Below, one piece after another: positions 1 through 64,000 of a DNA stretch of 64,000 nucleotides. A program made the translations under genes and the position numbers. Position 1 is the stretch's first letter, and each line of letters starts with the position of its first letter. Below the pieces are notes generated by a model. That model worked only from the letters and a program-made list of their open reading frames with translations, was not told the origin of the DNA and did not search any database. The stretch is taken from assembly GCA_947641575.1 (NCBI GenBank), contig CANRQN010000002.1, forward strand, positions 8,494-72,493, read 5' to 3'. Source of the DNA: an uncultured Clostridium sp. (GTDB lineage Bacteria; Bacillota; Clostridia; TANB77; CAG-508).

Positions 1-249
1 ATCTATTTGACCTTCTTTATCAAATCTACTTCTTGGTGCTACATACACTTCACATCCAATTATTGGCTTTATTCCTTCTTTTTTACATGCTTTATAAAAG
101 TCAATTGCTCCATACATAACTCCATGGTCTGTTATTGCAATTGATTTCATTCCAAGTTCTTTTGCACGAACTGGTAAATCTTTTATTCTATTTGCCCCGT
201 CTAATAAACTGAATTCGCTATGGACGTGTAAGTGTACAAATTCTGGCAT
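1..249 (-). CDS. dnaE: DNA polymerase III alpha subunit, N-terminal PHP domain (partial, continues beyond window start)
   Basis: Reverse translation from ATG at 247-249 gives [70 protein letters not shown], the classic DnaE PHP start. GGGAGG RBS lies upstream. Confidence 0.85.
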
Positions 250-262
250 ATGTTTTCCTCCC

Positions 263-384
263 GTTCGAAAAATAAGCTTCGCATTACGTCGTTGCTATTC
301 AGTCGATTTCCCATCAACGTACCTTCGTACGCCTCAGGGAATATCTCCTTCATGCGCCTAGTCCTGCTTGCTTCTTTTTCGAAC
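263..384 (-). repeat. Structured palindromic repeat element, copy A (minus orientation), in the dnaE leader
   Basis: Outer arms gttcgaaaaataagc (263-277) and gcttctttttcgaac (370-384) pair. In minus orientation it carries CTAGGCG, an apical hairpin cgtac-gaag-gtacg and CAACGACG, like copies B-D. Confidence 0.6.
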
Positions 385-404
385 TTAATTCTCTACTTTT
401 TGCT

Positions 405-433
405 ATTATATAACATTTCTGTGGAAATAACAA
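405..433 (-). promoter_or_regulatory. Sigma-A type promoter TTGTTA-N17-TATAAT reading toward copy A and dnaE
   Basis: Minus strand: TTGTTA (433-428), 17-nt spacer, TATAAT (410-405). About 20 nt upstream of the element and about 155 nt upstream of the dnaE ATG. Confidence 0.5.
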
Positions 434-561
434 GAGTGCAGTCTACATAATTTTGACAGATAGCTATATTTATGACATAATATTTTGCGAAATGACACAA
501 GTGTCATGGTCCAAAACAACCGATTTTAGAATGCCACAAGGAGGTATAATTATGAAGTGGC

Positions 562-600
562 AACAAATGGACTCAAGCGATATGCTTGAGTCCATTTGTT
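562..600. terminator. 17-bp perfect hairpin directly after the porB stop (possible bidirectional terminator)
   Basis: aacaaatggactcaagc / gcttgagtccatttgtt with a 5-nt loop. T-rich tail on the plus side, A-rich on the other. Confidence 0.5.
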
Positions 601-1551
601 TTATTCCTTATTTGTAGCTTCTTCTAGTTTTAGTAACATTTCCCATCTTTCGTCTAATTCTTTTTGGAATTCTTCTATCATCCATTCATTTCCTGGTTTA
701 AATAAATGTTTAAATCTTCTTTGTGGTTTTAAAAATTCTTCTATTGGTAGCTTTTTAGCTGGTTTATAGTTTATTTTGTATTTTCCATTTTCCACCTCAT
801 ATAGTGGCCAGTAACATGTATCTACTGCTAATTTATTTATTTTCATTAAATCTTCTGTTGGATATCCCCATCCTCTTGGACATGGTGCAAGTACATTTAA
901 AAATGCTGCTCCCTCTGTATATATTGCTTTTTCTGATTTTTCATATAAATCTTTAAAGTTAGCTGTTGCTATACTTTGTGCAACATATGGTATGTGATGA
1001 TTTGCAATTACTTCTGTTAAGTCTTTTCTAGGTTGCATCTTTCCTGGTATTTTTGTTCCTGCTGGAGATGTTGTTGTATCTGCAAACTGTGGTGTTGCTG
1101 ATGAACGCTGAATTCCTGTATTCATGTATGCTCCATTATCATAGCATACATATACCATATCATGTCCTCTTTCCATTGCTCCTGATAAACTTTGAAGTCC
1201 TATATCATATGTTCCTCCATCACCACCAAAAGCTATAAATTTTGTATCTTTGTCCTCTGGTAATTTTCCTTGTTTTTTCATTGATTTATATGCAGCTTCT
1301 GCTCCTGATAGTGTTGCTCCTGCACATTCAAATGCTGTATGAATAAATGAGTCTGACCAAGATGTGTATGGATACATAAATGTAGATACTTCCATACAAC
1401 CTGTTGCAGCACATATAACTGCATGGTCTTCTGGTTTTAATGCTCTTAATACCATTCTCGCAACTGGTGGAGCTCCACACCCTGCACACATTCTATGTCC
1501 TGCCATAAATCTTGAGGGTTTTTCTGCAATTATTTCTTTTACATTATACAT
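601..1551 (-). CDS. porB: 2-oxoacid:ferredoxin oxidoreductase beta subunit (TPP-binding, POR/VOR type)
   Basis: 316-aa ORF with a GHRMCAGCG Cys motif and a GDGGTYDIG TPP motif. Confidence 0.9.
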   Translation of the reverse strand: MYNVKEIIAEKPSRFMAGHRMCAGCGAPPVARMVLRALKPEDHAVICAATGCMEVSTFMYPYTSWSDSFIHTAFECAGATLSGAEAAYKSMKKQGKLPEDKDTKFIAFGGDGGTYDIGLQSLSGAMERGHDMVYVCYDNGAYMNTGIQRSSATPQFADTTTSPAGTKIPGKMQPRKDLTEVIANHHIPYVAQSIATANFKDLYEKSEKAIYTEGAAFLNVLAPCPRGWGYPTEDLMKINKLAVDTCYWPLYEVENGKYKINYKPAKKLPIEEFLKPQRRFKHLFKPGNEWMIEEFQKELDERWEMLLKLEEATNKE

Positions 1552-1590
1552 ATTTATATTTCCTTTCTATTAATTTAATTTTGGATAAGA

Positions 1591-1609
1591 ATTAGTATAT
1601 TACTAGGCA
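1591..1609 (+). repeat. Half-copy (5' arm plus CTAGGCA) of the structured repeat element
   Basis: attagtatattactaggca matches copy C (36915-36933) at 18 of 19 positions. It supplies the porA stop codon. Confidence 0.5.
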
Positions 1610-2797
1610 AAGTTTTCTCTCCTTACTCCAAAATATCTATAAGGATTATCCAGTTTTCCTGTTTTTTGTATTTCCATTAAGTCGTTATATACTCCTTCTA
1701 TATCGTAAGATGTTGTATCTCTTCCACCTATTCCATAAACGTAGTTTACAGATGGAACATTTACACCATTTACATACATTGCAGATGTAACATCTGTATA
1801 TAATGCTCCTCCTGCTCCATTTACGCTGTCTGATTTATCAAGTATTGCAACTGCTTTTGCTTTTGATAAAGCTTTTGCAATTTCTTCTGCTGGGAATGGT
1901 CTAAACATTCTTATTTTTAACAGTCCTGCTTTTATTCCTTTTTCCCTCAAACAGTCTACAACAAATTTAGTTGTTCCTGCTGTTGAATTCATACATACAA
2001 CTACAATTTCTGCATCTTCCATTTTGTATTCTTCAAAGAATGAATATTTTCTTCCTGTCATTTTTTCAAAATCTTTTGAAACTTCTTCTATTACATTTTT
2101 TGCTGCTCTCATTGCATTTGCTTGTTGATATTTATGTTCAAAAAGATAAGTTTGAACATCTAATGGTCCCATAGCAATTGGTTTCTTATCATTTAGCAAA
2201 TAGTGTTCTGGTTTATATTTTCCTACAAATTCTTTTACTTTTTCGTCTTCTATTAATTCAATATTTTCAATTGAATGTGATGTTATAAATCCATCTTGAC
2301 ATACCATTAGTGGTAACTGTACATCTTTGTGCTCTGCTATTTTATGTGCCATTATTAAATTATCATATGCTTCTTGGTTATTTTCTGAAAATAGCATTAT
2401 CCATCCGTGCATCTCTTACTCCCATCGCATCTGAATGGTCATTGTGTATATTTAATGGTCCTGATACTGCTCTATTTACAAGTGACATTACTATTGGCAA
2501 TCTCATGCTTGACGCTATATATATCATCTCCCACATTAATGATAATCCATTTGCAGATGTTGCTGTCATTGCTCTTGCTCCTGCTGCTTCTGCTCCTATA
2601 CATGCACTCATTGCACTATGTTCACTTTCTACTGCAACAAATTCTGTATCTACTGCTCCATTACTTACAAATGTTGAAAAATACTGTGGTATTTCAGTAG
2701 ATGGTGTTATTGGAAATGCTGCAACAACATCTGGATTTATTTGTTTCATTGCTATTGCTGCTGCCTCGTTTCCGCTTAAACGTTCTCTTATTGACAT
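1603..2797 (-). CDS. porA: 2-oxoacid:ferredoxin oxidoreductase alpha subunit; one in-frame CGG(+1) site at 2404-2407
   Basis: Track ORFs 2378-2836 and 1603-2412 join as ..DAMGVRDA-[C]GGA-WIMLFSEN. Length 1195 minus 1 is 398 codons. Start MSIRERLSGNEAAA follows an AAGGAGG RBS. Confidence 0.85.
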
Positions 2798-2834
2798 TTT
2801 TAATTCCTCCTTATTCTCTAATTCAAAACTAATC

Positions 2835-2937
2835 AAAAGCGAGTAGTACTAGGCATTTTTTGTTAGAAATACCGGAGGTGTACGTGTGTACATTGAGGAT
2901 TTTCTAACAAAAAATAACGACGTAATACGAAGCTTTT
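2835..2937 (+). repeat. Structured palindromic repeat element, copy B (between porD and porA)
   Basis: CTAGGCA - ttttttgttagaaa - TACCGGAGG - tgtac gtg tgtaca - TTGAGGATTTTC - taacaaaaaa - TAACGACG, with pairing outer arms. Confidence 0.6.
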
Positions 2938-2945
2938 CATTAGTT

Positions 2946-3227
2946 TTATTCCATGGTTATTGCGCCGAAAGGACACACCTTAGCGCAAACTCCGCATCCT
3001 TTACAATAATCATAGTTAAAGTCTTCTCTTTTTTGTTCTTTATTTACAGGAATTGCGTCATCTGGGCAAACTGGGAAACATAGTCCACATTGTTTGCATT
3101 TTTCACTTAGATAAATTGGTTTTTGTGATCTCCAGTCTCCTGTTTTAAATTCTAATGAATTTCCTGCCTCATATATGTTTCCAGCAATTGTCATTTTTTC
3201 TGCTGGTGTATTTGGTGTTATTTCCAT
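2946..3227 (-). CDS. porD: 2-oxoacid:ferredoxin oxidoreductase delta subunit (2x[4Fe-4S])
   Basis: 93 aa with CKQCGLCFPVCP and CKGCGVCAKVCP motifs. Confidence 0.85.
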   Translation of the reverse strand: MEITPNTPAEKMTIAGNIYEAGNSLEFKTGDWRSQKPIYLSEKCKQCGLCFPVCPDDAIPVNKEQKREDFNYDYCKGCGVCAKVCPFGAITME

Positions 3228-3257
3228 ATCCTTATATCATTCCTTTCATTCTGGACT

Positions 3258-3827
3258 TTAGATTTTTTTTACTTCATTTAAAGCCATTTTTAAGGCATTC
3301 ATATTTCCTTCTATTACTTCTGGTTTTTTTGCAAATTTATGCTTGAATGAACCTTCCATATCATTTATAAATTCCTCATCAGTCATTATTTTGCTTACTT
3401 TAACAATTGCTGCAAGCATTGGTGTGTTTGGAAAATATTTGCCTAGAGTTTCTATTGATATTTTTCTCGCATCTACTACATATACTTCACCTTTATAGTC
3501 CTTTAGTTTTTCTTTTACTTCACTTCCATCTTTTGTTGTATTTATTACTATTGCTCCTGTTTCTTTTAGCCCTGCAGTTACATCTACTGCATCTAGTAAT
3601 GTATCGTCTACAACAACCACATAGTCTGGTTCATAAATATTACTGTGTATTGTTATTGGATCACTACTTATCCTGTTATATGCTGTTATTGGCGCTCCCA
3701 TTCTTTCAGGTCCATATTCTGGAAAACCTTGAATGTATTTGCCTGTATTAAATGCTGCATCTGCAAGTAAAAGTGAAGCTGTTTTTGCTCCTTGTCCTCC
3801 TCTGCCATGCCATCTTATTTCTATCAT
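3258..3827 (-). CDS. porG: 2-oxoacid:ferredoxin oxidoreductase gamma subunit
   Basis: 189 aa beginning MIEIRWHGRGGQGAKTASLLLA, typical of gamma subunits. AGGAGG RBS. Confidence 0.85.
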   Translation of the reverse strand: MIEIRWHGRGGQGAKTASLLLADAAFNTGKYIQGFPEYGPERMGAPITAYNRISSDPITIHSNIYEPDYVVVVDDTLLDAVDVTAGLKETGAIVINTTKDGSEVKEKLKDYKGEVYVVDARKISIETLGKYFPNTPMLAAIVKVSKIMTDEEFINDMEGSFKHKFAKKPEVIEGNMNALKMALNEVKKI

Positions 3828-3852
3828 GAAATTACCTCCTTTTTATATTAAA

Positions 3853-3881
3853 AGTATATTATTAATATTCGTCAAAGTCAA
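3853..3881 (-). promoter_or_regulatory. Candidate por operon promoter TTGACT-N17-TATACT
   Basis: Minus strand: TTGACT (3881-3876), 17-nt spacer, TATACT (3858-3853). About 25 nt upstream of the porG ATG. Confidence 0.45.
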
Positions 3882-3995
3882 TATTATAGTTTATAATTCA
3901 GTAGTAAACTTTTCTAAAGTCCGCACAGGATATTTTATATATAACTACCTGTCGCAGAACATCAGCATATTTTAAACTGCTCGAATAGATAACTA

Positions 3996-4716
3996 TTAAT
4001 AAAACTTAAGCACTGCATGTAAACTTTTTTCATCAATACTTTTTATGCTTACTGTATGTATATTATTCTCTTCTGAATAATATATATATACTGTTTCTCC
4101 GAAGTTTTATTTGTTTTTTATAATATATTTCTAAATTTTTAAAATCTAATTTTACATCTTCTGGAAATACATTATATGCAAATTCTAAATAACTTACATT
4201 ATTTACATGATGGTTTGCATCTATATCTCTTCTTTTAGTTGTGTATTCTTCTTTTCTTTCTTCATCTTCATCTGGCTTTAGTCTTCCAATTACTTCTTCT
4301 TCAAAAACTTTTTTATCTACCATTCCATATTCATTTGCCATTTCTTCTGTTATTTTTGCAAGCCTTCCAGCTTTTGCATCTATCAATGCCCATTCTGTAG
4401 TCCCGATTACAATTAAGTTTCCTTCTTCATCATATACTTCAAAGTCCCTCCAAGATGATACCTTTTCAAATGCTCTTGGCCATGTTCTTATTGTTAATTT
4501 TGTGTTCCAACATGGTCTTTTAAATGCTCTTATTTTCCAATATAGTAACATCCATGTATATCCTGTTTTTTCTATTTCATTTACACTATATCCTATTTTT
4601 TGTGAATGAGCTCCTGCTGCTTCTGATAAAATGTTTAGTATTCCTTTATCTGATAATTGATTGTCTTCATTTATATCTTGATATCTTATATTGGTTTTGT
4701 ATTCAAATACTCCCAT
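3996..4716 (-). CDS. Acyl-ACP thioesterase; one CGG(+1) site at 4098-4101 near the C-terminus
   Basis: FatA/FatB-like sequence (WPRAFEKVSSWRDFEVYDEEG). The 0-frame ends in junk (LRRNSIYILFRRE). Skipping the C gives KL-G-ETVYIYYSEENNIHTV..KFY, stop at 3996-3998. 721 minus 1 is 240 codons. Confidence 0.8.
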
Positions 4717-4892
4717 TTTATTCCTCCTTTTTGCTTATACAAGTATATCACACTGCAAAATTTATTACAATACAGATTTTTCCTTTCTTTAGTTTATCAT
4801 TTTATCTTTTATTATTTTTTGTTTACTTTTGTATTTCTACATAGTATAATTTGAAAATGTTATAAATGGTCTAAAAAAATGGAGAAGTTTAT

Positions 4893-5624
4893 ATGAATAC
4901 AAATGAAACAATTAGTCAAATAAAAGAAGAAAGTTTAAAAACAGAAGCAGATGTTATAACTCATAAAGACAGTGCCTTAAAAAAATTAGATTCATTACTT
5001 TTAAATTATATAAAAAATTCAAATACTTTAAATAAAGCTGATAAGCTTTCTTATTGGGTAGAAGATTTTTGTAATTTCCTAAAATCTGAAAATACCTTTA
5101 ACCCACAATATTTAAAATCTTATTCAAGAGGTGATATACTTCAAGTAAATTTGGGTTATAATATTGGCAATGAAGAAGGAGGATTACATTATTGCTTAGT
5201 TGTAGATAAGCACAATTCTAAAAAGTCTGGAATAATAACTGTTATTCCTTTGACTTCTAATAAAGGACAAACTCTAGATTTCTCAGAAGTCTTTCTTGGA
5301 GATGAAATTTATTCGTGTTTCAAGTCAAAACATGATGCTTTAATGCTTAAACTTTCTAAAAAGATAAATTCTTTTAATAACAACACTCCGAGAGAAGAAC
5401 TTAAGTCCACTTTAGAAAGCTTAAATTTTCTAAAGAAGATGGATTCTAAAATGTCTAAAATGAAAAAAGGAAGTATTGCTTTAGTAAGCCAAATCACAAC
5501 TGTTAGTAAGCAAAGAATCTATGATCCTCAAAAGACAGATGATTTGTTATCTGGTATGTGCATATCTAATGAGAGTTTAGATTTAATAAACAACAAGATG
5601 AAGCAATTATTTATAAAATGCTAA
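4893..5624 (+). CDS. MazF/PemK-fold toxin-like protein with N-terminal extension and internal insertion
   Basis: RGDILQVNLGYNIGNEEGGLHYCLVVDKH...ITVIPLTSNKG and KKGSIALVSQITTVSKQRI match the MazF/PemK barrel motifs. GGAG RBS. No adjacent antitoxin ORF. Confidence 0.55.
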   Translation: MNTNETISQIKEESLKTEADVITHKDSALKKLDSLLLNYIKNSNTLNKADKLSYWVEDFCNFLKSENTFNPQYLKSYSRGDILQVNLGYNIGNEEGGLHYCLVVDKHNSKKSGIITVIPLTSNKGQTLDFSEVFLGDEIYSCFKSKHDALMLKLSKKINSFNNNTPREELKSTLESLNFLKKMDSKMSKMKKGSIALVSQITTVSKQRIYDPQKTDDLLSGMCISNESLDLINNKMKQLFIKC

Positions 5625-5731
5625 AAGTGTATAAATTTTTGCGTATTTTATTTGACATTTAGCATATTATATTATATAATTAATTTACAAAGCTAAGTAA
5701 CTTATGTTAACTGTAGCACAAAATTTAAGAC

Positions 5732-5767
5732 AAAAAAGATAGCTCCTAAGTGAGCTATCTTTTTTTT
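5732..5767. terminator. Bidirectional rho-independent terminator
   Basis: A-run, agatagctc / gagctatct stem with a 6-nt loop, T7 run. Lies between convergent genes. Confidence 0.7.
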
Positions 5768-5936
5768 ATTCTTCTTCTGGTGCTTCTACTGGGCAAACTC
5801 CTGCACATGTTCCGCATCCTATACATAAGTCTTTGTTTATTTCGTATTTTTCTTCTCCTTGTGAGATACATTCTACTGGGCAACTTGCTGCACATGCTCC
5901 ACAAGATATACATTTGTCTGTTATTTTATATGCCAT
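5766..5936 (-). CDS. fdx: 2x[4Fe-4S] ferredoxin (56 aa; below the ORF-track size cutoff)
   Basis: Manual translation: MAYKITDKCISCGACAASCPVECISQGEEKYEINKDLCIGCGTCAGVCPVEAPEEE. Confidence 0.85.
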   Translation of the reverse strand: MAYKITDKCISCGACAASCPVECISQGEEKYEINKDLCIGCGTCAGVCPVEAPEEE

Positions 5937-5965
5937 TCAAACTCACCACCTTTCAGATTGTTCTA

Positions 5966-6865
5966 TTAATTATTCATATCGTTTTTATCTAATTCTTCAA
6001 GTTTTTTCAATTCTTTTAAGTCATTTTCATCTATCTCTTCATCTGTGTCTTCTACATCTTTTATAATTTCTACATCTTTTACATTAACCTTTTTTATTTT
6101 TGTTTCATCTTTTTGTACTATTTTTACTCTCAAAAGTTCTTTTAATGTTTCTACACTTTCAACTGTTCCCTCTCCTTCATCAGTTTTTACTATTGCGCCT
6201 ACTTTTGGAAGTCTTGAAAGTTTTTCTTCATATACTTCTTGCTCATATTTTAAACAGCACATGAGTCTACCACACGCACCTGATATCTTAGATGGCGTTA
6301 ATGATAGATTTTGTTCTTTTGCCATTTTTATTGAAACTGTTTCAAAGTTTGAAAGGTGTGCACAACAGCATAATTCTCTACCGCAAATTCCACATCCACC
6401 CATTCTTTTTATTTCATCTCTTATTCCTATTTGTCTAAGTTCTATTCTTGTTTTAAATATTGCAGCTAAGTCTTTTACAAGTTCTCTAAAGTCTATCCTT
6501 CCATCTGCTGTAAAGTAAAATAATATTTTACTACCATCAAATTTATATTCTACATTGACTAAATTCATGTCTAGTTTATGCTTTTTTATATTTTTTACAG
6601 CAATTCCAAATGCTTCTTTTTCTTTCTTCTTGTTTTCTTCATAATGTTTTTTATCTTTATCTGTTGCAATTCTTTTTACTTGTTTAAGAGGTGCTACAAT
6701 TCTATCTTCTGACACTTCTTTATTTGCTATAACTACTTCTGCATACTCTTCTCCAAGTGAGGTTTCAACTATAACAAAATCTCCAATATTTAATTTCATT
6801 TTCCCTGGGTCAAAGTAATATACTTTTCCTATCTTCTTAAGTCTAACTCCAACTATTGTTTTCAT
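5966..6865 (-). CDS. yaaT: PSP1-domain protein (stage 0 sporulation protein YaaT / RicT)
   Basis: 299 aa. VGVRLKKIGKVYYFDP start, Cys cluster GGCGICGRELCCCAHL, SGACGRLMCCLKYE. Confidence 0.85.
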   Translation of the reverse strand: MKTIVGVRLKKIGKVYYFDPGKMKLNIGDFVIVETSLGEEYAEVVIANKEVSEDRIVAPLKQVKRIATDKDKKHYEENKKKEKEAFGIAVKNIKKHKLDMNLVNVEYKFDGSKILFYFTADGRIDFRELVKDLAAIFKTRIELRQIGIRDEIKRMGGCGICGRELCCCAHLSNFETVSIKMAKEQNLSLTPSKISGACGRLMCCLKYEQEVYEEKLSRLPKVGAIVKTDEGEGTVESVETLKELLRVKIVQKDETKIKKVNVKDVEIIKDVEDTDEEIDENDLKELKKLEELDKNDMNN

Positions 6866-6874
6866 TCTTTTCTC

Positions 6875-7661
6875 CTATTCCCATATTTTTAAAATAAGAT
6901 TATCTATACTCATATCAAAATTACTGTTCTGTTTTAATTTCAATTTTGTGTCTTCTACATAGTCTATATACTTTAAATACCTATTGTCTGTTTTTGCTTT
7001 ATTTATTAGTATCATATTTATAAATTCTAAATTTTGAAGTACGTTGTCTTTATCTTTGTACAACACATCTAATTTATTTAATAAGTCTATACTTAAGTAT
7101 TTTTCTACATTTCCAAAGATTTTTTCTAAAGCATCATATCTTATTTTTTCTTCTTCTGTAAATTCTTCTTTATCTTCCTCTGTAAATAGTATTTTTGTAC
7201 ATCTTGATTTTATTGTTATTAATATATTATTTTCATTGTTTAGAACTAATATTATTGTTGCAAATTCTGGTGGTTCTTCTAATGTTTTAAGAAGGCAGTT
7301 TTGTGCTTCTTTTGTCATATTTTCGCTATTGTTTATAATATATACTTTTTTTAATGATGTTATTGGTTTTTCAAGGATCTTTTCTTGCATTTCTCTTATT
7401 TCATCTATTTTTATAGTTTCTGATTTTTCTTTGTTTATCTCATAGTAATCTGAGTGATTATTATCATTAAACATTAAGCAAGATTTGCATTTATTACAGT
7501 ATCCATTTTTTTCTTCAGCATTACACAATATCATTTTCGCAAATTCCTTTGCATATTTATAGTTTTGAGTTTTTCCGGATTCCTGAAAACATATATCCAT
7601 TAACTATTCTGTCTTGTTCTACTGCATTTTTTAGTAATTCTTCTATTTGCTTGTTTTTCAT
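6875..7661 (-). CDS. holB: DNA polymerase III delta-prime subunit; one CGG(+1) site at 7574-7577
   Basis: N-terminus MKNKQIEELLKNAVEQDRIVNGYMFSGI-[C]GGA-KTQNYKYAKEFAK joins the 241-aa ORF. 787 minus 1 is 262 codons. Position after yaaT is typical. Confidence 0.75.
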
Positions 7662-7662
7662 A

Positions 7663-8310
7663 TTATACCTTTCCCATTTTATTAAATGGCCAAAATCTAA
7701 TTAATACTTTACTTTCGATTTTTTTAATTGGTACACATCCAAATTCTCTACAGTCTTGACTACCTGGTCTATTATCACCCATTGCAAATACATATCCTTC
7801 TGGTACTGTTACATCATAGTACATTCCTGTTCTTTCTGTTTTTAATCCTTCTCTTAAATATTCTTCTTTTAGTTCTTCTCCATTTAAGTATACTTTTCCA
7901 TTTTCTATTAGTACATGATCTCCTGCAACTCCTATTACTCTTTTTATATAGCTATCTTTACCTATTTCTAATACATAATAGAAGAATTTAGAAAATATAT
8001 TTGTGGGTTCATTATTGTATATTGCAACTGGATTTGCTTTATCAAATTTAGATACATCTGGCTCTTTTACTGATGGTGCTTCAAATGTTATTATATCTCC
8101 TCTTTTTATTTCTTTTTTTAGTGTAATACTTAGTCTATCAAGAAATAGCCTATCTCCTTCTTGCAGAGTTGGTTTCATTGAATATTGTTCTACAACTGTT
8201 GGTGTGAATACATAGTGTCTTACTAAAAGTGCTAATACCACTGCTATTAAAATACATAATATCCATTCTATAATTTCTTTTATATTATTTTTATTTTCTA
8301 ATTCTTTCAT
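7663..8310 (-). CDS. lepB: Signal peptidase I
   Basis: N-terminal TM segment, SMKPTL catalytic Ser box, GDNRPGSQDCREFG box. Confidence 0.9.
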   Translation of the reverse strand: MKELENKNNIKEIIEWILCILIAVVLALLVRHYVFTPTVVEQYSMKPTLQEGDRLFLDRLSITLKKEIKRGDIITFEAPSVKEPDVSKFDKANPVAIYNNEPTNIFSKFFYYVLEIGKDSYIKRVIGVAGDHVLIENGKVYLNGEELKEEYLREGLKTERTGMYYDVTVPEGYVFAMGDNRPGSQDCREFGCVPIKKIESKVLIRFWPFNKMGKV

Positions 8311-8392
8311 TTATATATTATCACTCCTTAAAGAAATCACTTTTCAGTATCATATATTATATATCAATTATCTTTATAAATCAAGTTAAATA

Positions 8393-9830
8393 CTACTTTT
8401 TTGTAGGTACTTTGATTACTACTTCTGTACCTTCTCCTTTTTTACTTTTTATGTCTATACTTCCGTCATTTTTGTCTAGAATTTCTTTGGCAATCGAAAG
8501 ACCAAGTCCTGTTCCTCCCATTTCTCTTGTTCTTGCCTTATCTACTCTGTAAAACCTTTCAAAAATACGTGTTAAGTCTTCTTCTGGTATTCCAATACCA
8601 TTGTCTATTATTTTTATATATGCATCATTATATACAAATCCCACATATATTTTGATATTTCCATTTTCTCCTGTATATTTTATACTATTTGTTAATATAT
8701 TTAATACAACTCTTTCTATTCCGTCTTTATCTGCATAAACTGCTGGGACATTTGCTGTAACAAAACACTCGACTGTTTGGCTTTTTTTCTCTATTTCTAT
8801 TTGTACTTTGTCTTGACACCTTTTTACAAGTTCTCCTAAGTCAAATTCTACTTTTTCTTGTCTTGTTTCATCATTATCATATCTCGAAAGTGATAATAGA
8901 TCTGTTACAAGTTTTGCCATTCTCCTTGCTTCTGTAGATATTACTGTTAGGAATTTATCCTGTGTTTCTTTATCATATTCGTCTTCTAGTAGTGTATCTG
9001 CATATCCCATTATTGAAGTTATCGGTGTTTTCAATTCATGTGATACATCTGCGACAAATTCTTTTCTCATGTTGTTTAGTTTTACATGTTCAGTAATATC
9101 TTGTATTACAACGATTACTCCTGTTGGTATATCGTCTTCGTTTTTTAGTGGTGCAAAGTGCATATGCACATAGGTATCCCCTATTGTCACTTTCTCTTCT
9201 GAGGATGTCCAATTTTCAAGATATATTATTTTTTCTAAATTTATATCTACATTTAGTTTGCCAAATATTTTTTCAAAGTTTTCATCTTCTGGAATTAACC
9301 TAAGTAGCCTTGTTGCAGCTGGATTTATTAATTCTATTCTTCCTTGCATGTTAAATGCTATAATTCCATCTGTCATATGTAAAAGTATTGTCTCTATCTG
9401 ATTTTTCTTTTTTGATACTTCACTTAGGTTTTCCTTTAGTTCTTTTGTCATTACATAAAATGCATTTACTAAATCATCAACTTCATTCTGCTCAGTTGGT
9501 CTTGCAAGTTCTTTAGTTTCAACTTCTTCTCCTAGTGCTATTTTTCTTGCATTATTTATTAATCTTGTTATTGGAGAAATTATTCTTTGTGTTACAAATA
9601 CACCGTACTAATACACAAATTGTGCTAAATGTTAGTACTGTAAATAGGGTTATTATTTTTACTTGCCCTTGGTATCTTTGTATTATTTCTCCAATTTCTT
9701 GTACATTATCTGACTCAGCTTGTACTACTGCTTGTAAATTCGCATAGTTAATGTATCCCATTGCTGCAATTGCAATGATTCCAATTATTAAAAAGATTAG
9801 AACTATTTTTATTTTTATATTTCTTAACAT
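8393..9830 (-). CDS. Sensor histidine kinase (TM-HAMP-PAS-HisKA-HATPase; WalK/PhoR-like); one CGG(+1) site at 9602-9605
   Basis: H-box VADVSHELKTP and G-box GGTGLGLSIAK. Junction ..ICVLV-[C]GGT-VFVTQRIISPITRLI. 1438 minus 1 is 479 codons. Confidence 0.85.
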
Positions 9831-9928
9831 CCTTAAATTTACCTTTCATTATCAGCCTTAATTAAAGGGCACTCTTTAGTGCCCTTTTCATTATATTTAC
9901 ATAGTTTTATAATTTTATTGTATTTATT

Positions 9929-10676
9929 TTACTCAGGTTTTGCAATATAATATCCAACACCTCTTTTTGTAACAAGTATCTGTGGGTTTGTTGTATCTTC
10001 TTCTATTTTTTCTCTTATTCTTCTTACTGTAACATCTACTGTTCTTATATCTCCAAAGTATTCATATCCCCAAACTTTCTCTAGTAAAAGTTCTCTTGAT
10101 ACAATTTGTCCGAGGTTGCATTGCTAAGTATTTTAGTGCTTCAAATTCTCTAACTGTTAAGTCTACTTTTTCTCCTCTAACTTTTACCTCAAATCTATCT
10201 ATATCTAAGCTTAAATCGCCTACTTCTATTTTATGCTCTTCTTTCTTTTCTTTTGTTTCTGAAACTATCACTGGAACTTCTGATTTTCTTAAGTTTGCTT
10301 TTACTCTTGCCATAAGTTCTCTTACACTAAATGGTTTTGTTATGTAGTCATCTGCTCCAAGTTCTAACCCTACAATTTTGTCTAATTCCTCATCTTTTGC
10401 TGATAATATTAGGATTGGAACATTTGGAATAGCACTTTTTATTTTTTTGCATGCTGTTAGTCCATCCATTTTTGGAAGCATTATATCGAGTAAAATTAAG
10501 TCGGGCTTCTTTTCTAACGCCATTTCTACTGCTGTTACTCCATCATTTGCTTCTATTGTATTATATCCTTCTTTTTTTAAGTTGTATACTAATATGTCTA
10601 TTATCGATTGTTCATCATCTACTACTAATATTGTTTTCTTGTCTTCATCATCAAACATAACTTGTCCGCCTTTCAT
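9929..10676 (-). CDS. OmpR-family response regulator; one CGG(+1) site at 10109-10112
   Basis: Receiver domain (ILVVDDEQSI..DLILLDIMLPKMDG). Junction LAMQP-[C][29 protein letters not shown] restores the winged helix. 748 minus 1 is 249 codons. Confidence 0.85.
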
Positions 10677-10751
10677 TTAAGACTTTATACTATGTTTATA
10701 TCACATATTTTAAATTAAAACAAGTATTTTTGTATTTTTAATCTTAAGTTT

Positions 10752-11587
10752 TTGTTATTTCTATGTTATTTAGATTATAACCGAATTTGCTACTAATTTT
10801 ATAATGTCCGTTCTACATTTACATTCTACTTTATTTAGATTATAGCATATAGAGTTAACCATCTTGTATATAATTCTTTTTCATATTTACATTCTACTTT
10901 ATTTAGATTATAACTAGAGAATATGAATCACATTCCATATGTGAGTTAGGATTTACATTCTACTTTATTTAGATTATAACTTTGCTAATCCATTTATGAG
11001 TGCAATGGAATTTATATTTACATTCTACTTTATTTAGATTATAACGTTACAGAATTACCGCATAAAACTTAAAGTGAAAGAATTTACATTCTACTTTATT
11101 TAGATTATAACGTAATGCTTGATATAACTGCATTATAATAATAACGAATTATTTACATTCTACTTTATTTAGATTATAACACTATAGTAATGTAATTAAT
11201 TTAGTAGCACAGCTAATATTTACATTCTACTTTATTTAGATTATAACTGAGTGCTATAGAGATATGCAATTGACACAATTAGAAGAATTTACATTCTACT
11301 TTATTTAGATTATAACATGTGAGTTAGGAGGAGAAAATGTTTGAATTTTTTGAATTTACATTCTACTTTATTTAGATTATAACTGAAATGCAATATTTTT
11401 GATTTTATCTATGATATAATCATTTACATTCTACTTTATTTAGATTATAACTGAGTGCTATAGAGATATGCAATTGACACAATTAGAAGAATTTACATTC
11501 TACTTTATTTAGATTATAACTAAAACAAACTTTGAATAACTAAAGCCTTCATATCAAATTTACATTCTACTTTATTTAGATTATAAC
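10752..11587 (-). CRISPR. CRISPR array: 13 repeats (30 bp) and 12 spacers (35-39 bp), type I-B repeat
   Basis: Minus-strand repeat GTTATAATCTAAATAAAGTAGAATGTAAAT. Repeat starts (plus coordinates): 10752 (degenerate), 10817, 10885, 10951, 11016, 11082, 11151, 11218, 11287, 11354, 11422, 11491, 11558. The degenerate repeat is distal to cas2 and the leader is proximal. Confidence 0.97.
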
Positions 11588-11767
11588 AGGCTAATTCTAA
11601 AGCTTCATATATAGCCATTTTCACTTACTATTTCTGTCGTTCTATATTTATTTTATCATATAAATTCAATTTTTCAAACTATTTTTTATAAAATACCTAT
11701 TTATAGCACCTTTTGCAATCTGTCGGTTCCCCACAGTTTTTACACTATTAGACATCGACAGATAGAT
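11588..11767 (-). promoter_or_regulatory. CRISPR leader (AT-rich region between cas2 and the first repeat)
   Basis: Position between the cas2 stop and the best-conserved repeat. Polarity of repeat degeneration supports it. Confidence 0.6.
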
Positions 11768-12052
11768 TTATAGAAAGTTAGAAGTTTTATCATCTTCAAT
11801 CATCCCCAAAAATTCCTTATCTAGCCATCTTTGATTTCTGCTCTTAAATAGTATCACACTATCCTTATCTTCTCTTATATATTTATCAAGTTCCTTTTTT
11901 AATTTTATTGCTTGCGATTCCAAAAGTTCCCCCTCAAAAACTGAATTTTGAATATGTACTAAATACTTTTTACATGTTTTATATACATTTCTTAAAACTT
12001 TCTGTCCTTCTCTTTCCTCCAAATTTATATCATACACTAAAATCACATACAT
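11768..12052 (-). CDS. cas2: CRISPR-associated endoribonuclease Cas2
   Basis: MYVILVYDI... start (ATG 12050-12052), just after the cas1 stop. The track ORF extends to 12079. Confidence 0.9.
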   Translation of the reverse strand: MYVILVYDINLEEREGQKVLRNVYKTCKKYLVHIQNSVFEGELLESQAIKLKKELDKYIREDKDSVILFKSRNQRWLDKEFLGMIEDDKTSNFL

Positions 12053-12053
12053 A

Positions 12054-13046
12054 TTACCACCACATCTTAAACCCTTCATATGATATATCTTCCATAAGAT
12101 GTTTTATTAGTTTATAAACTTCTAACCTCATTAAATATTCATAACTTACTTCTCTTCCTAATTTCTTATGCATTATTTTAGTTTGAAGTTTTGCATCAAT
12201 CTCTTTTGTTATTTCCTTCCTTGCATCCTCTTTTATATATAAAAAGTTCAAATTTTTTTCAAAATCCTTTTCTGTTAATTGTTTTTTATTAAGCATTGAA
12301 AATATTAATCTATCACCTATTATTGGTTTAAATATTTCTGCAATATCTAGGCAAAGTGAAAATCTTCTTTCTGAAGGTTCATGTAAATAACTAATTGTTG
12401 GATTCAACTGCGTCTTATATATTTCGCTTAGTACTCTAGTATATATTATTGTATTAACATATGATATAAGTGAATTTATAGCATTATCAGGTGGATTTTT
12501 GACTCTTTTTTCAAATTCTAAGTCTTGGTTTATTATGTTTGGCCATGCATCATAGTATAGTTTTCTTATATTCCCTTCTATTCCCATAAGTTCTTGAACA
12601 TCTTTGCATAATTCTATTTGAGTTCTAAAAAACTCTATTTCTTTCATATGTTCATTTACATCTTTTCCCCTATTATTATAATATGTTAAATTTCTATATA
12701 TATTGTAAGATGCCGCTTCTATAAATGCTTTTGCAATTTCTAATCTTTTTTCTTTATTAGTATAATTTTCTACCTGCTTAATTAATAATTTCCCAGAGAC
12801 TAAACTTTCTTTTGGATAATATGTGCCAGTGTAAAATCCATAATAATTAAAGAAATGCACACTAATTCCAAATTGTGATAAATAATTTATCAGTTTAGTA
12901 TTAAAGTCGAATTCAGTCATTACATATATATCATCAATTCTTTCAATTGGAATACTTTTCTTTGTTCCATCACTATATACTATTTCAATAGTGTTATCTT
13001 TTCTCTGTAACCTTCCACTTTTATATAAATAATATGATTGCTTCAT
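12054..13046 (-). CDS. cas1: CRISPR-associated endonuclease Cas1
   Basis: 330 aa, positioned between cas4 and cas2, Cas1-like sequence. Confidence 0.9.
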   Translation of the reverse strand: MKQSYYLYKSGRLQRKDNTIEIVYSDGTKKSIPIERIDDIYVMTEFDFNTKLINYLSQFGISVHFFNYYGFYTGTYYPKESLVSGKLLIKQVENYTNKEKRLEIAKAFIEAASYNIYRNLTYYNNRGKDVNEHMKEIEFFRTQIELCKDVQELMGIEGNIRKLYYDAWPNIINQDLEFEKRVKNPPDNAINSLISYVNTIIYTRVLSEIYKTQLNPTISYLHEPSERRFSLCLDIAEIFKPIIGDRLIFSMLNKKQLTEKDFEKNLNFLYIKEDARKEITKEIDAKLQTKIMHKKLGREVSYEYLMRLEVYKLIKHLMEDISYEGFKMWW

Positions 13047-13057
13047 TTATTCCTCCC

Positions 13058-13576
13058 TTACACATAGCACAAATCAAAATATGAACATTTCTTACATTTC
13101 TTATCTTCTTCCTTAATTGGCGGATTGTCCATTTTTATTATTTCCTTTATCTTTTCTATAGTATCTTTTAATATTTTTCTATCTTCATCATCTAGAACTA
13201 TCTCTTTTCTTTGCTTTAACAATGGATAATCAATTTCAGCATTAATATCTTTTACTCCTTTATTTTCTAAATAGTACATATAATATTTAAGTTGCCAAAT
13301 TCCTGCTTCTTCAATAGCTTTTGTCTTCTTTACCTCATGGAGTGTCGCTCCATCATTTACAAAATCTATATTTATAGTTCCATCTATTAGCATATTTTTC
13401 TTTTCTCTTACATAGCTTGTTTCATCTATAATTTTCCCAATGCTTACAAGTTCACTATTTTGCTCCATTTCAAGCTCATTTGCAAAATACCAAAGTTTTT
13501 TCTTGCATATAAAGTAATAGTAAATCATTACCCCTGTTATATCTTTCATGATATTCCTCCTAACAAAACTTTTCAT
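13058..13576 (-). CDS. cas4: CRISPR-associated exonuclease Cas4
   Basis: C-terminal CKKCSYFDLC cluster and N-terminal Cys. Probable true start is MKDITG at 13549. Confidence 0.85.
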   Translation of the reverse strand: MKSFVRRNIMKDITGVMIYYYFICKKKLWYFANELEMEQNSELVSIGKIIDETSYVREKKNMLIDGTINIDFVNDGATLHEVKKTKAIEEAGIWQLKYYMYYLENKGVKDINAEIDYPLLKQRKEIVLDDEDRKILKDTIEKIKEIIKMDNPPIKEEDKKCKKCSYFDLCYV

Positions 13577-15770
13577 TTAGTTCATATTCTTCATCTTTTT
13601 CTAGCAATAGCCCTATTTCTTTATCATACTTTAAATCTATTATATATATCTTTTCTTCTTTCATATATGGGTTTTCTGTTACATATCCCTTTACTTTTTG
13701 ATACTGTGAATTAGTAATTGATGTAGTTAATTTATTAATCTTTCTTTTTAGACTAGATTTATTCTTATATTCGCTTTCCTTTTCATATTCTTGAAATAAA
13801 TCCAAATTCTCATCATATATCTTCTTTGGAACAACTATAATATTATCTATATTTCTAAGTAATTTTTGTGCTTCTTTTTTATTTGTATCATAATCTACCA
13901 CATTGTTTAAAATATTCATTCCATTTTCGAACTTTTTTAAAAAGTCTGTTCCTGCCAATTTTTCCTTTGAGTATAACTCATCTACTAATTGTATTTTCTC
14001 CCTTTCTACTATTAATTTTTTATTATATGGTGTTAAAAGTTCTATACTCTTTTTATAAATATCTTCATCATATATGTATTTAATTCCTGTAACTTCTTTA
14101 GTATATATATAAATATTAGGTTCTTTTTCATCATATTCCCTATTTCTATAACATCTTCCAAATCTTTGAAATATACTATCTAGCGTTGACATTTCTGTAC
14201 ATAAAAAGTCAAAATCTATATCCAAAGATGCCTCTACAATTTGTGTTGTTATCCATATCCCATGCTTATTTATGCTCTTTGAAAAGTCTTTAATTTCTTC
14301 TTCTTTTTCATTTCTATCTTGTAATATAAATCTAGAATGTAATAAATTTATATTTTCGCAATTTTTTAAAGACTCATACATCTCTATAGCCTTATTGATC
14401 GTATTACATATAACTAATACTTTGCTATTTTTCCCTTTTTCTTTTATTTCTTCTATATCTTCTAGCATGCTTTTTTCTTCTAATAGAATCCTATGTCTTT
14501 TTACGTCTTTGATAAATTCTCCATATCTAATTTTTACTCCCATTTTTTCTAGTTCATCTTTATATATTCTAGGAAGTGTTGCTGTCATAACCATAAACTG
14601 TCCATTCATTTCATAAATCATTTGCAATCCTTTTAATATAATTGCTACAATTTCTGGTGAATAACCTTGTATTTCATCTATTATAATTTTGGAATACCCT
14701 AAAGTTGCATATATTTTTTCATATCCTCTGTATTTAAAAACAAATGGAAAAATTTGATCAATAGTGCATGCAGTGATTTTTTCAGCTAAATTCCTTGATG
14801 CTTCATAATTATTTACTTTTACGTCAAATTCTTGTTTTTCCTCCAGATAATCTAAAGCTGTTGAATGCAGTAGTCCTACATGTTCATACTTTATTTCATC
14901 ACGAATTCTATCAAAAATTGCATTAATACTTATTCTAATTGGTAATGTAAAGAAAGTCTTACTATTTTTACTCCAAAGCAATGCCGCTTCTGTTTTTCCT
15001 ATCCCTGTAGAGCCTACTACTAGTAAATTTTCTCCTTGATTTTGTTTGCTAAATTTTTGTATTTCTCTTAAATCATATCCTTTTTCTTTTATGCTATTTT
15101 CTACTAAGTTTGAAATTACTTCTTTGGTTTCATTTTCTACAACTATTCCAGCAGAGCTACTATGGTCTAATCTATGTAGCAATCCTTTTAACAAGAGATA
15201 TTCTTCATATAAACTATCTCTTTTAGAAATCCTATCTCTTTTTCCACTACCAATTTCTATTAAGTAAAATGATGATGGATTTTTCTCTATTTCTATTCCA
15301 GTTTCATTCTCTATTTCAGTTAATCTTGGAAGAATATCCTCTTTAATAATTTTATCTACTAAAGTATTATTTACTACTTGTTTCTCTCTTTCATGATGAT
15401 AGAAAATCACTTGATAAACTAGTTTTTCTTCATCTATTGTCAGATTAAATTTTTGTATTGGAATAAAAAGCGGAGATAATTCTTCATGTTTTACTGCTTC
15501 GTAATCAAATTTGGTTGGTAAAAGCTCTATTCCTAATTTTTTTCTTATTTCATTTTGAAATGGTGTATATGCCTTTCCTAAATCATGATAAGTACATATT
15601 ATTTCTAATAAATTCCAGAATCTCTCTTTATCTATATTTCTTCCTTTTAATATTTCTTCACCATATGTATTTTTTAGTATCTTTAGATTATTTAATAATT
15701 GATCTGTATGTTCCTTTATCGATTGCTCTGGATTAGATTTCGCATAATACATTTTAATTTTTCCTTTCAA
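13560..15770 (-). CDS. cas3: Cas3 (HD nuclease plus DEAD/DEAH helicase)
   Basis: HD region (YHDLGKAYTPFQ), Walker A GSTGIGKTEAAL, DEIQ box. 736 aa. Confidence 0.9.
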   Translation of the reverse strand: MKGKIKMYYAKSNPEQSIKEHTDQLLNNLKILKNTYGEEILKGRNIDKERFWNLLEIICTYHDLGKAYTPFQNEIRKKLGIELLPTKFDYEAVKHEELSPLFIPIQKFNLTIDEEKLVYQVIFYHHEREKQVVNNTLVDKIIKEDILPRLTEIENETGIEIEKNPSSFYLIEIGSGKRDRISKRDSLYEEYLLLKGLLHRLDHSSSAGIVVENETKEVISNLVENSIKEKGYDLREIQKFSKQNQGENLLVVGSTGIGKTEAALLWSKNSKTFFTLPIRISINAIFDRIRDEIKYEHVGLLHSTALDYLEEKQEFDVKVNNYEASRNLAEKITACTIDQIFPFVFKYRGYEKIYATLGYSKIIIDEIQGYSPEIVAIILKGLQMIYEMNGQFMVMTATLPRIYKDELEKMGVKIRYGEFIKDVKRHRILLEEKSMLEDIEEIKEKGKNSKVLVICNTINKAIEMYESLKNCENINLLHSRFILQDRNEKEEEIKDFSKSINKHGIWITTQIVEASLDIDFDFLCTEMSTLDSIFQRFGRCYRNREYDEKEPNIYIYTKEVTGIKYIYDEDIYKKSIELLTPYNKKLIVEREKIQLVDELYSKEKLAGTDFLKKFENGMNILNNVVDYDTNKKEAQKLLRNIDNIIVVPKKIYDENLDLFQEYEKESEYKNKSSLKRKINKLTTSITNSQYQKVKGYVTENPYMKEEKIYIIDLKYDKEIGLLLEKDEEYELNEKFC

Positions 15771-15830
15771 TATACAATTCTAATAGCGACGCAAGATGTT
15801 AATTCTTTTTTCAACTTTTTTAGCCACACT

Positions 15831-16493
15831 TTATAGTAAGTGTGGCTCTTTATCATAGAAAAACACATAGTTTCCGTCTTCATCTATTAATGCTTCTCTT
15901 AGTCCTTTATTTGTATGTCTTTCTATATATTTTACATTAACTTTGTCCCATTTTCTAAGATTATTTACAACTTTATATGTAGTATTTAGTCTATAGTTAA
16001 TTCCTCTAATTTTATCATCTATATATTCAGGTACATATGCATTATATTCATTAATCATTCCTCTTGATATTTGCATTTCTCCTATTATTTTCACTTCATC
16101 TACTCTTACCATGTCCTCATTTCTTCCAAGTGTAAATGTTTCTTTTCCCATAGTAATATTTTTATATAATTTTTCTATTATATCGTCTTCTGCTTGAATG
16201 TGAATAATTAACTCTACATTTAATAACTGATGTACATTTCTTGGCATAGATGTAACTTGGTCTTTTCCTTTAAACATTCTTAAATTCTGATAATTTGAAA
16301 ATATACTTTCATATTTACCTTGCACAGAAATATTCATCGAAAAATATTCTCCTGACTTTGCTTCTAATATTTTGTGTAGCATTCCTATTACTGTAGAATA
16401 TGGTGGTAATGGATAAGTTTCTGCAACTTTAAAAGCAAATGGCTTTTTATAGCATGCTGTTTCTTGAAATAGTTTTAATCTTAAATATTTCAC
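15831..16493 (-). CDS. cas5: Cas5 (type I-B)
   Basis: 220 aa, positioned between cas7 and cas3. N-terminal MKYLRLKLFQETACYKKPF is typical of Cas5. Confidence 0.8.
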   Translation of the reverse strand: MKYLRLKLFQETACYKKPFAFKVAETYPLPPYSTVIGMLHKILEAKSGEYFSMNISVQGKYESIFSNYQNLRMFKGKDQVTSMPRNVHQLLNVELIIHIQAEDDIIEKLYKNITMGKETFTLGRNEDMVRVDEVKIIGEMQISRGMINEYNAYVPEYIDDKIRGINYRLNTTYKVVNNLRKWDKVNVKYIERHTNKGLREALIDEDGNYVFFYDKEPHLL

Positions 16494-16507
16494 CCTATCA
16501 CCTCTTT

Positions 16508-17410
16508 CTATTTTTTGTAATACTCCTCTACTTGCTTCTCTAAGTTTTCAAAGAAATCTTGCACATTAGAAACTTTTCCCTCAAATATTTCTTCTATTTC
16601 TTTTTCATTTTTAAATGTGTCTTTTATAATTCCTACTTTTGTATCATCATAAATAGAATTTCCCCCTATTTTTAAGTTTATTGTATCTTTCAACATATTT
16701 GTATTTAGTGAAAATTCCTTATTTCTCCCTTCTAACTCGATTCTTCCTAAGAAAAATGGTGAATTTAAGTCGTAAATTCCTCCTATTACAAATAATGGAC
16801 TTAAGTTTTCTTCTCTTCCTCTTATATCTCTATTTAATACTTTTATTATTTCTAATAATTCCTTTACTCTCTTAGCTCTTATCTCTTTATCTATTTCTAC
16901 ATTATCATCTACACCTACTTTTGCCAAATCTATTGTTATTGTATATGTGTAGAAGCTTAAATGTTGTTCAATATTTGCTAGATTTGGAAATTCATTTATT
17001 CTATCTGCTAATCCTTTGTTATTTAAAAAGTCCATATCGCTTTTATAATCTTCTAGAGAAATTGCATTGCTTAATCTAACTGCTGCACTTCTAATGCTAG
17101 AATTTCCCTCTTCCTTTTTTGCTGTTTTCATATATCCGAATAAATCCATTTCTTCTGAATCTTCTATTGTTAATTCATCTTTAAATTGAACTGTTCCTTT
17201 TGATTTATCTACTACTTCTAAGTTCCATCCAAATAGTTTATTTCCAATTCTTGCTATATCATATCTTAGTGCTTGTCTTGATGCAAATGTATATACACTC
17301 CCATCTCCTCTTGTTAGTTTTTTTAGTTCTGAAATATTTCCAATTCCTTCTCCATAATTTAAGCTTTGTGCTTTAAAAATCATTGTTATACTTAATCCAT
17401 TTTTATTCAT
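16508..17410 (-). CDS. cas7: Cas7 (type I-B backbone subunit, Cst2/DevR family)
   Basis: 300 aa, operon position, LNYGEGIGNISELKK motif. Confidence 0.8.
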   Translation of the reverse strand: MNKNGLSITMIFKAQSLNYGEGIGNISELKKLTRGDGSVYTFASRQALRYDIARIGNKLFGWNLEVVDKSKGTVQFKDELTIEDSEEMDLFGYMKTAKKEEGNSSIRSAAVRLSNAISLEDYKSDMDFLNNKGLADRINEFPNLANIEQHLSFYTYTITIDLAKVGVDDNVEIDKEIRAKRVKELLEIIKVLNRDIRGREENLSPLFVIGGIYDLNSPFFLGRIELEGRNKEFSLNTNMLKDTINLKIGGNSIYDDTKVGIIKDTFKNEKEIEEIFEGKVSNVQDFFENLEKQVEEYYKK

Positions 17411-19262
17411 CTTTTTTTACCTCCACTTTTTCTTCTCTTTTATTTGATATTAAACCTGCTAAAAAGCTATGTCCTATTGATTCAAAATCTAAATTTGTTT
17501 CTTTCATTATTTCTATAAAGATTGGTGATACATCTTTTTCCATTGACATATGAATTCGTAAAATAGTATCCATAAGTTCCTTTCTGTTGCCTGTTCTAAT
17601 TGAATTTAGCATTTTATATGTATATCCATCTATTCTGTTTTCTTCTCCTCTTGCTTTTAATTTCTCATGTATTTCTACTCCTAAGTTATACAAGACACTT
17701 AGCCTTGCATTATTTTTCTTTATTTCTTCTTCCACATTATCTTCCTCCTTTTTTAGTAAATTTAAGGTTAATCTTATTTTAGTTCCTAGATAAGAATAAA
17801 ATCCAAATGGGCTTTCCTCTTTTAATTCTTCTCTTAATCTATCATTTATTACATATTTTATATCTTTGCTTTTTAAAATACATTCCATAATTTGGAGCTT
17901 ATAGCTATATTCTTTAATTGGGTTTAACATAGAATTTGCATATTGTTTGAAAAATTTTGCTATATGTCTATTTATATTAAAATATTGCATTCTGCTATAT
18001 GCACCATATTCTGTTTCAAATTCTATAACAAAAATGTTTTCAAGCTCCCAGCTACTAATCTCCTTATTTTGCTCCACTATATTTAATATCAAGTCACTAT
18101 ATGGATTGTTTTCTGCTGTTTTATCTTTTTTCATTCTTGCTTTAAAATAATTATTTGTTTCTAATAAAGCTTTAATATTTGTATCATAATTTACAAAGTT
18201 TAGTATTTCTTTTTCTTTATATACTACCTTTCCTTTGTCTTGTTCTTTTACAATTTTTGAAATTGTTGTAATTCCTGCTGGTATACAGAATAAGATTAAT
18301 TTACAGATATCGCAAACTGGAAATTCTGCATTTTGATTCCAAAAGAAATTTTTCATATTATCACTACTAATTGCAAGTGGTGCAAAATTACTTTCTGAAT
18401 AATTGCTAGTAATAGTGTGTTCATTCTCACACATATAGCAAGGTGAAAATACTTTTTCTTGTATATAACTTTGTATTTCTTCTAGTGTTTTATTTTTTTC
18501 TATGTATTTTTTTGTTATATTGTTATATATTCCATTCATTTCTTTTGTTAAAAGCTCAGAATCACTTTTTTCTATATATTCCTTTATTTGTTCTATACTA
18601 TGTTTTCCTTCTACAATCTCTTGCAAGTAGTCTGTCTCTATTATGTTGCTTATATAGTCTTTATACATTACATCTTGTTGCTCTTTATACGATAATCCTG
18701 TTTTTACAACATTTAAAAAACTAGGCTGACCAAAGTAATTTTTACTTAGTATACTTTTAAATAAGTTCATTGTAATTCTTTCGTTTATTTCTTCTTTTTG
18801 TACTTGGGCTATAATAACTTTTTGTATCTCTTCTAATGCTTCTTTTTCTTCTGCTTTGTCAATTTCATTATACTTGTTAGCTATATTGTTATATATTTCT
18901 TCATTTATTTTTTTGATTTTATCTAACTGAGTTTTTATATATGCTTTTATATATTTTTTCTCTGTTTTTATTTTCTCTTTTGTTTCTTTATTTTTTTTCT
19001 CTTCTTCTGTTTTTTCTCCTAAGTATTTCTCTATTCTTTCAAAAGATGTTTTTATTCTATCTTCTGTTTTCTCGGCTATATTATATGTATCAAAGAAATA
19101 TTTAAAATAGTCTTTTTGAAATTCTTTTAATTCTTTTGTATCAAATTCAATGTAATTTTCTTCTATTTTTACAAATTCTCTTTTGTTATGTTCTACTATT
19201 TTTAAAAATCCTATTATTCCTGCATTGTAAAACCATTCTCTTGTATATACTTTTACTTTCAA
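17403..19262 (-). CDS. cas8b: Cas8b large subunit (type I-B)
   Basis: 619 aa, positioned between cas6 and cas7. Cys pairs CYMCEN..CDICK. Confidence 0.75.
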   Translation of the reverse strand: MKVKVYTREWFYNAGIIGFLKIVEHNKREFVKIEENYIEFDTKELKEFQKDYFKYFFDTYNIAEKTEDRIKTSFERIEKYLGEKTEEEKKNKETKEKIKTEKKYIKAYIKTQLDKIKKINEEIYNNIANKYNEIDKAEEKEALEEIQKVIIAQVQKEEINERITMNLFKSILSKNYFGQPSFLNVVKTGLSYKEQQDVMYKDYISNIIETDYLQEIVEGKHSIEQIKEYIEKSDSELLTKEMNGIYNNITKKYIEKNKTLEEIQSYIQEKVFSPCYMCENEHTITSNYSESNFAPLAISSDNMKNFFWNQNAEFPVCDICKLILFCIPAGITTISKIVKEQDKGKVVYKEKEILNFVNYDTNIKALLETNNYFKARMKKDKTAENNPYSDLILNIVEQNKEISSWELENIFVIEFETEYGAYSRMQYFNINRHIAKFFKQYANSMLNPIKEYSYKLQIMECILKSKDIKYVINDRLREELKEESPFGFYSYLGTKIRLTLNLLKKEEDNVEEEIKKNNARLSVLYNLGVEIHEKLKARGEENRIDGYTYKMLNSIRTGNRKELMDTILRIHMSMEKDVSPIFIEIMKETNLDFESIGHSFLAGLISNKREEKVEVKKDE

Positions 19263-19279
19263 ATTTTCTCCTCCTTTCT

Positions 19280-20002
19280 TTAAATCAAATCAAATAGTCC
19301 GAATCCCATAGCTTTTTTAGTACCAATTCCACTTTTATATAAATAATTTAAGAGCTTACTATCACCTGTTAATTCAAATGTCCCAAGTGAACATTCTATG
19401 CTATATTCATATAGCTTTACTACTGTTTTTCTTGCATTTACTGGCTTTATTTCAAATCCATCTAGTAAACTGCTATCTAGTCCTTCTTCTTTCATTTGTT
19501 CTAATATATTTATTCTTATGTATTTATTAAAATCTTCTTCTTTTTCAAATGAATAATATTTGTCTTTCTTTGTAACTCTGTCATGGTTTCTAACAATAAT
19601 TGGGCTTGACATTTTTACTTTTATACTATTTTTTGTTATTTCTTTTTCTACAATTGGTACCACTTTTATTAATGTCATTGAATTTTGATTTAAACTAAAC
19701 TTTTTGTTTCTTTGTCTCATAAATGCATTGTATAAATGCAACATATATGCATAATCATATCCTGAAAAAACTATATAAAACCCTGTTGTTTCTAGGGTAA
19801 TTTTGTTTAATTCAAACTTAGGATAAGGTAATATAGCACTATATGTATATGTTTTTTTCTTTGTTTTTCCTTCTCCATATAATTCCTGAAATAGATTTTC
19901 ATCATATTCTTGTATGCTATGCTTGAAGTAGCTAATTATTGACTTTCTGTATTGTATATCTAATTCAGGTTTTTCTAGTTCAAAGATAAGTTTCATTCTC
20001 AT
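19280..20002 (-). CDS. cas6: Cas6 endoribonuclease
   Basis: 240 aa, first gene of the operon, C-terminal glycine-rich loop GIGTKKAMGFGLF. GGAGG RBS. Confidence 0.85.
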   Translation of the reverse strand: MRMKLIFELEKPELDIQYRKSIISYFKHSIQEYDENLFQELYGEGKTKKKTYTYSAILPYPKFELNKITLETTGFYIVFSGYDYAYMLHLYNAFMRQRNKKFSLNQNSMTLIKVVPIVEKEITKNSIKVKMSSPIIVRNHDRVTKKDKYYSFEKEEDFNKYIRINILEQMKEEGLDSSLLDGFEIKPVNARKTVVKLYEYSIECSLGTFELTGDSKLLNYLYKSGIGTKKAMGFGLFDLI

Positions 20003-20031
20003 CCTTTTTCACCTCCATTCTTTTTTTATGT

Positions 20032-20134
20032 TATGACATTCTATAATATTTAGATTGTTGATTTTTTAGTGTTCTATCATAATTTCAGTCATTTAAATTC
20101 TACTTTAACTAATATTATCTTAATTTCAGTCTGG
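20032..20134 (-). ncRNA. Degenerate two-repeat mini-array (psi-repeat, 29-30 nt psi-spacer, psi-repeat) plus an adjacent PAM-flanked seed match; CreA/CreR-like candidate
   Basis: 20032-20061 matches the CRISPR repeat at 20/30 and 20091-20120 at 19/30 (first 17 nt nearly perfect). The 11-nt taatttcagtc occurs at 20080-20090 and 20121-20131, and the latter is followed by tgg (CCA on the minus strand). Confidence 0.45.
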
Positions 20135-20171
20135 AATTATTTATGTCTTAACTGAATAATATATTATTTTC

Positions 20172-20233
20172 TGACAAAATAATATAAAAAGTGTAAAAAA
20201 GCAAAAAAAGAAGAATACTAGTGTATATTCTCC
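20172..20233. repeat. Left imperfect direct repeat flanking the AbiL-like cassette (decayed copy of the GT4 terminator region)
   Basis: tgacaaaataatataaaaagtgtaaaaaagcaaaaaaagaagaatactagtgtatattctcc aligns with 22533-22595 at roughly three quarters identity by eye. Confidence 0.55.
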
Positions 20234-20258
20234 TTAAAATAATCTTTTATTAAGTTTT

Positions 20259-20861
20259 CTATTTCTTCTTTTCTACTTCATCTAATATCTCAGAAAAGAA
20301 CTTATGTATATTCATAGATGGATTATCGCAATACCATAAAGTTTTATTTTCAACTTTCTTATTAGTATATTTTTTATCAACATCAAGCTTCTTTTTCATT
20401 ATATCTTCTGCATTTTTTATAGCTCGTCTTACATCTTTTAATGTTATTTGTTTTAGCATACTTTTTATTACATTTTCATTTTTTATATCTGCTGTTTCTT
20501 CTAATTTATACGTCTTTCTTATTTCATCTACATAACCGTCGTTATTATTAGCACATTTATCATATGGCTTTTTATGTAATAATATCCATAAGTCAAAATT
20601 TAAATTGGTATAATATGTTATTATTCCCCTTGTTTTTATTCTTCGTTCAAATTGCTTTGGTTCTTTGTCATAGTCAAACACAGCAATTTTAGTCATTGCA
20701 GTTGACAACTTAGATAGTGTTTGAAACTTTGCTTTCTCGTTAAATTTAACACTAGCATTAGGAAAGTTTTGCTTTATCAGATTCCCAAAATGTTTAAAAT
20801 ACATTTCTTCTTGCTGTCCATCATAATAGCATACGTATTCACGCCTAAACTTAGAAGACAT
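20259..20861 (-). CDS. RloB-like (AbiLii-like, Toprim-related) protein
   Basis: 200 aa. N-terminal YYDGQQEEMYFKHF and NLNFDLWILLHK resemble the RloB CEG..TE..YF and FE.W.LLH motifs. Its start overlaps the ATPase stop. Confidence 0.6.
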   Translation of the reverse strand: MSSKFRREYVCYYDGQQEEMYFKHFGNLIKQNFPNASVKFNEKAKFQTLSKLSTAMTKIAVFDYDKEPKQFERRIKTRGIITYYTNLNFDLWILLHKKPYDKCANNNDGYVDEIRKTYKLEETADIKNENVIKSMLKQITLKDVRRAIKNAEDIMKKKLDVDKKYTNKKVENKTLWYCDNPSMNIHKFFSEILDEVEKKK

Positions 20862-22207
20862 TACCCATCCTCCTTCATATCAAGTATACTTTCAAAATCT
20901 ATATATGGTAATGCTCCAAATTCTCCCTCAAAATATTTTTTCATATAGTTATTTTCTGTCTCGACATCAAATTCAGATAATTTATATACATTACTAATAT
21001 ATGTTTCTTCATCTTTTTCAACAAATAAAATTTGGTCTCTTCTAAAAAACCTTCTTTGTAAATATAATGGATTATGTGTATTAAATATAAGTTGTGCATG
21101 TGCTTTATTTATTTTTTTATTATTAAATAGATCTATTATCCCTCCTATAAGTTCTGGATGTATAGAACAGTCAAACTCATCAATTACAAATATTCCGCCT
21201 TTTTCAAAAAGTTCCATAAATCCAACCCAAAAGTCAACAAGTTTTGTAGTTCCTCTTGATTCAATCAATTCTGATTCTAGCATTATTCCTTTCTTTGCTC
21301 CTTTTGGTTCATACATTGATGCTAACACAAATTTTCCTTCAGGATTCTTTGTATACCCTATATTTTGGGGTCCAAAATCTGCTAATTTCAATAATCTATC
21401 TAATGATTCATTTGTCCATATTGAGTTATCAGGAGCACCATCAAAACTCATATATGGTTCTCTTAAATCAAAATCAACAATTGTAATAAGCTTATGTTGA
21501 AACCAATCTAATATATCATTTGCAACCTTTTGACTAATGATTCCTTTAAATAAAGTTGTTAAAAATAATGTCTCTTCATCTAAATTTTCATTAATGCTTT
21601 TTTGTAAGTTGTTTAATTCAGATAAGTACTGTTCTTCTTTTTCATATATCTTTAATACTTTTTTATTATTGTTTAATATAATTTCGTTTTCATTTCTTTT
21701 AAATATATTTATCTTGTTTTCTTTAATTGATGTACCTATATCTTGATATTCTATTACATTTAATTCTTCGCAAACTATACTTCTTTCTTTTCCAATAAGC
21801 GGATTCATTATTTTTATTTTTATTATATAATTATATATATTTAAATTAGTTTTAAATGTTATATTAAATTCTATTGGTTCTTTCATTTTTTTAACATCAT
21901 GAATAAAAGATGAAATTTCTAATTTATCTATTGTGGCATTATTAATTTGTTTTTTTATAGTTCCATTTGTTACGATTTCTTTAATACTGTCTAATGCAGC
22001 AATTATTGACGTTTTTCCATTTGCATTAGCTCCATATATGACCATTGATGGTAATACATTTCTTTTGTTTAATTCTTTATTTGGTTCTTTTTTTCTTATA
22101 TTTATAAGTCTATCAGGATATTCTCTCTTCATATTATCTGCTATCATATTAATCTCTGTAGTATTATAAAATGACTTAAAATTTTTCATTTTGAAATTTA
22201 ATAACAT
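20861..22207 (-). CDS. AAA (AAA_15/21-type, ABC/SMC-like) ATPase, AbiLi-like
   Basis: 448 aa. MLLNFKMKNFKSF start, Walker A GANANGKTS, Walker B IFVIDEFD, NTHNP motif. Confidence 0.7.
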   Translation of the reverse strand: MLLNFKMKNFKSFYNTTEINMIADNMKREYPDRLINIRKKEPNKELNKRNVLPSMVIYGANANGKTSIIAALDSIKEIVTNGTIKKQINNATIDKLEISSFIHDVKKMKEPIEFNITFKTNLNIYNYIIKIKIMNPLIGKERSIVCEELNVIEYQDIGTSIKENKINIFKRNENEIILNNNKKVLKIYEKEEQYLSELNNLQKSINENLDEETLFLTTLFKGIISQKVANDILDWFQHKLITIVDFDLREPYMSFDGAPDNSIWTNESLDRLLKLADFGPQNIGYTKNPEGKFVLASMYEPKGAKKGIMLESELIESRGTTKLVDFWVGFMELFEKGGIFVIDEFDCSIHPELIGGIIDLFNNKKINKAHAQLIFNTHNPLYLQRRFFRRDQILFVEKDEETYISNVYKLSEFDVETENNYMKKYFEGEFGALPYIDFESILDMKEDG

Positions 22208-22261
22208 ATTTAACCTCTATTCTTTTATAACTTTATTAATATTGTATATCTTATTTACCTA

Positions 22262-22289
22262 ATTATACCACATTTTTGAGATTTGTAAA
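22262..22289 (-). promoter_or_regulatory. Promoter of the ATPase/RloB cassette: TTTACA-N16-(TG)gTATAAT
   Basis: Minus strand: TTTACA (22289-22284), extended -10 TGGTATAAT (22270-22262). About 55 nt upstream of the ATG. Confidence 0.55.
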
Positions 22290-22532
22290 TATATATTTAC
22301 GATTTTTTTATAAATTCATATAGTTTTTTACTATTTTATCTATTTATTATTTGACAAAATAATAACCACTTATATTTAGTGGATATTATTAGATATTCCT
22401 AATTTTTATAATTATTTTAATCCAAATTGCGCTTTAGATATTACCTTTCCATTTTGAAATGCAATATTTGCATTTGTTCTTCCATGTTTATTTTCTTCTT
22501 TTATTTATATAAAATAATTTTATATGATCTTT

Positions 22533-22595
22533 AGACACAATAATATAAAAGATACAAAAAGCACAAAAGAATGAGAATATTAGACTATATTCTCA
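22533..22595. repeat. Right imperfect direct repeat flanking the AbiL-like cassette
   Basis: Aligns with 20172-20233 and includes the intact GT4 terminator stem. Confidence 0.55.
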
Positions 22596-22600
22596 TTCTT
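22567..22600 (-). terminator. Rho-independent terminator of the polysaccharide locus
   Basis: 14-bp perfect stem aagaatgagaatat / atattctcattctt, 6-nt loop, T-rich tail on the minus strand. Confidence 0.75.
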
Positions 22601-22621
22601 TTTCGTTAGTTTAACAATTCT

Positions 22622-23743
22622 TTATTTGTGTTTAACATATAAATTTTCAGTTTTACTTACAACAGCATCCCAGTCACACAATTCTAATATATGTTCTTGT
22701 ATTTTCGATGCATTTATTTCAATTTTTCCTTCAATTACATTTTCAATTTTTTCCTTTAATGATTGAATATTGCTCATTTCAAAGGGTATAGCATATTTCC
22801 CTGCAACTTCAATATTCTCTGGTATATCACTAATTATGCACACATTTCCATAGCTCATTGCTTCAAGTAGACTTAATGGCATTCCTTCTATATCGCTTGG
22901 AAGGCAATATGCTAAGCAATTACTAAATAACTCTTCTAATTCTTGTCCCTGAACAAATCCAGTCATATTTACTCTCTTATCTTGTGAAGCTTTTTTCTTT
23001 ATTTCTTCTAGATACTCATTCGTATGACTTGATCCCCCTGCTATTACTAATTTCTTTGTGGTATTTACTTGTTTAAAAGCTTCTAACAAATAATGAATTC
23101 CTTTTTCCGGAACAATTCTTCCCAAGTATAAAATATAGTCGTTTTCTTCTAAGTTATATTTTTCCTTTATTATTTCTGCATTTTTATTTTCTGGTTTTTC
23201 TATACCATTTGGAATAAATTCTGTTTCTCTTCCATATTCATTTAGAAAATACTCTTGCATATTTTTTGAAAGTACAATTACTTTATCTGCATATTTGGCA
23301 GCTATTTTTTCTCCAAATTTTAAATATTTTTTTGCAAATCCTCCCCATTTTGCCCTTTGCCAATCTAATCCATGTATTGTCGCTACAGTTCTAATCCCTA
23401 AAAAATGAGGTATCCATAACATTGCTGCTGGTCCTTCTGCATGATAGTGAATAACATCATATTTACCAAAAATAGCTTTAATTGTAGCAAAAAAAGAATA
23501 CACTAAAGCTTCCAACCCTTTTTTCTTTAAAGTTGGAATAGTTTTTATATTTACCCCTTTATATTCAGTTAAATTGCGTTTATCCTTATCTGCATTTTCG
23601 TCTTGAATGTTGTTTCCTTTTCTATTATACACATCAACTGTATGTCCTTTTTTTGCTAATCTTATAGATAATTCCTCGACAACAATCTCAACTCCGCCTT
23701 CTCTTGATGGAATACGCTTATGCCCTATCATGGCAATTTTCAT
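22622..23743 (-). CDS. Glycosyltransferase family 4 (DUF1972-type N-terminus, WchF/RgpA-like)
   Basis: MKIAMIGHKRIPSREGGVEIVVEEL start. C-terminal GT1/GT4 EGMPLSLLEAMS motif. Confidence 0.8.
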   Translation of the reverse strand: MKIAMIGHKRIPSREGGVEIVVEELSIRLAKKGHTVDVYNRKGNNIQDENADKDKRNLTEYKGVNIKTIPTLKKKGLEALVYSFFATIKAIFGKYDVIHYHAEGPAAMLWIPHFLGIRTVATIHGLDWQRAKWGGFAKKYLKFGEKIAAKYADKVIVLSKNMQEYFLNEYGRETEFIPNGIEKPENKNAEIIKEKYNLEENDYILYLGRIVPEKGIHYLLEAFKQVNTTKKLVIAGGSSHTNEYLEEIKKKASQDKRVNMTGFVQGQELEELFSNCLAYCLPSDIEGMPLSLLEAMSYGNVCIISDIPENIEVAGKYAIPFEMSNIQSLKEKIENVIEGKIEINASKIQEHILELCDWDAVVSKTENLYVKHK

Positions 23744-23978
23744 TTTATTTGCATCTTCCTTTGCTATAATATTTAATATGATAGTTACTACATTATATTA
23801 TTCCTTAAAATTTCACTTTTCCTACTAATTCTATTTTTCAAAATATTATATTACAACATAATAACTAAGCTTTGTGTACATTAAATATTATATATTAGGA
23901 ACTTTTATTAGTCAATATTTTTTGTTTAATTTGATAATAATAAGCAAAAGCATAACCTTCGTTATCCTTAAGATTATA

Positions 23979-25010
23979 TTATAAATTTACTAATTGATTT
24001 ACCATAGGCACTTTCCTAACTAAATAGACAATAATATTTGAAATTACTATTGTTAGTATAAATATTATTGATGTCATAAAAACACTATTAGTAGAGTTTA
24101 TTGAATTTAATGATAAAACAATTTTCAAGTGTATTATATATACACCTAATGTATTATTACTTAATTCTTTAATTAATATAATTCTATTCTCTTTTATTGA
24201 TTTTTTCATTAATATATCAAACATTATGTAACAGTATAGCATTGTTATTATATTATCATATGTTAATGACATTTGCACTTCATGATAAATCCACTTTCCC
24301 ATAAATGATTGGTATGCTATTTGAACAATTATAATCAGTATTAGTATTAATATTTCTTTTTTTATTGAAATTCTTATTCTACTTCCATACTTTGAATAAT
24401 ATCCTCCTAAAGAAAAATAAAATAACCAAGTCCATATTCTAACAAATTGTAATTCATTTGTTGCGTAAGTTCTTATATTATTTAGTTTTCCTGTAATTAT
24501 TCCTATATCAACTATAATATTTATAAAAAATAACACTATCATGAAGTATTTATATATTTTTTCTTTTGTGAAAATATTTTTATGCAATATTGGTAATATA
24601 AAGTAAATTATAATTATTGCTCCAAAGAACCAAAATTGAAAGAAATCTCCTCTTAAAAAAATATTTTTTATAGACTCCTTAAATGGATTTGATAAATTTT
24701 GGTACACAATTATTTTATATATCATCAATACTATATTCCATAAAATAATTATTTTTATTATGTCCAATATTTTTTTAGCAATATATCTATAAGTAATATT
24801 ATCTTTTTTTATTAACAGATATCCATTTGTCATAAAAAACAATAATACTGATATTGAAGATAAATAATATAATATACTATTATCATTTCTATTATGTCCA
24901 AATGTATGTAGCACTATTACTCCTATCGCTGATACTATCTTGATTAAGTCAATATTTAAATTTCTGTTTCCTTCCTTATTTCTCTCTTTAAGTGTATTGT
25001 GTGTACAGCC
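23979..25010 (-). CDS. Acyltransferase family 3 membrane protein (O-acetyltransferase); N-terminus unresolved, possible pseudogene
   Basis: Multi-TM protein. The open frame reads LKERNKEGNRNLNIDLIKIVSAIGVIVLHTFG but has no ATG. An ATG ORF (25033-24962) is in another frame, and there is no CGG here. Confidence 0.6.
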   Translation of the reverse strand, partial: GCTHNTLKERNKEGNRNLNIDLIKIVSAIGVIVLHTFGHNRNDNSILYYLSSISVLLFFMTNGYLLIKKDNITYRYIAKKILDIIKIIILWNIVLMIYKIIVYQNLSNPFKESIKNIFLRGDFFQFWFFGAIIIIYFILPILHKNIFTKEKIYKYFMIVLFFINIIVDIGIITGKLNNIRTYATNELQFVRIWTWLFYFSLGGYYSKYGSRIRISIKKEILILILIIIVQIAYQSFMGKWIYHEVQMSLTYDNIITMLYCYIMFDILMKKSIKENRIILIKELSNNTLGVYIIHLKIVLSLNSINSTNSVFMTSIIFILTIVISNIIVYLVRKVPMVNQLVNL

Positions 25011-25042
25011 TCAATAGTTTCGTGTTTCATCATACTCTCCTT

Positions 25043-25624
25043 TTAATACCATTCTACATTGTTTCGTATAACTTTAGCAGGTACCCCTACTGCAATTGAA
25101 TTTGCTGGTACATCTTTTGTTACAATTGATCCAGCACCTACTATTGCTCCATCTCCAATATTAACACCTTTCATTATAATTGCTCTAGTTCCTATCCAAA
25201 CATGATTGCCAATTTTTACAGGTAAGGTTTTTTCATGATTATCTTCCAAAATATCATGTGCATCTGTATCTCTAATTATAACATCTCTTGCAATTGCTAC
25301 ATTATCTCCAATCTTTATATTATTTGCACATACAATTTGTACAAATCCATTTAAATATCCACTACCTATTTCTAATTTTGCATTATCAAATACCCTTATA
25401 TCTGATCCAAAACCAACTCCAAATTGTCCATTAATCATTAATTCACTATTTTTTCCTAAACTTAGCCTTGTTTCTTGTTTTGATTTTTTATTTTCTTTAT
25501 TTCCTAGAGAAATTTTACCATTTCCACTAATAGTTGCACTTCTATCAATATTTACTCTTGAATACTTTTTGAAAGCTATTCTTTTATTTCCATGTAAAAT
25601 ACTATTTACTACACTTATATCCAT
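25043..25624 (-). CDS. Hexapeptide-repeat (LbH) acetyltransferase
   Basis: 193 aa with repeated [LIV]G..... hexapeptides and a C-terminal VGVPAKVIR motif. Confidence 0.8.
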
Positions 25625-25630
25625 AATACA

Positions 25631-26797
25631 TTATTCCTTTATTTTTCTATATATTTTGCTTGCTCTTATGTATATTTTTATTCTTTCTTTAATGCCTGGC
25701 TTCCTAAAAAAATTTCTACACAATTCTTTATAATTCATTTGGTCTATATTCTCAAATACTTTCTCTCTTGCTTCTGTTCTATCAGGTGATTTATAAGTGC
25801 AAACATTATCATTAAATACGTCTTGAGAATTAATCTCTTGAAATTTTATTTTATTTCTTGTCTTGTCAAATAATTCTTGTCCTTTATGTGAATTTACTAA
25901 TACCATTGATGTGCCCATATCATTATCTAATTGCTTGTTTATCTTTTCTATTCCCCAAAAATCTGCTAATGTAATATCCCCTTTTCTCGGAAATCCCTTA
26001 AATCTACACTCATAACATGCTGGTCTCATAAAAGCTGTATATTTTAAATATCCTACCATGAAGGAATCTATATATCTATTACCAATATACACTTTTCCAT
26101 TTTCGAATTCTATTCTTGTTGAAAAATTATGCCATCCATGAATTTTATTTTTAAATTTTACTTTCTTGACTCCAGCTTTATATTTTTCTTCTAAATTGTT
26201 AATATACATTTTAAAAATTTTGGGAGAATTCATTCCTCTACATATAAAATCACATGTATACAGATTCTCATAATCTTTATTTAAATAATTACTAAGTCCA
26301 GAAACTTGGCAAGGACTTCCGCAAAATAGCACTTTCTTATTTTCATTTAATTTTTCTTTTATTTGTCTGTATATATTATTTATATTGCTTTGTAAATATT
26401 TTGAACTTCTAATATCTTCTAGCTCGGTTCTATCATTAGTTAATATATGTTCAACTTTCCATTCTTTGTTATATATTGCACCACATATGTATCCACCTTC
26501 ATCAAAAATTATATTAGCAAGCTCTGAGAATATGCCTCCTGATGTACTATCTAATCTTACTTCTTGATTTTGACTCCATGCAGCATAAACTTTTGGTCTC
26601 TCAAAATTATTATTTTTGGTTACATTAATCATTGGACATATTTTTTCACATAATCCACAGTTTATGCATTTTTCACTATTGACTTTTGGATATTTAAAAC
26701 CTTCCTCATCTTCATACATCTCTATCGCATTTTTTGGGCATACATTATAACATGCATGGCATCCCATACACTCTTCCTTTTTATCTATATTAACCAA
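25631..26797 (-). CDS. 4Fe-4S / coenzyme F420 hydrogenase beta-subunit-like protein (partner of polysaccharide pyruvyl transferases)
   Basis: N-terminal CMGCHACYNVCP and CINCGLCEKICP motifs. 388 aa, EPS-locus context. Confidence 0.7.
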   Translation of the reverse strand: MVNIDKKEECMGCHACYNVCPKNAIEMYEDEEGFKYPKVNSEKCINCGLCEKICPMINVTKNNNFERPKVYAAWSQNQEVRLDSTSGGIFSELANIIFDEGGYICGAIYNKEWKVEHILTNDRTELEDIRSSKYLQSNINNIYRQIKEKLNENKKVLFCGSPCQVSGLSNYLNKDYENLYTCDFICRGMNSPKIFKMYINNLEEKYKAGVKKVKFKNKIHGWHNFSTRIEFENGKVYIGNRYIDSFMVGYLKYTAFMRPACYECRFKGFPRKGDITLADFWGIEKINKQLDNDMGTSMVLVNSHKGQELFDKTRNKIKFQEINSQDVFNDNVCTYKSPDRTEAREKVFENIDQMNYKELCRNFFRKPGIKERIKIYIRASKIYRKIKE

Positions 26798-26800
26798 TTC

Positions 26801-27931
26801 TTACACCCACTTTCTAATAATACTTATCATTTTGTATAATACTATATTTTTGCCAATATAGTATTGTACTTTATTTCTAAATGTTAATTTTTCTTTATAT
26901 GCTTTTATTGTAAGTATTCTTTTATTATATATAATTTTATTTCTTATATAGTATTTTTTTATTAGCCTATCAATTCTTCCATCCCATAAATAGTCAATAA
27001 TTTGTTTTGATGGATTTTCGTTGTAAAATTTTATTGTCTCTTTTATTCCATCTTGAAATTTTATCTGCGCATTAAATTCTGGGACTATGCTTTTTATTTT
27101 TGAATTATCAAATTCTCTATCTATTCCTTTATCACTCTTTAGTACTCCCTTATATTCTGGCATAATTTCTATTATATAATCACTAGGAATTTCCGCTATA
27201 TTAGCCTTAGTTCCTAGAGCTTCTTCAATATACTCTGTTGCCTCTTTCCATGTCAAAGTATAATCACTAGTAATGTGAAAAGCTTGCCCATAGGCTTTTT
27301 CTTTTAAAAATACTCCTACTATTCCTACTGCAAAATCTTTAGTTTGTGTAAGTGTACATGTTGCTTTTCCTGCATCCCACAAAACTATTGGTTTATTATT
27401 TAATATTCTATTTGCTAGTGTCCAATTCTTTGAAGATATTATTGCATATGGAATTCTTCTTTCACTGTAAGTTACATAAGGTCTTATTATTGTATAGTTT
27501 TGTCCATTTCTTTTATAATTTTCTTTTAATTCATTTTCACACTTAATTTTATCTAGTGAATAGTCCCAATCAAAATTGTTAGCTTCAGTTTCTTCTGTTA
27601 TTTTTTCACCTTTTTTTGTTTTTCTATATACTGTTGCAGAAGAAATAAATATATATTGTTTACAATTATTATTAAATATTTGTAGCTTACTTTTTAATTG
27701 AGTTTCTGTGTAAGACAAAAAGTCTATAACAACGTCAAAATATATCCCTTTTACTTTTTCTTTAACTTCTTCACTTTTGTTTATGTCTACTATTATAAAT
27801 TTTACACTTTTACCTAAATTTTTATTGTTATTTCCTCTGTTAATAATATAAACTTCATGACCTCTTTTTATACATAATTTCACTATATCTGTGCTAAGTA
27901 TACCTGTTCCACCAATAAATAAAACTTTCAT
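26801..27931 (-). CDS. NAD-dependent epimerase/dehydratase family protein
   Basis: MKVLFIGGTGILS Rossmann motif. 376 aa. Confidence 0.75.
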   Translation of the reverse strand: MKVLFIGGTGILSTDIVKLCIKRGHEVYIINRGNNNKNLGKSVKFIIVDINKSEEVKEKVKGIYFDVVIDFLSYTETQLKSKLQIFNNNCKQYIFISSATVYRKTKKGEKITEETEANNFDWDYSLDKIKCENELKENYKRNGQNYTIIRPYVTYSERRIPYAIISSKNWTLANRILNNKPIVLWDAGKATCTLTQTKDFAVGIVGVFLKEKAYGQAFHITSDYTLTWKEATEYIEEALGTKANIAEIPSDYIIEIMPEYKGVLKSDKGIDREFDNSKIKSIVPEFNAQIKFQDGIKETIKFYNENPSKQIIDYLWDGRIDRLIKKYYIRNKIIYNKRILTIKAYKEKLTFRNKVQYYIGKNIVLYKMISIIRKWV

Positions 27932-28878
27932 TTAACTTTAACCTTTCTATACAAATTATAAAATATCTTGTTTTTTAATAACCAGTACTTAGAGTTTTCT
28001 TTATATTTCATATATTGTTTTTTTTCATTATTTAATATGTCTAAAATATACTCATATTTATCATATTGTAAACCAGCCTTTATTCTCCTTCTATCATATA
28101 ATAAATTTATATCCTCTTGATATATTTCCCAAATCTTCATTGGTTCTAAAACATTATACAAAATATCTATGTGACTATCAATCCTTTTTAGTTCTTCTTC
28201 AAATGTAGCCGTTTTAATCCTCGAGTGACTATTTGCTATTATATTATAATTGTATACTATACTATTTACAAATCCACATTTTTGCTTATATAAAATTGGT
28301 AATAATAATTGCCAATTTTGTCCAGCCCTTGTACAATAAATGATCCTATTTTTTATTTTTTTATCAAATTCCTCCATTCTTATCATAAATGTGCCTGGGA
28401 AACAATATGTATTAATTCCAAAAATATAATTTTCAAAAATATATTCACTTTCACCTTTTTTAGGTTGTCCTATTCTAATTTTTTTATTATCTTTTAGTAT
28501 TCTAACTTTTCCTCTTACTATATTATATGATTTGTTATTTTGTAAAAAAGTAACTAATCTTTCAATTCCATTAAATTCTAAATAGTCATCACAATCCATC
28601 CAATATAAAAATTCTCCTGTAATATTAGGTAGTGCCATATTTACAGCAACTGCTTGTCCACTATTTTCTTGTTTTAAATGTTTATAAATAAATCCGCGTT
28701 TTTCCAATTTATTTTCATATTGTTCTAATATTTCCTCTGTATTATCTGTGGATCCATCATTAACAATAATAAGTTCTATATTATTATATGTCTGATTTAT
28801 AATTGATTCAAAATACTTTTCTAAATATTCTTCTCCGTTATAGCATGGAGTTATTATTGTAACCAGTCCTTCTTCCAT
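27928..28878 (-). CDS. Glycosyltransferase family 2
   Basis: VTIITPCYNGEEYL, VNDGSTD and DCDD motifs. Confidence 0.8.
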   Translation of the reverse strand: MEEGLVTIITPCYNGEEYLEKYFESIINQTYNNIELIIVNDGSTDNTEEILEQYENKLEKRGFIYKHLKQENSGQAVAVNMALPNITGEFLYWMDCDDYLEFNGIERLVTFLQNNKSYNIVRGKVRILKDNKKIRIGQPKKGESEYIFENYIFGINTYCFPGTFMIRMEEFDKKIKNRIIYCTRAGQNWQLLLPILYKQKCGFVNSIVYNYNIIANSHSRIKTATFEEELKRIDSHIDILYNVLEPMKIWEIYQEDINLLYDRRRIKAGLQYDKYEYILDILNNEKKQYMKYKENSKYWLLKNKIFYNLYRKVKVK

Positions 28879-28880
28879 AA

Positions 28881-30419
28881 TTATTTTCCACCTTTTACTT
28901 TATTTAATAATTTTTTTAGAATTTCCTTTACATATTTAAATTCTTCATACTTTCTAAAAATTATATATATTAAGATAGTATATATTGTAATAGATGCTAT
29001 TAGATTTAATATAAGACCTAGTATTCCATAAAACTTGATAGTTCCACATATAATGTATGATATGGCACCAATTGCTAGACATGATACTATATATGGTATA
29101 TAGTATTTTAATATATATTTATAGTATTTTTCTTTAAAAATATTTTTATATAATATATAAGTTCTATAATAATTTGGTAATACACTGCTTATTATTGTTC
29201 CAACTATAACACCTGATAATCCAATATAATGAGCTAATATAATAGATACTACTATATTAATTACAGATTGTGCGATAGGTACCCACTTATCTTCATTATA
29301 TAAACCTGCTGCATTTCTAACTACTGAGCATGCTACTCTAAGTCCTGTAAAAAAGAAACTGAATGATATTAGTATAACAACTAATGGTTCTAATATAAAT
29401 TTACTTCCTATCCATATTTCTATAAACTTACTAGCCACTGATAAAAACACAATCCCACAAAAACTATATATTATAAATGCTATAAAATCAATTTTTTTAA
29501 ATATCTCTAATCCTTTATTAGAGTTTTCCTTTGCCAAAAGATTACCAAAACTAGCAGTTATATTATTATACACCATTGAAATTACAGAATTTATCATTGC
29601 AATAATCATATTGTAATTTGAATAAAGCCCTACTGTTGATACATCTATCATACTACTTATTATAATATTATCTGTTCCATAAATGCAATATTCTCCTGCT
29701 TTATGAAACATCATTGCTTTAACATTCTTTTTTATAGTTTTTAATAAGTCTTCATCTAACTTTTGTTTACTCTTGAAATTTACTTCTTTATATTCTTTTG
29801 TTATGTATATATTAGTAGCTATCTTTTGTGCTATTTGAACAAAAAATTGCATAATTAAATAAATAATAAAATTTCTAAATACAACCAAGGCTATTATTTG
29901 CAACACATTTAATAATACTGTAAATATAACATTTATGTTTGTTAATTTATAAGCCTTTTGATCTGCTGTAATAAGGATTTCCTTATATGCTGTGTAATAT
30001 GTAGAAACTGTGTTTATTAAATATAGTATATATATTATATTTAGTTGTGGTATTGTATTATACTCTTTAATTATTTTGTCAAGAAAGAAATATAAAATCA
30101 TTCCAAAAATTAGAACTATAAATCCTATAACTTCATAGACTTTTTTAAAAAATGTCATAATAGAGCTTATTCTCTCATTATTTCTATCAGCTAATGGCTT
30201 ATATAATCCAAAGCTTATGGCAGAGCTTACTCCTAATTCGGCTAAGGACAACATGGATAAAACATTAGTAAGCAATCCATTTACTCCTAAATATGTTTCT
30301 CCTAAAACTTTTATAAATATTGTTCTTGTAATAAAACCAAGTATGTTTTTTATGATATATATAACGAAATTAGAACTAACATTGAATAATGAATTTTTTG
30401 TTCTACTTGCTTCTCGCAT
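28881..30419 (-). CDS. wzx: Wzx-type polysaccharide flippase (MOP superfamily)
   Basis: 512 aa, many TM segments, typical polysaccharide biosynthesis protein N-terminus. Confidence 0.75.
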   Translation of the reverse strand: MREASRTKNSLFNVSSNFVIYIIKNILGFITRTIFIKVLGETYLGVNGLLTNVLSMLSLAELGVSSAISFGLYKPLADRNNERISSIMTFFKKVYEVIGFIVLIFGMILYFFLDKIIKEYNTIPQLNIIYILYLINTVSTYYTAYKEILITADQKAYKLTNINVIFTVLLNVLQIIALVVFRNFIIYLIMQFFVQIAQKIATNIYITKEYKEVNFKSKQKLDEDLLKTIKKNVKAMMFHKAGEYCIYGTDNIIISSMIDVSTVGLYSNYNMIIAMINSVISMVYNNITASFGNLLAKENSNKGLEIFKKIDFIAFIIYSFCGIVFLSVASKFIEIWIGSKFILEPLVVILISFSFFFTGLRVACSVVRNAAGLYNEDKWVPIAQSVINIVVSIILAHYIGLSGVIVGTIISSVLPNYYRTYILYKNIFKEKYYKYILKYYIPYIVSCLAIGAISYIICGTIKFYGILGLILNLIASITIYTILIYIIFRKYEEFKYVKEILKKLLNKVKGGK

Positions 30420-30525
30420 TTTTCCTCCCTAATAGAATATCCTATATTATTTTTTAGTATCTCCATAATTCTCTCTCTATTTTTAATTATATTATCTACA
30501 TTGTACAGTTGTCAATTATATATTA

Positions 30526-31593
30526 TCAATTAAAATTTTTTCTATCAAAAATTTCTTTAAAAAACTTTTTCGTCTTTTCTCTTTCTTTTTCTAAAATCTC
30601 TTCGACTTTCAAATAGTCACATTCAAATATTTCCTTATTATTCTTTACTACTTCTATTTTTCTATTTTCTTGATTAAACATCTTTAATAGAGTATCTAAT
30701 CTAGAATTCATACTTTCTACTCCTTGCTGTTTGCGGTCAAAAACAAAAAACGGTTTATTAAATATCATAGAAAATACGCAAGCGTGAAAAGAGTCTGTAT
30801 ATACCATCTCTGCGTGATTGAATAAATATATAAACTCACTTGGATCAAGAGAGTAATATTTAGTCTCATTGATATTAGCTATATCTATTACATCTAATTT
30901 GTTTTCTCTTGCAATTTCTTTTATTTCTCTCTCATATTGATTTTCTCCTAAGAAATATACTAATATGTATTTCTTATTTTTAAATTTTCTTGGTGCTTTC
31001 TCAATCTTCTCCCAATCGTCTCTACTTATTAATAATGTTGGATCAACTAGTACTTGTGCTTCTCTTCCAGTTAATTCTTTAATAAGTTCTTTTCCTCTTT
31101 CTTCTCTTACTGACAAATATTTTATGTTATTTATACCATTCTTTATTATTTCTTTAAAGTCTTCCTTTATACTAGAAACTCCAAAACTTGCAGCATACGA
31201 AATTGCTTGATTATAGTCAGCATATGGTAAGAAATATCTTTCTAATCCTACCATATATGTATAATTCCATACTTGGTCGCTTCCAACTATAAAATAATTA
31301 TAATTATTTTTTAATTTATTTAGTTCTTTATCTTTTCTTCCAACTATATTAATATGTTTTTTATTAAACCTTTTAAATTTAATCTCTTTTAGTCTTTTAG
31401 TATGCCATACTGGTAAACAAAATTTTATAACATTTTTTATTTTAGTTTTTGCTCTATTGGCGAGATTTTCCTTAAAATAAATGGTTTCACATTCAAATCC
31501 ATATTTCATCATAAATTCTTGTAATGCATAATTTTGTAATCTATTTCCATAGTTACTATTATCTACTATAGTTACAATCCCAATCTTCTTCAT
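30526..31593 (-). CDS. Polysaccharide pyruvyl transferase
   Basis: MKKIGIVTIVDNSNYGNRLQNYALQEF start is typical of the family. 355 aa. Confidence 0.75.
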   Translation of the reverse strand: MKKIGIVTIVDNSNYGNRLQNYALQEFMMKYGFECETIYFKENLANRAKTKIKNVIKFCLPVWHTKRLKEIKFKRFNKKHINIVGRKDKELNKLKNNYNYFIVGSDQVWNYTYMVGLERYFLPYADYNQAISYAASFGVSSIKEDFKEIIKNGINNIKYLSVREERGKELIKELTGREAQVLVDPTLLISRDDWEKIEKAPRKFKNKKYILVYFLGENQYEREIKEIARENKLDVIDIANINETKYYSLDPSEFIYLFNHAEMVYTDSFHACVFSMIFNKPFFVFDRKQQGVESMNSRLDTLLKMFNQENRKIEVVKNNKEIFECDYLKVEEILEKEREKTKKFFKEIFDRKNFN

Positions 31594-31612
31594 AATACTT
31601 CCTTTCTAATTT

Positions 31613-32614
31613 TTACATTTTTTTGATTTTTTCTCTGATAATAAAAAACACATAAGTTAACTTTATGTATCTTTTCTTTAATAAAAAGGCATATAGTTTA
31701 TTTTTTAGTCCATGTGGTTTGTAGTTCTTAAGAGAATTAGCCAATTTACAATTATCTATTGCATTTATAATTTCTTTTGGTGATACATTATTTCTTACTA
31801 ACAAAAAAATCGTTTGCATTAGTACAGAAACATTAGAAGAAATAAATTGCTCATATATATAATTAGGTAATTTTAACTGTTTGAGATAAGAAATAGCTTC
31901 TTCAAATACTACATCTAGCTCCTTAAACCTGTTCTTTGATACTCCTAAATTGCATATACTTGTTGGTGAACTCCATATATGAATATATGATGATGAATTT
32001 TGTGTATAAATCTTTTTTACATGCTTTAAATATTGTAAGTTCATATATATATCATCACCAAAAGTAATTTTTTTAGAAAACTCAATATTATTTTTTCTTA
32101 TTATGTCACTTACATATATTTTATCCCATAGATAACCATCTATTCCACATAATATCCATTCTGTAGCCTTATCAATATTAATAAACTCATTTTCAAAGTT
32201 CTTTTTTTGAACTTTAAGTTCTTTTTTATTAACTATACTATATTTACTATTTAATATATAATATTCAGCTTTATTCTCTATTGCTTTATGAAGTTCTTTC
32301 ATATAATCATCTTCTACATAATCATCTCCATCAACAAATACTATATATTTGCCTTTTGCAACATTAATTCCTTCTTTTCTAGCATCAACCGAACCTCCAT
32401 TTTCTTTATGAATGACTTTAACAAAAGAGTATTTTCTAGCATATTCATCACAAATTTGAGATGAGCAATCTGTACTTCCATCATCAACTAGTATCACTTC
32501 AAAATCATTATAACTTTGCTTTAAGATACTCTGTAAACATTTCTTCATTCCGTTTCCTTCGTTATATATAGGAATTATTACAGAAAATATATATTCACTC
32601 ATTTTCTCTGTCAT
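31613..32614 (-). CDS. Glycosyltransferase family 2
   Basis: SVIIPIYNEGN, VDDGSTD and VDGDD motifs. Confidence 0.8.
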   Translation of the reverse strand: MTEKMSEYIFSVIIPIYNEGNGMKKCLQSILKQSYNDFEVILVDDGSTDCSSQICDEYARKYSFVKVIHKENGGSVDARKEGINVAKGKYIVFVDGDDYVEDDYMKELHKAIENKAEYYILNSKYSIVNKKELKVQKKNFENEFINIDKATEWILCGIDGYLWDKIYVSDIIRKNNIEFSKKITFGDDIYMNLQYLKHVKKIYTQNSSSYIHIWSSPTSICNLGVSKNRFKELDVVFEEAISYLKQLKLPNYIYEQFISSNVSVLMQTIFLLVRNNVSPKEIINAIDNCKLANSLKNYKPHGLKNKLYAFLLKKRYIKLTYVFFIIREKIKKM

Positions 32615-32643
32615 CCTCTCTTAAATTTAAGTATTTTTCTTTA

Positions 32644-33619
32644 TTATACCTTTTTTATTCTTCTAAATAACTTAAATGCTAAATTATAAACAAAGATAGA
32701 TTTTACAAAAAGATAAGCTTGAAGTTTTTTGATAAAACTCCACTCCTTGTCACCAATTATATATTTGAAATTCTTTTTTACTTCATTTTGAAATTGGCGT
32801 ATTTGTTTTTTTTCACAATTTCCTTTACTTTTTAATACCATATCATAAACTGTCATATTTGCCGATGCATACGCAGCTCTAACGCATGTTGTTAAATTTG
32901 GATATTTCTTTTCAACATATAGCATTTGCTGATAAGAAGCTTCTATGAAATCAAAATTAATTTTTCTATCTTTTGAAATACTTCCTTTTCTCTGAAAATA
33001 ATAATACAATGGTTCAGAGTGGTATAATATTTTTTCCGCCTTATCAAATAGTAAATACATTACATAATAATCTTCGCTTAATTTACCTGTCGGAAATCTA
33101 ATATCTTCAAATAAATTTTTATCATATAATTTTGCCCAAGCAGACATATCAAAGTACCTAAAATTATTTAATTCAAAAATTGCTTTTTCTGAATCCATAA
33201 TTAAATCTTTAACTTTATCATTATATCTTATATATTTCTTTTCATCTTCAAATATGTAATATCTATTACATATTACAATATCAGATTGATATTTATTTAT
33301 AAGATTACCGTAAAACTTCAAATATGTGCAATTCAACAAAATCATCGCTATCAATAAAACTTATGTATTTACCTGTTGCTATATCAATACCGGCATTTCT
33401 AGCAGAAGATAGTCCCCCATTTTCTTTATGTACTACTATTATTCTTTTGTCTTTCTTTTTCCATTCATCACATTTCTTGCCAGATAAATCCGTAGAACCA
33501 TCATCTACTAAGATGATTTCTAAATTTGAATATGTTTGATTAATTACAGTTTCTATACACTTATCTAAATATTTCTCTACATTATAAATTGGAATAATTA
33601 CACTAATTAAGTCATCCAT
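32644..33619 (-). CDS. Glycosyltransferase family 2; one CGG(+1) site at 33307-33310
   Basis: SVIIPIYNVEKYL, VDDGSTD and IDSDD motifs. Junction HIFEVL-[C]GGT-NLINKYQSDIV. 976 minus 1 is 325 codons. Confidence 0.8.
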
Positions 33620-33657
33620 TTGTTATTCTCCTATTTATGATTATATATTTTTATTAA

Positions 33658-34939
33658 TCAAATGTCAAAATTATCCTTGTCTTCAATTTCATTAGCTGTT
33701 TGTACTGTTTCTTCCTTTAGTTCAAATAGTCTTTTAAATTTATGTTTTTTAATACCTATTTCTACTTTCTCGTCCTGACATTTATCTGAAGAAATTATTG
33801 ATATTGTAATTAGTGCTATCATTAGTCCTAATGGCCATGGCATAATTGATGATGTTAACATATTCATAAATGTGTATAACATTATTATAAATGAATATAC
33901 ATTTCTACCTGCAAATTTAAAAAAACTATAAGAAAATGCAAATACTGCTAATATTCCTAATTCTAAATAAATTTGTACTAAATCCAGCTCTAAATATCTG
34001 TCTATTACAAGCATACTTGTACCATATCCATAAGAAAAATATCCTTTATTTCTCCATAGTGACAAAATATAGTCTCTTCCTGTTGAAAACTTATAAACAT
34101 TTATATTTGTAAATATTTTTCCTTCCATAAATTGGGTATAACAAACTGTCATTACAGTAAAAAGAATTGAAAATACTAATATAAGTTTTGGAGATAATTT
34201 ACCTCTAAAATCAATTATTTTTTCTAGTAATATTATTGCTACTATAAATACGATCCCCAATCTTTTAAAACATAGCAAAGTAAATATAAAAGATAGCCAG
34301 CAGCATATTTTTGTTGTTTTATTATTAAAACTCTTATCTTTTACTTTTAAAAAATAATAAAAAAACAAAAATAGTTGTAGGAATACTTCAGCAAAATTAT
34401 GGCTTTCAGTAAAACTTTTAAATTTAAGAATATCAAAAGTTTCCCAACTAGATATATTAAAAAAAGATACTAGAGTATGAGTTGGTTCACAAAAATATGC
34501 TATTATAACTATTGCTAATGTAATTTTCATAAGATTCAATACTTTTTTTATCGAAAAAATATTTATTAAACAGAAAGCATTTATTGCAGGCATCAGAAAT
34601 AAACATATCTGTACAATTGTCCTAAAGTTAAATTTATAGTTCACTTCTCTTGCTTTTATTACAGATATAATTAAAAATAGAATACTAGTTCCTATAATAT
34701 AAAAAATCTCTTTTGCATATATTTTTGGTTTATCTAAATCATGCTTATTTATAAAATTTAAAATAATTGTTATAAATCCGCATTGTAATAGTTAAAGCCC
34801 AAATAAAATATCTATATCTAGAAATATCTTCACCCATTCCATATATAGCTAAGGCAAATGAATAAAATACAACAAATGCAATATATAATATACTATTAAT
34901 TGTTTGCATTGTTTCTAAATTTATTTCTTTTAATTTCAT
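33658..34939 (-). CDS. wzy: Wzy-type O-antigen/polysaccharide polymerase (O-antigen ligase-like membrane protein); one CGG(+1) site at 34777-34780
   Basis: Polytopic membrane protein. Junction ALTITM-[C]GGA-FITIILNFINKHD joins the 64-aa and 328-aa ORFs. 1282 minus 1 is 427 codons. Confidence 0.65.
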
Positions 34940-34941
34940 TT

Positions 34942-35625
34942 TTACATAGCACCTTCTTTCTTAAATACAGAAAGCACTGTCCTAAAAATTATTTTTATCT
35001 CATACCATAAGCCTCTATTATTATAATACTCTAAATCTAATTTTAGCCTTTCTTTAAAGGTATTTTGACTTCTTCCAGACACTTGCCAAAGTCCTGTTAT
35101 TCCAGGTTTACATTTTATAATATAGTCATAGTAGTTTTCCATATCCTTTTTTTCTCTATTTAAGTATGGTCTAGGCCCTACTAAGCTCATCTCACCTTTT
35201 ATTACATTAATAAATTGTGGGAATTCATCTAAGCTTGTCTTCCTTAAGAAGCTTCCAATTTTTGTTATTCTATCATCATTTTCTATCTTTCTATAACTTA
35301 AATATTTCTCTCTAAATTCTTTATCTGTTTTTAGTTTTTTCATTAATATTTTATCTGCATCTACTACCATTGTTCTAAATTTGTATAGTCTAAATAGTTT
35401 ACCGTTCTCACCAATTCTTTTTTGTACGAAAAATATAGGTCCATTATCTTTTCCAATTTTATTTGCAATAAAAACAATAGCAATAAGAGGGCAAAGAATA
35501 ATTAACCCCATTATCGATGCTAAAATATCAATAGCCCTTTTAGATATTTTATATATATTCACATTATTACTTTCTTTTAATTTAATGTTCATTTTTATAT
35601 TATTTACATTTTCTCCGTTTAACAT
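34942..35625 (-). CDS. Undecaprenyl-phosphate sugar phosphotransferase (bacterial sugar transferase, initiating enzyme)
   Basis: KRAIDILASIMGLI TM segment, KFRTM, SLVGPRP and GITGLWQVSGR motifs. Start MLNGEN follows a GGGAGA RBS. Confidence 0.85.
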   Translation of the reverse strand: MLNGENVNNIKMNIKLKESNNVNIYKISKRAIDILASIMGLIILCPLIAIVFIANKIGKDNGPIFFVQKRIGENGKLFRLYKFRTMVVDADKILMKKLKTDKEFREKYLSYRKIENDDRITKIGSFLRKTSLDEFPQFINVIKGEMSLVGPRPYLNREKKDMENYYDYIIKCKPGITGLWQVSGRSQNTFKERLKLDLEYYNNRGLWYEIKIIFRTVLSVFKKEGAM

Positions 35626-35835
35626 ATTATCTCCCAAGACATAAGTCTGCTTTTCCGTAGTATATTTTATATGATAAATAATATCATAAAGCGACAAAAA
35701 GTGCAAGACATTTGCTTAAATTTGTCTTAGCACTTTTCTTTTTATATTTAATTTTTATTTGAATTCCATTTGACTATACTCTTAATATTCTATTGCTATT
35801 AGTTTTACCAAGTTTTTATTTATCATTCACTCATC

Positions 35836-36870
35836 TTATAAATTCCAGTCAAATTCTCCGCTAACCATAACTTGCTTATTCCCTTTTGTAATAGTTCCTA
35901 TTTTGTAAGCATTTATTCCATTTTGTTTTACGTGATTTATTACTTCACTTACAGCTTCTTTTTTGCAAACAACTGTAAGTCCTACACCTAAGTTAAATGT
36001 ACGTAGCATTTCTTTTTCATCTACATTTCCTACTTCTTTGATAATTTTAAAAATGTCAAGAATTTGATATTTTGATGCGTCAATTTCAGCATTCAAATCT
36101 TTTGGAAGTATCCTGTTTAAGTTTTCACAAATTCCCCCACCTGTAATATGTGCAAGTCCTGTTATAATTCCTTTATCGAATAAATCTTTTATAGCTGTAT
36201 AATAACATCTATGAGGTTCGAGAACTGCCTCTACAAAAGTTTTGTCTCCTACTTTTCTATCTAATACTTCTGGATATTCTTTCATTATTTTTCTAACTAA
36301 TGTGTATCCATTTGTATGTATTCCGCTTGACTCTAAAGAGATTACTGCATCTCCTTCTTCTATTTTAGAACCATCTATTATTTTATCCTTATCAACAATT
36401 CCTACTATACTTGAAGTTAATATATATGTACCATCTTGTAATACTCCTGGTTGTTCTGATGTTTCTCCTCCTGTAAGTACACATCCTTGTGCCTTACATG
36501 CATCTGATATAGCATGTACAATTTTATTTATTGCTGTTTTTTCCATTTTTCCACATATTATTGCATCTTGCACAGTAAGTGGTTTAGCTCCCATTACAAT
36601 ACAGTCATTTATTAAATGATTTATCATATCATAAGATACATTCTCTAATTTATCATACTGCGCCGCAATTAGTTGTTTAGAACCTGGTTCTTCTGTTTTT
36701 AATACCAAAACAGGTTCTTTATATTCGTCAAATTTTATATCATATAGTGAAGAAAATGCACCAATTTTATTTAATACTCTTTTATTATTTGTCTCTAGTG
36801 CATCTGCCATTGCCTTTTTCGTTTCATTTGCTAAATCAATATTTACATCATATTTTAAACCATTTCCCAT
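35836..36870 (-). CDS. purM: Phosphoribosylformylglycinamidine cyclo-ligase (AIR synthetase)
   Basis: PurM motifs (GIGTK-like KIGAFSSLY, DGVGTK-type region, HITGGG). Start MGNGLKYD after a GGAAGGAAG RBS. The track ORF starts further upstream. Confidence 0.85.
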   Translation of the reverse strand: MGNGLKYDVNIDLANETKKAMADALETNNKRVLNKIGAFSSLYDIKFDEYKEPVLVLKTEEPGSKQLIAAQYDKLENVSYDMINHLINDCIVMGAKPLTVQDAIICGKMEKTAINKIVHAISDACKAQGCVLTGGETSEQPGVLQDGTYILTSSIVGIVDKDKIIDGSKIEEGDAVISLESSGIHTNGYTLVRKIMKEYPEVLDRKVGDKTFVEAVLEPHRCYYTAIKDLFDKGIITGLAHITGGGICENLNRILPKDLNAEIDASKYQILDIFKIIKEVGNVDEKEMLRTFNLGVGLTVVCKKEAVSEVINHVKQNGINAYKIGTITKGNKQVMVSGEFDWNL

Positions 36871-36905
36871 TATATATTCTTCCTTCCTTATCTTTTCTCT
36901 AAATT

Positions 36906-37020
36906 CAAACAAAAATTAGTATATTGCTAGGCATTCAAGAAAGAAATACCGGAAATGTACTATTGTACATTGAGGATTTTCTTTCGTAGAATAACAACGC
37001 AAGATGCTGATTTTTGTTTG
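36906..37020 (+). repeat. Structured palindromic repeat element, copy C
   Basis: 21-nt outer arms pair with 18 Watson-Crick pairs, 2 G-U and 1 mismatch on the plus strand. Contains CTAGGCA, TACCGGAAA, tgtac-tat-tgtaca, TTGAGGATTTTC and TAACAACGC. Confidence 0.65.
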
Positions 37021-37022
37021 AA

Positions 37023-38093
37023 TTATCTATATCCTGTCTTACTAATAATTTGACTACTAATACTCTTAACCTTTTCACTTGGCTCATAATCTTCTTGACC
37101 AAATGCTTCTTTATGCAATCTCTTTACATTTGCCTCCAAGTTTACTGGTACTCCATACCATCTATCGAGTGTTATTCCTTTTGTTTCATAAGGGAAACCT
37201 AAGCTATCTCCAATGTTAAATGATGCTAAGCTTGGAAGTAGGCTTAATATTTCTCCTGATGATATATTTGTTCTTATCTTTGGAAGCATTGTATCTGCTA
37301 GCTTGTTTAATTTTCCTAAGCTTAAAGTTTTAGCTTTTTTTAACATAGCCTCTATAACTGTTCTCATTCTTTCTGCTCTTTTATAATCTCCACCTGCTGT
37401 ATATCTTATTCTTGAATATGCAACAGCTTGTACACCACTTAAAGTTTGTGTACCTGTTTTAGTTACATGTTTTGCTGATACTCCAGATGTTTTTATTAAT
37501 TCGTCAATATATTTATTTATATATTGTAATTCGCTATTATCTATATTTATACTTACTCCATCCATTGCATCAACTGCTGCAATTACTGCGTCAAAATTTA
37601 CTGTAACAAATTCTGTTATATTTAAATCTAAATTTGTATTTAAAGCTTTTAATGCATTTTGTGCTCCTCCATATGAATAAGCATGTGTTACTTTGTCTAA
37701 TCTTTCTTTTCCGTTTTCTTCTAATAAGAAATATGAATCTCTATATACAGAAATTAATTTTATATCATTTGTTTTTTGATTTATACTTGCAATTATTATG
37801 CAGTCACTTCTATTACCTAGTCCATAATCATCAGCTCTACTATCTATTCCAAGAAGTGCTATGTTTCTATAACCAGATAGTGCATCTTTTGCTTCTTCTG
37901 ATATTCCTACAGCATTTTTATCAATGTCTTCTTTTTGAAGTTTTTCTAATTTATCTGCTACAAAGTATGTCCCAATTCCAGCAATTATTGCAAGAAGCAT
38001 TAACAATACTATCATTATTATTAAAACTATTTTTTTCCACTTTGCCATTTTCTTTTTATCTTTATTACCAGTTCTTTTTTTAATTTTTCCCAT
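37023..38093 (-). CDS. LytR-CpsA-Psr (LCP) family protein
   Basis: N-terminal TM segment and LCP core (NIALLGIDSR..RSDCIIIASIN). Confidence 0.85.
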   Translation of the reverse strand: MGKIKKRTGNKDKKKMAKWKKIVLIIMIVLLMLLAIIAGIGTYFVADKLEKLQKEDIDKNAVGISEEAKDALSGYRNIALLGIDSRADDYGLGNRSDCIIIASINQKTNDIKLISVYRDSYFLLEENGKERLDKVTHAYSYGGAQNALKALNTNLDLNITEFVTVNFDAVIAAVDAMDGVSINIDNSELQYINKYIDELIKTSGVSAKHVTKTGTQTLSGVQAVAYSRIRYTAGGDYKRAERMRTVIEAMLKKAKTLSLGKLNKLADTMLPKIRTNISSGEILSLLPSLASFNIGDSLGFPYETKGITLDRWYGVPVNLEANVKRLHKEAFGQEDYEPSEKVKSISSQIISKTGYR

Positions 38094-38324
38094 TATTTAC
38101 TCCATTCTATCCCTTTTTAATTTATAAATATTATACTAATTATTTATTATCTTTGCAAGTCTTATTAAAAAAATTAGTTAATGTTGTATATATATCCTAC
38201 ATGGGAATTACATTATTTATATATGTTATTCTAAGATATTTTTAATATTGAATTACTGACATTAACAAAAATTAGTTTAATTATTATGTATTATTTTGCT
38301 GAACATTTAACAGCACATGTTTAA

Positions 38325-39099
38325 TTATTTTTCTAATATTTTCACATCTTCATTAAGTATCGTTTTAGCAATATTTCTGAATTCCTCTGTATGTTTGCTT
38401 AAAAATATTTTTTCTGACCCAATAAATTCCATATCTTCTTTTCTGTAAAGCCCTCTTAAATAGTTTGCAACTGTTTTACCTGTATTTATAAGATTTACCT
38501 CATATCCAAGCTCTTGTCTAATTATCGGATCATATATTGGATAGTGAGTACATCCTAATATAATATCTTTAACTTTTCTTTCTTTAAATGGTTTCATATA
38601 TTCTTTAATGGCTCTTCTTCCTTCTTCGCTTCTTGCCTTTCCTTCTTCTGCAACAATTGCAAGCATTGGGCATGCTTTATTTATCACATCTATATCAGGA
38701 ATTGCATCCTTTAAGTTTTCTTCCCAAGCTCCGCTTCTGATTGTCCCTTCTGTCGCAATAACTCCGGATTTGATTTAGGTTTAATTCTTTTATGTAAGAT
38801 ATTGTAGGCTCTATTATTCCTATAATTGGTATATCATATTTCTCTTTTAATTCTTCTAATGCCTGACTAGTAGCTGTTCCGCATGCTATTACAATCTGTT
38901 TTACATTTTGTGAAATTAGAAATTCTGTATTGTCTATTGCATATTTTATAATTTCTTCTTTTTTCTTAGAACCATATGGAAAATTTAGTGTATCACCTAA
39001 ATATATTAAATCTTCATATGGCAAGGCTCTTTTTATTTCTCTTAAAACTGTAAGCCCTCCAACACCTGAGTCAAAAACTCCAATCGGTCTATTATCCAT
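38325..39099 (-). CDS. murI: Glutamate racemase; one CGG(+1) site at 38763-38766
   Basis: IGVFDSGVGGLTVL and ACGTAT motifs. Junction LNQI-[C]GGA-VIATEGTIRSGAWEE..CPMLA and GCTHYP. 775 minus 1 is 258 codons. Confidence 0.9.
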
Positions 39100-39121
39100 A
39101 GTTTTACATTCCTTTCTATTA

Positions 39122-39703
39122 TTATTTATATTCTATTTTGTATACTTTGAATTTGCTACCACATTTTCCACATCTATATTTTTTCGTAAATCCTCTATTG
39201 TATCTTTGTCTATATATAATCTCTCCACAACCTTCACATTGTATCTTATAGTTGTATTTCTTTTCTTCATTATATTCAAGGCTACTTTTTTCATAGTCTT
39301 CCTTTTTATTTCCTACTGTACTAATATTATATCCTAGCTTTTGGTTTATATATTTTGAATATTCTTTAAATTCTTTCCCGTGGTTATTACAATATGGAAA
39401 AGAATGTATAATTTCATGTATTATTGTGTTTTTTATAATGTCTTCTTTTAGCTCCATAACCCATGGACTTATTTCTATATGATGAATATTATATATAGCA
39501 TATTTTATAATTCTGTGCCTTCCTGTTTTTTCTATATACATAGTACTTTTATCTGGACTTTCTCCTTTGCATACACCATACCTCTTGTTATTTCTTTTTG
39601 AAATTTTTATATCTAACTCTCTTGCCTCTTTTTCTACATCTATTCCTATACTTTTTAGTTCTTCTAAACATTCGCTATACAGTTTATTTAGTTTTTCTTC
39701 CAT
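39122..39703 (-). CDS. SprT-like zinc metallopeptidase with C-terminal zinc ribbon
   Basis: HEIIH motif, CEGCG..CGKCG. Confidence 0.7.
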   Translation of the reverse strand: MEEKLNKLYSECLEELKSIGIDVEKEARELDIKISKRNNKRYGVCKGESPDKSTMYIEKTGRHRIIKYAIYNIHHIEISPWVMELKEDIIKNTIIHEIIHSFPYCNNHGKEFKEYSKYINQKLGYNISTVGNKKEDYEKSSLEYNEEKKYNYKIQCEGCGEIIYRQRYNRGFTKKYRCGKCGSKFKVYKIEYK

Positions 39704-39850
39704 TTGTTTTCCTCATTTTTTGTTATATTTTATCATATATTTTTCGTATTTTAAAGTAGATTTGTGTATAAAATTATTTGACTTGCATATAATACTATGG
39801 TACAATATTAAGTACAATAAATAGTACAAAATAGAAAGGAGTGATGTTAT

Positions 39851-40114
39851 ATGTTAGCTGTTAACTATTCAACAATTAGAAGTAAATTAAAAGACTATTG
39901 CGACCAAGCAACTGATAATCACGAAACTGTTATAGTAACCAGAAAAGACGAAAAAAATGTTGTATTAATGAGTCTTGAGCAATATAATCTTTTAATGAAA
40001 GCTATTCGTAATTCAGAATACTTAGACAAAATAGATAAATCTATTGAACAAGTGGAAAAAGGCAAGACTATAACAAAAACTATAGAAGAATTAGAGGCGA
40101 TGGAAAATGAATAA
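39851..40114 (+). CDS. Type II antitoxin, Phd/YefM family
   Basis: MLAVNYSTIRSKLKDYCDQATDNHETVIVTRKDEKNVVLMSLEQYNLLM is a typical YefM fold sequence. GGAG RBS. Confidence 0.8.
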   Translation: MLAVNYSTIRSKLKDYCDQATDNHETVIVTRKDEKNVVLMSLEQYNLLMKAIRNSEYLDKIDKSIEQVEKGKTITKTIEELEAMENE

Positions 40115-40183
40115 TATGTTTATAATTTTGATGAAAATAATAATCTTATAATTCTTTCTTGTAATGGTCATTATGAAGATTAA
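40115..40183 (+). pseudogene. Remnant (last 22 codons) of a YoeB/Txe-type toxin gene
   Basis: Directly after the antitoxin stop and in the same frame: YVYNFDENNNLIILSCNGHYED-stop, resembling the YoeB C-terminus (..IIaCryHY). No start codon and no N-terminal part. Confidence 0.5.
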
Positions 40184-40198
40184 CCCATTATTAATATT

Positions 40199-50800: not shown

Positions 50801-51414
50801 AAGGTTCTAAGTTCTGCTCTATTTCTGATAATATATCATTTATTCTAAGAAGATTTAACTTAGTTCTTTCAAGCTTCTTCTCTGCTTCTATTTTTCTTGA
50901 TTTATATTTTACAATCCCTGCTGCTTCTTCAAAAATATTTCTTCTATCTTCTGATTTGTTGCTTAATATTTCATCTATTCTACCTTGTCCAATTATTGAA
51001 TATCCATCTTTTCCAATCCCTGTATCCATAAATAATTCTATAATATCTTTTAATCTGCAAGGTGCTTTATTTATAAAATATTGTGATTCTCCACTCCTAT
51101 ATAATTTCCTTGTAACTGTTACCTCCGTAAATTCTACTGGAAGTTTATTGTCTTGATTGTCAAATATTAATGAAACTTCTGCAAAACCTAATGATTTTCT
51201 ATTTTGTGTACCAGAAAAGATGACGTCTTCTGATTTTGCTCCTCTTAAAGACTTCATACTTTGTTCTCCTAAAACCCAACGTATTGCATCTGATATATTG
51301 CTTTTTCCTGATCCGTTTGGTCCGGATTACTGTAGTTATCCCTGGCATAAATTCTAGCACGGTTTTGTCTGCAAACGACTTAAATCCTTGCATTTCTAGT
51401 TTCTTTAGATACAT
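47863..51414 (-). CDS. smc: Chromosome segregation protein SMC; three CGG(+1) sites (48130-48133, 50504-50507, 51321-51324)
   Basis: MYLKKLEMQGFKSF start. Walker A VI-[C]GGA-PNGSGKS, coiled coils, hinge, signature LS-[C]GGA-GERAF, Walker B CVLDEIEAALD. 3552 minus 3 is 1183 codons. Confidence 0.9.
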
Positions 51415-51689
51415 CTTTTCCTCCATAGTTTACACATATGGCTATTATATCATAATGCGAATTTTAGTGCAAGCTGTAGATTTTTGTTAAAATACGTTTT
51501 TTATAATATTCTAGTAGAATACTTCTAAACAGTTACATTTGTCACCTAAAATACCCAGGGTAATTTCATCGAATATTACCCTGTAAAATATCCATAACTC
51601 CTTGTAATCACATTTGTTTTATGTTAAAATAACTTATAGATATATAATTTCGACTGGAGGTATATTAAAATGCCGAAAGGAGTGATTAT

Positions 51690-51944
51690 ATGCCAATATT
51701 ATCTAGTTTCTATGGGATTATTATTAAAATGTTTTTCATACAGGCTGACCACAATCCACCTCATGTACATGCTATTTACGGAGAATATTTAGGTGCTATT
51801 GATATTAGAACTGGTAACTTGATTGATGGTGACTTGCCTAAAAAGGCTCAAGCTTTAGTAAAAGAATGGGTTAATATTCATAGAGATGAGTTACTTCATA
51901 TATGGGATACTCAAAATTTTAATAAGATTCCCCCTTTAAAATAG
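51690..51944 (+). CDS. DUF4160 domain protein
   Basis: FYGIIIKMFFIQADHNPPHVHAIYGEY is the hallmark DUF4160 N-terminus. Confidence 0.75.
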   Translation: MPILSSFYGIIIKMFFIQADHNPPHVHAIYGEYLGAIDIRTGNLIDGDLPKKAQALVKEWVNIHRDELLHIWDTQNFNKIPPLK

Positions 51945-51960
51945 TCAGGAGGTTGATTAT

Positions 51961-52212
51961 ATGTTCTATAAAGTTAAATCAGTAAAACCTTTAGAAAATT
52001 TTATTTTACTAATAGATTTTGAAAATGGAGTTCAAAAGTATTATGATGTAAAAAAGCTTTTTGACAAGTTCACGTATTTTCAAGATTTACTTAATATTAA
52101 TGGTCTATTTGAACAAGTTAAAGTAGAAGCTTATGGATATGCTATTTCTTGGAACGATGACCTTGATATTGCTTGTAATGAATTATGGAATAATGGATTT
52201 ACAAATACCTAA
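51961..52212 (+). CDS. DUF2442 domain protein
   Basis: 83 aa, usual partner of DUF4160 (..GYAISWNDDLDIACNELW). Confidence 0.7.
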   Translation: MFYKVKSVKPLENFILLIDFENGVQKYYDVKKLFDKFTYFQDLLNINGLFEQVKVEAYGYAISWNDDLDIACNELWNNGFTNT

Positions 52213-52268
52213 ACAAAATAACCTATTATATTAGTTTTTCTAATACAATAGGTTATTTATTCTTCTTT

Positions 52269-54310
52269 TTAGCTTTCATCTATTGGTCCAAATAATTCAT
52301 CAAACTTTGCTTCTAGTTCTTTTTGCAAGTCTATTCCTTTATCTTTTTCAGTATTATCTTCTAGTTTTGCAAGTGGTTTTGATTCTTCTATAATTTCTTC
52401 TTGTGGTAGTACTGGAGCAAAGTCATCTCCCAAATCTAATACAGGTTCTTTTTTCTTATCTGTTACTTTGTCTACTTTCTTTTCAGTTTTCTTAGACTCC
52501 TTATTCTCTTCTTCAAATAAATCATCTAAACTTTCCACTTTCAAATCCTGCGTCTTTTCTTCTCCTTTGGTTTCTACATAAGGATTATATGGGTTATACT
52601 TTCTCCATGCTCCTTTTTCTATATCTCTTGCATCATTATGACTTATGGTATATGCTGCAAGTTTTTTTGCCTCTGGTTTTTGGAAGTAATAATATTTTCT
52701 TGCTTTTACTGGTCTAATTCCCTTTTCAAATATTATACAGAAGTCATTGTCAAATCTTCTAAGTTCATCTGGTGTTAGAAGTGCCCTTGCATTTATCTGG
52801 TCTGATACACTTTTGCCTTGCATCCAGTTTTGTCTATCTTTGTTTATCGATATACTTTCTCTTTCTACTGTTTTTTCTCCCAATGCTTTGGAAAAATATT
52901 CTACTGTTTTTTGTGAGTTACTTCCTAAGAATACATGAGTATCACAGTTACCAATTATTGTTTCGTATGATTTTTCGTAAACTGCTTCAAGCTGATCTAG
53001 ATTCTGCAATATTACACTAAATTGTATCGCTCTACTTCTACTGGTTGATATCTTTTTATCAAAGTCTGGTACTTGTCCAATATTTGCAAACTCGTCTAGA
53101 ATAAAATATGTTGGCATTGGTAATCTTCCACCACTTAAATCTGCAAAGTCATATAGTTGTTGTATCATTTGTGCAAAGAATATTGTAAGTAAGAAATCAT
53201 ATGCAGTATGTGTATCTGATGATATAACATAAACTGCTGTTTTTCTTTTTCCTATTTCTTCAAAGTCAATTGTATCTGTTGATGTTAATTCTGCAATTTC
53301 TTTTGAGTCAAACTTTCCAAGTTTTGATTGTAGTGAGCTTAGGATAGAACCATAAGTCTTTTCTGGTGCTATCTCAATAGACTTATAGTACATTCTTGCA
53401 GGATGGTCATATGGAAGCTGATTCATAAGTTCTGAAAGTAAGTTGCTTCCACCTTTATTATTAGCAGCTCTAACAAGTTCCGCACAGCTTGCTAAGTTTT
53501 GTTCTTCTTCTGGTCTTGTTGCTATTAAATAATATATTAATGATTTTAGTAATAATTCTGCCATATCGTCCCAATATGGATCTGAACCACTTTCTGATTT
53601 TTGTCCTTTTACTATCGTATTTGCTATAACGTCTACATCTAATTCTGATGCAACATGCATAAGAGGATTATATCCATCACTGTTTTGTGGTCTAACTAAG
53701 TTTAATACTTTTATATCGTATCCATTTTTTTGTAAAAATCCTGCTGTTTTATCATATAGTTCACCTTTTGGGTCTGTAAATACATATGAACCTAACATTT
53801 GATATGCATTTGGTATTGAGAATGATGCAGATTTACCAGAACCTGAACCGTCCAACTACTAATACATTTACATTTCCTCTTTTATCTACTGGAAGATAAT
53901 TATTTTCTGCAAGTATTATTCCTTTATTTCTACTAAGTATCTTATATTGTTCTCCACTGCTTGCCCAGTCACTCGAGCCTTGTTCTATATCTGTAAATTC
54001 ATTTTTTGGTGCAGTTTTTACAAATCCTACAAACATGAAAATTATATATACTGCTGTAAATTTCCAAAGTAGGCTAAAAAACTCTGATATGTAACTTGCA
54101 AATCCACCTACTACTTCTCCAAGATGTGAATAGCTTTGTGAAAAAGCATCTATAAATACTCCAAAATCAAATGCTCCGATTTAATCCTGCTTGATGCTGG
54201 CCATAGCTAATTGGCATAACAATAACTATGGTCATAAATAACCATAGCACTGCAAATATTATAAATCTATTTTTATTCTTTCTTATTGTTCCTTCTATTT
54301 TATAATGCAA
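52269..54310 (-). CDS. Type IV secretion coupling protein (VirD4/TraG family); two CGG(+1) sites (53847-53850, 54175-54178)
   Basis: TTG start after an AGGTGAGG RBS, N-terminal TM segments. Walker A VVG-[C]GGT-SGSGKS, Walker B FILDEFANIG. 2042 minus 2 is 680 codons. Confidence 0.8.
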
Positions 54311-54333
54311 GTTACCTCACCTACTCTTTTGTA

Positions 54334-54630
54334 TTATCTTACTTCTTCTTCTTTTTCACTTCCTGTTAATACTCTTCCATCTTTACCTTTTCTTAATATT
54401 TCTCCATTAGGTAATATTTCAAAATCATGTCCTTCTACTGCTAATTTAAGTCCTCTTCCGTCCTTTTCAAAGCCTAAAAGCTCTAATAATGCATCATTGT
54501 CAAATTCTTTTCCTTCTGGAGCTTTTATTTCAGTTCTTTCTTGATTAGCTGCAAATTGTGTACATGTAAGATTTAGTTTATCATCTTTGCCTGCTGGCAC
54601 TGTTTTAAATTGTTTCTTATTATTTGACAT
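54334..54630 (-). CDS. Hypothetical protein (conjugative-element context)
   Basis: 98-aa ORF with a GGAGG RBS, tightly packed upstream of the T4CP gene. Confidence 0.5.
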   Translation of the reverse strand: MSNNKKQFKTVPAGKDDKLNLTCTQFAANQERTEIKAPEGKEFDNDALLELLGFEKDGRGLKLAVEGHDFEILPNGEILRKGKDGRVLTGSEKEEEVR

Positions 54631-54642
54631 TTTAACTTCCTC

Positions 54643-55167
54643 CTAGTCTTCTCTTATTTCAAATGCGAAATAAGATTTGTATGGTTTGAGCTTACATTTG
54701 CCCTTGACTTCATTTGTTTGTTCATCAAAATATAATACTGGTTTAACTTCTTCTGCTGTTTCTGGGTCTATAATTGATATTGCTCTTTTTAAGTTTGGTG
54801 TATAATTAAATTCTTTATATTCAGATGGCTTTTCCGAATACAAGGTATCAAACTTAAATGGTGCAGGCTTTTTAGTTATTCTCACTTCGTCTCCAATCAA
54901 AATTCCCATATTTATTACTACTCTTTCCTGACCAAACGAAAGAATTACAAGCTGATTTCCATTTGGAGATGGTTCGTCTACAAAATATGTCTTCCTTGTT
55001 GCTTCTCCTCTTATTTCTGCTGTATAGTCTAGCCTTTCTACTGTATATTTAGGATACTCACTTAAAAATTCTTTCTCTGTTTTATTTACTTGATATATTA
55101 CTGTGTTTATTCCTTTAGGGTCTGTGATACTAAAATGTTTACCTTGTGCTATATCCATTTTTTCCAC
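54643..55167 (-). CDS. Hypothetical protein (conjugative-element context)
   Basis: 174-aa ORF, tightly packed with the next gene. Confidence 0.5.
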   Translation of the reverse strand: MEKMDIAQGKHFSITDPKGINTVIYQVNKTEKEFLSEYPKYTVERLDYTAEIRGEATRKTYFVDEPSPNGNQLVILSFGQERVVINMGILIGDEVRITKKPAPFKFDTLYSEKPSEYKEFNYTPNLKRAISIIDPETAEEVKPVLYFDEQTNEVKGKCKLKPYKSYFAFEIRED

Positions 55168-55314
55168 ATTCCTTTCTTTAAGTATCTAGTTCGTCTTTTG
55201 TTAGGTTTTGAGCGAGTTTTTATTAAAAATTCTCACAATACAAATATATTATACCATTTTTTTGAAATTCTGTCAATTATTTATGTAAGTTTTGTTATGG
55301 TTCAAAATCTTAAA

Positions 55315-56219
55315 TTACTTCATTTGCATATTTTTTGATAATTCTCTTAATTTTTCATATAATTTTATTTCTTCTTCACTTGGTTTTTTAGGTACCATTA
55401 TTCTTATTTCTGCAACTAAGTCTCCTCTTCCACCTTTGCTATCTTTATATCCTCTTCCTTGAATTTTTATTCTCTCTCCACTTTGTATACCTTTTGGTAT
55501 ATAAACAAAATCCGCTCCGTCTATTCCATTTACTTTTATTCTTGTACCAAGTGCCGCTTCCCATGGAGATATATCTAAATAGGTGTGCAAATTTGAGCCT
55601 TCTATTTTAAACTTCTTGTCCTTTTCTATTGTTATTTTAATAAATAAATCTCCATTTTTCCCGCCATTTTCACCGTTTTTTTCCTTGTCCTATTAATCTT
55701 ACTTTTTCTCCGTTTCTAATTCCTGCTGGAATTTTAACCTTAAAAGTTTTCATGCTTCCGGTCTACTGCTCGAAGCGAGATTTTTTTATTTGTTCCAAAA
55801 AATGCCTCTTCAATAGTTACACTTATACCTGTTTCTATATTATCTCCTTTTACTGCTGCTTTTTTATTTTTATTTTTTGGTTCTTCATTTCTTTTTTCTT
55901 TTTTGGCTCCAAAAAGCATGTTAAATGCCTCTCCTAAAATATTATCGCTACTTTTCATATTACCTGAATTTTTTTCTCTATTCTTATCTTTTCCTATATT
56001 ACGGTTCCAATTTCTATCATACTTCCTCTTGCTTGATGGATTCGAAAGTATTCTATATGCCTCATTTATATCCTTAAATCTTTCCTCAGCACCTTGTGAG
56101 CCTTCATTTAAGTCTGGATGATACTTTTTTGCTTTTTCTCTATATGCAAGCTTTATTTCTTCTGTTGATATTCTATTTGTTTCAAATCCTAATATTTTAT
56201 AATAATCTTTAAATAACAT
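55315..56219 (-). CDS. J-domain co-chaperone without zinc finger (CbpA-like); two CGG(+1) sites (55672-55675, 55757-55760)
   Basis: J domain YYKILGF..KKYHPDLN. Junctions RAVD-[C]GGA-SMKTFKVKIPAGIRNGEKVRL and GQGKK-[C]GGT-ENGGKNGDLFIKI. 905 minus 2 is 301 codons. Confidence 0.8.
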
Positions 56220-56270
56220 TTAACATCCTCCGAATTATGCTATAATAGCAAAACAATATAATTAATTATA

Positions 56271-57325
56271 TCACTTTTCTACTGCTAATTCAATTAGTTT
56301 ATCCAATAATTTACTATAATTTATGCCGTGCTTCTCTAAATAACATTGGATACATACTTATAGTCGTAAATCCAGGCATTGTGTTTATTTCGTTTAAGTA
56401 TATTTTGTTTGTTTTATCTTCCACAAAAAAGTCTACTCTTGAAAGTCCTTTTCCATCTATTGCTTTAAAAGCTTTTATCGCTTCTTTTTTTATTTCTTCA
56501 GCTAACTCCTCAGAAATCTCTGCTGGTATAACAGTTTTTGATTCTTCATTTTTATATTTTGCATCAAAACTATAAAATTCGTCTGCTGCTTTTACTTCTC
56601 CGAATAACACCTGTTATTACTTCTTCATTTCCAAGTACAGCACATTCTACTTCGTGACCTACTATTCCTTGTTCTACTAATATTTTTTTATCAAACTTAG
56701 CAGCATATGCTATAGCAGCTTTTAGTTCTTCTATATTTTTTGCTTTACTCACTCCTACACTTGATCCCGAGTTTGATGGTTTTATAAACATTGGAAATTC
56801 TAGTTTTTTAGATACAACTTCACAAATCTCTTCTATATGGCAATTTTTTTCATTAAATTCCTTGTCTATATATATATATTTATCTCCTACTTTTTTTACA
56901 TATTCTGCTTTAGCCTGATTAATCCCTGCTTTATCTAAAATTATTTTTGTGTAAACTTTATCCATAGCAAGACTTGATCCAAGTACCTTACAACCTACAT
57001 ATGGAATATTTATCATTTCAAATAGTCCTTGTATTGTTCCATCTTCACCATTTAAACCATGTAGTACTGGAAAAATTACATCCATATTTTTTAATACTTC
57101 CATGACATTATCTATTTTATTTAAGTCTGTTAATTCTTCTCCAATTCTTGCTATTTCAATTTCATTTACATTTTTTGTGTATTCATACCAAGTTCCATCT
57201 TTATCTATGTACAAAGGTAAAATTTCATATTTTTCTTTATCTAAGTTTTTTAAAACTGAAGTTCCTGATACAACTGAGACATCATGTTCAGTTGATGTTC
57301 CACCAAAAATCACAGCAAGTTTCAT
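56271..57325 (-). CDS. ddl: D-alanine--D-alanine ligase; two CGG(+1) sites (56325-56328, 56599-56602)
   Basis: MKLAVIFGGTSTEHDVS start. Junctions GVI-[C]GGA-EVKAADEFYSFDAKY and FREA-[C]GGC-INYSKLLDKLIELAVEK. 1055 minus 2 is 351 codons. Confidence 0.9.
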
Positions 57326-57340
57326 TAATATTCCCTCTTT

Positions 57341-58733
57341 CTATTTACTAATTTCTTCTACTATTTGTTTAAAGTTCATACTATTTGATGCTTTTACTAA
57401 AATGTAGTCTCCTTTTTTCATTATTTCTTTTACTTTTGCTATCGCTTCTTCATTTGTATTATATTCAAATATGTTTTCCCTACTCATTCCTATACTTAAA
57501 GCTTTGTTTGAAATATGTTTTGAATTTTCTCCTACTGTAATTAATATGTCTATTTTATTTTTGTATACTTCTTCTCCAATTTTTTCATGTATCTCTTTTG
57601 AAAATTTTCCTAGTTCTAACATATCACCCAAAATTGCTATTTTCCTATTTGCTGCTTTTGTACTTAGATATTCTATCGCTGCTTTCATTGAGTCGAATCC
57701 CGCATTATATGTGTCATTTATTATTTTTACTCCATCCTTCGTTTCTACTACTTCCATTCTATTTTTCGTAAGCTCAAATTGGCTTATTCCTTCTGATATT
57801 TTATCTACTGATATATTATTTTTTAGTCCTACACATATTGCACATAATGCATTGATTACAAAATGCAATCCACCTATATTTATTTTGAAATGGTATGTTT
57901 TTTCTTCTATTTCTACTTCAAATTCTGTTCCTTCTTCAAGTTCTATGATATTTTTTGCCATGATATCACTTTTATTTTGTATTCCATATGTCATAATATT
58001 TTTTGTATCTTTATTTTTTAGATACCATTCATGTAACATATCATTATCATTGTTTATGATAATATTTGATTCTTTTTCCATTCCTTCTAGTATTTCAAGT
58101 TTTGCTTTTAATATGTTTTCTCTTGAACCAAGATTTCCTATATGAGCTGTTCCGCACATTTGTTATAACGCTTACACTTGGTTTTGCAATTCTTGTTATT
58201 TTGCTAATTTCCCCCATATGGTTCATTCCCATTTCTACTACTGCTGCTGTATGGTCTTTTAGTCTTAATACTGTTAGTGGCACTCCTATATGGTTATTGT
58301 AATTGCCATTTGTTTTAAGTGTTTTATACTTTTCTCCCATTACACTTGCAATTAAATCCTTTGTGCTGGTTTTTCCAACACTACCTGTTACTCCTATTAC
58401 TGGTATGTCGTATAAACTTCTTTTATATGTAGCGATTTTTTGAAGAGCATCTATAGTGTCTTCTACCTCAAGTATTGCTCTATCTTGGTATTTTTGTAAG
58501 TTTTCTTCTGTAATTTCTATTTTGTTTATTATGCAAGCTTTTGCACCATTTTCAAATGCTTTTTCAAAAAGCACACTTCCGTCTATTTTTTCACCTTTTA
58601 TTCCTACATAAATATCCCCTTCTTCTATTTCTCTTGTGTCTTTTTTGAAGCTTTCTAATGTTTCTTCTTCACTTCCTGTAAGTAACTTTCCACCACATAG
58701 TTTTATTATATTTTTGATTTTTATTTGTTCCAT
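57341..58733 (-). CDS. murF: UDP-N-acetylmuramoyl-tripeptide--D-alanyl-D-alanine ligase; one CGG(+1) site at 58151-58154
   Basis: GVTGSVGKTSTK motif. Junction SVITNV-[C]GGA-TAHIGNLGSRENI. 1393 minus 1 is 464 codons. Confidence 0.9.
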
Positions 58734-58924
58734 AGTTTTCTACCTCTTATTTTAGTTTATTTCTTCTTGCCTTATTTTATCACATTATTTTAGTAAAAAA
58801 AAGAGGCAAATATTAATCTGCCTACTTTCAAATTAATCTAAAATACACTTTCTTTTAAATCCTTTTAGCTCTTGTTCTTCTCTCTCTAATAATCTTGAAT
58901 TTTCTCTTTTCCTCATATATTGCA

Positions 58925-60775
58925 TTACTTTAGTCTTTTCTTTAAATATTCTGCTAATTTTTTGTCTACACAGTATATATAACATCCTTTTTGTCCCCTA
59001 GTAAGAAGAGTTCTGTATGTGTTTTTAATTATTATATCTGCTTTTTTTGTAACTCCCTCTGGATCTTTTTTATAACCTGATTTAAAACCTCTTATAGATT
59101 TATCATCTTTTGCTCTTTCGTGAAAATCTGTAATGACTTTTCCATTTTCATATCTTAAATCTTTTCCAATAATTACTCCTATATAATCAAATTCTAGTCC
59201 TTGAGAAGTATGTATACATCCTGCTTGTTCTACTGATTTTTCATCTGTTGCCCAGATTGTATTAGTAAAGTTCCATTTCATTTTAAAATCATATTCAGGA
59301 ATAATTATATCATATTTATCCCCCTCATGGTCCTTCTTCGTTACCCAATTCCAACAGTCTCCTGCTACTATTCTGGCTTTATTTCTTTTCTCATTACATT
59401 TTATAATTTCTCTTCTTAAATCGTTTGGATTGTCAAAAATTCTAACATCATAATCTTTTAAAAATCCCATGTCAATTTCATTATTAGCATCTTCATATTG
59501 CAATGATGCTTCCACCCAGTCTATAAAATTTTCAGCTCCTATACATCTAAATTGTGCATTTAACTTACCGTATGATATTTCTGCACCTGCTTTTTTTGCA
59601 AAATATTCGATTCTATCTATTGTCCCATAATCATCAACATGTACTTGTTGCTTCGGATCTATGAAGAAGATAGCAAATCTTGCAGAGTTTATGATCTCTT
59701 TTATTTGATCTTCTCCCCTCATATTAAGATTGCTTTTTTTAGTTAGCCTGTGAGCTTCATCTACAATTAATGTATTAAATTCATTTTTCTTTTTATTGAT
59801 ATATGATCCTGATCCACAGAATAAATTTTTAAATTCTTTAGATTTATATTCTCTTTTTAATGGTAATGTATATACATCCCTTATAGAACTATTTTTACTA
59901 ACATATTGACAGTCCATTTTACACTTTTCTGTAAGCTCTCCTAATAGATTAATTGCTATCACAGATTTCCCTGTTCCAGGTCCTCCTTCTACTATATAAA
60001 CTCTCTTTTTCCCATAATCCCTTGATAATTTTGCTAATCTCTTTGCTTCTTCAAATATGTTTTTTTGCAAACCCATCATTGAGAATTCTTCTTTTCCTTT
60101 TAGTATATTTAATATATTATCTTGTAGCTGTTTTAAGTCTGTTATCCCTTGGTTTTTAATCATATGTATAGTTTCTTTATTATCTCCATATTTAATATTG
60201 TCTGTAATAAATTGCTTTAGTTTGTCTTCTTCTCCATTTAAAAATATTGGTGATTCTTTAAGTAACTCTTTATAATGCGCATTAGTTATTGCATCATTTT
60301 CAGTTTTTTTATAATTATGTAAGCAAGAACATGGTTTTACTATTATTTTTTCTTCTTGTACTGCAACATAGAAATTCTTCATATTTTTAGCATATGAAAG
60401 AGATTGATATGATGGATGTGGTTCTATTTTATACATTCCATTTACCATATCATCTCTATCAGTTAAAGCTTCTGCTATTTCCCATCTTTTAAACTCTATA
60501 ATAATTAAGGTATTTTTCTTTTCACTATTTAGCCCAGAAATCATGAAATCTATTCTTTTATTTGATGGATATAGCTTAAATTCCATATATACTGTTATAT
60601 CATCTGGAAAAATATCATCTTTTAATATATCTTTCATATAATTAGCTGCATCAATCCACGCTTCTTGTTCTCCTTCCTTCACATTCATTCTTAACTTTTC
60701 TAATATTTTTTTTGCTATTCTATTATTGTTTACATCTTCTAAAAATTCTGTCTTTGATTCTACATATGATATCAT
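58925..60775 (-). CDS. DUF2075-family P-loop helicase-like protein with an N-terminal PD-(D/E)xK-like module
   Basis: 616 aa. IDFMISG..LIIIEFKRW nuclease-like motif, Walker A GGPGTGKS, Walker B LIVDEAHRL, C-terminal UvrD_C-like IHTSQGLEFDY and LLTRG. Confidence 0.7.
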   Translation of the reverse strand: MISYVESKTEFLEDVNNNRIAKKILEKLRMNVKEGEQEAWIDAANYMKDILKDDIFPDDITVYMEFKLYPSNKRIDFMISGLNSEKKNTLIIIEFKRWEIAEALTDRDDMVNGMYKIEPHPSYQSLSYAKNMKNFYVAVQEEKIIVKPCSCLHNYKKTENDAITNAHYKELLKESPIFLNGEEDKLKQFITDNIKYGDNKETIHMIKNQGITDLKQLQDNILNILKGKEEFSMMGLQKNIFEEAKRLAKLSRDYGKKRVYIVEGGPGTGKSVIAINLLGELTEKCKMDCQYVSKNSSIRDVYTLPLKREYKSKEFKNLFCGSGSYINKKKNEFNTLIVDEAHRLTKKSNLNMRGEDQIKEIINSARFAIFFIDPKQQVHVDDYGTIDRIEYFAKKAGAEISYGKLNAQFRCIGAENFIDWVEASLQYEDANNEIDMGFLKDYDVRIFDNPNDLRREIIKCNEKRNKARIVAGDCWNWVTKKDHEGDKYDIIIPEYDFKMKWNFTNTIWATDEKSVEQAGCIHTSQGLEFDYIGVIIGKDLRYENGKVITDFHERAKDDKSIRGFKSGYKKDPEGVTKKADIIIKNTYRTLLTRGQKGCYIYCVDKKLAEYLKKRLK

Positions 60776-60796
60776 ATTATTCCCTCCATATAAGAT

Positions 60797-61114
60797 TTAA
60801 AGCTTATTATATTTAGTACTTACTCCTTTTGCTTTTTCTACTGGATATTTCTTTTTTGTTTTTTCTAACTTTTTAATTATTATCTCTTCTGGGTCTACCT
60901 CCAAACTCATTGACATTTGAATACAGTATGTAAAAACATCTGCTAACTCTTCACATACATCTTCCTTATTATAATTTTTGCTATCCCATTGGAAGCACTC
61001 CAGTAATTCTCCAGCTTCAATTGATATCGATTTTGCCAAATTTTCTGGCGAATGGAATTTGTTCCAGTCTCTTTCTTCATTAAATTTTCTTATTTCTTCT
61101 ATTAATTTTTGCAT
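60797..61114 (-). CDS. MazG-like nucleotide pyrophosphohydrolase (small all-alpha NTP-PPase)
   Basis: MQKLIEEIRKFNEERDWNKFHSPENLAKSISIEAGELLECFQW..EELADVFTYC is the EExxE/D MazG core. Confidence 0.75.
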   Translation of the reverse strand: MQKLIEEIRKFNEERDWNKFHSPENLAKSISIEAGELLECFQWDSKNYNKEDVCEELADVFTYCIQMSMSLEVDPEEIIIKKLEKTKKKYPVEKAKGVSTKYNKL

Positions 61115-61193
61115 AATTATTATTCCTTCTAACTTATATTTATTATCTAGCATAAAGTGGTATTTTTCTCAATAATAACTTTATGATTATGTT

Positions 61194-61559
61194 TTAATTT
61201 TGAAATAATAGCATTTTCCAGTTCTCCTCCTTAAATCCAACAAAAACACTTTTATCAGATATTAATATTGGTCTTTTTATAAGCATACCATCACTTGCTA
61301 ATAACTCTATCTTTTCCTTATCAGTCATCTTTGTCAATTTTTCTTTTAAATTTAACTCTTTATATTTTAATCCACTTGTATTAAACCACTTTTTTATTTC
61401 TTGTTTACTCTCTTTTATCCATCCTTCTAATTCTTGCTCTGTCGGCGTTTCTGTAACAATATTTCTTTCTTTAAAATCAACTTTGTTTTCTTCTAGCCAT
61501 TTTTTTGCTTTCTTACATGTAGAACATTTTGGATATTCTATAAATATATTATCTTTCAT
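61194..61559 (-). CDS. ArsC/Spx-family (thioredoxin-fold) protein
   Basis: 121 aa. CSTCKKAKKWLEEN..FKERNI..LIKRPIL. Confidence 0.75.
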   Translation of the reverse strand: MKDNIFIEYPKCSTCKKAKKWLEENKVDFKERNIVTETPTEQELEGWIKESKQEIKKWFNTSGLKYKELNLKEKLTKMTDKEKIELLASDGMLIKRPILISDKSVFVGFKEENWKMLLFQN

Positions 61560-61665
61560 TATGATTCCCCCTAAATATTAATTACTTGTATCTTTTTATT
61601 GATTCTTTATTTTTGTTTAATTATATCATCTTTTGCAGAAAAATACTAGTATCTCTTTACATCTT

Positions 61666-61696
61666 AAAAGCACTAGAGTTATCCCCTAGTGCTTTT
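61666..61696 (-). terminator. rpoC terminator
   Basis: aaaagcactag / ctagtgctttt stem directly after the rpoC stop. Confidence 0.7.
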
Positions 61697-61700
61697 CATC

Positions 61701-64000: not shown

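Follow-up and report, generated by a model that had tools for sequence, protein, structure and literature searches.

The window, by which is meant the whole 64-kb stretch of DNA analysed (27.7% GC), carries a complete type I-B CRISPR-Cas locus on its minus strand. Pfam and PADLOC matches were obtained for 8/8 genes in the order cas6b-cas8b-cas7-cas5-cas3-cas4-cas1-cas2, with a CRISPR array adjacent. The cas6 gene (19280–20002; Pfam PF01881 and PADLOC Cas6b) is the first gene of the operon presumed to be under mini-array control, and is preceded by a ribosome-binding site, GGAGGTG (20010–20016), that was read directly from the sequence and is kept in relatives. The genes cas8b-cas7-cas5-cas3-cas4-cas1-cas2 follow at 11768–19262 with all reading frames intact. 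The main array (10752–11587) consists of 12 good repeats and a degenerate terminal repeat, with its leader on the cas2 side; its canonical repeat, read on the minus strand, is GTTATAATCTAAATAAAGTAGAATGTAAAT. This array would be the source of the canonical crRNAs that compete with any psi-crRNA produced upstream of cas6. A terminator-like hairpin with a U-run (20203–20235, minus strand; -10.1 kcal/mol, z = -3.6) closes the upstream AbiL operon and bounds the region of the cas6 leader and promoter on its 5' side. The corresponding upstream sequence of one relative, L004, shows an equivalent of this hairpin sequence.

Mini-array in the cas6 leader

Directly upstream of cas6, on the minus strand, lie two degenerate repeats around one 29-nt pseudo-spacer (psiS). 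The initial annotation had placed two decayed repeats at 20032–20061 and 20091–20120, with 20/30 and 19/30 matches to the array repeat and a psi-spacer between them; both coordinates and counts were reproduced, and psiS, GACTGAAATTATGATAGAACACTAAAAAA, occupies 20062–20090. It is shorter than the real spacers of this family, which are 34–41 nt long. The 5' 16 nt of psiS form its seed, or pairing, part, and its 3' part is conserved with L001 and L004.

The upstream repeat, psiR1 (20091–20120), is repeat-like only in its 3' 16 nt (20091–20106, AAAGTAGAATTTAAAT), where it matches the array repeat at 15/16 positions, in agreement with the earlier statement that it keeps the 3' part. These 16 nt would supply the 3' half of the stem, the Cas6 cleavage site and an 8-nt 5' handle, ATTTAAAT, which carries one change relative to the canonical ATGTAAAT. 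The predicted hairpin of psiR1 is weak (-0.1 kcal/mol); because of this instability and the change in the handle, Cas6 processing on the 5' side is not assured. The downstream repeat, psiR2 (20032–20061), retains AATCTAAATA and TAGAATGT. Its two stem halves (TCTA...TAGA) are preserved, as is its cleavage site, and it is predicted to fold like the canonical repeat. It lies within the cas6 5' leader and ends 29 nt before the cas6 ATG, the distance from 20032 to the A at 20002 being 30 nt. In the seven loci measured, the last base of psiR2 is 28–31 nt from this A. Across 7 mini-arrays, conservation at the 5'-handle end of psiR1 is 84%, and positions 4–15 and 19–26 of psiR2 are conserved.

The overall match counts of the two repeats are not significant on their own, as 51 other 30-mers in the window outside the array also reach at least 19/30. 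psiR1 and psiR2 are, however, the only non-array sites with at least 15/16 matches to the 3' end of the repeat or at least 18/21 to its middle, and they form the only same-strand pair of repeat hits spaced 55–75 nt apart. The predicted RNA fold of the whole leader is no more stable than that of shuffled sequence (z = -0.23).

Self-target and upstream region in the window

Immediately 5' of the mini-array, a 5'-CCA-3' PAM can be read directly on the cas-coding strand (20132–20134, minus strand) and is followed by a protospacer, GACTGAAATTAAGATA (20116–20131), that equals psiS positions 1–16 (GACTGAAATTATGATA) except at position 12 (15/16). The last 5 nt of this self-target overlap the unconserved 5' end of psiR1, and the site lies 129 nt upstream of the cas6 ATG. 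The PAM, the 15 matches and the mismatch at position 12 are as first described for 20134–20115, although that interval is one base too long: position 17 (20115) is already mismatched, so that pairing does collapse after position 16 as had been proposed. The self-match is unique in the whole window, with or without a PAM requirement, and was equalled by 0/2000 shuffled guides. An identical target site is present in L004, whose psiS mismatches it at position 6 instead.

The initial annotation had also deduced a CCT PAM from the main array, and this was recovered from array spacers 4 and 10, which overlap by 12 nt and so place CCT before spacer 10. The CCW PAM found at the strong cis targets of the window and its relatives (see below) agrees with it. 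No match was found when 62 spacers (from the window, L082/L083 and L005) were compared with 50,697 phage records, and two exact-pattern scans of IMG/VR for viral protospacers likewise found nothing; support for the PAM therefore comes from the overlapping spacers and the cis targets.

The promoter of the mini-array and cas6 is expected within 20135–20202 (minus strand). In the alignment of relatives, this stretch contains the conserved blocks TTTTTTACAC, TAATATATTAT and ACATAAA and is otherwise poorly conserved, with indels and substitutions among the window, L004 and L001. Neither a consensus scan nor a relaxed -35/-10 scan yielded anything convincing upstream of the PAM in the window. The scan did not report the promoter proposed earlier (TTAAGA-N17-TGAAAT), the sequence of which is not kept in L001. 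What is repressed in the window is something that we infer, because no sigma-70-like promoter was detectable between the terminator (about 20203–20235) and the PAM. By position, the best guess would be a -10-like AATAAT/CATAAAT box at 20136–20145, directly 5' of the PAM, a choice made by analogy with L011, in which a TATAAT ends 8 nt before protospacer position 1. Another candidate, inside the mini-arrays of L004 and L001, reads TTAAGA/TTAATA-N17-AATAAT there; its counterpart in the window (TTATGA...AACAAT) is weaker, and the candidate was set aside as a probable chance match in AT-rich DNA.

A search for a small toxic RNA or mini-ORF near the target had been proposed. Within 20003–20262, no start codon led by a Shine-Dalgarno sequence was found on either strand, no Rfam family matched, the scan called no promoter on the plus strand, and neither strand offered a candidate for a creT-type toxin gene with a target-bearing promoter. 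A toxin RNA of a non-canonical kind would be compatible with the letters of this region.

Guide-target pairs in related loci

The cas6 upstream regions of relatives, the comparison of which had been proposed at the outset, were informative. The related mini-array set comprises nine distinct lineages, with Cas6 proteins 68–88% identical and the mini-array upstream of cas6 in every case. A strong match between psiS and a nearby PAM-flanked site was found in 8/9 lineages, representing six distinct guide seeds, as seeds are shared by the window and L004 and by L010 and L082. In the ninth lineage, L318, only a degraded target was found (13/18, with a mismatch at position 8). The PAM at the strong targets is CCA or CCT in 8/8, in loci where the CC dinucleotide frequency is about 0.02. 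In a shuffle test of seven guide-target pairs, the observed match was equalled by 0/2000 shuffled guides in every case. In seven of the eight lineages, a search of the whole locus with no PAM requirement ranks the cis target alone in first place; in L090, the CCT-flanked site ties (12 = 12) with a palindromic match that has no PAM. For L320, an 18/18 site flanked by CCT was the best both in the PAM-free scan of the whole locus, where the next hit had 9 paired positions, and among CCN-flanked sites.

Guide and target vary together. L001, whose Cas6 is 88% identical to that of the window, has an unrelated seed, AATGCGAGATTTAATATA, which matches its own target, CCA-AATGCAAGATTAAATATA; between the two loci, the whole block of target, psiR1 and seed appears to have been swapped while the flanks are kept. 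Further distinct guide-target pairs are present in L011, L010/L082, L090 and L320. All seven internal mismatches after which pairing resumes fall at position 6 or 12 (window, 12; L004, 6; L001, 6 and 12; L011, 12; L082, 6; L090, 6), which by chance would be expected at about (1/6)^7. Such a pattern is the hallmark of type I Cascade pairing, and it bears out the earlier proposal that the mismatch in the window falls at a position that does not pair in Cascade. In L010, pairing extends over 17/17 positions, with the first mismatch at 18. Overall, pairing in the strong pairs ends after 14–19 nt, well short of the 34–41 nt of real spacers. The comparison shows purifying selection across relatives on Cascade-style pairing.

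The position of the target differs among lineages. In the window, L001, L004 and L011 it abuts psiR1 on the 5' side and extends into it. The targets of L010 and L082 occupy the opposite strand, about 130 nt upstream of psiS and upstream of the -35 element; those of L090 and L320 are about 90 and about 150 nt upstream of psiS, respectively. Wherever a promoter can be recognised in the relatives (L011, L090, L010 and L082), the target adjoins it. A TAGAAA-N17-TATAAT promoter reading into the mini-array and cas6 of L011 ends 8 nt before protospacer position 1, the -10 element of L090 ends 23 nt before this position, and the PAM in L010 and L082 is 9–10 nt upstream of a perfect TTGACA-N17-TATAAT. 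Relative to the promoter, target sites in the set range from -60 to +45.

The common ancestor of the clade defined by Cas6 identity of at least 68% already carried the mini-array. Single-repeat remnants occur in L085, which keeps psiR2 alone, and in L086. This ancestry, with losses and remnants, points to long retention. [quoted passage not shown] In L018, a full second array (8507–9394) is located upstream of cas6.

Proposed mechanism, alternatives and known counterparts

These observations indicate that the element is probably a CreR-type (Cas-regulating, crRNA-like) mini-array in the 5' leader of a type I-B cas operon. That psiS would be a crRNA-like guide, whose PAM-flanked, seed-only complementarity directs Cascade binding without cleavage, is strongly supported because guide and target co-vary, the CCW PAM is invariant and mismatches occur only at positions 6 and 12. 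In the proposed mechanism, Cas6 would cut the leader transcript within psiR1 and psiR2 to release a short crRNA-like RNA in which a handle of 8 nt precedes the 29-nt psiS and the hairpin of psiR2 follows it. On this RNA, Cas8b, Cas7, Cas5 and Cas6 would assemble. The complex would read the CCA PAM at 20132–20134 and pair with the template strand over psiS positions 1–16, the mismatch at position 12 being without cost if this base is flipped out. As pairing ends at 16 nt, the R-loop would be incomplete and Cas3 would not be licensed to cut, leaving Cascade on the DNA. With the target directly before the mini-array, and at or shortly after the presumed promoter for the mini-array and cas6-cas8b-cas7-cas5-cas3, bound Cascade would reduce transcription of both the guide and the cas genes, amounting to negative autoregulation. 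Repression would lift when canonical crRNAs or anti-CRISPRs titrate Cascade away. Transcription, Cas6 processing, where the promoter of the window lies, and how strongly and in which direction the regulation acts are the parts of this scheme that we infer.

Several other explanations were weighed. The element could be a neutral relic, either the eroded end of a former second array or a decayed self-targeting spacer that escaped from autoimmunity. The full second array of L018, the modest identity of the repeats (19–20/30), the single-repeat remnants and the sister lineages without the element all fit such an origin. An eroded array with unrelated flanks, an outcome for which the initial annotation had allowed, is nonetheless at odds with the conserved PAM and seed and the co-variation of guide and target in the relatives. 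Self-targeting is normally escaped through loss of the PAM or the seed; in eight lineages here, both are kept and it is the PAM-distal part that is lost. With mismatches confined to positions 6 and 12, a fixed distance to the cas6 ATG, and conservation of precisely those repeat parts needed for Cas6 cleavage and for the handles, a relic is improbable. Chance resemblance or local duplication in AT-rich DNA is effectively refuted by the comparative data. The 51 repeat-like 30-mers noted above might favour chance, and slippage could create direct repeats such as the target and psiS, which are 41 nt apart, but no shuffled guide attained the observed match and the CCW flank does not vary. The sequences that follow the two 16-mers are unrelated, so the self-match is not a tandem duplication; this origin was also rejected because the targets of other lineages lie on the opposite strand about 130 nt upstream of psiS (L010/L082) or about 90 and 150 nt upstream of it (L090 and L320).

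An explanation at the RNA level, in which psiR2, with or without psiR1, is a Cas6 site in the cas6 5' untranslated region through which Cas6 regulates itself by mRNA stability or translation, would make the DNA match incidental or secondary. It draws on the near-constant spacing of psiR2 from the start codon in the seven loci, the preserved hairpin and cleavage site, and the retention of psiR2 alone in L085. Because it leaves both the PAM-flanked, co-varying seed matches with their tolerance at every sixth position and the conserved 5' handle of psiR1 unexplained, it is unlikely as a replacement for the CreR explanation, with which it could instead coexist. Slightly less probable still is an addiction module of the CreTA type, in which the psi-crRNA would act as the CreA antitoxin and keep silent a small toxic RNA or mini-ORF (CreT) beside the target. 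The guide design is the same as that of CreA, the setting is type I-B (Liu et al. 2023), and about 70 nt of sequence between the terminator and the PAM are unassigned. The searches of 20003–20262 nevertheless gave no Shine-Dalgarno-preceded start codon on either strand, no Rfam match and no plus-strand promoter; 20135–20202 accumulates indels and substitutions; the target in L011 lies 8 nt behind a -10 box from which the mini-array and cas6 themselves are read; and loss of the whole element in some lineages would be unexpected, though not impossible, for an addiction module. Of the CreA/CreR-like character first suggested, the CreR part is supported by the comparative evidence; the CreTA part is not supported, and no toxin candidate was found. 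A CreR rather than a CreA identity for the putative guide is supported by the missing Shine-Dalgarno-led mini-ORF and Rfam family in this region and by the poorly conserved stretch upstream of the target.

That clostridial I-B loci can carry regulatory mini-arrays in front of cas6 is known already (Shmakov et al. 2023; Liu et al. 2023). Shmakov et al. 2023 (bioRxiv 10.1101/2023.03.03.530964; NAR 2023) found them computationally in bacterial type I-B systems (Clostridium perfringens and Fusobacterium) and reported mismatches at every sixth position in regulatory mini-arrays of type I-F1. The present element shares with the I-B examples the subtype, the place upstream of cas6, two repeat-like units around a shortened spacer, and a partial 5' seed match to a nearby site with a typical I-B PAM. 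It differs in that the C. perfringens target was described between the mini-array and cas6, whereas in the window, L001, L004 and L011 it is 5' of and overlaps psiR1, so that the guide would repress its own synthesis too. The target of L010 and L082, on the other strand and upstream of the -35, is a further departure, and the host here is an uncultured low-GC Clostridia lineage. Among the viral matches listed, there was no phage copy of the element.

CreR has been shown experimentally for I-B, I-E and V-A systems (Liu et al. 2023, bioRxiv 10.1101/2023.03.10.532045; Cell Host & Microbe 2023), in which psiR1 conserves 5'-handle nucleotides and psiR2 the 3' handle. Salmonella I-E CreR has a PAM-flanked partial match of 15 nt near the cas promoter, and CreR is proposed to act in autorepression through which crRNA load and anti-CRISPRs are sensed (Liu et al. 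2023). The anatomy is the same here, with the 5'-handle part kept in psiR1 and the hairpin plus the 3'-handle part in psiR2, as are the PAM-flanked partial match and the lack of a partner toxin. By contrast, CreR is a separate gene between cas genes while the present element lies inside the cas6 5' leader, and it is described here from sequence. CreTA, which pairs a CreA antitoxin RNA with a CreT toxin RNA in haloarchaeal I-B systems (Li et al. 2021 Science), is reported to have the same guide architecture, with Cascade likewise binding but not cleaving by means of pairing limited to the seed. CreTA is located between cas6 and cas8, whereas the present element is upstream of cas6 and has no CreT-like toxin, in the sense of a Shine-Dalgarno-led mini-ORF or a conserved small gene.

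The element is thus well supported but not of a new kind; a design by which CRISPR systems throttle themselves is already known, and the current picture of CRISPR regulation is unchanged. Its value is as a clean, comparatively validated case of putative crRNA-guided cas autorepression in an uncultured gut-type Clostridia lineage. The relatives form a natural mutagenesis series (six seeds, eight strong pairs, CCW PAM, mismatches at 6 and 12, pairing over 14–19 nt). By sequence alone, this series specifies the PAM, the positions that do not pair and the range of lengths at which this I-B Cascade would presumably bind without cleavage, and it could be of use in repurposing endogenous clostridial I-B systems for gene repression. 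A target directly 5' of the guide gene in the cas6 leader implies joint repression of guide and Cas proteins, a circuit slightly different from the published C. perfringens layout.

Members of this one Cas6b family appear to alternate between two ways of controlling the cas operon: a self-contained autorepressing cassette in the cas6 leader, apparently made up of the PAM-target, truncated psiR1, psiS and psiR2, and what appears to be a promoter with a conserved TTCGACA box that is also found in CRISPR leaders. Phage-encoded CreR mimics or mini-arrays (Cracr) silence host cas promoters (bioRxiv 10.1101/2024.10.29.618823; Shmakov et al. 2023, Fig. 8); the target logic is the same, but the present element is in the host cas locus. 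The block swap between the window and L001 and the moving target sites would reflect an arms race with such mimics, hosts escaping silencing by re-keying the guide-target pair. The combined reading, that of interchangeable cas control modules together with an arms race against phage CreR mimics, is speculative and rather doubtful. Three scans of IMG/VR with the seed alone or with handle plus seed gave chance hits only among the matches listed, none of which was flanked by repeat-like sequence, and these matches included no viral contig with the handle plus seed of the window. BLAST comparison of the leader with phages and plasmids gave marginal hits only; a marginal similarity of the leader to an intergenic stretch of the Clostridium botulinum phage-plasmid p1BKT015925 was observed.

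A degenerate two-repeat array in the cas6 leader

Within its 64 kb, the window contains a complete type I-B CRISPR-Cas locus on the minus strand, comprising cas6b (19280-20002), cas8b (17403-19262), cas7 (16508-17410), cas5 (15831-16493), cas3 (13560-15770), cas4 (13058-13576), cas1 (12054-13046) and cas2 (11768-12079), followed by a leader and an array of 12 good repeats and a degenerate terminal repeat (10752-11587). The main-array repeat, GTTATAATCTAAATAAAGTAGAATGTAAAT in the cas direction, is predicted to form a hairpin in which positions 2-6 pair with 24-28 and 8-11 with 19-22 (-3.1 kcal/mol, z = -4.1). An AbiLi/AbiLii gene pair upstream of cas6 (20259-22207, minus strand) is closed by a terminator-like hairpin and U-run (~20203-20235, minus strand).

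The cas6 leader reads, 5' to 3' on the minus strand, ...AATT CCA GACTGAAATTAAGATA/ATATTAGTTAAAGTAGAATTTAAAT/GACTGAAATTATGATAGAACACTAAAAAA/TCAACAATCTAAATATTATAGAATGTCATA/ACATAAAAAAAGAATGGAGGTGAAAAAGG ATG. The initial annotation had described two decayed repeats around a pseudo-spacer at this position, and its scores over 30 positions were reproduced here: the upstream repeat, psiR1 (20091-20120), matches the main-array repeat at 19/30 and the downstream repeat, psiR2 (20032-20061), at 20/30. In addition, psiR1 matches 15/16 of the repeat 3' end, and the pseudo-spacer, psiS (20062-20090), is 29 nt long. The raw Hamming score alone is not significant, with 51 other 30-mers reaching at least 19/30 in this window of 27.7% GC. 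Outside the array, the psiR1 and psiR2 sites are the only ones in the window to match at least 15/16 of the repeat 3' end or at least 18/21 of its middle, and they form the only same-strand pair spaced 55-75 nt apart. psiR2 retains the cleavage site and the two halves of the stem (AATCTAAATA and TAGAATGT), and a fold like that of the canonical repeat is predicted for it (-2.7 kcal/mol); the predicted fold of psiR1 is unlike it (-0.1 kcal/mol). Among seven mini-arrays, the last 8 nt of psiR1, which form the 5' handle, are 84% conserved versus 59% for its 5' half, and positions 4-15 and 19-26 of psiR2 are conserved while 27-30 are lost.

A CCA trinucleotide at 20134-20132 (minus strand) is followed at 20131-20116 by GACTGAAATTAAGATA, which is identical to psiS positions 1-16 except at position 12 and bears no relation to psiS from position 17 onwards. 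This self-match, as claimed on first reading, is real: it is unique in the 64-kb window, whether or not a PAM is demanded, and was equalled by none of 2000 shuffled guides. The CCT PAM previously deduced from the main array was also recovered, directly 5' of spacer 10 as placed by a 12-nt overlap between array spacers 4 and 10.

Guide-target pairs in related loci

Following Cas6 homologues to their contigs revealed nine distinct lineages (Cas6 identity to the window 68-88%) that carry a mini-array built in the same way: the window itself, L004, L001/L002, L011/L088/L089, L010, L082-84, L090/91, L320/321 and L318/319 (L-numbers denote the relatives' loci). psiS is 26-31 nt long in eight lineages, whereas that of L320 measures ∼56 nt and contains an internal hairpin; real spacers of this repeat family measure 34-41 nt. 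The distance from the last base of psiR2 to the A of the cas6 ATG is 28-31 nt in the seven loci measured.

All mini-array lineages fall in one clade of a neighbour-joining tree of Cas6. Nested within it, L005, L081 and L092 are without psi repeats and have a promoter, ACGACA/ATGACA-N18-TATAAT, instead, L085 retains psiR2 only and L086 a psiR1-like end only. No mini-array was found in outgroups with Cas6 identity of 62% or less. Given this distribution, the element is old in the clade, retained through much sequence turnover and lost at least twice. A full second CRISPR array of 14 repeats, of a slightly different variant, lies ∼600 nt upstream of cas6 in L018 (8507-9394), a locus without the mini-array; such an array is a plausible evolutionary source of mini-arrays at this position.

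A strong cis target was identified in eight of the nine lineages, preceded in every case by CCA or CCT in loci where the CC dinucleotide frequency is ∼0.02, which supports the CreA/CreR-like reading of the initial annotation. With no PAM required, seven of the eight outrank every other cis match of psiS across the locus; the CCT-flanked L090 site ties, at 12 paired positions each, with a PAM-less palindromic match on the other strand. The PAM is CCA in the window (15/16, mismatch at position 12), in L004 (same target, psiS mismatched at position 6 instead), in L001 (target AATGCAAGATTAAATATA versus psiS AATGCGAGATTTAATATA, mismatches at 6 and 12), in L011 (target TAGCGAAGAATATA versus psiS ...TTTA, mismatch at 12), in L010 (ATATAAATATATTATTT, 17/17 and then a mismatch at 18, opposite strand) and in L082 (same place as L010, 18/19, mismatch at 6). 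It is CCT in L090 (target AATATATATTATGT versus psiS AATATGTATTATGT, mismatch at 6) and in L320 (ATATAAAATATAAAGATA, 18/18). The L320 site, to which the shuffle test was not applied, ranked best both in a PAM-free whole-locus scan (15 paired non-sixth positions versus 9 for the next) and among CCN-flanked sites. The exception is L318, with only a degraded target (CCT, 13/18, mismatch at position 8).

It is established that type I Cascade flips out the crRNA base at each sixth position, which stays unpaired. All seven internal mismatches after which pairing resumes fall at position 6 or 12 (chance ∼(1/6)^7), and pairing collapses after 14-19 nt in every strong pair. The window and L004 share a target and are mismatched at different sixth positions (12 versus 6), and in L001, the closest relative by Cas6, target, psiR1 and seed are replaced as a block while the surroundings, psiR2 and the 3' part of psiS included, are kept. 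A conserved PAM and seed, freely drifting sixth positions and an absent PAM-distal part agree with the prediction for selection that favours Cascade binding but leaves Cas3 unlicensed; decay after autoimmune self-targeting predicts the opposite. The main value of the element lies in this unusually clean natural co-variation series of guide-target pairs.

In L320 (∼2150-2225) and L321, psiR1 is an almost perfect repeat, GTTATAATTTAAATAAAGTAGAATGTAAAA, and the L320 psiS contains a perfect 11-bp hairpin (TTGGATTATTA-TTT-TAATAATCCAA) after the 18-nt seed matching the CCT-flanked target.

Promoter context and putative autorepression

In L011, TAGAAA-N17-TATAAT ends 8 nt before protospacer position 1, so that the target would cover the transcription start of the RNA holding the mini-array and cas6. 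The -10 element of L090 ends 23 nt before the target. L010 and L082 have a perfect TTGACA-N17-TATAAT, which the PAM precedes by 9-10 nt, on the other strand. Since the target abuts psiR1 in the window, L004 and L001, any mini-array promoter there would have to overlap the target or sit just upstream; no consensus promoter was found at or just upstream of the target in these three loci, and TTAAGA-N17-TGAAAT, the promoter initially suggested, is not conserved in L001. Alignment revealed conserved blocks between terminator and PAM (TTTTTTACAC, TAATATATTAT and ACATAAA), and we would guess, by position, that the counterpart of the L011 -10 element is the AATAAT/CATAAAT box (20136-20145).

L004 (3112-3140) and L001 (1376-1404) also have a promoter-like TTAAGA/TTAATA-N17-AATAAT that runs from the 3' part of psiS into the beginning of psiR2, with a weaker window counterpart, TTATGA...AACAAT (∼20052-20080, minus strand). 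The match probably arose by chance, the DNA being AT-rich; if active, it would provide a second cas6 start free of Cascade repression.

In the proposed mechanism, Cas6 would cut the leader RNA at psiR1 and psiR2, and the short crRNA-like product would assemble with Cas8b, Cas7 and Cas5. The complex would bind CCA and the following 16 nt (20116-20134), where the R-loop would be incomplete and Cas3 therefore not recruited, and bound Cascade would block transcription of the mini-array and cas operon at initiation or early in elongation. By analogy with CreR, the crRNA-like cas autorepressor, such negative feedback would ease once canonical crRNAs or anti-CRISPRs compete for Cascade, as experiments on CreR in other systems have shown (Liu et al. 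2023, bioRxiv 10.1101/2023.03.10.532045). The sequences show the anatomy, the match statistics, the PAM and selection on pairing; expression and processing of the RNA, its promoter and the sign of the regulation are inferences.

The initial annotation had also considered CreA, the antitoxin RNA of CreTA. The search of 20003-20262 for a toxin revealed no Shine-Dalgarno-led mini-ORF and no Rfam family, and the flank is poorly conserved in alignment with relatives; the element thus lacks the coupled toxin of CreTA and appears CreR-like rather than CreA-like. CreR was defined, and autorepression shown experimentally for types I-B, I-E and V-A, by Liu et al. (2023), whose CreA and CreR display a psiR1/psiR2 asymmetry like that of the window mini-array. 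Apart from the promoter, of which the window shows no consensus form, the element carries every sequence-level feature of the CreR class, which supports this interpretation. Shmakov et al. (2023, bioRxiv 10.1101/2023.03.03.530964) found repeat-like sequences near cas6 in 27% of I-B loci and described mini-arrays upstream of cas6, those of C. perfringens and Fusobacterium among them, whose targets lie in the cas6 promoter region beside a typical I-B PAM; they saw sixth-position mismatches in regulatory I-F1 mini-arrays. CreR-type mini-arrays upstream of cas6 in I-B loci are therefore known, and the window element is a further example. It differs in details: C. perfringens has the target between mini-array and cas6, whereas the window target lies 5' of psiR1, overlapping psiR1, inside the cas6 leader, and target position and strand vary among close lineages.

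Mobile elements and neighbouring features

No phage protospacers were found for the main-array spacers, and no carrier of the window handle and seed was present among the matches listed in viral contigs. The psiR1-psiS-psiR2 stretch is marginally similar (78% over 65 nt, E = 4e-3) to intergenic, unannotated sequence in the C. botulinum group III phage-plasmid p1 of BKT015925 (NC_015417.1, 201926-201990; L317 1298-1362). This sequence may be a mini-array carried by a mobile element, like that reported by Shmakov et al. for phage c-st; its seed (GACGAAAATGATA...) would not pair with the window target without indels.

The pentamer CGACA is strongly enriched, mostly as TTCGACA and often as two copies ∼11 nt apart or in a palindrome like ACAAATTTCGACAAATTTTGT. 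It is present in the 200 nt preceding cas6 in 30/52 mini-array-free relatives (L012-L029 and L031-L077 regions) and in 30/38 CRISPR leaders, that of the window included (CTGTCGATG, AACCGACAGA, AACGACAGA; ∼11600-11760, minus strand), against a background of 0.069 per 200 nt, and in only one of seven mini-array loci. It could be either a common -35 variant or the box of a regulator, and an alternative to CreR-type control.

AbiLi (448 aa, AAA_21) and AbiLii (200 aa, RloB), an abortive-infection pair, lie directly 5' of the cas6 leader. A UDP-galactopyranose mutase (GLF) gene takes their place in L001 and L004 while the terminator hairpin and leader are common to all three loci, which indicates insertion of the defence gene pair beside the CRISPR locus. 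Histidine kinase and response-regulator genes lie directly downstream of the array (8393-9451 and 10062-10676, minus strand); the same pair also follows the cas genes, with conserved synteny, in L005, where cas4, cas1 and cas2 are missing and just a three-repeat array (16519-16681) follows cas3. Within the main array, spacers 2 and 5 are exact duplicates (TCTTCTAATTGTGTCAATTGCATATCTCTATAGCACTCA; 11248-11286 and 11452-11490), and the overlap of spacers 4 (11317-11353) and 10 (10915-10950), on the same strand of one target, reads as a primed-adaptation-like signature.
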